DNA of 39,719 nt, taken from assembly GCA_017558945.1 (NCBI GenBank), contig JAFYTG010000194.1, positions 1-39,719 on the forward strand, in the 5' to 3' direction. Below the pieces are notes generated by a model, which was not told the DNA's origin, searched no databases, and saw only the letters and a program-made list of their open reading frames with translations. The DNA is from Clostridia bacterium. Its GTDB lineage: Bacteria > Bacillota > Clostridia > Oscillospirales > SIG627. Every line of letters begins with the position of its first letter. The first letter of the stretch is position 1. The translations under genes were made by a program, and so were the position numbers. This document shows positions 1 to 39,719 of this stretch, in pieces.

Positions 1-180
1 GTTCATATTCCCCATTGTGCTTATCATTCTCAAAACCATGAATGACCGAGGCACAATACATCTTTGGAAAAAGATTGACCCTCCCACGCCATCCACACGA
101 AAACAAAAAGGCAAATAAAAACCTCATTTGCTCACAAGCATCAAGTCTGACTTTTGTTTTTAATTAAAAAATCACAACCA

Positions 181-238
181 AAAAGTCCGAACCGACCAAA
201 GCACCAATCACCCGGTGTCAAGGTATGTTCGGACTTTT
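181..238. repeat. Inverted repeat with 12-bp perfect arms and a 34-nt spacer (REP-like)
   Basis: AAAAGTCCGAAC (181-192) / GTTCGGACTTTT (227-238). Confidence 0.6.
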
Positions 239-248
239 CATATCCAGC

Positions 249-290
249 AAAAACAAAATGCATCGGATTTCTCCGATGCATAAGTTTTTG
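249..290 (-). terminator. Intrinsic terminator of rpmB
   Basis: Stem ATGCATCGGA (258-267) / TCCGATGCAT (272-281), followed on the minus strand by TTTGTTTTT, right after the rpmB stop. Confidence 0.75.
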
Positions 291-476
291 TTACGCGCGC
301 TGAACCTTATCAGAACGAAGGCAACGAGAGCAAACGTACATCTTCTTATGAGTTCCGTTAACAATCGCTCTTACTCTTCTGATATTGGGCTTCCATGTGC
401 GGTTGGTCTTTCTGTTAGAGTGAGAAACATTCAAACCGAAAGCAACGCTCTTTCCGCAGATTTCGCATTTTGCCAT
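291..476 (-). CDS. rpmB: 50S ribosomal protein L28 (zinc-ribbon form)
   Basis: MAKCEICGK...VSHSNRKTNRTWKPN...VCSRCLRS; ATG at 476 with GGAGG upstream; two CxxC motifs. Confidence 0.97.
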   Translation of the reverse strand: MAKCEICGKSVAFGLNVSHSNRKTNRTWKPNIRRVRAIVNGTHKKMYVCSRCLRSDKVQRA

Positions 477-577
477 TTTGCAAACACCTCCTATATAAAG
501 CCGCTTTTGCAAAACGGCATCTTCTATTTCGTGTATTTTTAACTGTTTTTTGTTGCTTGTTCAACACAAGCGAAGAG

Positions 578-606
578 ATTATAACACAAAAGTTTTATAA
601 AATCAA
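578..606 (-). promoter_or_regulatory. sigma-A promoter of rpmB
   Basis: TTGATT (606-601), 17 nt, TGt-TATAAT (583-578). Confidence 0.6.
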
Positions 607-622
607 GTATTTTTTCAAAATT

Positions 623-1675
623 TTAATTCTTTTTTCTCAACATATTGATGATAGTATCCATTTCATCAATAGAATCAGCCTGTGCTGGACTATCCTTTTC
701 GGATGATTCGTCTGCTGTAGCCTTCTTCTTTGCGATGTCGAAGCCTGTTGCAATAACAGTAATCTTCATCTCATCCTCGAGAGTTTCATCGAATGCAGCA
801 CCCCAAATGATATTTGCTTCGGGATTAGCTTCTTCAGCAATCATATTGGAAGCGTAATCAACTTCTTCGAGTCCGATGTCGGGAGAAGCTGTGATGTTAA
901 CGATAATACCGGTAGCACCTGCGATAGAGGTCTCAAGAAGAGGACTTGCGATAGCCATACGAGCGGCAATCTCAGCCTTATCCTTACCCTTACCGTTACC
1001 AACGCCCATATGTGCAAGACCTGCGTTCTGCATAATAGCGGTAACGTCAGCAAAGTCGAGGTTTACGATAGCATCCATATTGATAAGCTCGTAGATGCTC
1101 TTAACACCACGGCTAAGTACACCGTCAGCAATATCAAAAGCGTTAGCAAGAGTAATTCTCGCCTCGGAAACCATCTTAAGTCTCTCGTTGGGAATTACGA
1201 TAAGAGCGTCAACCTGCTCGCTGAGCTCTGCAATACCTGCCTCAGCCTGCTCCATTCTTCTCTTACCCTCAAAAGCAAAGGGCTTGGTTACAACGCCTAC
1301 GGTAAGGATACCGCGGCTGCGTGCAGCCTTAGCTACAACGGATGCAGCACCGGTACCGGTACCGCCGCCCATACCTGCCGTGATAAATACCATATCTGCG
1401 TTTTCTACTGCTGCGTTGATCTCATCAAGAGACTCCTCTGCAGCCTTTCTGCCGATTTCAGGGTTTGCACCTGCACCGCGTCCCTTGGTAAGCTTTTCAC
1501 CAATCGGGATCTTCTTTTCAGCAGTTGATCTGTTGAGAGCCTGCATATCGGTGTTGATTGCAATGAATTCAACACCTGCACTGCCTCCCTTGATCATTCT
1601 GTTAACTGTATTATTTCCGCCGCCACCGACGCCTATTACCTTGATGTTTACAAGGCTTTCTCCGTATTCGGGCAT
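623..1675 (-). CDS. ftsZ: Cell division GTPase FtsZ
   Basis: [12 protein letters not shown], tubulin signature [16 protein letters not shown]. Confidence 0.98.
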
Positions 1676-1798
1676 TTCGTCGTCCTCCTAAAATATCTAT
1701 TTTATCTATATGGGATAATAATCTTATTATATATATTAATACACTTTTTCAACTTTTGCAAGTCTTTTTTGAAATTTTTATAATTTTTTCATATTTTT

Positions 1799-2596
1799 TT
1801 AATTTGCAACGCTTCCCGTGAACCTTACGGCAGCCTCTCTTGCATCGGAAATATCGACTATTCCCGAGGAATCCGTCCATATATCTCCGCTCATTACCTC
1901 AGAGAGAAGCTTGACCTTTGCCTCAGAATCCTCCCAGCTGCCGAAAACTATCTCAAAGCGATCGTCAACCTTTGCCTTTATATTGAACTTATCGGTGATA
2001 TCAAGATAGGTAAGCTTTTTGGAAAGACCGAATGATTCAAACTGCGAATAAACGTCAACGAGAATATTAAAGGGCTCTTCGCTCTCAAAGAGCAAATTCT
2101 CACCTTGAATACATTCGGTAATAAATGGGGTTTTGATTTTACAAACGCCCTCCGGCATACCATCCTCGGCAGCCCCCGACGTAAGCACCTTGCCTCCTGA
2201 AGATACGAAGAACACATCGTCACCAAGAACGACTCCCATTGAAGCCGAATGAAATTCAAGCTCTATCACAAGCGTTGACGGGAGACGACGCCTGAGCTTA
2301 GCACAGTTAACGTAGGCAAACTCACGCTCAATCTCCTTTTCAAGTCTTGAGGCTCTGAGGCTTAAAAGGTTATCCCCCTCGCCTACTCCGATGAAATCGA
2401 GCATTTCCGCCTCGCTGTAAACGTCGGTGTTGAGTCCTTTTATTTCAATTGAACGTATCTTAAAGAAATTAAGATACATAAAGACTAAGAAGAAAACTAA
2501 AAGCACTATCAGTGCGAAGGTGAAAAATCTCCGTGAATTACGGCTTCGCCTTACGGCGCTTGAGTGAATTGCCTCGATTTTTCTGCCGTCTGTCAT
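1799..2596 (-). CDS. ftsQ: Cell division protein FtsQ/DivIB (TM helix + POTRA)
   Basis: Basic N-terminus, one TM helix, F-I--IEIKG POTRA start, LPSTLVIEL; lies between murG and ftsZ. Confidence 0.8.
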   Translation of the reverse strand: MTDGRKIEAIHSSAVRRSRNSRRFFTFALIVLLVFFLVFMYLNFFKIRSIEIKGLNTDVYSEAEMLDFIGVGEGDNLLSLRASRLEKEIEREFAYVNCAKLRRRLPSTLVIELEFHSASMGVVLGDDVFFVSSGGKVLTSGAAEDGMPEGVCKIKTPFITECIQGENLLFESEEPFNILVDVYSQFESFGLSKKLTYLDITDKFNIKAKVDDRFEIVFGSWEDSEAKVKLLSEVMSGDIWTDSSGIVDISDAREAAVRFTGSVAN

Positions 2597-2606
2597 TTTT
2601 TATTCC

Positions 2607-3704
2607 TCACTTATTTACAAGCTCTTTTACCGCCTCAAAAATTCTGTCATGCGTATCGTTTATGGCAAGCGACCTTGCCCTTCTCTGCATTTCCGAAAGT
2701 CTCTCTCCATCCGAGAGAAGCTCGACTATAACTCGGTTTAACGTCTCGGGTGTCAAATCCTTTTCCTCAATAACGACCGCACCACCCTCGTTTTCAACAA
2801 CCTTTGCGTTTTTGTACTGATGGTTGTCGGTGACGTAGGGAGACGGAATAAGGATTGCAGGCTTTCCGAGTACTGCAAGCTCTGCAAGAGTGATTGCACC
2901 CGCGCGGCATACCACAAGGTCTGAGGCGCACATACGCGAGGGCATATCGTAGATATACTCAACCACCTCACAGCCCTCCGGGGTCTTAAGATTCTTTATT
3001 TCCTCCTCACGCTTCTTCCATTCGTAAGAGCCTACCGCGTGAGTAATCTGCAAGCCGTCAAGCGCTCCCGATTTGATAAGAGAGAGCATATTGTCATTGA
3101 TTGCACGTGCCCCGAGGCTTCCGCCACAGCTTACGATATAAGGCTTGTCGGAAAGAGACAGTCTTTGTCTCTCCTCCTCTTTTTTCAGAGAAAAGAGCTC
3201 GGGGCGTACGGGATTACCCGTGAGAATTATATTCTCGGGCTTTGCCTTAAGCTGACCTCTGGTTGCCTCAAAGCTTATCATAACCTTGTCAACTATTCCC
3301 GAAAGCATACGGGTTGTGACTCCTGCCTGAGCGTTCTGCTCGTGAATAAGAGTGGGTATTCCGCGCGATGCCGCCGCCTTAACAACGGGCCAGCTTACGT
3401 AGCCTCCCGTACCTATTACTATATCCGGTCTAAAGCTCTTTATTATCTTGCCCGCACGAAGTGGAGACACAAGCGCCTTCCACGCCGTTGAAACGTTTTT
3501 GAGGGTCAGCTTACGCTGAAAGCCCTTGACGTCAACATGATAGATATCGTAGCCCGCCTTCTTTACAAGACGATTCTCCATTCCTTGAGGAGTACCGACA
3601 AAGGCTATAACGCTGTCGGGTATCTCGGCTTTTATTTTTTCGGCAATGGCGAGGGCGGGATTGATGTGACCTGCCGTTCCTCCGCCCGATAAAAGTACTC
3701 TCAT
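2607..3704 (-). CDS. murG: Lipid II GlcNAc transferase MurG
   Basis: SGGGTAGHINP, HEQN, GGSLGA, RAGAITLAE, HQYKNA. Confidence 0.97.
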   Translation of the reverse strand: MRVLLSGGGTAGHINPALAIAEKIKAEIPDSVIAFVGTPQGMENRLVKKAGYDIYHVDVKGFQRKLTLKNVSTAWKALVSPLRAGKIIKSFRPDIVIGTGGYVSWPVVKAAASRGIPTLIHEQNAQAGVTTRMLSGIVDKVMISFEATRGQLKAKPENIILTGNPVRPELFSLKKEEERQRLSLSDKPYIVSCGGSLGARAINDNMLSLIKSGALDGLQITHAVGSYEWKKREEEIKNLKTPEGCEVVEYIYDMPSRMCASDLVVCRAGAITLAELAVLGKPAILIPSPYVTDNHQYKNAKVVENEGGAVVIEEKDLTPETLNRVIVELLSDGERLSEMQRRARSLAINDTHDRIFEAVKELVNK

Positions 3705-4891
3705 TCCGTTTCTTCCTTTCTGACGTAGCGGTATCGTGATATGTTGAGAATCATACCCATTTCCGCCATAAGAATTATAAGCGACGTTCCTCCGTATGAG
3801 AAGAAGGGCAAGGAAACGCCCGTTGACGGAAGTGTATTCGTAACGACGCCTATATTCAAAAATGCTTGAATTGCCACCTGAGCTATAATTCCAACCACAA
3901 CGAGACAGGAATAATTACTCGGTGCGTGCTTGGCGATATATATTCCGCGCCAAACGAGTGCAAGAAATAAAAATATTACGCCTATCGCAAATACAAGTCC
4001 AAGCTCCTCGCAGGCAATGGAAAAGATATAGTCATTCTGAGGCTCGGGAAGATACAGATGCTTCTGCGTGCTCTGTCCGAGCCCTACTCCCCAGAAGCCG
4101 CCCGAGCCAATGGCATAAAGGGATTGAAGCGGCTGCCACGCTTGGTCGGGATACTGCTCGGGATGAAGCCATGTAAGTATTCGTATTCTCGAATGCGGAA
4201 CAGCGATTGCAAGAATTACGACACCAAGCGCTCCCACTATCATAAGACCGCGAATAATTTTCTTGGAAACGTTTCCGAAAATCATAAGAGTGAATATCAA
4301 AAGAAGAACGATAATACAGCAGGATATGTGAGGCTGTAAAACCAAAGTCACCGTCATATATATTGCAACCGCAAAATAAGGAACGTATTGAGCAAATCGA
4401 GTTTTTCTGCCGTGACCGATATAATCGGCAAAGAAAAGGATAATTGCAAGCTTCGCGATTTCCGATGGCTGAAAGTTAATAGGGCCTATCATAAACCAAC
4501 GGGTAGCACCCTTAGCCTCATAGCCGATAAATGGAACGAGAGCCATCATAATCATTGAGACGTAAAATATCAGCTTGTGAAATCGCCATATCCACAGATA
4601 GTCAAGGAACGTCATTGCCAGCATAACCGCCGCTCCGACCGCAACCCATATTATCTGCTTGACCGCAAAATAATAGCTGTCCGAGTACTGCTCCTTGGCG
4701 TAAGCGTAGCTTGCAGAGAAGACCATAAGCGTGCCAAGTGCAACCAGCACGAACACGATAAATAAAAACGTATAGTCGATTCCGTAGACCTCACGGGAAT
4801 AGCCTTCTATCTCATATTCCTTTTTCCTGAGCCTGCCGTTTCTTCTCAAGCGCTCAAGAAATGTAGCCTGACTTCTTTTTGTTGTCGCCAC
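3701..4891 (-). CDS. ftsW: SEDS family peptidoglycan polymerase FtsW/SpoVE
   Basis: Multiple TM helices; GATRW, FQPSEIAK, LPEPQNDYIF, LPFFSYGGTS; GTG start with GGAGG. Confidence 0.92.
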   Translation of the reverse strand: MATTKRSQATFLERLRRNGRLRKKEYEIEGYSREVYGIDYTFLFIVFVLVALGTLMVFSASYAYAKEQYSDSYYFAVKQIIWVAVGAAVMLAMTFLDYLWIWRFHKLIFYVSMIMMALVPFIGYEAKGATRWFMIGPINFQPSEIAKLAIILFFADYIGHGRKTRFAQYVPYFAVAIYMTVTLVLQPHISCCIIVLLLIFTLMIFGNVSKKIIRGLMIVGALGVVILAIAVPHSRIRILTWLHPEQYPDQAWQPLQSLYAIGSGGFWGVGLGQSTQKHLYLPEPQNDYIFSIACEELGLVFAIGVIFLFLALVWRGIYIAKHAPSNYSCLVVVGIIAQVAIQAFLNIGVVTNTLPSTGVSLPFFSYGGTSLIILMAEMGMILNISRYRYVRKEETE

Positions 4892-4904
4892 TTTTTCCTC
4901 CTAT

Positions 4905-5888
4905 TTATATAACGAAAGCGAAATAACTTAAAATACACATAAGTGCCGTAAACAGTGAGAAGCGTCTCACTATCTGATTTTCCGTCCAGGAGCACATTTC
5001 GAAATGATGATGAATGGGAGACATCTTGAAAATTCTCTTTTTGAAAACCTTGAAGCTGAAAACCTGAAGAACAACCGACAAAGCCTCTATGACGTACCAG
5101 AGACCTGCAACGAGGATGATGAGAGGAGAATTGAGCTTATACGCCATTCCGACGACGAGACCGCCGAGAAAAAGTGAGCCCGTGTCACCCATAAATATCT
5201 TTGCGGGATTAATATTATAATAAAGGAAGCCACAGAGCGCACCGACCGTTGCACCTCCGAGTGAAAGGAAAGGCATATCCGAAAGCTTGAAGGCAATTGC
5301 CGAGAAGAATAGGGTTATAACGAGAGTTACGCTTCCCGCAAGTCCGTCAATTCCGTCGGTGAGGTTTACGCTGTTGACCATAAAGGCGATAAAGAAAAAT
5401 GAAAGTATGTAATAAACGACCCCGAGCTCGATGCTCTTATCGGTAAAGGGAAGGTCGAGAGTAGTATCTATAAAGCCGAACGTTTTCATAACGAACAGAA
5501 ATACCGCCGTTACCAAAAACTGCAATATCAGCTTCGCACGTGCCGAAAGTCCCTTGTTCTGCTTCTTAACGAACTTGGTAAAATCGTCAATAAAGCCAAT
5601 TCCTCCGAAAAGGATGGCAGACACAAGCACAGTCGCAGAGGATATATCACCGTATTTTACCGCAGAGTACACTCCGATAACCAAAAAGGTTACGAATATA
5701 CCTCCTATAAAGAATATACCTCCCATAGTCGGAGTACCTTCCTTCGACTTATGCCAACGGGGACCTATATCGAGAATATACTGTCCCATCTTTATACGCA
5801 TAAGCGCAGGTATATATTTCTTTTCAAGTATGAGAGTTACTGCAAGGCTCAATATCAACGATATAAAAAACTGAATTGCCTGTGTCAT
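4905..5888 (-). CDS. mraY: Phospho-MurNAc-pentapeptide transferase
   Basis: KEGTPTMGG, NSVNLTDGIDGL, FMGDTGS, PIHHHFE. Confidence 0.97.
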   Translation of the reverse strand: MTQAIQFFISLILSLAVTLILEKKYIPALMRIKMGQYILDIGPRWHKSKEGTPTMGGIFFIGGIFVTFLVIGVYSAVKYGDISSATVLVSAILFGGIGFIDDFTKFVKKQNKGLSARAKLILQFLVTAVFLFVMKTFGFIDTTLDLPFTDKSIELGVVYYILSFFFIAFMVNSVNLTDGIDGLAGSVTLVITLFFSAIAFKLSDMPFLSLGGATVGALCGFLYYNINPAKIFMGDTGSLFLGGLVVGMAYKLNSPLIILVAGLWYVIEALSVVLQVFSFKVFKKRIFKMSPIHHHFEMCSWTENQIVRRFSLFTALMCILSYFAFVI

Positions 5889-5902
5889 TTTTTAAGTCTC
5901 CT

Positions 5903-7249
5903 TCAATCTTGTGTCAGGCTGCAAAGCCCTATGATATCCTCAAAGCTCATTCCACGGCTGGCTTTAAAGAGGATTATCGCGTCACGCTCTATATAGGACT
6001 CAAGCGCCCTTGCAAGCGTTTCCTTGTTGTTAAAGTGGCAGGACTCAACGCCCTTTGCCTCCTCGAGAATAAATCGGGCTGAATTACCGAGTGTGAAGAG
6101 AATGTCAACTCCCGTCTCCGCAACTCTGCGTCCAACACGGCGGTGAAGCTCCTCACTCATTTCACCAAGCTCAAGCATATCTCCGAGCACCGCAACGCTC
6201 TTGCGCTCTCCCTTCATATCACGCATTGACTCAAGGGCTGCGCACATTGACTCAAAGCCTGCGTTGTAGCAATCGGCAATGACCGTCGTGTTACGCTTCT
6301 TATATATTCTCTGTCTCATTCCCGCAGGAACGTAATCCTCAAGCGCCTTAGCGCTCTTATCGGGAGCGATACCCGAGGCATAGCCGAGAGCAATGGCAAT
6401 CATTGCATTCTGTACGTTGTGCTTACCGGGTACGGGAAGCCTTACCTCTGTCCTTCTTCCGAAAACGGTGCAATCAAATACAACACCCTCCGAGCTTGTG
6501 CGGATATTGTCCGCCGTCACGTCGCATCCGTCACTCATTCCGACACGGATTATCCGCTGAGGAATATCAAGTCCCGAAAGAAGAGGCTCATCGCCGTTTA
6601 TAATAAGAGTGCCGTCGGGCTTCAAGCCCTCAAGTATCTCAAGCTTTGCCTTCGCTATATTCTCACGGCTTCCGAGATTTTCAATGTGTGAATAAAGCAC
6701 GTTGGTGATTATGGCAACGTCACTTTTCAAAAGGGATGCAAGATAAGAAATCTCTCCGCTGTGATTCATACCCATCTCGCAAACGAGCGCCTCGCACTCC
6801 TCATTCAAGGACAAAAGTGTCAGAGGTACACCAATATGATTGTTGAGATTTCCGACGTTCTTATCCGTCTTATATGCAGACGATAAAACAAGCGCGCACA
6901 TTTCCTTCGTAGTGGTTTTTCCTACGCTTCCCGTAAGCGATACGGTAACACGGCGGTTGATTTTTTCGGCGTTTGCACGGGCTATAATACCGAGCGCCTT
7001 GACGGTGGAATCAACTCTTATCTGAGGAAACGCGGTTTCTCCGCACTCCTTTTCACAAAGAGTCGCACCGCAGGTCTTAATGCTCGGAATAAACTTATGA
7101 GCATCGTGTACCTCACCCACGATGGGTACGAACAGCTCGGTCTCACCAACACTTCTCGAGTCGGTGGAAACACCCGTTATAAGCTTATCCTCACCGCAAA
7201 GCTCCTGACCGAAAAGCTTGTATATTTCCGAAAGGTATACGGGAATCAT
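5903..7249 (-). CDS. murF: UDP-MurNAc-tripeptide:D-Ala-D-Ala ligase
   Basis: TDSR, TGSVGKTTTKE, NNHIGVPLT, DCYNA, LGDMLELG, KASRG. Confidence 0.95.
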   Translation of the reverse strand: MIPVYLSEIYKLFGQELCGEDKLITGVSTDSRSVGETELFVPIVGEVHDAHKFIPSIKTCGATLCEKECGETAFPQIRVDSTVKALGIIARANAEKINRRVTVSLTGSVGKTTTKEMCALVLSSAYKTDKNVGNLNNHIGVPLTLLSLNEECEALVCEMGMNHSGEISYLASLLKSDVAIITNVLYSHIENLGSRENIAKAKLEILEGLKPDGTLIINGDEPLLSGLDIPQRIIRVGMSDGCDVTADNIRTSSEGVVFDCTVFGRRTEVRLPVPGKHNVQNAMIAIALGYASGIAPDKSAKALEDYVPAGMRQRIYKKRNTTVIADCYNAGFESMCAALESMRDMKGERKSVAVLGDMLELGEMSEELHRRVGRRVAETGVDILFTLGNSARFILEEAKGVESCHFNNKETLARALESYIERDAIILFKASRGMSFEDIIGLCSLTQD

Positions 7250-8727
7250 ATTCTACCCTCCGATTTCATTATCGCGTGATACTTGATGACCTCCGCTCTT
7301 TCGGAGAAGGGGTGCTTACCGTTTTCGTCAATTTCGTATTCCTCGTGCCCCTTGCCGAGAAGCAGAATAACGTCATCCGCCTCGGCGATATCCATTGCGC
7401 GTCTTATGGCAAGAATACGGTCAGGCTCGGTTTCAACGCTGATATGAGGGTTGATAATACCCTCCATAATATCCTCGATTATTTTGTCTCTGTTTTCTGT
7501 ACGGGGATTATCGGAGGTAACGATTACCTTGTCGCTCTTTTCAACCGCAAGAGCACCCATCAAGGGTCGCTTACCTCTGTCACGGTCTCCTCCGCATCCG
7601 AATACGGTTATGAGTCTGCCATTTGTAAAGGTGCGTACAGTTCTTAAAACGTTATCCATAGCGTCGGGAGTATGTGCAAAGTCGATAATAACAGAAAACG
7701 GAGCGTCAATATCAACTCGATCCACTCTTCCCTCAACTCTGTCAAGAGCACGCAGACCTTTGGTAATAGTGTCCGTATCAACACCGAGAAGAAGAGCACA
7801 TGATGCCGCTGCAAGTGAATTGTAAACGGTAAACGTGCCGGGAATACCTACGAAAACTCTGAAGATAAGCTCCTTCTTCAAGAATACGTAGTCAACTCCG
7901 ACAGCACCTTGATATCTTATGCTGGTAGCATTAAAGTCGCTGTTAATATCGTTTATGGAATAGCTTACGACCTCGCCCGTTGCCATCTCCTTCATATAAG
8001 GTGCGGCAGGGTCATCGTCGTTGATAAGAGCAATTTTCGACCTCTTGAAAAGCTTTGATTTTGCGTCACGGTAATTCTCAAGAGTACCGTGGAAATTGAG
8101 ATGGTCCTGAGTAAGATTCGTAAAAATACCGCAATCGAATACTATGTCCCCAAGCTTATCCATTGCAAGAGCGTGGCTTGACGCCTCCATGATAAGCACC
8201 TCGGTATTCTCCTCTCTCATCGTATTGAGAAGAGCGTAAAAATTTTCAGGGTCGGGAGTTGTAAGAAGGTTTCCGTCCGACTCGGAATTGTATTCCTTGT
8301 CACCTATGAGATACTTCATCGTGCCTATAAGACCGACCTTGTAGCCTGCGGCGTCGAAAATTGACTTGAGCATAACGGTGGTCGAGGTCTTACCGTTAGT
8401 ACCCGTTACGGCAATCGCATACTTAAAGCTTCTCTCCGGATGAGAATAAAAGCTTGACAAAAGCCTCGGAAATACCTGACGGGCATCCGAAACGAGAACG
8501 TAGGGTACACTCTCCTCGGGCTCTGTATCGGTTACCACGCACACTGCACCTGATTTAAGCGCAGAGTCAATGTACTTGTTACCGTCAACCCTTTCTCCCT
8601 TGAGTGCACAGAAGATAAAGCCCTCCTTGACACGACGGCTGTTTTCGGTAATACCGTTACAATTCGCCTCAAGAGAAATATTCGTTTTTATTATTTCAAC
8701 GTTTTCAAATATCCTTTCAAGTATCAT
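7246..8727 (-). CDS. murE: UDP-MurNAc-dipeptide:meso-DAP ligase
   Basis: VTGTNGKTST, MEASSH, DFAHTPD, FGCGGDRD, DNPR (meso-DAP specificity motif), GKGHE. Confidence 0.96.
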   Translation of the reverse strand: MILERIFENVEIIKTNISLEANCNGITENSRRVKEGFIFCALKGERVDGNKYIDSALKSGAVCVVTDTEPEESVPYVLVSDARQVFPRLLSSFYSHPERSFKYAIAVTGTNGKTSTTVMLKSIFDAAGYKVGLIGTMKYLIGDKEYNSESDGNLLTTPDPENFYALLNTMREENTEVLIMEASSHALAMDKLGDIVFDCGIFTNLTQDHLNFHGTLENYRDAKSKLFKRSKIALINDDDPAAPYMKEMATGEVVSYSINDINSDFNATSIRYQGAVGVDYVFLKKELIFRVFVGIPGTFTVYNSLAAASCALLLGVDTDTITKGLRALDRVEGRVDRVDIDAPFSVIIDFAHTPDAMDNVLRTVRTFTNGRLITVFGCGGDRDRGKRPLMGALAVEKSDKVIVTSDNPRTENRDKIIEDIMEGIINPHISVETEPDRILAIRRAMDIAEADDVILLLGKGHEEYEIDENGKHPFSERAEVIKYHAIMKSEGRI

Positions 8728-8739
8728 GGCTTATCCCCC

Positions 8740-11079
8740 TTAATCCGTAATATTCGAGAAATGTCTGAACTCAACCAACACAACTGTTCCGCGGTCAACC
8801 ACCTCGCCGTGCTCGATTGACTGAGCAATCGACACCGCACTTTCGAGATATCCCGCGCCCGTACCTGCAATGCTGATGTTAAGTCCTGCATCAACGAGCG
8901 TCTTATTTGCAAGATACGCCGTCATACCGACAACGTTCGGAACCGTAACGAGCCCCGAGGTTACCTCGTCGGTATAAAGCACGACGGTGGAGCTTTGTGC
9001 AAGTCCCTCGCCCGCCTTGGGCACCTGACGGAGAACGCTCTCACCTGAGCCGATAATCTTGCACTTATATCCGTCCTCCTTGACCTGCTTTTCGGCAGAC
9101 TCAACCGACAGACCTATATAGCCTCCGACGGGATATTCTGCAATATGCTCGTCCTCTTCGCTGTACGATTGGTCAATGTCGAGATAAGGAAGCACCTCTG
9201 CCAGAACTCTTGATACAACGGGAGCGGCAATTGTACCTCCGTAATAGGTGCCGACGGGCTCGTCAATAAGCACCATACAAGCAACCTGAGGGTCGTCTGC
9301 AGGAGCAAAAGCAACGCAGGATGCGATATATTTGGTCTCACCCGTCTGTGTACGGATATCGGTCTTGACCGAGGTACCCGTTTTAGCGGCTACCGAATAG
9401 CCCTTAACGTATGCGTTACGGGATGAACCGCCGTTTTCAACGCCTCCCTGCATATAGGAGAGAACGGTTTGGCAGGTCTGCTCCGAGAGCACCTGACGCT
9501 TGGTATCGTTTCCAAAGGTATCAACAAGCTTTCCGTCCTCGTCAACCGTTCCCTTTACAACGTGAGGCGTTACGAGATATCCTCCGTTTGCAACCGAGCA
9601 AACTGCCGCAATATGCTGAATGGGAGTGACGGTAAAGGTCTGTCCGAAGGAGGATACCGCAAGCTCAACTCGGTTAAATGAATTATGCCAGATACCGATT
9701 CTTTCACCGGGAAGGTCAATTCCCGTCTTGCCGAGGTATCCGAACGCCTTGAAATATTCGTAGAATTTTTCCGTTCCTATTCGCAGACCCATGGTTACGA
9801 AAACGGGGTTGCAGGAATGCCAGAGCGATTCCTCGAAGGTCTGTATTCCGTGTCCCGAATGAAGGTGACAGTTAATGGGCTTGGGATAGCCCTCAACCAT
9901 TATAGAGCCGGTACAATTGAAATGCTCGTAGGATGCAACGAGCTTTTCCTCTATCGCCATTGACGCTGTAAGCATCTTGAAGGTTGAACCGGGCTCGTAG
10001 GTGTTGGTTATGAGACCGTTCTCCCAAAGTCCGTAAAGAAGCTCGTACATATAGTTATTCTTTTCCGCGTCCGTTCCGACGTAGGCATCGTATTTTCTCT
10101 GTGAAGCCTCATCAAGCACGTAGGGAGAATTACAGTCGAAATCGGGAAGACCTGCCATACCGAGTATCTCGCCCGTGTCAACGTCAACGACGATTCCCCA
10201 TACGCCCTCCTCAGCCTGAGTCTCCGAAAGAGCCGTCTCAAGATGCTTTTCGAGAATTTTCTGGACGCTGAGGTCAAGTGTGAGCATAAGGTTAGTTCCG
10301 TCAACCGTGGGAATGTAGGTCTCATATTTATAGGGCATCTGCTCGCCTACCGCATTCACAGCGGTGATAATCTTTCCGTCGGTGCCCGAAAGCTGTTCAT
10401 TGTATGACAGTTCAATTCCCGCAAGACCGCGGTTTTCAGCACCGGTAAAGCCAAGCACGTGACTTGCAACTCCGCCGTGAGGATAGCTTCTCTTGGTATC
10501 CTCCTGCATATGAACGAATCCCGTATAATGCTTTGCAACTATCTCCTCGCGGATTATATCGCAGGTTACGACGTCAACCTTCTGCTTTATCGTCTCATCC
10601 TTGCGGTTTACCTTAGCCGCCTTCTCGAGAATCATATTCTTGTCCACCTCAAGAAGCTCTGACAAAAATATCGCTACATCCTCGCTAACGGTTATCGAGG
10701 TATTATCGTAAAGTGAATTAAGACGCTTTCTCTCCCTTTCCTTTTCCTCTACGGTGGCGTTCATTTCCTCAACGTAGGTGTCAATATACTCACGCACAGT
10801 CATTTTTGGAATATCGTGAGGAGAAATGAAAACTCGTTCAACCGTTGTGGATACGGCAAGAATATTCATCTGTCTGTCGTACACGGTGCCTCGGGAGGCG
10901 CTTACGGTACTTACAGCCGTCGCCTGATTGATAGCCTTGTTCTGATATTTATCGTACTGAAAAATCATAATCTGAACAAGTCTGCCAATAAGAACAAGTG
11001 CCAACAAAAGCATTAAGCCGAAAAAGTAACTGCTTTTTTTATTTATTTCACGGCGTGATACCTGAATTTTGTATTTCAT
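8740..11079 (-). CDS. Class B penicillin-binding protein (SpoVD/FtsI type) with C-terminal PASTA domains
   Basis: N-terminal TM, RGTVYDR, YEPGSTFK (SxxK), SCN (SxN), KTGT, PASTA-like VPNVVG repeat. Confidence 0.92.
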   Translation of the reverse strand: MKYKIQVSRREINKKSSYFFGLMLLLALVLIGRLVQIMIFQYDKYQNKAINQATAVSTVSASRGTVYDRQMNILAVSTTVERVFISPHDIPKMTVREYIDTYVEEMNATVEEKERERKRLNSLYDNTSITVSEDVAIFLSELLEVDKNMILEKAAKVNRKDETIKQKVDVVTCDIIREEIVAKHYTGFVHMQEDTKRSYPHGGVASHVLGFTGAENRGLAGIELSYNEQLSGTDGKIITAVNAVGEQMPYKYETYIPTVDGTNLMLTLDLSVQKILEKHLETALSETQAEEGVWGIVVDVDTGEILGMAGLPDFDCNSPYVLDEASQRKYDAYVGTDAEKNNYMYELLYGLWENGLITNTYEPGSTFKMLTASMAIEEKLVASYEHFNCTGSIMVEGYPKPINCHLHSGHGIQTFEESLWHSCNPVFVTMGLRIGTEKFYEYFKAFGYLGKTGIDLPGERIGIWHNSFNRVELAVSSFGQTFTVTPIQHIAAVCSVANGGYLVTPHVVKGTVDEDGKLVDTFGNDTKRQVLSEQTCQTVLSYMQGGVENGGSSRNAYVKGYSVAAKTGTSVKTDIRTQTGETKYIASCVAFAPADDPQVACMVLIDEPVGTYYGGTIAAPVVSRVLAEVLPYLDIDQSYSEEDEHIAEYPVGGYIGLSVESAEKQVKEDGYKCKIIGSGESVLRQVPKAGEGLAQSSTVVLYTDEVTSGLVTVPNVVGMTAYLANKTLVDAGLNISIAGTGAGYLESAVSIAQSIEHGEVVDRGTVVLVEFRHFSNITD

Positions 11080-11165
11080 TTTTTCCTCCGTTATTAAAAA
11101 TAGGCAAAAAGAGTAAAGAGACCTTTAATATTCCCTTTACTCTTAATTTCACTATTATGCTTTTA

Positions 11166-11834
11166 CTAATTGATGTATGACAACATATTGGAAACTGCTC
11201 GTCCGAAGCCTGACATCAAAACGCCTGCCGCACTCTCGTCATCACCCGTATCCATTATCTGTATACGGTCATCATTGTCCGAGGTTATATATTCCTTGGG
11301 AAGCTGGTCTGCACTGACCATTCCGTACTCGTCACGGGCAATGCGTTCAATCTCCTCAAGATTATAAAGCTTGTTCTTTTCAAACTCAAGGTCGTTTTGT
11401 CTGCTCTTAAGCTCTACCAGTGTGCTGTTACAATCCGAAATCGTAGCGTTAAGATTTGATACCTCAACGCAAAGGTGCACAACGTAAGCCATAATAATGA
11501 CAACAGTAAGAACTAATATTACGTAACTCCAAATCGGGAAGGGTGCTACCGCTCTTTCAGCCTTGGCTCGCGACGGAGCTTCCGCATCTCTTCTTGCGGC
11601 ACGGAAGCGTGCCTGAATAGGAGTTCTTGAAAGGGTGTTGTTAAGACGTTCCTTGTTACGCGCTGTATGACGGGCGCCTGCGATATCCTGACCGCCGTTT
11701 ACACGTCGGGGCTTAGTTGCGGGAACGTATCCCTCGGACTGTAACAAATCCTCAGCAAGCTCTTTTTCGTCCGCTTTATTGACGGGACGTTTTTTAATAA
11801 GTATATCGTCGCCAATCGTGTAATTGTCAGCCAT
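11166..11834 (-). CDS. FtsL/DivIC-like septum protein with a long cytoplasmic N-terminus
   Basis: TM helix, then coiled coil and LEEIERIARDEYGMV; position between rsmH and the PBP. Confidence 0.7.
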   Translation of the reverse strand: MADNYTIGDDILIKKRPVNKADEKELAEDLLQSEGYVPATKPRRVNGGQDIAGARHTARNKERLNNTLSRTPIQARFRAARRDAEAPSRAKAERAVAPFPIWSYVILVLTVVIIMAYVVHLCVEVSNLNATISDCNSTLVELKSRQNDLEFEKNKLYNLEEIERIARDEYGMVSADQLPKEYITSDNDDRIQIMDTGDDESAAGVLMSGFGRAVSNMLSYIN

Positions 11835-11864
11835 CGCCTTTTCCTTTCCTAATATATCTTAATA

Positions 11865-12791
11865 TTATAATTTTTCCGCAAACCTGAGTCTTGCACTTCT
11901 CGAGCGGTTGTTCTCGTCCAGCTCTCTCTTTCCTGCCGTCAAAGCCTTAAACACCTTGAGTGTCGGCTTGAATCCGCATACGCAAACGGGAAAGCTCGGA
12001 GGACAGGTACAGCCCTTCGTCCTCTCGGCAAACACCTCCTTGACGGCTCTGTCCTCAAGTGAATGGAAGGTGATGATAGCCACTCTTCCGCCCTCTCCGA
12101 CACAGTCAACCATATCCGACACGGCATCACGAAGTGCGCCTATCTCGTCGTTGACCTCAATTCTGATAGCCTGGAAGGTACGGCGTGCGGGATGCTTCTC
12201 CTTGAGATAGGAGGAGGGCACGCTTGCCTTGATTATATCTACCAATTCAAAGGTAGTGGTAATTCTTTTTGTTTCTCTCGCCTGCACGATTCCCTTTGCA
12301 ATTCGTGCAGCCCATTTTTCCTCGCCCCAATCGAAAAGAATTCGTCGAAGCTCGGATTCAGGATACTCGTTGACCACCTGCTCGGCATCAAGAGAATCCT
12401 CTCTATTCATCCTCATATCAAGAAAAGCATTGTGATGGAAGGAAAATCCACGCTCTGCGGTATCCAATTGATAGGATGACACGCCGAGATCCGCCGTGAC
12501 TCCTTCCACCGAATCAATGCCAAGGGAGGAAAGAATTTGCTTAATATTTTTGTAATTGTCGTGTACAAACGTAATTTTATCAAGATAAGGCTCAAGACGC
12601 TTCTTCGACGCTTCGATAGCATCGGTATCACGGTCTATACAAATAAGTCTGCCCGTCGTCAGCCTTTTGACTATCTCAAGGGAATGTCCGCCACCGCCGA
12701 GAGTACAGTCAACGTAGGTACCCGTCGGGTCAATGTCAAGTGCGTCAAGCGTTTCTTCAAGTAAAACTGAATAATGGTTGAACTCGCTCAT
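11865..12791 (-). CDS. rsmH: 16S rRNA m4C1402 methyltransferase
   Basis: HYSVLLEE, VDCTLGGGGHS, DLGVSSYQLD, FQAIRIEVN, FHSLEDR, RSRSARLR. Confidence 0.97.
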   Translation of the reverse strand: MSEFNHYSVLLEETLDALDIDPTGTYVDCTLGGGGHSLEIVKRLTTGRLICIDRDTDAIEASKKRLEPYLDKITFVHDNYKNIKQILSSLGIDSVEGVTADLGVSSYQLDTAERGFSFHHNAFLDMRMNREDSLDAEQVVNEYPESELRRILFDWGEEKWAARIAKGIVQARETKRITTTFELVDIIKASVPSSYLKEKHPARRTFQAIRIEVNDEIGALRDAVSDMVDCVGEGGRVAIITFHSLEDRAVKEVFAERTKGCTCPPSFPVCVCGFKPTLKVFKALTAGKRELDENNRSRSARLRFAEKL

Positions 12792-13210
12792 CAGAAATCA
12801 AGCTCCTCAAGAGCTGCAAGAATGGATGCCTCGCTGAGACTTTCGTTATAAGCATTCCAATTTTCAACGCTCCATATCTCGCCTCTGTTCTCAATACCTA
12901 TAATCATAACCTCTTTTTCAAGTCCTGCAAATTCGCGAAGCTCCTGAGGTACGACTACTCGTCCCTGAGAATCACAGGTAACCTCTGCGGCGCTTGAGCA
13001 AAGATATCTCATAATATCGTCGGTCTTGAGCTTGGGAAGGGCTTTGAGCTTGCTGATATACTCTTCCCATTCCTGCGGAGAGAATATATTTATGCATTTA
13101 TGCTTAACGCTTTTGATGAGAATAAACTCCTCACCCTGCTTTTCACGGAATTTGGAGGGGATAAAAACTCTGCCCTTGGCATCAATACTGTACGGAAAAT
13201 TGCCGAGCAT
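12791..13210 (-). CDS. mraZ: dcw cluster transcriptional repressor MraZ
   Basis: Two DxxGR motifs (DAKGRV, DSQGRV) and EIW; first gene of the dcw cluster. Confidence 0.95.
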   Translation of the reverse strand: MLGNFPYSIDAKGRVFIPSKFREKQGEEFILIKSVKHKCINIFSPQEWEEYISKLKALPKLKTDDIMRYLCSSAAEVTCDSQGRVVVPQELREFAGLEKEVMIIGIENRGEIWSVENWNAYNESLSEASILAALEELDF

Positions 13211-13265
13211 AACGTATCCTCCCTTCCAAATTTTAACTTTTGTGGGAAAATCACGGTAAATTTAA

Positions 13266-13328
13266 TCATTTTAAACCATTTCCCACCACCGTTGGTTATA
13301 GTATAACGCAGGAAAAGGAAAAATGCAA
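13266..13328 (-). promoter_or_regulatory. dcw promoter with putative MraZ boxes
   Basis: TTGCAT (13328-13323), 17 nt, TATACT (13305-13300); downstream GTGG/ATGG/ATGA at exact 10-nt period (13289, 13279, 13269). Confidence 0.6.
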
Positions 13329-13358
13329 GAGTTTTTTACTCATTAAATAAAATTTTTT

Positions 13359-13841
13359 TCATTTTCCTGCGTAAAATTTTTCGACAGTTTTTTGTGCATT
13401 TTGCGGTATAAGGACTTTCCAGTCCCCCGACTGCTCCAAAAGTGCACGCACCTTGGTGGAGGAGGTATCGTTTTCGGAGGGCTCTGACGGTAAAATAAGG
13501 GTTTCAACACCGCACTTGCCGAAGTTAAAGCACGCCATATCACGCTCGTAGGCAAAATCCCTCTCGTTGCGTACTCCCTTGACGAGCACGCAGGGCTTAT
13601 GAGCCTCAAGATATTCGTAAAGCCAGCCCGAATGAATTTCGGCTGTAACGTTGTGAATATCCGAAAAAGCCTCCCTGACGATTTCAAGTCTCTCCTCCGA
13701 GGTGAAGATATAGCTTTTTTCAAAGTTCTGACAGACCAGTACTATCACTTGCTCAAAGAGCTTGGACGCTCTCAGAACGAGCGAATAATGTCCCGTGGTC
13801 AACGGATCAAAGCTTCCGGGGATTATGGCAAGACGGCTCAT
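13359..13841 (-). CDS. coaD: Phosphopantetheine adenylyltransferase
   Basis: AIIPGSFDPLTTGH, KGVRNERDFAYE, SSTKVR. Confidence 0.95.
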   Translation of the reverse strand: MSRLAIIPGSFDPLTTGHYSLVLRASKLFEQVIVLVCQNFEKSYIFTSEERLEIVREAFSDIHNVTAEIHSGWLYEYLEAHKPCVLVKGVRNERDFAYERDMACFNFGKCGVETLILPSEPSENDTSSTKVRALLEQSGDWKVLIPQNAQKTVEKFYAGK

Positions 13842-14386
13842 TTTCTGCCCACCGCGTGTATATATGTCTTACCGTATTTGTATCTCTTCTTGACCTCTGC
13901 ACCAACCGCATCGAGTGCCTCAAGGTCAAGCTCGGGCTTATCATTTTCACAAAGGATAACACCGTCCTCAGCAAGTGCTCCGTAGCGAAGTATCTTCTTG
14001 ACTATCTCGGGCATTATGTCCATATGATAGGGCGGATCAACGAAAATAAAATGGAACGTTTCTTTATTCTTTTTAAGAAAATCGGTATAGTCCATACGGG
14101 CTACCCTGCACTGTGAAAAGAGCTTGGCTCTCTGTGCGTTACGCTTTACCATCTCAACCGATTTTTCCGACTCGTCAATAAATACCGCAAGCTCTGCACC
14201 TCGGCTAAGCGCTTCGAGTCCAAGCTGACCGCTTCCCGCAAACAAATCAAGCACGCGTCTGCCGTCAAGGTCGAACTGTATCGAGCTGAAGAGTCCCTCC
14301 TTCGCCATCTCGGTGGTGGGTCTTACCGCATCACCCGCAACGGTGTCAAGATGGGTGCCTCTTGCCTTTCCCGTAATTATTCTCAT
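13838..14386 (-). CDS. rsmD: 16S rRNA m2G966 methyltransferase
   Basis: MRIITGKARG, RPTT, LDLFAGSGQLGLEALSRGA, DPPY. Confidence 0.95.
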   Translation of the reverse strand: MRIITGKARGTHLDTVAGDAVRPTTEMAKEGLFSSIQFDLDGRRVLDLFAGSGQLGLEALSRGAELAVFIDESEKSVEMVKRNAQRAKLFSQCRVARMDYTDFLKKNKETFHFIFVDPPYHMDIMPEIVKKILRYGALAEDGVILCENDKPELDLEALDAVGAEVKKRYKYGKTYIHAVGRK

Positions 14387-14467
14387 TTATGTCAACTCCT
14401 TTGTATCCAATTACTCCAAAAAAATTCGTTTTTCTCTATAAAATATGCTATTTTTCCATATACATTT

Positions 14468-14496
14468 ATCTTAATATATTAAACTGAAAATGTCAA
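14468..14496 (-). promoter_or_regulatory. sigma-A promoter of rsmD-coaD
   Basis: TTGACA (14496-14491), 17 nt, TAAGAT (14473-14468). Confidence 0.55.
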
Positions 14497-14632
14497 GTTT
14501 TTAACAAAAATATATTTTGAACAATTTTATTCTAAAAAACCTTGACATTTCCCATATTTGCAGAAAATATTCCCAAACTATCAAGTTTATCCCAAAAATT
14601 ATACGAAAGTGTTTCAGACATTCCGAAAAATA

Positions 14633-14661
14633 TTGACTTATAATACCTTGTATGGTAAAAT
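14633..14661 (+). promoter_or_regulatory. sigma-A promoter of the aminotransferase gene
   Basis: TTGACT (14633-14638), 17 nt, TGg-TAAAAT (14656-14661). Confidence 0.6.
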
Positions 14662-14690
14662 TTTAATATATTATTTTAAAGGAGATAACT

Positions 14691-15905
14691 ATGGAAGAAA
14701 TTAAGCGTTCAGATAAACTTCAATACGTTCATTCAGATATAAGAGGTCCCGTTTTCATTGAGGCTCTCAAAATGGAAAAGGAGGGCACGAAGGTATTAAA
14801 GCTCAACACGGGTAACCCCGCAACCTTCGGATTTAAAATGCCCGACAGTGTAAGAAACGCACTTCTTGAAAACGCAGACAAGGCGGTTGCTTATTGCGAC
14901 CTCAGAGGTATGCCCGCCGCAAGAGATGCGATTTACGAATACCACAAGAAGAAAGGTATCGAAAAGCTCAACCGTGACCACATCTTCATCGGTAACGGTG
15001 TAAGCGAGCTTGTATCTATGGTTACCACCGCACTCGTTAACTACGGAGACGAGGTGCTCGTTCCCTGCCCCTGCTATTCTCTCTGGACAAACACCATAAG
15101 AATTGCAGGCGGTGTACCCGTACACTACGTTTGCGACGAATCATCCGATTGGTACCCCGACCTTAACGACATCAGAAGCAAGATAACTCCCAAGACCCGT
15201 GCAATCGTTATCATCAACCCCAACAACCCCACGGGCGCGCTCTATCCCGACGAGGTGCTTCTTGAGATAATCAAGATTGCAAAGGAGCACAACCTCATCA
15301 TCTGCGCAGACGAAATTTACGACAGACTTCTCCTTGACAGAAAGAAGCACACCGCTCTTGCATCCCTCTCGGGCGACCTTCCCGTAATCACCTTCAACGG
15401 ACTTTCAAAGTCTCACATCATCTGCGGATTCCGTTGCGGATGGATGTGCGTAAGCGGTGACACTACAAAATGCGAGGACTTCATTCAGGGTCTTGTTGCA
15501 CTTGCGGCAATGCGTCTTTGCTCGAATGCACTTATGCAGCTCGTTATTCCCGCGGCACTCGAGGACAACGCAAGCACGCAGGCAATGATGGTACCGGGCG
15601 GACGTCTCTACGATCAGCGCGAGGCTTGCTGCGCGGCAATGGACAAGATTGACGATATCAGCTACGTCAAGAACTCGGGCGCGTTCTACATCTTCCCGAA
15701 ATTTGACGCAAAGAAGCACAACATAACAAACGACAAGCAATTCGCATTTGATCTTCTCAAGGCAAAGCATATACTCATCGTACCCGGCAGCGGCTTCGAT
15801 TGGCCCGACCCCGACCACTTCCGTGTGGTTATGCTTCCCGAGGCTGAAAAGCTTCACGACGCTATGCTTGAGATAGGCGATTTCCTTGAAACCTATCATC
15901 AGTGA
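14691..15905 (+). CDS. PLP-dependent class I/II aminotransferase, AlaA/YfbQ-like
   Basis: DIRGPV, LKLNTGNP, GNGVSEL, INPNNPTG, DEIYD, NGLSKSH (PLP lysine), GFRCGW. Confidence 0.88.
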   Translation: MEEIKRSDKLQYVHSDIRGPVFIEALKMEKEGTKVLKLNTGNPATFGFKMPDSVRNALLENADKAVAYCDLRGMPAARDAIYEYHKKKGIEKLNRDHIFIGNGVSELVSMVTTALVNYGDEVLVPCPCYSLWTNTIRIAGGVPVHYVCDESSDWYPDLNDIRSKITPKTRAIVIINPNNPTGALYPDEVLLEIIKIAKEHNLIICADEIYDRLLLDRKKHTALASLSGDLPVITFNGLSKSHIICGFRCGWMCVSGDTTKCEDFIQGLVALAAMRLCSNALMQLVIPAALEDNASTQAMMVPGGRLYDQREACCAAMDKIDDISYVKNSGAFYIFPKFDAKKHNITNDKQFAFDLLKAKHILIVPGSGFDWPDPDHFRVVMLPEAEKLHDAMLEIGDFLETYHQ

Positions 15906-16107
15906 TACAAAAAGTGTTAAAAGCTTTGATTTTAACGAGGTTTTTATCACAAAAACTTGACTTTTTTTGATTTATCCCGACTTTTATGTTTGTTTTGTGT
16001 TGACTTTATATGCTTTTATGGTGTATAATATCATTGGAAACAAATGTAGCCATTAGCGGTATATCCGCATACTGCTATCGGCAAGTTATAAAACGGAGGA
16101 AAATATT

Positions 16108-17043
16108 ATGTTAGTTAACATGAACGAGGTACTCTACCCTGCTAAGAAGAATAAGTACGGCGTAGGTCTTTTCAATGCAGTAAGCATGGAGCTTGCAAGA
16201 GGTATCATTCAGGCGGCAGAGCAGACAGGCTCTCCCGTTATTATGGGTACCGCAGAGGTGCTTCTCCCCTACTGTCCTCTTGAGGAGGTTTCCTACTACC
16301 TTATCCCTATGGCAAAGAAGGCAAGAGTTCCGATTGTTGCTCACCTTGACCACGGTCTCAAGAAGGAAACCTGCATCAAGGCTCTTGAGCTTGGCTTTAC
16401 GTCCATTATGTACGACTGCTCTACCGATTCCTATGAGGATAACGTAAGAAAGGTTCGTGAGATGGCAGACATCGCACACTCCTACGGAGCTACCATCGAG
16501 GGTGAGCTTGGACACGTAGGCGGTGTTGAGGGTGGCACGGGTGCAGATCAGGAAGAGGATCCCACCAAGTACTACACCGATCCCGAGCAGGCATACGATT
16601 TCGTTACAAGAACCAAGGTTGACGCGCTTGCAATTGCAGTAGGTACCGCACACGGTGCATACAAGCTTCCCCCCAAGCTCGACTTCAACAGAATTGAGAC
16701 TATTGCAAATACCGTTGACGTACCCCTCGTTCTTCACGGCGGTTCAGGTCTTACCGATAACGATTTCAGAACTGCAATCGAAAAGGGTATTTCTAAGGTA
16801 AATATCTTTACCGATATCAATATTGCGGCAGTTGAGGCTGAATTCCGTGCGTTCACTGATATGAACAAGGGTATCACCGACCTCATCCCTGCGGCAGTTG
16901 AAGCTATCCGCAAGGCAGTTGTAGAAAAGCTCGAGCTCTTCAATAGCTGCGGAAGAGGCTATCAGCAGAGCGCAAACGATATGGACATCAACGAACTCGT
17001 TGCAAAGGTTACCGCTGAGGTCCTCAAGCATATGGGCAAATAA
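16108..17043 (+). CDS. Class II ketose-bisphosphate aldolase with C-terminal amphipathic tail
   Basis: AHLDHG, EGELG, VGTAHG, LVLHGGSG, KVNI; extra tail MDINELVAKVTAEVLKHMGK. Confidence 0.9.
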   Translation: MLVNMNEVLYPAKKNKYGVGLFNAVSMELARGIIQAAEQTGSPVIMGTAEVLLPYCPLEEVSYYLIPMAKKARVPIVAHLDHGLKKETCIKALELGFTSIMYDCSTDSYEDNVRKVREMADIAHSYGATIEGELGHVGGVEGGTGADQEEDPTKYYTDPEQAYDFVTRTKVDALAIAVGTAHGAYKLPPKLDFNRIETIANTVDVPLVLHGGSGLTDNDFRTAIEKGISKVNIFTDINIAAVEAEFRAFTDMNKGITDLIPAAVEAIRKAVVEKLELFNSCGRGYQQSANDMDINELVAKVTAEVLKHMGK

Positions 17044-17053
17044 ATTCAAAAGT

Positions 17054-17082
17054 AAAGGAAAGCGGAAACGCTTTCCTTTTTT
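17054..17082 (+). terminator. Intrinsic terminator of the aldolase gene
   Basis: AAAGGAAAGCG-GAAA-CGCTTTCCTTT ending in a T run. Confidence 0.85.
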
Positions 17083-17086
17083 ATAC

Positions 17087-17120
17087 ACAAAAGCGTGATG
17101 CCTCGGCATCACGCTTTTGT
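17087..17120 (-). terminator. Intrinsic terminator of the GH127 gene (convergent, possibly bidirectional)
   Basis: 16-bp perfect arms ACAAAAGCGTGATGCC / GGCATCACGCTTTTGT. Confidence 0.75.
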
Positions 17121-17145
17121 TATGATATCATTAAAAGGTACGGCT

Positions 17146-19089
17146 TCATTCAGTAAGTATCCACACAGCCATACGGCTCGTCCAATCCTTACCCGCAGAC
17201 GCATAGTCGGTAACCGTCATAAAGCTACCGTCTGTCAAGGGAATCTCAAAAGCCACTATCGACTCATACGGAGAAGTGCTTTCTTTTACGTCAACCGTTC
17301 CGTCGGAATTCACAAGAACGTCAATGGGGTCATCTACGCTGTAACCGAGAGAATTCTCCTGCGCAAGCATCAAAGGTCCTCTTTGAAGAGCAATATGCTT
17401 TACGGCAAGAGGGTCCTGCTTATCGTATACGGGGATTACCGCAAGGTTGCCTCCTCGGTCGAGCACCGTACCCGTCATTACCACCTGCTCACCGTATACC
17501 TCGGGATAAATGGCAACGGTTCGCATATCAAGTGAAATTTCAACGGTATCAGCGTTTTTCCACTCACGGCTAATTGAAACGTATCCGTCACTTACCTGAA
17601 CAGACTGACCGTTAACCTTAACGGAGGTATTCTTGCTCCATTCGGGATTTCTGACGAGAAGCGTAAAGCGCTCGGGCTTGTCAAGAGTTAATTTTACCGA
17701 GACGTCACTTCCCTTGGGATAGTCGGTCACAGTTTCGAGAATAAGTCTTTCCCCGCTTGGTGTCACGGTTTCCGCCTTACCACCGATAAACAGATTGAGT
17801 GCAATTCCGTCGGGTGTGGTCATAAGATGCATTTTCGACACAAGACCGATACCCGCCGAGCCGATGCAGGCACAACAGCCGTAATAATGATTATCGGACA
17901 TAAATCGGAGTCCTCCGACGCCCTTACCTCTACGGTCTGCGGTAAGAGGGCTGTAGCTGTCAAAGGGCATAGGCTCTTTCACACATTCGGGTGTAAGCAC
18001 CTCATAGCAAACCTTCTTATTTGTATTTACTGCACCGAGATATGCGTTATAAAGTGAGCGCTCAAAGGCGTCAACGTATTTGGGGTCTCCCGTCACGAGA
18101 TGCACCTGATACATAAACTTCATCATGGTTACGGTAACGCAGGTCTCCTGCGCAATGTTACCGTTAGTGGTATTAGCCTGACGAACGGTGGAATGGTCAA
18201 AAAGCTCGTGAGTGCATCCGCCGCTGCCTATTACCGTAAAGTCGGTCTCAAGCATCTTGTCGGCAAAATTAACGACAGCCCTCTTGTGCTTTTCGTCTCC
18301 CGTAAGTCTGTAATACTCCAAAAGTCCTTCAAAGCAGGAGATCATTTCATACGCCTTTGTAACGGGATACTGATAAGGATAAAGACCATCCGCAAGGGCA
18401 TACTCAAAGATGTTTCCGATATCAATACAGCCGTGTCCGATTATATGCTCGGCAAGTGCGAGATAGGTCTTGTTTTCGGTGAGCATATAAAGTCTTACTA
18501 CCGGCTCAAGAATAGAGGAGGCGTTGAGACCTCTCCAGAAATTAGAGGTGTGAGTAATCTTGGTCTGCCCCTCTCCGTCACCGATTTTGGAGGCTATATA
18601 ATCAACCTGAGTACACATTGAAGCGATTATACGCTTTTCAAGTGACTCGTCACGGCAAATTTCAAGAAAATACTGCATACCTAAAAGCACGTATTTTCTG
18701 CACCACATATCCCAGCCGCTGAACTCGTTTTCCGCAGGATAGGAGCTGATACGTCCGAGGGAATCAACACTCTCAATCATATCCTCAACGGTCTGTGCAA
18801 GCATTGAATAAAGCTCCTCGTCGCGAGTGTAGGAATACACGAAGGTTGCACCGCGCATCATCTTGCCCCAATACTCACCTCTCCAGCCACCGTCATTGTC
18901 GGACGGCTCACGGAATTGCTGAACGAAGCGACGCCAAAGAGTAGGGCTCTTAAGCTGAAATCCCTCAATAAATTTATAGGTCTTGTCGATTATTCCGTTA
19001 TAGGAATAACGGTTTTCGGTGTCAACGAAAACCTTATCGGTTGACGTTCTGTAACTGTTTACACTTTTTTCTTTATACAAGCTTCTCAT
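17146..19089 (-). CDS. GH127 family glycoside hydrolase (beta-L-arabinofuranosidase-like)
   Basis: WRGEYWGK, GSGGCTHELF, QETC, ERSLYNA, YGCC (Glu/Cys Zn site typical of GH127/146), ALQRGPLMLA. Confidence 0.8.
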   Translation of the reverse strand: MRSLYKEKSVNSYRTSTDKVFVDTENRYSYNGIIDKTYKFIEGFQLKSPTLWRRFVQQFREPSDNDGGWRGEYWGKMMRGATFVYSYTRDEELYSMLAQTVEDMIESVDSLGRISSYPAENEFSGWDMWCRKYVLLGMQYFLEICRDESLEKRIIASMCTQVDYIASKIGDGEGQTKITHTSNFWRGLNASSILEPVVRLYMLTENKTYLALAEHIIGHGCIDIGNIFEYALADGLYPYQYPVTKAYEMISCFEGLLEYYRLTGDEKHKRAVVNFADKMLETDFTVIGSGGCTHELFDHSTVRQANTTNGNIAQETCVTVTMMKFMYQVHLVTGDPKYVDAFERSLYNAYLGAVNTNKKVCYEVLTPECVKEPMPFDSYSPLTADRRGKGVGGLRFMSDNHYYGCCACIGSAGIGLVSKMHLMTTPDGIALNLFIGGKAETVTPSGERLILETVTDYPKGSDVSVKLTLDKPERFTLLVRNPEWSKNTSVKVNGQSVQVSDGYVSISREWKNADTVEISLDMRTVAIYPEVYGEQVVMTGTVLDRGGNLAVIPVYDKQDPLAVKHIALQRGPLMLAQENSLGYSVDDPIDVLVNSDGTVDVKESTSPYESIVAFEIPLTDGSFMTVTDYASAGKDWTSRMAVWILTE

Positions 19090-19093
19090 AATA

Positions 19094-20353
19094 TTACCCC
19101 AATATTTTTAAAATAAATGCGCCGACTGTTTTAGTATAATCAACGAGTCTGTCACATTCGATAAACTCGTTGGGCTGATGCGCTCCGCCATCAACGCTGA
19201 AATCACGCCCTGCACCAAAGCCGTAAGCGGAGCTTGAACCGAATTTGGATATAACGGACAGGTCGGAAAGACACGAGCCGCAAACGAGAAGCTCGTTGCC
19301 CGTAGCCTCACGGGATGCCTCAACCATCGTCATAACGTCCTCGCTGTCAGGCTCGCAGAATACGTAGTGGAAAAATCTTGTGTTAGGTACAAAGCCGTCG
19401 GAAATGATACCGAGCGGAGCAAGACGCTCACGCATCTTATCGTTAAAGCCCTCGAGCTCGGCGTATATCTCATCCTTTGTTTTGTCGGTGTAGAATACGA
19501 AAAGCACCTCACCGACTCCCATATCCATACCGTTATTACCTGCCTTGACCTCAAGCACACGGAGAGAGGTCTCGGGAATAATCGTCCCCTTGTAGAAGCG
19601 GTTTTTCTCAAGCTCACGTCGGCGGTTGTCGGCAAATTCACGGATAACCTCAAGCACGGTCGGGATTGCCATTGCGGTGGTCATTGCGCTGTCAACCGTC
19701 TTGTCAACGTGCCACTTGAAGCGGATTTCCTGACCTCCCGAGCCACAGTGCCATATCTGTCCGTCCCGTCCGTCAAGGCTGACAATACGCTTGGTCGGAT
19801 ATTTCAAAACGCTTGCAAGCGCTCCGTGAGAGCCGCCGTATTCCTCGTCGGAATATGCGGAAAATATAAGATTTTTAGACGGAACAAAGCCCTTTTCCTG
19901 AAGAAGCCTTATAAGAAAGAGCACCGTCGCAATGGCATACTTATCATCACACGCGCCTCTTCCGAAAATCTTGCCGTCGCGAATTTCACCCGACAAAGCG
20001 TCTCTACACCAATTTGACGGATTTCCGATGCCTACGGTGTCGGTATGAGCCATAAGCATAAGCTCGTCGGTGTTTTCCTCTCCCTTGAAGCGTGCGGTCA
20101 CGTTGTAACGGTTTTCAAGATTGCGACCGGGTAAATAGTCCGAATGCTCCTCAAAGCCCTCAAGGTCAAGCGGTGAATAAAGCTCTGTCTCAAGACCAAG
20201 CTCACGGCAGAGAGAGTAAACGTACCTTGCACATTCCTCCTCATTTCCGTAAGAGCCGAAGCTCTCGGAATTTATCTTGACAAGACTCGATAAAAGACTG
20301 AAAAGCTCATCCTTCCGTTCTTCAATCAATTCACATAGCACTTTTACGTCCAT
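19094..20353 (-). CDS. M20 family metallopeptidase/deacylase (ArgE/DapE-like)
   Basis: AHTDTV, GRGACDDK, DEEYGG, AHQPNE. Confidence 0.85.
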   Translation of the reverse strand: MDVKVLCELIEERKDELFSLLSSLVKINSESFGSYGNEEECARYVYSLCRELGLETELYSPLDLEGFEEHSDYLPGRNLENRYNVTARFKGEENTDELMLMAHTDTVGIGNPSNWCRDALSGEIRDGKIFGRGACDDKYAIATVLFLIRLLQEKGFVPSKNLIFSAYSDEEYGGSHGALASVLKYPTKRIVSLDGRDGQIWHCGSGGQEIRFKWHVDKTVDSAMTTAMAIPTVLEVIREFADNRRRELEKNRFYKGTIIPETSLRVLEVKAGNNGMDMGVGEVLFVFYTDKTKDEIYAELEGFNDKMRERLAPLGIISDGFVPNTRFFHYVFCEPDSEDVMTMVEASREATGNELLVCGSCLSDLSVISKFGSSSAYGFGAGRDFSVDGGAHQPNEFIECDRLVDYTKTVGAFILKILG

Positions 20354-20385
20354 ATAAATTACCTCTCATAAAATTATGCACTTTC

Positions 20386-20414
20386 ATTTTATCACACTAC
20401 CGCCGCAATTTCAA
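20386..20414 (-). promoter_or_regulatory. sigma-A promoter of the M20-GH127 operon
   Basis: TTGAAA (20414-20409), 17 nt, TGa-TAAAAT (20391-20386). Confidence 0.6.
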
Positions 20415-20441
20415 TGCTTTTTTCATCATTTTGTTAAACAC

Positions 20442-20647
20442 AGATGGGAGTACCGACTTTCCGTAAGTCGAGATACTCCCATCTTGATTTTAACGATGTA
20501 TTGGACGAATTTATGACGCAAGCATTTTGCTATATAAATTTGTTCAAGACAAGGCAAAAGCGGGTAGGAGTGTCGATGGAATACTTACGTATTTCGAGAC
20601 ACTCATATCCCGCTTTTAACGATGTATTGGACGAATTTATGACGCAA
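20442..20647 (+). repeat. Two tandem hairpin elements sharing a 34-bp direct repeat (REP-like family, copies 1 and 2)
   Basis: TTTTAACGATGTATTGGACGAATTTATGACGCAA at 20488-20521 and 20614-20647; hairpins at 20442-20484 and 20556-20617. Confidence 0.85.
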
Positions 20648-20651
20648 AAAT

Positions 20652-21296
20652 TTAGGTCATCTTCTCTTGCTTAACCTTTTTATCTATTACGTGTCTTGAA
20701 GCAAGCTCCGCCCTTATATCCTCAAGGGAAATGCCCATTTCAATCATAAGGACCATAATGTGATAGGTAAGGTCGGCAATTTCGTAAATGGTTTCACGCT
20801 TATCGTCGGCTTTACCTGCGATTATTACCTCGGTGGATTCCTCTCCGACCTTTTTGAGAATTTTATCAATACCCTTTTCAAAGAGATAGGTGGTATAGGA
20901 GCCCTCCTTCTTCTCGGTCTTGCGACGGGAAATGAGGTCCATAAGCGCTTCGAGACTGAAGGGATGCTCATCGTCATTTTCAAAAACGGTATTTTCGAAG
21001 CAAGAAACGGTGCCTGTGTGACAAGCAGGTCCGTCGGGACGTACAAGCACGACGAGGGCGTCGTTATCGCAATCGGCGGTAACCGAAACTACGTGCTGAT
21101 AGTTTCCGCTTGTCTCACCCTTGAGCCAAAGCTCGTTTCTTGAACGACTCCAGAAGCAAGTGAGCTTCTTTTCCATTGTAACCTTGAGGCTTTCCTCGTT
21201 CATATAGGCAAGAGTCAAAACCTCTTTGGTTTCGGCATCCTGCACTATTGCGGGGATAAGTCCGTTTGAATCAAATTTAAGTGCCTTTATATCCAT
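20652..21296 (-). CDS. hisIE: Bifunctional PR-AMP cyclohydrolase / PR-ATP pyrophosphatase
   Basis: [43 protein letters not shown]. Confidence 0.96.
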
Positions 21297-21308
21297 AATT
21301 ATTCCTTT

Positions 21309-22064
21309 CTATCTTACGAGAATACCATTTTGTGCAAGGGTTTGCTTGAGGTCGGATATCTGTACCTCTCCGAAATGAAAAATTGAAGCGGCAAGACCTG
21401 CGTCAACCTTGGGAAGAGTTTTGAAAAGGGTTACGAAATCCTGAATACATCCTGCTCCGCCCGAGGCTATAACGGGAACGGAAACGGCATCGGACACCGC
21501 CTTGAGCATTTCAAGATCGAAGCCCTTTTTCACGCCGTCGGTATCAATTGAATTGAGGACTATTTCACCTGCTCCGTTGGCAACTCCCCTCTTTATCCAT
21601 TCGATTGCCTCGAGACCCGTGTTTTCACGGCCTCCCTTGGCGAAGACACGGAATACACCGTCCACACGGGCAACGTCGACCGAGAGGACGACGCACTGGT
21701 CTCCGTAACGCTTTGCCGCCTCGGGAATGAGCGACGGATTACGGATTGCGCCCGAATTTACGCTGACCTTATCTGCACCGCATTTTAACACACGGTCGAA
21801 ATCGTCAACGGTATTGATGCCACCGCCGACTGTCAGAGGGATAAATATGGTACGGGCAACCTCGGTGAGTATGTCCGTAAAAAGTCTTCTGCCCTCGGCA
21901 GATGCGGTAATATCGTAAAAGACAAGCTCATCAGCACCGTTATCACTGTAATATTTTGCAAGGTCAACGGGGGATGATACGTCGTTGAGATTCTTAAAGT
22001 TCGTTCCCTTGACGACTCTGCCGTCACGCACGTCGAGGCAGGGAATAATTCTTTTCGTAATCAT
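21309..22064 (-). CDS. hisF: Imidazole glycerol phosphate synthase, cyclase subunit
   Basis: KRIIPCLDV, DELVFYDITAS, GADKVSVNS, PVIASGGAG. Confidence 0.97.
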   Translation of the reverse strand: MITKRIIPCLDVRDGRVVKGTNFKNLNDVSSPVDLAKYYSDNGADELVFYDITASAEGRRLFTDILTEVARTIFIPLTVGGGINTVDDFDRVLKCGADKVSVNSGAIRNPSLIPEAAKRYGDQCVVLSVDVARVDGVFRVFAKGGRENTGLEAIEWIKRGVANGAGEIVLNSIDTDGVKKGFDLEMLKAVSDAVSVPVIASGGAGCIQDFVTLFKTLPKVDAGLAASIFHFGEVQISDLKQTLAQNGILVR

Positions 22065-22774
22065 TTTGCTACCTCCACCGCCTCACGAATTGAGATAGCG
22101 CCCGTATAATAAGCCTTGCCTATTATCGCACCGTAAAGCTCGAGTGCGGTAAGACGCTTAACGTCGTCAAGGCTTGACACTCCGCCCGATGCGGTAATCT
22201 TGAGAGAAAATCTGTCGGAAAGCTCACGGTAAAGCTCGTGTGCCGCCCCCTTCATTGCACCGTCACGGGAAATGTCGGTACAAATAACGTTTGAAACACC
22301 GAGTGTCTGAAGCTTCTCGCAGAAATCGAAGGCATCAACCTCCGAGCGTTCAACCCAGCCCTTTATGGCAACGTTTCCGTCCTTGATATCAACGCCGACG
22401 GCAATCTTATCACCGTATTTTTCAAGTGCCTCTTTGAGAAAAGCCTCATCGGTGAGAGCGGCTGTGCCGAGAATTACTCGGTCAACGCCTATTTCAAGAT
22501 ATTTGTCAACCGTCTCCATCGAACGAATTCCTCCGCCGATTTCAACGAAAAGGTCGGTGTTATCAACTATTTTCTTTACAACGTCAATGTTAGGCGTATT
22601 GCCGTCACGAGCACCCTCAAGGTCAACAAGGTGGATATACTCCGCACCGCTTTCCTCAAAGTCAAGGGCTACCGACAATGGATCGTCGCTGTAAACGGTC
22701 ATTTCGTCATAGCGTCCCTTATAAAGACGGACCGCCTTTTTTTCATATAAATCTATTGCGGGAAAAATTTTCAT
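22061..22774 (-). CDS. hisA: ProFAR isomerase
   Basis: IFPAIDL, HLVDLEGA, GGGIRS, TDISRDG, ASGGVSS. Confidence 0.96.
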   Translation of the reverse strand: MKIFPAIDLYEKKAVRLYKGRYDEMTVYSDDPLSVALDFEESGAEYIHLVDLEGARDGNTPNIDVVKKIVDNTDLFVEIGGGIRSMETVDKYLEIGVDRVILGTAALTDEAFLKEALEKYGDKIAVGVDIKDGNVAIKGWVERSEVDAFDFCEKLQTLGVSNVICTDISRDGAMKGAAHELYRELSDRFSLKITASGGVSSLDDVKRLTALELYGAIIGKAYYTGAISIREAVEVAK

Positions 22775-22777
22775 AGT

Positions 22778-23389
22778 CTACTCCTTTTCGCAGAATGCCT
22801 TGAGAATTGCAAGACCCACCTGTCCGCTCTTTTCGGGATGGAACTGACATCCGTGTACGTTTCCGAGTGATACGGCGGCGGTAACCTCACGTCCGTATTC
22901 CGAGGTAGAGCAAACCGAATCATCACAGCCTACTGCGTGATAGGAATGAACGAAGTAAACGGCGTCTCCGTCGTTTATATATTTAAAAATAGGAGTCTCC
23001 TTCTTGAATATAAGCTTATTCCAGCCCATATGAGGAATTTTCAATTCACTCGGCACAAAGTCCTTTAAGGGAATTATCTCGCCCTTTAAAAGTCCGAGCC
23101 CTTCCCATTCTCCGTATTCGTAGCTTTTCTCAAAAAGCATCTGCATACCGAGACAAATTCCCATAAGCTCCTTGCCGTTTTGAGCTTCCTCGACGACAAC
23201 ACGGTCGAGTCCGCTTTCGCGAAGCTTGGCAATGGCATCACGGAATGCACCTACACCCGGAAGGATTATTTTGTCCGCAGAGCGAAGAACATCCTCATCG
23301 GAGGTAATGCAAGCGTCAACGCCTATGGCATCGAGTGAGCTTTTGAGAGAAAAAAGATTTCCGACTCCGTAATCAACTATCGCTATCAT
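22778..23389 (-). CDS. hisH: IGP synthase glutaminase subunit
   Basis: IVDYGVGNL, LPGVGAF, GICLGMQ, YFVHSY, QFHPEKS. Confidence 0.97.
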   Translation of the reverse strand: MIAIVDYGVGNLFSLKSSLDAIGVDACITSDEDVLRSADKIILPGVGAFRDAIAKLRESGLDRVVVEEAQNGKELMGICLGMQMLFEKSYEYGEWEGLGLLKGEIIPLKDFVPSELKIPHMGWNKLIFKKETPIFKYINDGDAVYFVHSYHAVGCDDSVCSTSEYGREVTAAVSLGNVHGCQFHPEKSGQVGLAILKAFCEKE

Positions 23390-23964
23390 TAAAGCACTCC
23401 TTTGGTCGAGGGCACTCTGCCCTCCTCGTCGGGATCAAGTCTTACCGCCTGACGAAGCGCTCTGCCTACCGCCTTGAATATACCCTCAATTATGTGATGG
23501 GTATTTCTGCCTGCAAGCTTCTTTATGTGAAGAGTTATACCCGCCTCTCTTACAAGGGCAATGAAAAACTCCTCGCAAAGCTCGGTGTCGAAATCTCCCA
23601 CCTTTTCAGCAAGTCCGTCAACGTCATAGTAAAGACCGCCTCTGCCCGAAATATCAACGGCGGCAAGAATAAGCGACTCGTCCATAGGAAGAGTGATGCT
23701 TCCGTAACGGGCAATACCTTTTTTGTCGCCAAGAGCCTTTACAAGAGCCTGACCGAGACATATTCCTACATCCTCGGTGGTGTGATGGGCATCAACCTCG
23801 ACGTCACCAACACACTTAACGGTCAATGGAATATTCGAATGACGGGAAAAGAGTGTGAGCATATGGTCAAGAAAGCCAACGCCCGTTGAAATTTCGGTTT
23901 TATCACCGAGAATAAGATATATATCGGTTTCAGCGGTTTTACGCTTTATTTCTGCTATCTGCAT
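23389..23964 (-). CDS. hisB: Imidazoleglycerol-phosphate dehydratase (monofunctional)
   Basis: TAETDI, FLDHML, DAHHTTED, NTHHIIE, PSTKG; no N-terminal phosphatase domain. Confidence 0.96.
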   Translation of the reverse strand: MQIAEIKRKTAETDIYLILGDKTEISTGVGFLDHMLTLFSRHSNIPLTVKCVGDVEVDAHHTTEDVGICLGQALVKALGDKKGIARYGSITLPMDESLILAAVDISGRGGLYYDVDGLAEKVGDFDTELCEEFFIALVREAGITLHIKKLAGRNTHHIIEGIFKAVGRALRQAVRLDPDEEGRVPSTKGVL

Positions 23965-25025
23965 TATTTTTCCTCCAGAATTTCTTCAAGGGCAGAGACG
24001 AGTATTTCCATCTGCTCCCGTGAGCCTACGGTAATGCGGTTATATTCGCATATTCTCTCGGCGGTAAAATGACGTACAAGCACGCCCTTTTCACGAAGCC
24101 TTGTGTAAATATCGCCACCCGACACCTCGGGATGACGGGCAAAAATGAAATTTGTCTTCGAAGGAGTAAAGGTGAATCCGAGACGGGCAAGCTCGCCCAT
24201 CGTCCACTCACGGTTATCCGCAATCACCTGACAACGCTCAGCGGTAATCTCGTCATTTTCAAGCACCGCCTTGCCCATAGCAAGAGTGAGTGAGTTTACG
24301 TTGTAGGGGTTTGTTGAATATCGGAGCGTGTTAAGGTCGGCAATAAGCTCCTTCTGCGCAATGCCGAAGCCGAGTCTTGCACCTGCCATTGAGCGCGACT
24401 TCGAGAAGGTCTGAGTTACAAGCAGGTTAGGATATTTCTTTACAAGAGGCACTGCACTCTGCGTGCCGAAATCGACGTAAGCCTCGTCTACAACCACCAC
24501 TCTGTCGGAATTAGACGCCACTATCTCCTCAATCTCGTCAAGAGAAAGTGCGATGCCCGTCGGAGCGTTGGGGTTTGCTATAATCACCGTACCCCAAGTA
24601 TTTTTATAGGGCTCAATATCAATCGTGAAATCCTCTCTCAACGGAAAGGTCTTGTAGGGAATATGGGAAAGGTTAGCAAAGACGGGATAAAAGCCGTAGG
24701 AAATGTCGGGAAAGAGTGCGGGACAATTCTCGTCGCAAAAAGCCATAAAGGCAAAATTGAGAATCTCGTCCGAGCCGTTTACGGCAATGGTCATATCGTA
24801 ATCAACGTCAAAGCGCTTTGCAAGTGCCTGACGGAAAAGAGTGCATTCGGGGTCGGAATAAAGCTGAGAGCGTTCTGCCGCAGCCTTAGCCGCTTCAACC
24901 GCACACTCGGGAGTTGCAAAGGGAGATTCGTTCGTATTAAGCTTTACAAACTTTCTGTCCTTGGGCTGCTCACCCGGTGTATACGGCACGAGATTTGAAT
25001 ATTTTGAAGTGAAAAATCTGCTCAT
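23964..25025 (-). CDS. hisC: Histidinol-phosphate aminotransferase
   Basis: YTPGEQP, KLNTNESP, NGSDE, DEAYVDF, TFSKSRSMAGARLG. Confidence 0.96.
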   Translation of the reverse strand: MSRFFTSKYSNLVPYTPGEQPKDRKFVKLNTNESPFATPECAVEAAKAAAERSQLYSDPECTLFRQALAKRFDVDYDMTIAVNGSDEILNFAFMAFCDENCPALFPDISYGFYPVFANLSHIPYKTFPLREDFTIDIEPYKNTWGTVIIANPNAPTGIALSLDEIEEIVASNSDRVVVVDEAYVDFGTQSAVPLVKKYPNLLVTQTFSKSRSMAGARLGFGIAQKELIADLNTLRYSTNPYNVNSLTLAMGKAVLENDEITAERCQVIADNREWTMGELARLGFTFTPSKTNFIFARHPEVSGGDIYTRLREKGVLVRHFTAERICEYNRITVGSREQMEILVSALEEILEEK

Positions 25026-26299
25026 TTTTCCTCCTTGCGCACAACGGCGGATTTAGCGTGTGCGGTAAGTCCCTCCTCGGTTGCGAAAAGAGCAACGTCG
25101 TCCGCCACCTTCGAGAGAGCATCCTTTGTATAATAAGTAAACTGCATCGTCTTTACGAAATCGTCAACTGACAGAGGGCTTGAGAATTTAGCCGTACCGC
25201 CCGTTGGAAGCGTATGGTTGGGTCCTGCAAAATAGTCACCGAGTGCCTCGGGACAGTATCTGCCCATAAATACCGAACCTGCGTGTCTTACCTCGCCAAG
25301 CCACTCAAACGGGTCTGCAACCGACAACTCGAGATGCTCGGGAGCAAGCTCATTGGATATTTCAATCGCAGTTTTAATATCAGGCGCAATGATTATCATA
25401 CCGTTAGTGTCGATGGACTCACGGGCAATGTCACAGCGTGTCAGCTCGGGAATCTGCTTTTCAAGCTCCTCGGAAACCTTGAGTGCAAGCTCCTCGGAGT
25501 CGGTAACGAGCACCGCACTTGCCATACGATCGTGCTCTGCCTGAGATAGAAGGTCTGCGGCAAGGTGACGGGGATCAGAGCCTCCGTCCGAAACGATGAG
25601 AATCTCGCTCGGTCCTGCAATCATATCAATTGAAACTCTGCCGAAAACCTGCTTCTTTGCCTCGGCAACGAAGGCGTTACCGGGACCTACTATCTTATCG
25701 ACCTTCGGCACGGTCTGTGTACCGTAAGCAAGAGCGGCAATCGCCTGTGCTCCGCCTACCTTGAAGATGCGGTCGATACCTGCAACGCTTGCGGCGGCAA
25801 GGATTACGGGATTAACCTTACCGTCCTTTGCGGGAGGTGTGGTCATAACGACCTCGCGACAGCCTGCAAGCTTTGCGGGAATGGCATCCATTAAAACGGT
25901 TGAGGGATAAGCCGCCGTGCCTCCGGGAACGTAAAGTCCCGCACGGTCAACGGGAATAACCTTCTGACCGATAACAATACCGTTTTCCTCGTTTATAACG
26001 TAGCCGTGTCTTATCTGCTTTTCGTGGAAACGACGGATATTTGCAGCCGCTCTTTCAAGCACGTTGAGAAATTCGGGAGAAACTGACGCCCTTGCCTCCG
26101 CTATCTCCTCGGGAGTAACGGTAAGGCTGTCAAGCTTTACCTTATCAAATTTTTCTGCGAAGGCGTAAAGAGCGCTATCTCCGTTCTTTACTACCTCGGC
26201 AATAATCTCGGCTACCGCTCCCTCTACCCTTTGAGTAGGCAGCGTTCTGTCAAATATTTCGGAGGGAGAAACCTCTCCGTATTTTAAAATTCTAATCAT
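25022..26299 (-). CDS. hisD: Histidinol dehydrogenase
   Basis: YVPGGTAAYPS, GGAQAIAALAYG, DMIAGPSE, SQAEHD, APEHLE, GPNHTLPT. Confidence 0.97.
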   Translation of the reverse strand: MIRILKYGEVSPSEIFDRTLPTQRVEGAVAEIIAEVVKNGDSALYAFAEKFDKVKLDSLTVTPEEIAEARASVSPEFLNVLERAAANIRRFHEKQIRHGYVINEENGIVIGQKVIPVDRAGLYVPGGTAAYPSTVLMDAIPAKLAGCREVVMTTPPAKDGKVNPVILAAASVAGIDRIFKVGGAQAIAALAYGTQTVPKVDKIVGPGNAFVAEAKKQVFGRVSIDMIAGPSEILIVSDGGSDPRHLAADLLSQAEHDRMASAVLVTDSEELALKVSEELEKQIPELTRCDIARESIDTNGMIIIAPDIKTAIEISNELAPEHLELSVADPFEWLGEVRHAGSVFMGRYCPEALGDYFAGPNHTLPTGGTAKFSSPLSVDDFVKTMQFTYYTKDALSKVADDVALFATEEGLTAHAKSAVVRKEEK

Positions 26300-26937
26300 T
26301 TTGAAACCTCTGCAATCTGCTCGGCAATGCTTTGCGCTACCTTTTCAATAAGCTCGTTTTTAAATCTGAAGCTCGACTTGTTCGAAATAAGCCTTGCGCT
26401 TATCGGAACTACCTCCTCGAACACCTCAAGGTTATTTTCACGGAGGGTGGTACCCGTTTCGACTATATCAACAATGACGTCGGAAAGTCCTAAAATGGGT
26501 GCAAGCTCGATTGAGCCGTTAAGCTTGATTATATCAATATCTCGTCCGAGTCCCGCGTAATAACGCTTGGTTATATTAACAAACTTGGTGGCAACGCGGA
26601 GAGTCCTCTGCGGATTGTCACGAAAATCACGGGGAGCGGCTACAGCCATTCTACATTTACCTGTGTCAAGGTCGAGAAGCTCGTATACGTCGGGGCTGTA
26701 TTCAAGGAGTATATCCTTACCCGCAACACCCACGTCCGCCGCACCTCTCTCAACGTATATCGCAACGTCGGAGGGCTTTACCCAAAAATATCTGACCTGC
26801 TTTTCGGGATTTTCGAATATGAGCTTTCGGTTATTTTCATGTATTGCGGGACATTCAAAGCCCGCCTTTTCAAACATTGCATACACCTTTTCTCCAAGTC
26901 TGCCCTTGGGAAGTGCAACGTTCAGCATATTGTCCAT
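26296..26937 (-). CDS. hisG: ATP phosphoribosyltransferase, short form
   Basis: VALPKGRL, VATKF, GSIELAP, DIVETGTTL; 213 aa, HisZ-dependent type. Confidence 0.96.
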   Translation of the reverse strand: MDNMLNVALPKGRLGEKVYAMFEKAGFECPAIHENNRKLIFENPEKQVRYFWVKPSDVAIYVERGAADVGVAGKDILLEYSPDVYELLDLDTGKCRMAVAAPRDFRDNPQRTLRVATKFVNITKRYYAGLGRDIDIIKLNGSIELAPILGLSDVIVDIVETGTTLRENNLEVFEEVVPISARLISNKSSFRFKNELIEKVAQSIAEQIAEVSK

Positions 26938-26939
26938 TT

Positions 26940-28019
26940 TTATTCCTCTGTTAATTCAACAAGTGTTTTATATTTAAGCTTTTCGGGTATACATTTCTCG
27001 GCACGCACCGTTTCTCCTTGAGAAATATGAGTCCTTACGGTATCTGCAACAAGTCCTGCGGGAGTACGGTCGCCATATACCACAAGCGTGTCAACGTCAT
27101 ATTCGGGTACGGTGGAAAAATTCTCAAGCAAATCAAGGTATACCGCAAAGCCTATTGCTCCGCAGGTACGTCCGAAGCGCTTCATAAGCTCGTCGTATTC
27201 ACCGCCCGACAAAACCGCCGAGGGAATACCGTTGACAAAGCCCTTGAATACGATTCCGTTGTAATAGCTTATATCTCCGACTACCGAGAAGTCAAGACGG
27301 ATTCTGTCACTTGATGCAAGCTCAAGCACAGTTTCAAGTCCATCGAGTGCCTCGGCAAATTCCTCCTCAACGAGAATTGTACGAAGCTTTTCTATTACCT
27401 CGCTCGGCTTTCCGTAGCATTTAACGAGAGTCTTGATACGCTCGGTATCCTTGTCACTTACTCCTGCCTCACGGCATATTGAGGTGATTCCGTGAAGATT
27501 TTTCTCACCCATACACTCAAGAATACGCTTGACGTAATTCGGCTCCGCACCCGAAAGCTTTAAAAGCGTCAGGGTTATGCCGAGATGTGAAACGTCAAGC
27601 AAATAATCGTCGGAGATTGCTCCGAGGCTTTCAACCGCAAGGGTCAAAACCTCCGAGAGTGCGTAAAGGTCAATCGTACCTATACACTCAAGACCCGTCT
27701 GCATTATCTCCTTATAAGAGTGACTGCCCTCGGATACTCGGTAGACGTTTTCGTTATAGTAAACCTTTCTGGTCTCCCCTTCTCTTGTGTTCTTTACGAT
27801 AGAAAGGGTAACGTCAGGCTTGAGTGCCATAAGCTTGCCGTCGGTATCGGTAAAGGTAATAACGTTGTCAGAAACAAGAAAGCTCTTGTTTCTGACGTAC
27901 AAATCGTATTCCTCAAATTTACTCATTTTATAAGGCTCGTAGCCTCGCTGACGGTAAAGGGAACGAAGGCGGAAGATTGCCTTCTCTTCATTTTTCAGTA
28001 TTGCCTCGGGAAAATTCAT
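26940..28019 (-). CDS. hisZ: ATP phosphoribosyltransferase regulatory subunit
   Basis: HisRS-like LKPDVT, QTGLE, YYNGIVF, SGGEYD, AIGFA; directly upstream of short hisG. Confidence 0.92.
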   Translation of the reverse strand: MNFPEAILKNEEKAIFRLRSLYRQRGYEPYKMSKFEEYDLYVRNKSFLVSDNVITFTDTDGKLMALKPDVTLSIVKNTREGETRKVYYNENVYRVSEGSHSYKEIMQTGLECIGTIDLYALSEVLTLAVESLGAISDDYLLDVSHLGITLTLLKLSGAEPNYVKRILECMGEKNLHGITSICREAGVSDKDTERIKTLVKCYGKPSEVIEKLRTILVEEEFAEALDGLETVLELASSDRIRLDFSVVGDISYYNGIVFKGFVNGIPSAVLSGGEYDELMKRFGRTCGAIGFAVYLDLLENFSTVPEYDVDTLVVYGDRTPAGLVADTVRTHISQGETVRAEKCIPEKLKYKTLVELTEE

Positions 28020-28309
28020 TTTTTCTCACCGTTTTCCCTTTCAAGCACCTTGCGGTAACCGTCGCTGCCGTAGTTTATGCATTTATTAACTCGGCATATG
28101 GTTGCGGTGGAAGCACCCGTCAGGCGTGACACCTCCTGATAGTTCTTGCCCTCCCAAAGCATGCAGGCAACCTCAAAGCGCTGGGTTAAATCCTGAAGCT
28201 CACGGATTGTGCAAAGATCCTCAAAAAATGCCTTACATTCTTCAATATTTTCAAGTTTTAATACGGCATCAAAAAGCTTGTCGCTTACCGTAATAGGCTT
28301 CTTTTCCAT
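28016..28309 (-). CDS. TrpR-like YerC/YecD repressor (probable his operon regulator)
   Basis: FFEDLCT-EL--L-QRFEVA, TGASTATICRV; first gene of the his operon. Confidence 0.88.
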   Translation of the reverse strand: MEKKPITVSDKLFDAVLKLENIEECKAFFEDLCTIRELQDLTQRFEVACMLWEGKNYQEVSRLTGASTATICRVNKCINYGSDGYRKVLERENGEKK

Positions 28310-28328
28310 TTCATTCCTCCGCAGTTTG

Positions 28329-28372
28329 CTTTATTTCTTTAGTATTTTAGCACACTAAAGCGTAAAAGTCAA
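28329..28372 (-). promoter_or_regulatory. his operon promoter overlapped by a palindromic operator
   Basis: TTGACT (28372-28367), 17 nt, TGc-TAAAAT (28349-28344); palindrome TTTAG-caca-CTAAA at 28346-28359. Confidence 0.7.
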
Positions 28373-28413
28373 TAGTCTGTTGCAAAAAAGTATACATTTC
28401 GTCTCAATTTGTA

Positions 28414-28442
28414 TTGACTTTTCGGTTGAATAAAGTTAAAAT
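28414..28442 (+). promoter_or_regulatory. sigma-A promoter of the GH39-like/PHP operon
   Basis: TTGACT (28414-28419), 17 nt, TAAAAT (28437-28442). Confidence 0.6.
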
Positions 28443-28461
28443 CAAATAGAGGTGATAGCTT

Positions 28462-29771
28462 ATGAGTATCATTAGAATCAACACCGAAAAAATCATCGGT
28501 GATTTCAAGCCGCTAAACTGTGTCAACAACGGTCCAGTTCACAAAAGACATGCAGTTGACCAATCAAGATCAAATATAGAAACCTATAAAGCAGCACGAA
28601 TTCCTTATGCGAGGAACCACGATGCAGCCTTCAATGCAGGATACGGTGGAGAGCATTCGGTTGACATCTCCGCAATATTCCCCGATTTCACCGCTAACCC
28701 TTACGTTCCCGAATCATATGACTTTGCCTGCACCGACGAATATATCCTCGTAACGTTGGATGCCGACACAAAGACCTTTTTCAGACTCGGGCAGAAGATA
28801 GAGCATTACATCAAAAAATACAACATATATCCGCCTGCCGATTTTCACAAGTGGGCGGTTGTATGTGAGCATATAATCCGCCATTACACAAAAGGATGGG
28901 CAAACGGCTTCAAGCTTGATATGCCGTATTGGGAAATATGGAACGAGCCCGACCTTGATGCAGAGGATAACCCTTACAAGCGTACGTGGGCAGGAACAAA
29001 GGCTCAGTTCTATGATCTTTACGAGGTTACCGCAAAGCATCTTAAAAATGCTTCCCCCATCTCAAGATAGGCGGACCTGCGGTGGCAGGATGGTTGGAAT
29101 GGGCAGAAGACTTCATAAACGAAATGAGTGCAAGAAACGTACCCATCGACTTCTTCTCGTGGCATGCATATTGCACCGAGCCTTCCCGGATAGTCAATGC
29201 ATCCAATCTCTACCGTGAAAGATTGGATAAGGCAGGATATACCGAAACCGAATCCATACTCAACGAATGGAACTACGTTCAGGGATGGATGGGAGAAGAA
29301 TTCATCTACTCAATTGAGAAGATATGCGGGCTTAAGGGTGCGGCATTCATAATGGCATGTATGAGCGAGGCGCAGAGAACAAGCATTGATATGCTCATGT
29401 ACTACGATGCCAGACCTAGTGTATTCAACGGAATGTGGGACTTTTACACCTTAAGACCATTCAAGGGATATTATCCTTTCTTGTGGTACGGTAGCTTCTA
29501 TGACCTCAAGGAGGTTGAATACACACGTGATGACGACGAAATATACGTCCTTTCCGGCGTTGATGAAAACGGAAAATCAAAGACCGTCATCACCTATTAC
29601 ACAAACAACGACAACGCTCCCGAAAAGACCGTAAGCATTGACTTTGGAAGGTCGGGAGAATATGACGTTTTTGCAGTAGACGAAAACAACTCTTCCGAGC
29701 TTATTGCCACCACGACAAAAACAGAGTTTACCATGAAGGTTCACACGATTTTATTGATTTGTGAAAAATGA
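28462..29771 (+). pseudogene. GH39-like (clan GH-A) glycoside hydrolase split by a 1-nt frameshift (pseudogene or sequencing error)
   Basis: First ORF has ARNHD and WEIWNEPD, second has DFFSWH and ILNEWN; one extra A in AAAAA (29044-29048) joins them as KHLKKCFPHLKIGGPA. Confidence 0.75.
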
Positions 29772-29781
29772 GGTAAAGATT

Positions 29782-30798
29782 TTGAAAAAGCTTTTATTAC
29801 CCGAAACTAATTCATACAAGGCAAATCTTCATTGTCACTCAACGATTTCCGACGGACAATGGACTCCCGAGCAAATCAAAGAAGAATATTCCAAGAGAGG
29901 ATATTCCATCGTAGCTTATACCGACCATTCAATGATGATAGACCAATCTCATCTGACCGACGAGGGCTTTCTTGCGCTCCGAGGCTTTGAGGTGGGAATG
30001 GCACAAGCTGAAAAGGATAAAACGACACATACTATACGCACCTGCCACATATGCGCGATTGCACTCGACCCCGATAATCTCGTACGCCCCTGCTTCAACC
30101 AGAAGGAGATGGACCATTGGAGGTATTACAACAAGCCTGCGGTGGATTGGGTAATATACGACAAGGAAAAGCCACAATTTGAATTTTTCTATTCTCCCGA
30201 GGTTATAAGCAAATTTATGCAGGAATGTCGTGACGAGGGCTTCTTCGTCACCTACAATCATCCTTCGTGGTCTATGGAAACCGCGGAGCAATTTCTCAAC
30301 TATCACGGAATGCACGCCGTTGAAATGTGCAACTACGGATGCTACGTCGAAGGCTATGAGGACTACAATCCCTATATCTACGACCAGATTCTCCGAGGCG
30401 GTGAGAGAATATTCTGCATAGGCGCAGATGACAACCATAACAGAGGTGAAAACCCCGAGCGTGATTCCTTCGGCGCTTTCACGGTCATAAAGGCTGATAA
30501 GCTTGACTACAAGACGATAACCGACGCTATGGTGAGAGGTGATATGTACGCATCTCAAGGACCTGAAATACATTCGCTTTATATAGAGGACGGCAAGGTA
30601 TATATAACCTCCTCCCCTGCAAAGAGGATCTACATCGGCACGGAATTGAGACATTCACGCTGCATATGGGCAAAGGATGAGCCTATCACCGAGGCTTGCT
30701 TTGATATTCCCGAAAACTGCGGATATATCCGCCTCACCGTTGAGGATATGCAGGGCAGACACGCAAATACACGAGCTTACTTCACGGACGAGCTTTAA
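29782..30798 (+). CDS. PHP-domain metallo-phosphoesterase
   Basis: NLHCHSTISDG, AYTDH, YNHP, ADDNH; likely TTG start at 29782 after GAGGT (the ORF track starts at 29761). Confidence 0.78.
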   Translation: MKKLLLPETNSYKANLHCHSTISDGQWTPEQIKEEYSKRGYSIVAYTDHSMMIDQSHLTDEGFLALRGFEVGMAQAEKDKTTHTIRTCHICAIALDPDNLVRPCFNQKEMDHWRYYNKPAVDWVIYDKEKPQFEFFYSPEVISKFMQECRDEGFFVTYNHPSWSMETAEQFLNYHGMHAVEMCNYGCYVEGYEDYNPYIYDQILRGGERIFCIGADDNHNRGENPERDSFGAFTVIKADKLDYKTITDAMVRGDMYASQGPEIHSLYIEDGKVYITSSPAKRIYIGTELRHSRCIWAKDEPITEACFDIPENCGYIRLTVEDMQGRHANTRAYFTDEL

Positions 30799-30799
30799 A

Positions 30800-30833
30800 A
30801 AAAAGTGGAAAAGCAAACGCTTTTCCACTTTTT
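30800..30833. terminator. Bidirectional intrinsic terminator
   Basis: AAAAAGTGGAAAAGC-AAAC-GCTTTTCCACTTTTT between convergent genes. Confidence 0.85.
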
Positions 30834-30835
30834 AT

Positions 30836-32323
30836 TTATCTGTTATGATAGAGCTTCTTTGTCTGATACTTTGGCTCGCAGGTAATATTGACGCCAAGCT
30901 TCTGGAATACGTTTTCGTCAACTCGGGAAAGAATGACGGTGGAATGTGCTTCGCAGAGGCGGAGCTTTTCAAGCTGTTTCATAGCAAGAGCGGCGGTAGG
31001 ACTTGTAACCGCTGAAATTGACAGAGCAATAAGTATTTCATCGGTATGGAGTCTCGGGTTATTGTTACCCATAACCTTTGTTTTTAACTCCTGAATAGGC
31101 TCAATTACGGCGGGAGAGATAAGAGTCACGTCGTCGGTGATACCCGCAAGGTGCTTGAGTGCGTTAAGCATTGCGGCGGCAGAGGCTCCAAGGAGAGAGG
31201 AGGTCTTACCCGTAACGATAGCGCCGTCGGGCATTTGAATAGCCACTGCGGGAGCACCCGTTTCCTCAGCCTTTGCAATAGCTTTATCAACAACGGGGCG
31301 TTCCTCCTTTGTGATACCGAGCTTGTTCATAATAAGCTCAAGCTTGGTGACCTCGGATTGCTCGCTCATACCCTGACGGAGTGAGCAGGAGGCACGGTAA
31401 TAACGGCGGATTATCTCCTGACGAGCGGCGTCGCAAACGGCTTCGTCGTCAAAAATACAATTTCCTACCATATTGACGCCCATATCGGTCGGGCTCTTGT
31501 AGGGGCAGGTGCCCGAAATTTTTTCAAACATTGCGCGAAGAACGGGGAATATCTCAACGTCTCGGTTATAGTTTACGGTGGTTTCGCCGTATGCCTCAAG
31601 GTGATAGGGGTCTATCATATTAACGTCATCAAGGTCGGCTGTTGCCGCCTCGTACGCGAGGTTTACGGGATGGCTGAGCGGAATATTCCAAATCGGGAAG
31701 GTCTCGAATTTTGCGTAGCCTGCGCTGATACCTCTCTTGTGGTCGTGATAAAGCTGGGAAAGGCAGGTAGCCATTTTTCCGCTTCCGGGTCCGGGAGCGG
31801 TTACGACAACGAGGCTTCTTTCGGTCTCTATGTAATCGTTTGCGCCAAAGCCTTCATCCGATACGATGTAGGGTATGTTGGCAGGATAATCGGGGATTAT
31901 ATAATGGCGGTAGGTCTTGATGCCGAGAGTTGCAAGACGCTTTTCAAAGGCGATTGCAGTAGGCTGTGAGCGGAAGTGAGAGATTACTACACTGCCGACG
32001 TAAAGACCGATTCCGCGGAATGCATCAATAAGTCGAAGGGCATCGAGATCATAGGTTATACCAAGGTCTCCGCGACGCTTATTTTTTTCGATAGCATCAG
32101 CACTGATAACAATGACAATTTCAGCCGAGTCACGAAGCTCAAGAAGCATCTTGACCTTACTGTCAGGCTCAAAGCCGGGAAGAACGCGTGACGCATGAAA
32201 ATCGTCGAAAAGCTTTCCTCCGAATTCAAGATAAAGCTTTCCTCCGAAGGCGTTAATTCTGTCACGAATCTTCTGAGATTGGAGTGATATATATTTGTCG
32301 TTATCAAAGCCTTGTCTGTACAT
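30836..32323 (-). CDS. DUF1846 (UPF0371) family protein with P-loop-like motif
   Basis: KLYLEFGGKLFDDFHASRVLPGF, TAPGPGSGKMATCLSQLYH, GYAKFETFPIWN, NYNRDVEIFPVL, SPTDMGVN. Confidence 0.88.
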   Translation of the reverse strand: MYRQGFDNDKYISLQSQKIRDRINAFGGKLYLEFGGKLFDDFHASRVLPGFEPDSKVKMLLELRDSAEIVIVISADAIEKNKRRGDLGITYDLDALRLIDAFRGIGLYVGSVVISHFRSQPTAIAFEKRLATLGIKTYRHYIIPDYPANIPYIVSDEGFGANDYIETERSLVVVTAPGPGSGKMATCLSQLYHDHKRGISAGYAKFETFPIWNIPLSHPVNLAYEAATADLDDVNMIDPYHLEAYGETTVNYNRDVEIFPVLRAMFEKISGTCPYKSPTDMGVNMVGNCIFDDEAVCDAARQEIIRRYYRASCSLRQGMSEQSEVTKLELIMNKLGITKEERPVVDKAIAKAEETGAPAVAIQMPDGAIVTGKTSSLLGASAAAMLNALKHLAGITDDVTLISPAVIEPIQELKTKVMGNNNPRLHTDEILIALSISAVTSPTAALAMKQLEKLRLCEAHSTVILSRVDENVFQKLGVNITCEPKYQTKKLYHNR

Positions 32324-32340
32324 AGTTTATGACCTTCCTT

Positions 32341-32420
32341 AAAAAAATCAAAAGCCTCCCCGTCTGGAGACGCTTTTCTGTGCCCTATGTCTATTATACC
32401 ACCTTAAATAAAAAAATCAA
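32341..32420 (-). promoter_or_regulatory. Promoter plus short attenuator-type leader of DUF1846 (pyrG-like)
   Basis: TTGATT (32420-32415), 16 nt, TGg-TATAAT (32398-32393), 7 nt, GGGC (32385-32382); hairpin 32377-32350 then GATTTTTTT before the RBS. Confidence 0.6.
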
Positions 32421-32477
32421 TACAAAAAAGGATTTTTTTGAAAAATTGTGAATTATTTAGTTTTTTGTGTCATTTTA

Positions 32478-32506
32478 TTGTAAATATTGACTCATTATGA
32501 TAGAAT
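32478..32506 (+). promoter_or_regulatory. sigma-A promoter of the CLec-fold gene
   Basis: TTGTAA (32478-32483), 17 nt, TGa-TAGAAT (32501-32506); AAGGAG RBS follows. Confidence 0.55.
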
Positions 32507-32525
32507 TAAAAAAAGGAGTGATTTT

Positions 32526-33752
32526 ATGGCAAGCATTTTTATGAAGGATGACGCAAGGCTTCGTGCCGAAAAAGGAATATTATACGATTTTGTATCCCCT
32601 GACGGAAGTGAATCGCGTGAGGCGGCAGAAATTATAAATGCGCGCAACGTTGAATTTTGCAAAAACATACCGTCAAGTGATTGCTGGGAGGATTTCAAGC
32701 TTGCAGTCGAGCATTTGTCGGGAGGCACCAACACGGTAATTCTCGACGATATCGGACTCCCGTCGGTAATGGTGCTTATACCGAAAATGAACTCGGCAAA
32801 CCTTTCAAGCGGTCTTGATTCACGCACTCATCCCGCATTTATTGTCAACGGACGGGAATACGAAACGGTTGCCGTAGGAAAATATATAAGCTGTATAAAA
32901 TTCGGCAGAGCGTACAGTCTGCCAAACCGTGACCCTGCGACCTGCTTCACCTTTGACGACTCGGCAAGGCTTTGCTCAATAAAGGGACGTGGGTGGGGTA
33001 TCACTCCCTACTCTCTGTGGGGCGCTCTTGCACTATGGTGTAAGAAAAACGGCACTATTCCCGAGGGTAACACCTATTACGGTCAGTACGGAGAGAATGC
33101 CGAAAGTCACGGTACACCTGCCACTATGACAACCCTTGACGGAAAGAGCGTACCGGGTCATACGCTTACAGGCTCAGGACCTCTTACCTGGTATCACAAT
33201 CACCGAGCGGACGGAATTGCCGACCTTTGCGGAAACGTGTTCGAATGGTGCTCGGGCTTCCGTTGGTGTAACGGTGAGCTTCAGGTAATTCCCAACGCCG
33301 ACACCATGCAAAACGGCTGTGATATGTCATACACATCACCTCTGTGGCGTGCTATTCTTCCCGACGGCACTCTTACCGATACGGGAGACAAGGACTCGCT
33401 CAAGCTTGATTTCGTGGATAACCGCTGGGTAGTATCAACGAAAATAACCTCTCACTCTGAGGAGAAGCGCTGTTGTCCCGTGCGTGAAATAGGTCTCGGA
33501 GAGGGCGTTTCAAAAATGCCTCAGATACTTATCGAGCTTGGCATATGCCCCGAGCGTGAGCCGACGGGTGCGCCTTACGGCAACGACGTGTTCTGGGGAC
33601 CGAATAAAGCAGTGGAGCAATTCCCCTGCCGTGGCGGTAATTGGTATGACCATCAGTACGCCTGCGGAGGAATGTTCCGCACAAGTGTGTATTACGGCAG
33701 AGATATTATCGGAAATACTATCGGTATGAGACTGGCTTATTACAAGCCTTGA
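32526..33752 (+). CDS. CLec/FGE-fold protein resembling Firmicutes phage DGR target proteins
   Basis: LAVEHLSGGTNTVILDD-G-PSVMV-IPK, HPAFIVNG, RAYSLP--DP, ALALWC-KNGT-P-GN, TGSGP--W-H, GIADLCGNVFEW, C-terminal RGGNW...IGMR; ATG at 32526. Confidence 0.7.
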   Translation: MASIFMKDDARLRAEKGILYDFVSPDGSESREAAEIINARNVEFCKNIPSSDCWEDFKLAVEHLSGGTNTVILDDIGLPSVMVLIPKMNSANLSSGLDSRTHPAFIVNGREYETVAVGKYISCIKFGRAYSLPNRDPATCFTFDDSARLCSIKGRGWGITPYSLWGALALWCKKNGTIPEGNTYYGQYGENAESHGTPATMTTLDGKSVPGHTLTGSGPLTWYHNHRADGIADLCGNVFEWCSGFRWCNGELQVIPNADTMQNGCDMSYTSPLWRAILPDGTLTDTGDKDSLKLDFVDNRWVVSTKITSHSEEKRCCPVREIGLGEGVSKMPQILIELGICPEREPTGAPYGNDVFWGPNKAVEQFPCRGGNWYDHQYACGGMFRTSVYYGRDIIGNTIGMRLAYYKP

Positions 33753-33762
33753 TTGAATTTTT

Positions 33763-33862
33763 AAAAATAAGTAGGCACTCCGACGGAATACTTACGTATT
33801 TCAAGGAGTGCCTATCTTGTTTTTAACGCAGTTGTGCGATGCTTATCTGCGGTGATTTAGTA
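33763..33862 (+). repeat. 100-bp hairpin element, copy 3
   Basis: 99/100 identical to 35688-35787; stem TAGGCACTCC/GGAGTGCCTA around core GGAATAC-TTAC-GTATTTC. Confidence 0.9.
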
Positions 33863-35458
33863 AGCTGTATAAAGTCTTAATATAGTCAGTACAGACTGCT
33901 CCTTTGTATAAAGGTCTGAGGGGGCAAAGTTATTATTTTCTTTACCTCCCATAACTCTTCTGCCGTTCTTATCAACCGAAGCGGATACGAAGGCGATGGC
34001 ATCACGTCCCCAATCGGCAAAGGATTTTTCGTCGGCAAAGGTAACCGAGGTGGAATTAGCTTCCTTAACACCGAGAACGTTTACAGCAGCACGCTGAAGC
34101 ATTGCGGCAGCCTCCTGACGCTTGATGGTTCCACCGGGGTCAAATCTACCCTCCTCCTTACCGTTTACGATTCCGAGAGCGTTTGCGGCAAGGATGTTGA
34201 AGTAGGTAGTATCAACAAATGCTTTTCTGTTTACGGAAAGTCCCTTGGAGGAGAGGATATCCTCAACGCTCTTGCCAAGCTTTACGGAAAGCATTTTCAT
34301 AAGAAGGTCGCAGAACTCAAGACGGTTTATGGATTCGGGCATTGCCTTGATACAATCGGAGGTTATGAGACCGTAACGGTATGCCTCCTGAGACTCCGGA
34401 AGCGCCCATTCGGAGATACCCTTGTCTCCGAATACGTTGGGTCTGTCAATCAAGAAATGAGTTCTTGCCATAAGCTCGGGGGTTATATCAAAGAAGCGGA
34501 AAAAGTCAACCTGAGAAGAGATTTTCTTTCCGTTTTCAAGGGTGTTCTTACTGTCCCAGGTGGGATCCATTACTATCCATCTGCCGTCAACGTAAGCCTC
34601 AACCCAAGCGTGATTTACCGTTTTGAAATTGCGAGCATCAAGCTCGGTAATCGCATTTCCGACGCCTATCGCATAGCCCTCGATAAATACAGCGGGGATA
34701 CCGACCGAGCGCAAGAGTGCAACGGTCAGGTTTGCATAACCCTCGCAAACGGCACTACCCCTATCGTATACCTCTTCTGCGGTAACGTTAGTGGCTTTTG
34801 TAATCTTGTTTGAATAATCAAGGTCATAGTATAAGGTGTTAGCAACGTATTTGTGAATTGCACGTGCCTTATCGTAAGCAGTTTCAAGCTTTGCGGTTAT
34901 ATTTTCTGCGGCACTCTTGATGCGGTCGGGAGCATCGGTCTTTAACTGCTCGGTCTCATCAATCCAGCCGGACATTTTAGTCTTATTGCCCTCGTAAACG
35001 TCACGGTCAACGAGTATTCCCCATTTGCCGTTCTGCTTTTCAAGAACTATATCACGCTCATAAAAAGCGCTGGGCATTTCCTTTTCGCCGGGTGTTGCAA
35101 AATATACGTGAAGCTCATATTCATCGGCGCTGTTTTCGGGAATATCGAAGGGAGGAATTGTAAAATCCGCACCGGGAATGACGAGAGAGGAATACCAATT
35201 CTCATTGTAACGGATGTATATATATTTCTTATCATCAAAATCAACTCTGCCCGAAACGACGAAGGCTTCTCCGTTAACGTCTATCTGCAAATAATTGATT
35301 GGGTCATAGCAGGTCTTGAAGGTTGTAAGAAGCAGCTTCTCCTCTTCAACGGGCTTTGCATTTGGGTTAGGTGCTATAAGCAAGCCGTTTGCAAACACGG
35401 TAATAATGCTCGTTACAAGGATTGTCACAAGCAAGAGCACTGCAATAAATCTTTTCAT
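33857..35458 (-). CDS. Secreted transglutaminase-like (Cys-His-Asp) protein with C-terminal SLH-like domains, paralog A
   Basis: Signal peptide; AVCEGYANL, NHAWVEAY, MDPTWDS; LGIVNG..FDP-GTIKRQEAA. Confidence 0.8.
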   Translation of the reverse strand: MKRFIAVLLLVTILVTSIITVFANGLLIAPNPNAKPVEEEKLLLTTFKTCYDPINYLQIDVNGEAFVVSGRVDFDDKKYIYIRYNENWYSSLVIPGADFTIPPFDIPENSADEYELHVYFATPGEKEMPSAFYERDIVLEKQNGKWGILVDRDVYEGNKTKMSGWIDETEQLKTDAPDRIKSAAENITAKLETAYDKARAIHKYVANTLYYDLDYSNKITKATNVTAEEVYDRGSAVCEGYANLTVALLRSVGIPAVFIEGYAIGVGNAITELDARNFKTVNHAWVEAYVDGRWIVMDPTWDSKNTLENGKKISSQVDFFRFFDITPELMARTHFLIDRPNVFGDKGISEWALPESQEAYRYGLITSDCIKAMPESINRLEFCDLLMKMLSVKLGKSVEDILSSKGLSVNRKAFVDTTYFNILAANALGIVNGKEEGRFDPGGTIKRQEAAAMLQRAAVNVLGVKEANSTSVTFADEKSFADWGRDAIAFVSASVDKNGRRVMGGKENNNFAPSDLYTKEQSVLTILRLYTAY

Positions 35459-35552
35459 ACTGTTTCTCCTTAATATTGTATTTCAAGCGCCTTATATACG
35501 TTAAACGATATTTTTGCATAACGGATATCAGCCCTGATGCTTTGTTAGCTTT

Positions 35553-35581
35553 ATTGTATCACACTTTGCATTTTTTTGCAA
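35553..35581 (-). promoter_or_regulatory. sigma-A promoter of paralog A
   Basis: TTGCAA (35581-35576), 17 nt, TGa-TACAAT (35558-35553). Confidence 0.55.
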
Positions 35582-35687
35582 TGACCAGATAGAAGGATAT
35601 GAGCATTTTTATTCCATTTTTTTGGCTTAATTTTTAAGCTTTTATTAATTTTTTATTTTTTGATTTGAAGCCGATAGATATTGGCAA

Positions 35688-35787
35688 AAAAATAAGTAGG
35701 CACTCCGACGGAATACTTACGTATTTCAAGGAGTGCCTATCTTGTTTTTAACGCAGTTGTGCGACGCTTATCTGCGGTGATTTAGTA
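35688..35787 (+). repeat. 100-bp hairpin element, copy 4
   Basis: 99/100 identical to 33763-33862; the single difference is 33840 T versus 35765 C. Confidence 0.9.
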
Positions 35788-37389
35788 TGCGGTGTATAGG
35801 CGGAGAATAGTCAGTACAGACTGCTCCTTTGTATAAAGGTCGTCAGGTGCGAAGCGACCGCCTTCCTTTCCGCCCATAACGGAGCGGCCGTTTTTATCAA
35901 CGGATGCGGATACGAAGGATATAGCATCCTGTCCCCACGAAGCAAAGGATTTGTCATCGGTGAACTTAACAGGCTTGGAATTTGCCTTTTTTACGCCGAG
36001 AACGTTAACGGCGGCGCGCTGAAGCATAGCGGCTGCCTCCTGGCGCTTGATGGTTCCTTCAGGGTCAAACCTTCCCTCTCCTTTACCATTTACAAGCCCG
36101 AGTGCGTTTGCGGCAAGTATATTATAGTAGGAGGTATCGGTAAAGGCTTTTTCGTTTATGGAAACGCCCTTATCGGAAAGGATTCTTTCAACGCTCTTAT
36201 CAAGCTTTACGGAAAGCATATTCATAAGAAGGTCACAAAACTCGAGTCGAGTTATTGGATCGGGCATTGATTCGCGGCAAGCCTTGGTAACGAGACCGTA
36301 GGAGTAAGCCTCCTTAGCCTCGGGAAGTGCCCAGCTTGATACACCGCGCTTTCCGAAGGAGTTGGGACGGGAAATTATGTAATGAGAGAGAGAAAAGGTC
36401 TCCAAGGAGGAGTCAAAGTAACGGAAAAACTCGGTTCTGAACTCGTTCTTTTCTCCCTTCTCGTATACATTTTTGCTGTCCCAAGTGGGATCCATTATAA
36501 TCCATTTACCGTCAACGTAGGCTTCAACCCATGCGTGATTGGAGCCGGTAAGGTCTGCCTGCTCCCATCTTGTATCACTGCCTACGCCGAGCGCATAGCC
36601 CTCGACGTATGCCGCAGGGATATCAACCGAACGGAGAAGTGCTACGGTAAGATTAGTATAGCCCTCGCAAACGGCAATTCTCTTGTCAAGAACCTCTTCG
36701 GCTGTAACGAAGGTAGAGGGACGGATATGCATTGCGTAATCCATATCATAATAAAGATAATTTGCAACGTACTCGTGAATTGCACGCGCCTTATCGTAAT
36801 CGGTCTTGTAATCTGCGGTGATTTTCTTGGCAACGTCGCGTATACGCTGAGGAATTTCAATGGAAAGCTCTTCCTTATCCCACATCCATCCCTTCATATA
36901 CTCAAGGTTGGTATCGTATACCATTTTATCAATAACGACGCCCCAGGTATTACCGCGCTTTTCAAGGACGATGTCACGTCCGTAAAATGCACTTACAAGA
37001 TTACCGTCAGCACCGCCGACGAAAATGGAAAGCTCAAGCTCCTTTTCCTTAAACTCGGAAAGGTCGATTATCTCCTTGAACACCTTGCCTCGTTCATTTT
37101 CAATCGTAGCGTGAGGAGTTACAAGGTCAAAGGAAACGCAAACATATTTAAGCACGGGATTCATAAGCTGTCCGGAAAGAGTAAGCTTTTCACCCGTTAT
37201 ATCAATCTGCAAATAATCCTCGGGGTCATTTGCTGTTTTAAAATGCTGAATGAACACATCGGCATTGGAATTTTTCACTGCATTGGGATTAGGTGCTATA
37301 AAAAGACCCTCTTTAGCGTAAGTGGGAAGGATAAGCGCAGAAATCAAAAGGGTCACAAATAAAAATGCGGCAATAAATCTTTTCATCAT
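35782..37389 (-). CDS. Secreted transglutaminase-like protein with C-terminal SLH-like domains, paralog B
   Basis: Signal peptide; AVCEGYTNL, NHAWVEAY, MDPTWDS; same C-terminus KEQSVLTILRLYTAY as paralog A. Confidence 0.8.
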   Translation of the reverse strand: MMKRFIAAFLFVTLLISALILPTYAKEGLFIAPNPNAVKNSNADVFIQHFKTANDPEDYLQIDITGEKLTLSGQLMNPVLKYVCVSFDLVTPHATIENERGKVFKEIIDLSEFKEKELELSIFVGGADGNLVSAFYGRDIVLEKRGNTWGVVIDKMVYDTNLEYMKGWMWDKEELSIEIPQRIRDVAKKITADYKTDYDKARAIHEYVANYLYYDMDYAMHIRPSTFVTAEEVLDKRIAVCEGYTNLTVALLRSVDIPAAYVEGYALGVGSDTRWEQADLTGSNHAWVEAYVDGKWIIMDPTWDSKNVYEKGEKNEFRTEFFRYFDSSLETFSLSHYIISRPNSFGKRGVSSWALPEAKEAYSYGLVTKACRESMPDPITRLEFCDLLMNMLSVKLDKSVERILSDKGVSINEKAFTDTSYYNILAANALGLVNGKGEGRFDPEGTIKRQEAAAMLQRAAVNVLGVKKANSKPVKFTDDKSFASWGQDAISFVSASVDKNGRSVMGGKEGGRFAPDDLYTKEQSVLTILRLYTAY

Positions 37390-37400
37390 ATTTTCCTTTT

Positions 37401-38633
37401 TTACACGTCAAACGCCCAATTACCGTTGCGGAAAACCTCAACCTCTCGACCGTCTCTTGTACGCGCGGTTATCGAAAGGTCACGGGTACCAATCATAAAG
37501 TCCTCGTGAACCATCGACTCGTTGATACCAAGCTTTCGGCAGTCATCAAGCGTAAGCGTCTCGTAATTTTCAAGTGTGTTAGTGAAGCCTTCTCCAAGGG
37601 CTAAGTGACAGGAGGCATTTTCATCAAACAGGGTGTTGTAAAAAAGTAAACCCGTGTCAGATATTGGGGAATCGTAGGGGACAAGTGCGCATTCTCCGAG
37701 GTATGAGGCTCCCTCGTCCATTGAGACGAGTATTTTTAAAAGCTCCTCATTTTTCTCGGCGTGTACTTCTACAACTCTTCCCTTCTCAAACCGAAGAGAA
37801 AAGTTTTCGATAAGCTCTCCTCTGTAAGAAAGCGGCTTTGAGGAATACACGATTCCTTCAGCCTCTCCCCTTTTCGGAGAAATAAAAACCTCTTCCGAGG
37901 GGATATTGGGGTTAAATACCTGTCCCGAAAGGGTAGTCTCGGCACCTGCACAAAAGCGTGCCTCGGGTATCATACCGACTGTTAGGTCGGTTCCGTTGGA
38001 TGAAACGTAATGAAGCGCTTCAATCTCCAAGGAATTAAGATACCTGCACCTTTCAGATAGGCTTCTGTTATGCTCCTGCCAAGCCTTGACAGGATTATCG
38101 CCGTCAGCACGTGAAGTGTACAAAATGGCTTCCCACAGCCTCTCGACAGCTTTTTTCGGAGTTAATTCAGGGAACATCTTTTTAGCCCAAGCCTTGCCAG
38201 GTACGGCGGCAATACACCACGGATATTTATTATCCATCGCATCGCGGTAGGGCTTGATGACCTTATAACGCTCCTGAGTTGAACGTCCGTACTTTTCCTG
38301 ATCGATTCCCACAAGTCCATCAGGGTCTTCTGATAAAAGATAAATTGTCGCAGGAAGCTTTTCAAGGCGGTATTTCAGCCTCTCCTCTTCCCAATTCTCA
38401 ACTGTTGCAAGAATTTTTTCTTCTCTGTATTCTATGTGAAGTCTCGAAAGCTCCTGACTTTCAAAGAGCACCTCGACCTTTTCAGCTCCGAGCTTGTAGC
38501 ATTCCTCAACGACAAAACAAGCAAAATCCGCTACCTCGGGCTCACATCGAAGCTCGACGCGCTGACCCTTGGAAACGTTGATACCCATTCTTGCAATAAG
38601 GTGTGCATATCCCTTTAAAAGTGATTTTTTCAT
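37401..38633 (-). CDS. M29 family aminopeptidase (AmpS/PepS-like)
   Basis: PNIPSEEVF, LGECALV, NTLFDENASCHLALG, SMVHEDFMIG; ATG at 38633 with GGAGG. Confidence 0.92.
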   Translation of the reverse strand: MKKSLLKGYAHLIARMGINVSKGQRVELRCEPEVADFACFVVEECYKLGAEKVEVLFESQELSRLHIEYREEKILATVENWEEERLKYRLEKLPATIYLLSEDPDGLVGIDQEKYGRSTQERYKVIKPYRDAMDNKYPWCIAAVPGKAWAKKMFPELTPKKAVERLWEAILYTSRADGDNPVKAWQEHNRSLSERCRYLNSLEIEALHYVSSNGTDLTVGMIPEARFCAGAETTLSGQVFNPNIPSEEVFISPKRGEAEGIVYSSKPLSYRGELIENFSLRFEKGRVVEVHAEKNEELLKILVSMDEGASYLGECALVPYDSPISDTGLLFYNTLFDENASCHLALGEGFTNTLENYETLTLDDCRKLGINESMVHEDFMIGTRDLSITARTRDGREVEVFRNGNWAFDV

Positions 38634-38755
38634 ACTACCTCCGAGCATAAAATATATTTCGAGTATTTTAACACATTTATTTACTATAATCAATAGAATT
38701 ATTTCCCAAATTTGTAATTCTATACAATAACTTATTTAACAATATATACAAACAA

Positions 38756-39322
38756 TCAATTCACCAAATATTTTATTGACTCAAGATAATATTCGGTGAT
38801 TATTTCAGGTGATTCCTTCATATCGCGTGACAGCCACCAGTCAACCGTTTCAACGAAGGACGAGGTTATGTGATTTACAAGATAATCCTCAGGAAGAGAC
38901 GAATCCTTTAAAAGTCCCTTGTCAGCGTATTGAGTGATTATAAGCCTCTTTAAATTAGACTTAAAATAGCGTAAAAAAATCTCGTTATTCTGAGAGGATA
39001 AAAGCTCTAAAATATTTCTGTCGTTCTCCTGAAGGTGACGAAGCAGGTGCAAAAACACCGAATCGTCCGCGCTTGCGCAGTTACAATGATAATGACCTTG
39101 AGGGAATCCCATTGCGGTTTCAATTATATGACCGAAAAGCTCCTCGCACAAGTCCTTGAGCAAAAAGTCCTTGGTTTCAAAATGAGTGTAAAACGTGGTC
39201 CTTCCGATATCGGCGGTATCAATTATATCCTGAACCGATATCTGATTGTAGTTCTTTTCCGAGAGCAATGCCGTAAATGCCGCAAAAATTGCTTCTCTCG
39301 TTTTCTTCTGCCGTCTATCCAT
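38756..39322 (-). CDS. TetR/AcrR family transcriptional regulator
   Basis: MDRRQKKTREAI, ISVQDIIDTADIGRTTFYTHF HTH; ATG at 39322. Confidence 0.9.
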   Translation of the reverse strand: MDRRQKKTREAIFAAFTALLSEKNYNQISVQDIIDTADIGRTTFYTHFETKDFLLKDLCEELFGHIIETAMGFPQGHYHCNCASADDSVFLHLLRHLQENDRNILELLSSQNNEIFLRYFKSNLKRLIITQYADKGLLKDSSLPEDYLVNHITSSFVETVDWWLSRDMKESPEIITEYYLESIKYLVN

Positions 39323-39348
39323 TTTTTCTCCGTACATTTTTTGAATTT

Positions 39349-39422
39349 TGTTCAGTATCGAACACACAATGTATTTTGATTATTGCAAAAATACTCTTTT
39401 ATAATATAATATATACAGAACA
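39349..39422. promoter_or_regulatory. Putative TetR operator in the divergent promoter region
   Basis: TGTTC-agtatc-GAACA palindrome (39349-39364); TGTTCAGTAT has a near-inverted partner ATACAGAACA (39413-39422). Confidence 0.4.
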
Positions 39423-39484
39423 ATATGTTTGTTATATTACAAATTATACGCAAACAAAATAAAAAGTCAACAGGAGTTTTTTCG

Positions 39485-39719
39485 ATGTTATCAAAAATTT
39501 GCAAGCTTTTTACAAGCATACCGATGACGGCTATCAGCGGTGTATTTCTGTTTTTAAGTCTTATACGGCTACCGTTTTTCAACCTTCTCGCATGGATAAC
39601 CGTGATAATAAGCGGTCTGCCTCTGATTAATTCCGCCATCCGCAAGCTTATTATCAAAAAGGGTATTTCAAAAATATCCTCGGCGCTCCTTATTTCAATA
39701 GCAATGGTTGCCTCAATAA
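39485..39719 (+). CDS. N-terminus of a probable heavy-metal (P1B) P-type ATPase, truncated by the window end; not in the ORF track
   Basis: AGGAG RBS; MLSKICKLFTSIPMTAISGVFLFLSL...AWITVIISGLPLI...GISKISSALLISIAMVASI, open to the window end; divergent from TetR. Confidence 0.65.
   Translation, partial: MLSKICKLFTSIPMTAISGVFLFLSLIRLPFFNLLAWITVIISGLPLINSAIRKLIIKKGISKISSALLISIAMVASI

Follow-up and report, generated by a model that had tools for sequence, protein, structure and literature searches.

The pyrJ gene and its untranslated leader

The window analysed here (the whole stretch of DNA, 39,719 nucleotides) carries on its minus strand, at positions 30836 to 32323, the gene pyrJ (DUF1846/UPF0371), which encodes a protein of 495 amino acids. 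The product matches the Pfam families PF08903 (E 1.4e-180) and PF20921 (E 1.3e-71), aligns ungapped over its full length with PDB 7F00 (656.7 bits), and is matched by NCBIfam NF010184 (831 bits), a family whose name is still 'hypothetical protein'. Its translation contains GPGSGK (residues 178 to 183) and AVAIQMPDGAIVTGKTS; P177, G178, P179, S181, G182, and K183 are invariant across 11 orthologs. For the C-terminal residues 336 to 495, DUF1846_C was the sole family match in a sequence search, even at E ≤ 10; the likeness to a cytidine-deaminase fold suggested for this segment in the first-pass annotation gained no support from that search. A 2025 preprint on essential genes of C. difficile lists the DUF1846 gene as essential and assigns no pathway to it. 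According to another preprint, S. pneumoniae Spd_0310/PyrJ is an ammonia-dependent CTP synthase that converts UTP to CTP and is synthetic-lethal with pyrG (bioRxiv 10.1101/2024.09.24.614635). The protein encoded here is a full-length PyrJ ortholog, and the role of ammonia-dependent CTP synthase, carried over from that preprint, would apply to it by sequence homology. The first-pass annotation had proposed DUF1846 as an alternative CTP-supplying enzyme; PyrJ orthology and the 2024 preprint bear this out, and the function is hence already described.

Downstream of pyrJ, the terminator scan listed on the plus strand a terminator-like hairpin of 15 pairs with flanking A and T runs (30800 to 30833). 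The layout of open reading frames places it between pyrJ and a convergent PHP-domain gene. With this hairpin in place, pyrJ forms a one-gene unit.

All parts of the pyrJ leader lie on the minus strand. A -35 hexamer, TTGATT (32415 to 32420; sequence reading and promoter scan), is followed after a spacer of 16 nt by an extended -10, TGgTATAAT (32393 to 32401), which scores 10/12 plus the TG in the promoter scan and whose T4 and A5 are invariant in relatives. Seven nucleotides, AGACATA, separate TATAAT from GGGC (32385 to 32382). The latter opens GGGCAC (32380 to 32385), which is predicted to be transcribed initially and is where CTP-sensitive reiteration of G is proposed to take place. Transcription is predicted to start at G32385 or at A32386; counted from G32385, the leader is 62 nt long. 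RNA folding, the terminator scan, and the alignment all delineate a leader terminator hairpin, AAAAGCGUCUCC / AGAC / GGGGAGGCUUUU (32350 to 32377), which reads as a left arm AAAAGCGTCTCC (32366 to 32377), a loop AGAC (32362 to 32365), and a right arm GGGGAGGCTTTT (32350 to 32361). The top of the left arm is formed by UCUCC (32366 to 32370), a tract of 5 nt in which 5 of 5 are pyrimidines and which is the proposed target of a poly-G 5′ end. The run GAUUUUUUU (= GATTTTTTT) lies 3′ of the hairpin (32341 to 32349; sequence reading and scan), and a ribosome-binding site, AAGGAAGG (32333 to 32340), assigned from sequence only, precedes the ATG start codon of pyrJ (32321 to 32323). Thus, the terminator sits inside the untranslated leader, 3′ of the promoter and 5′ of the ribosome-binding site. 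Its folding energy is -18.7 kcal/mol (z -3.5), and 0 of 200 shuffles folded equally well. The anatomy noted at first pass (extended -10, 7 nt, GGGC, terminator, ribosome-binding site, and a leader of about 62 nt) was confirmed base for base.

Small parts of the stretch are present, as contigs only, in two metatranscriptome runs of one study. A contig of 188 nt with 1 mismatch covers 32190 to 32377, that is, the coding start through the hairpin. It ends 6 to 9 nt short of GGGC, and this contig alone shows neither a start nor transcription.

Recurrence of the leader design before pyrJ and pyrG

Within the genus, 14 of 16 genomes carry the attenuator design upstream of pyrJ, as do six further lineages. 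The two exceptions within the genus have a terminator without GGGC (G007) or neither element (G012). Altogether, 24 of the 208 pyrJ upstream regions read carry the design (21 distinct), including those of both genomes of genus g8 and of G412, G413, G499, G586, and G588. The element is absent from the remaining 184, pyrG-less genomes among them. Thus, the conservation expected among orthologs is confined to a section of the PyrJ tree (built with FastTree) and fails for most orthologs. Where the design occurs, the stems vary by lineage (GCGUCUCC, CGCCACC, GCACCCC, C7, GCGUCCCG), while GGGC, the hairpin, and the U run are constant, and AGGGC is retained in 17 of 18 aligned leaders. Pairing in alignment A2 extends to 88.7% of cells, versus 40 to 69% after sliding of the partners, and 4 of the pairs show changes at both positions. 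The loop sequence varies among relatives. The distance from the -10 to GGGC is 7 nt here and 5 nt in most pyrJ leaders.

These observations bear on a chance likeness, in which an ordinary promoter stands ahead of a hairpin that stabilises the 5′ end, or of a leftover terminator, and no regulation takes place. The motifs are indeed short, and ordinary terminators reach about 20 bits on whole genomes with the covariance model described below. However, the hairpin lies between the promoter and the ribosome-binding site, and no upstream gene ends at it, because the neighbouring gene there is transcribed divergently. The design is also kept across lineages with differing stems, and one leader from another family scores 38.6 bits. 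Moreover, the background rates in the same genome are low: GGGC at a distance of 5 to 7 nt follows 3 of 516 TGnTAnAAT sites (0.6%) and 31 of 5181 TAnAAT sites (0.6%), and five pyrimidines top the left arm in 43 of 1067 terminator-like hairpins (4.0%). Accordingly, we consider a chance likeness improbable. A pyrimidine run of at least 5 is present in 11.6% of the control hairpins. At 6 places in this genome, TAnnnT-N4-8-GGGC is accompanied by a terminator no more than 75 nt away, and only the pyrJ leader among them has a good promoter. A regulon search of the same genome found no second promoter-GGGC-terminator unit.

An attenuator governed by PyrR or another known RNA-binding protein, or a riboswitch, would offer another account of a leader terminator. 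The loop region UCCAGAC-GGGGAGG has what we take to be a faint likeness to a PyrR-binding loop. Against this stand the loop sequence, which is unconserved in relatives, the length of the leader, which is too short for an aptamer, and Rfam, of which no family reached the gathering score in the window and only noise appeared at E ≤ 10 in 32250 to 32520. Such control is therefore very improbable. The other pyrJ and pyrG leaders were likewise unmatched in Rfam; four natural pyrG loci gave no leader match, which indicates that Rfam holds no pyrG-leader family.

Close counterparts came from pyrG itself in another phylum, that of Longicatena caecimuris (L185-L200). There, 10 of the 30 pyrG loci read show a TATAAT-N6-GGGCA(C/G) design, then a terminator with either (G/U)UCUCC or a run of C at the end of its left arm, and a U run. 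A covariance model, R1, was built from these 10 natural leaders of the other phylum only. Its best match in the window (both strands, filters off) was 32345 to 32400 on the minus strand, with 22.0 bits and E 5.8e-4. R1 also matched 10 further pyrJ leader loci at E ≤ 0.014, and the leader of G588, a member of another family, reached 38.6 bits (E 4.9e-8). On the whole genome of the present organism, the pyrJ leader received E 0.026, tied with two ordinary terminators. When 150 candidates were scored per genome, the pyrJ leader took first place in 6 of the genus's 16 genomes and second place in 2 more. R1 is too unspecific for scanning genomes; its other matches in the present genome were rejected as regulon members, being ordinary terminators.

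The leaders before pyrG in the Longicatena phylum and before pyrJ share GGGCAC, GUCUCC or UUCUCC atop the left arm, the A before GGG, and the order of parts. They differ in the distance from the -10 to GGGC, which is 6 nt in 10 of 10 pyrG leaders and 5 or 7 nt before pyrJ, in the pyrimidine tract, which is 6 to 7 nt long in 7 of 10 pyrG leaders versus 5 nt here, and in the gene controlled, which is pyrG and not pyrJ; those pyrG leaders are themselves predicted from sequence. At the present locus, the canonical start would fall on the A before GGG. The proposal of a pyrG-type attenuator is supported, as far as sequence and literature go, by GGGCAC, the UCUCC-terminator, and the U run held in common with pyrG leaders, by the match to R1, and by conservation in 14 of 16 genomes as well as six lineages beyond the genus. 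The GGGC design was seen at 0 of 12 pyrG loci of same-order relatives and likewise at neither of the pyrG loci of G413 and G586. These loci lend no support to the leader having arisen from a local pyrG; since the 12 same-order pyrG loci are without such a leader, it does not appear to be simply inherited from a local pyrG.

Complementary occurrence of pyrJ and pyrG

All 16 genomes of the genus have DUF1846, whereas a search for PF06418 (pyrG) in the same genomes, several of which are 95 to 98% complete, found it in 0 of 16. pyrF is present, and de novo UMP synthesis is kept. Of the 23 attenuator-bearing genomes, 21 likewise yielded no pyrG. Across 41 relatives including the present genome, DUF1846 occurs without pyrG in 27 and together with it in 6, pyrG occurs alone in 6, and neither gene is present in 2. 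In the phylum of Longicatena caecimuris, DUF1846 occurs in 7 of 12 pyrG-less genomes. The comparison of phylogenetic profiles suggested in the first-pass annotation thus yielded a complementary occurrence of pyrJ and pyrG, in the 41 relatives as well as in a second phylum, and PyrJ is able to stand in for pyrG in genomes. Because pyrG was not found in the genomes of this genus, pyrJ is probably its sole CTP synthase.

A candidate CTP-sensing attenuator and known systems

We propose that the pyrJ leader is probably a pyrG-type, protein-free, CTP-sensing transcription attenuator; G reiteration, poly-G pairing, and the CTP response are predicted for it by analogy. RNA polymerase would initiate at the GGG run. 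If CTP is plentiful, C would be added at +4, the 62-nt leader would be made, and the hairpin with its U run would end transcription. Under CTP shortage, slippage on the three template C residues would add extra G, and the G-rich 5′ end would pair with UCUCC in the rising arm before the falling arm exists. This pairing would permit read-through into pyrJ. The earlier observation that an extended 5′-GGGGGC can pair with GUCUCC holds by inspection, 2 of the 6 pairs being G-U. In equilibrium folding, the addition of 1 to 10 G left the terminator probability at 0.94 to 0.95 here, and added G lowered it in 1 of 18 pyrJ leaders. The response was also flat in 6 of 10 natural pyrG leaders; therefore, equilibrium folding with added G does not discriminate.

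Alternatively, the terminator could be real and answer to another signal. The G start would then serve control by GTP or the initiating nucleotide (stringent-type), with no reiteration or poly-G pairing, and the hairpin would act as a constitutive or a protein- or NTP-modulated attenuator. The terminator that stays stable at equilibrium with extra G, the short pyrimidine tract, and the -10 spacing that varies from 5 to 7 nt would all suit such a reading, as would the leader terminators of other design, without GGGC, in further pyrJ lineages (L106/L149, L144, L181/L182, and L102). However, the C at +4 and the entire GGGCAC are retained, beyond the G run, and the downstream enzyme makes CTP, by the preprint's account. 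Furthermore, the same module precedes pyrG, where published work attributes it to CTP sensing (PMC7039003). We regard control by another signal as rather unlikely.

Resuming the CTP-sensing attenuator, two unrelated CTP-making enzymes appear to be under the control of one and the same small sensor. On balance, we lean toward GGGCAC/UCUCC being a portable protein-free CTP sensor that is now placed over PyrJ, an enzyme of unrelated fold, in several gut Clostridia lineages, nearly all of them pyrG-less. If so, the same feedback logic has been rebuilt on, or moved to, a replacement enzyme, and these bacteria obtain their CTP from PyrJ alone, under regulation by CTP. The module would also appear to function with a pyrimidine tract of 5 nt, beyond what equilibrium folding explains, which would point to kinetic or pairing-independent antitermination. 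A whole gut Clostridia genus and other lineages combine the lack of a detectable pyrG and retained de novo UMP synthesis with a replacement enzyme under apparent CTP feedback, and this regulatory logic would be independent evidence for CTP synthesis by DUF1846/PyrJ in vivo. The attenuator that works through extra G would be extended beyond pyrG and Bacilli to a non-homologous gene. Besides, the leaders form a natural set of variants (stem, tract length, spacing of 5, 6, or 7 nt, and a GAGC start) for tests of the minimal pairing of the switch. The text of the PyrJ preprint contains neither 'reiterative' nor 'leader', and its single uses of 'attenuat' and 'terminator' concern other matters. In the literature searched, we found no published description of the pyrJ leader or of its regulatory link.

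The B. subtilis pyrG attenuator was reportedly characterised by Meng, Turnbough and Switzer in 2004 as responding to CTP-sensitive reiterative transcription. A later source likewise describes it as a CTP-sensitive reiterative transcription attenuator, in which a T before GGG, a template-strand purine, keeps poly-G short (PMC7039003). Both leaders have a sigma-A-type promoter, GGGC at the transcript start (a predicted start in the case of pyrJ), a leader terminator with a pyrimidine tract in its 5′ arm, and a U run; both are without a leader peptide or protein-binding site, and in both cases the regulated enzyme makes CTP. They differ in the gene controlled, pyrG in B. subtilis and here pyrJ (DUF1846), which is isofunctional, according to the preprint, and non-homologous. 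B. subtilis has GGGCTC, with a T before GGG, whereas the present leader has GGGCAC, with a coding-strand A; the tract here is only 5 nt. S. pneumoniae PyrJ shares the same two Pfam domains, and occurrence complementary to pyrG fits the synthetic lethality described in the preprint; there, however, PyrJ is a back-up enzyme, whereas here it is seemingly a stand-alone CTP synthase. In slippage systems that repress at high UTP, nucleotides are likewise sensed at an initially transcribed homopolymer run, but those systems work through non-productive transcripts or start-site switching and have no poly-G antiterminator of the kind proposed for the pyrJ leader.

The pyrJ leader and its transcription unit

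The DUF1846 gene pyrJ (30836-32323, minus strand; 495 aa, with PF08903 and PF20921 across its full length) is preceded by a sigma-70-type promoter, in which the -35 element TTGATT (32420-32415) and a spacer of 16 nt lead to an extended -10, TGgTATAAT (32401-32393; 10/12 in the promoter scan, plus the TG). On the same strand follow AGACATA, GGGC (32385-32382), the hairpin AAAAGCGUCUCC / AGAC / GGGGAGGCUUUU (32377-32350, from sequence and RNA folding), GAUUUUUUU (32349-32341), AAGGAAGG (32340-32333) and the ATG of pyrJ (32323-32321). The folded hairpin reached -18.7 kcal/mol with a z of -3.5, and 0 of 200 shuffles were as good. Between U run and start codon, 29 nt (32323-32351) form a direct repeat of 76% identity with the promoter region at 32392-32420 (TTGATTTTTTTA...); a past local duplication, or a chance likeness in AT-rich sequence, may account for it.

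By ORF layout, a divergent gene (32487-33752, plus strand) lies on the opposite side of the promoter, and the hairpin scan placed a terminator-like hairpin at 30800-33, beyond the pyrJ stop codon. Therefore, pyrJ forms a single-gene unit, and no upstream gene can have the leader hairpin as its terminator. The ORFs on either side, the divergent one (421 aa) and another at 29082-29771 (plus strand, 229 aa), had no Pfam or NCBIfam match. The window is otherwise ordinary chromosome with a dcw cluster and a his operon, from a MAG that is 68% complete.

Chance, or a hairpin with no regulatory role, was weighed against controls in the own genome. There, a left-arm pyrimidine run of at least 5 is found in 11.6% of terminator-like hairpins, and five pyrimidines top the left arm in 43 of 1067 (4.0%). 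GGGC after N5-7 lies downstream of 3 of 516 TGnTAnAAT and 31 of 5181 TAnAAT sites (0.6% each). Only 6 sites have TAnnnT-N4-8-GGGC and, within 75 nt, a terminator; of these the pyrJ leader alone has a good promoter. We consider this explanation quite improbable.

PyrJ as a probable CTP synthase

PyrJ aligns end to end and without gaps with two PDB entries, 7F00 (the UPF0371 protein of S. pneumoniae; 656.7 bits) and 3BH1, and its GPGSGK motif shows no variation among 11 orthologs. The family label in NCBIfam remains 'hypothetical protein', and the available part of a 2025 preprint gives the C. difficile DUF1846 gene as essential and unassigned. The pneumococcal protein Spd_0310, or PyrJ, is described in the available text of another preprint (bioRxiv 10.1101/2024.09.24.614635) as synthetic-lethal with pyrG, a defect rescued by cytidine; the purified protein converted UTP to CTP with ammonia and not with glutamine. 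The first-pass annotation was thus correct in proposing DUF1846 as an alternative CTP-supplying enzyme, a function already described for pneumococcal PyrJ in that text. The cytidine-deaminase strand likeness that it saw in the C-terminal segment gained no support from family-level sequence comparison.

The pyrG synthase domain (PF06418) was found in 0 of the 16 genomes of the window's genus, several of them 95-98% complete, and DUF1846 in all 16. As pyrF was found in all five genomes queried, UMP is made de novo, and on gene content PyrJ is likely the sole CTP synthase of the genus. The phylogenetic profile of DUF1846 against pyrG, which the first-pass annotation had suggested, revealed complementary occurrence: a 41-genome sample of relatives, the own genome among them, held 27 genomes with DUF1846 only, 6 with both, 6 with pyrG only and 2 with neither. 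The same complementarity was seen in another phylum, where 12 of 60 genomes lacked pyrG and 7 of these 12 had DUF1846. Within the own order, DUF1846 occurs in 307 of 401 genomes.

Distribution of the leader among pyrJ genes

The whole design (promoter, GGGC and leader terminator) lies upstream of pyrJ in 24 of the 208 regions read, a few of these regions being duplicates; 21 of the 24 are distinct. It was present in 15 of 30 relatives, 5 of 79 named records (3 being repeat genomes of the relatives set), 1 of 60 in the order-wide sample, 3 of 28 in the class-wide sample and 0 of 11 in the other phylum. Conservation of GGGC and terminator among orthologs, which the first-pass annotation had named as a check, holds within the genus for 14 of 16 genomes and also in further lineages, but not for most pyrJ genes. 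The two exceptions in the genus are G007, which keeps the terminator without GGGC, and G012, which has neither. Carriers beyond the genus are both genomes of genus g8, G412, G413, G499, G586 and G588. Of the 23 design-carrying genomes, 21 yielded no pyrG.

AGGGC is kept in 17 of 18 aligned leaders, while the spacer from GGGCAC to the hairpin varies freely. In this alignment 88.7% of helix cells are paired, a share that falls to 40-69% when the partners are slid; 4 helix pairs have changed on both sides. The stems are unlike in sequence between lineages (GCGUCUCC, CGCCACC, GCACCCC, a C7 run, GCGUCCCG) and constant in architecture. A FastTree of 139 PyrJ proteins, 20 of them from carriers, placed all 20 within one part, with non-carriers interspersed; the carrier label changes 7 times, at least 5 of them forced by well-supported branches. 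Either several losses of an old leader or several gains would account for this history.

Contig C30 of G586 (loci L248, L254) carries pyrG and pyrJ adjacent in tandem on one strand, and a GGGCC leader with its own promoter occupies the 90-nt gap before pyrJ; the region upstream of pyrG has neither GGGC nor terminator. G413 carries the GGGC leader before pyrJ, and its pyrG is preceded by a separate leader, long and structured, with a terminator at its end (L183, 1290-1440); this pyrG leader does not start with GGGC and matched nothing in Rfam. In G022, a short ORF (9 codons, RBS of its own) lies between leader terminator and pyrJ (L008, 2506-2560), and the stop codon of this ORF overlaps the start region of pyrJ (TAATGA), an arrangement that suggests translational coupling in genus g8.

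Comparison with the pyrG attenuator

Among 30 pyrG loci read from the phylum of Longicatena caecimuris, 10 have TATAAT-N6-GGGCA(C/G) and a terminator followed by a U run, the left arm ending in a C run, GUCUCC or UUCUCC; 3 further loci start with GAGC. R1, a covariance model trained on the ten pyrG leaders alone, had the pyrJ leader as its best match in the whole window (22.0 bits, E 5.8e-4; both strands, filters off). It found ten other pyrJ leaders at E<=0.014, gave 38.6 bits (E 4.9e-8) for the pyrJ leader of G588, and missed L021, L024, L025, L092, L095 and L248 at E<1. Genome-wide R1 is non-specific, the own-genome pyrJ leader (E 0.026) being tied with two ordinary terminators. The second-best R1 matches came from a 300-nt direct repeat (82% identity) formed by the 3' ends and downstream hairpins of tandem paralogs in the window (33857-35458 and 35782-37389, minus strand; 533 and 535 aa), transglutaminase-core proteins with an S-layer-homology domain. 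Control by PyrR or another known RNA element is very improbable; Rfam lacks a pyrG-leader family, which accounts for the blank result there with the window and the pyrJ leader.

Other leaders were also seen. GAGC(C/A/T) after TATAAT-N6, followed by a terminator with pyrimidine-rich left arm, precedes pyrJ of one Clostridia MAG (L075, 2837-2907; R1 score 20.2 bits) and, in the other phylum, pyrG of three genomes (L189, L195, L197). The pyrJ loci L106, L149, L144, L181/L182 and L102 lack GGGC but have leader terminators close to the promoter, built to other designs (in L106/L149, for example, TATAAT-ATGTAAGTACA...GTACAGCCGTTTTTT); the four scanned against Rfam at E<=0.01 (L144, L149, L181 and L182) had no match. 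A c-di-GMP-I riboswitch (60 bits; L193, 3580-3660), unrelated to the pyrJ leader, lies about 1.2 kb from pyrG in one genome from the other phylum.

Our best reading is that the B. subtilis pyrG mechanism, which the first-pass annotation had also invoked as CTP sensing, has moved to pyrJ. At low CTP the polymerase would reiterate G at GGG, and the G-rich 5' end would pair with UCUCC, so that the terminator would fail to form. The start at or near GGG is predicted, and the spacing of 7 from -10 to GGGC would put the canonical start at the A before GGG; homopolymer runs 'at, or immediately downstream of' the start are described for reiteration (PMC8812562, available part). Counted against this mechanism are this spacing, which differs from that of the pyrG leaders, that A on the coding strand, and the absence of the element from most pyrJ genes, many pyrG-less genomes among them. 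An alternative, which we find unlikely, is that the terminator responds to a different signal and that the G start serves GTP-type promoter control. In equilibrium folding, 1-10 added G left the terminator probability of the window leader at 0.94-0.95 and lowered it in just 1 of 18 pyrJ leaders. Since 6 of 10 natural pyrG leaders are flat too, such folding does not discriminate, and any antitermination would be kinetic or else independent of pairing.

No description of the pyrJ leader was found in literature searches on DUF1846/PyrJ/UPF0371, CTP synthase and pyrG reiterative transcription. In the PyrJ preprint text (bioRxiv 10.1101/2024.09.24.614635), no word starts with 'reiterative' or 'leader'; 'attenuat' and 'terminator' each match once, on other subjects. 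In the available parts of streptococcal dRNA-seq papers, pyrG is the only gene for which G reiteration is mentioned; the supplementary tables of these papers could list other genes. Sensor and enzyme are each known; their pairing appears unreported.

The available text of PMC7039003 describes the B. subtilis pyrG design as a GGGC initially transcribed region with a pyrimidine-rich attenuator segment, which the ten natural pyrG leaders match, and reports poly-G of at least 20 nt in vitro when template position -1 is a pyrimidine. The distance from -10 to GGGC is 7 in the window and 5 in most pyrJ leaders, in contrast to 6 in all ten pyrG leaders. The A before GGG in the window leader is shared by 9 of these ten.
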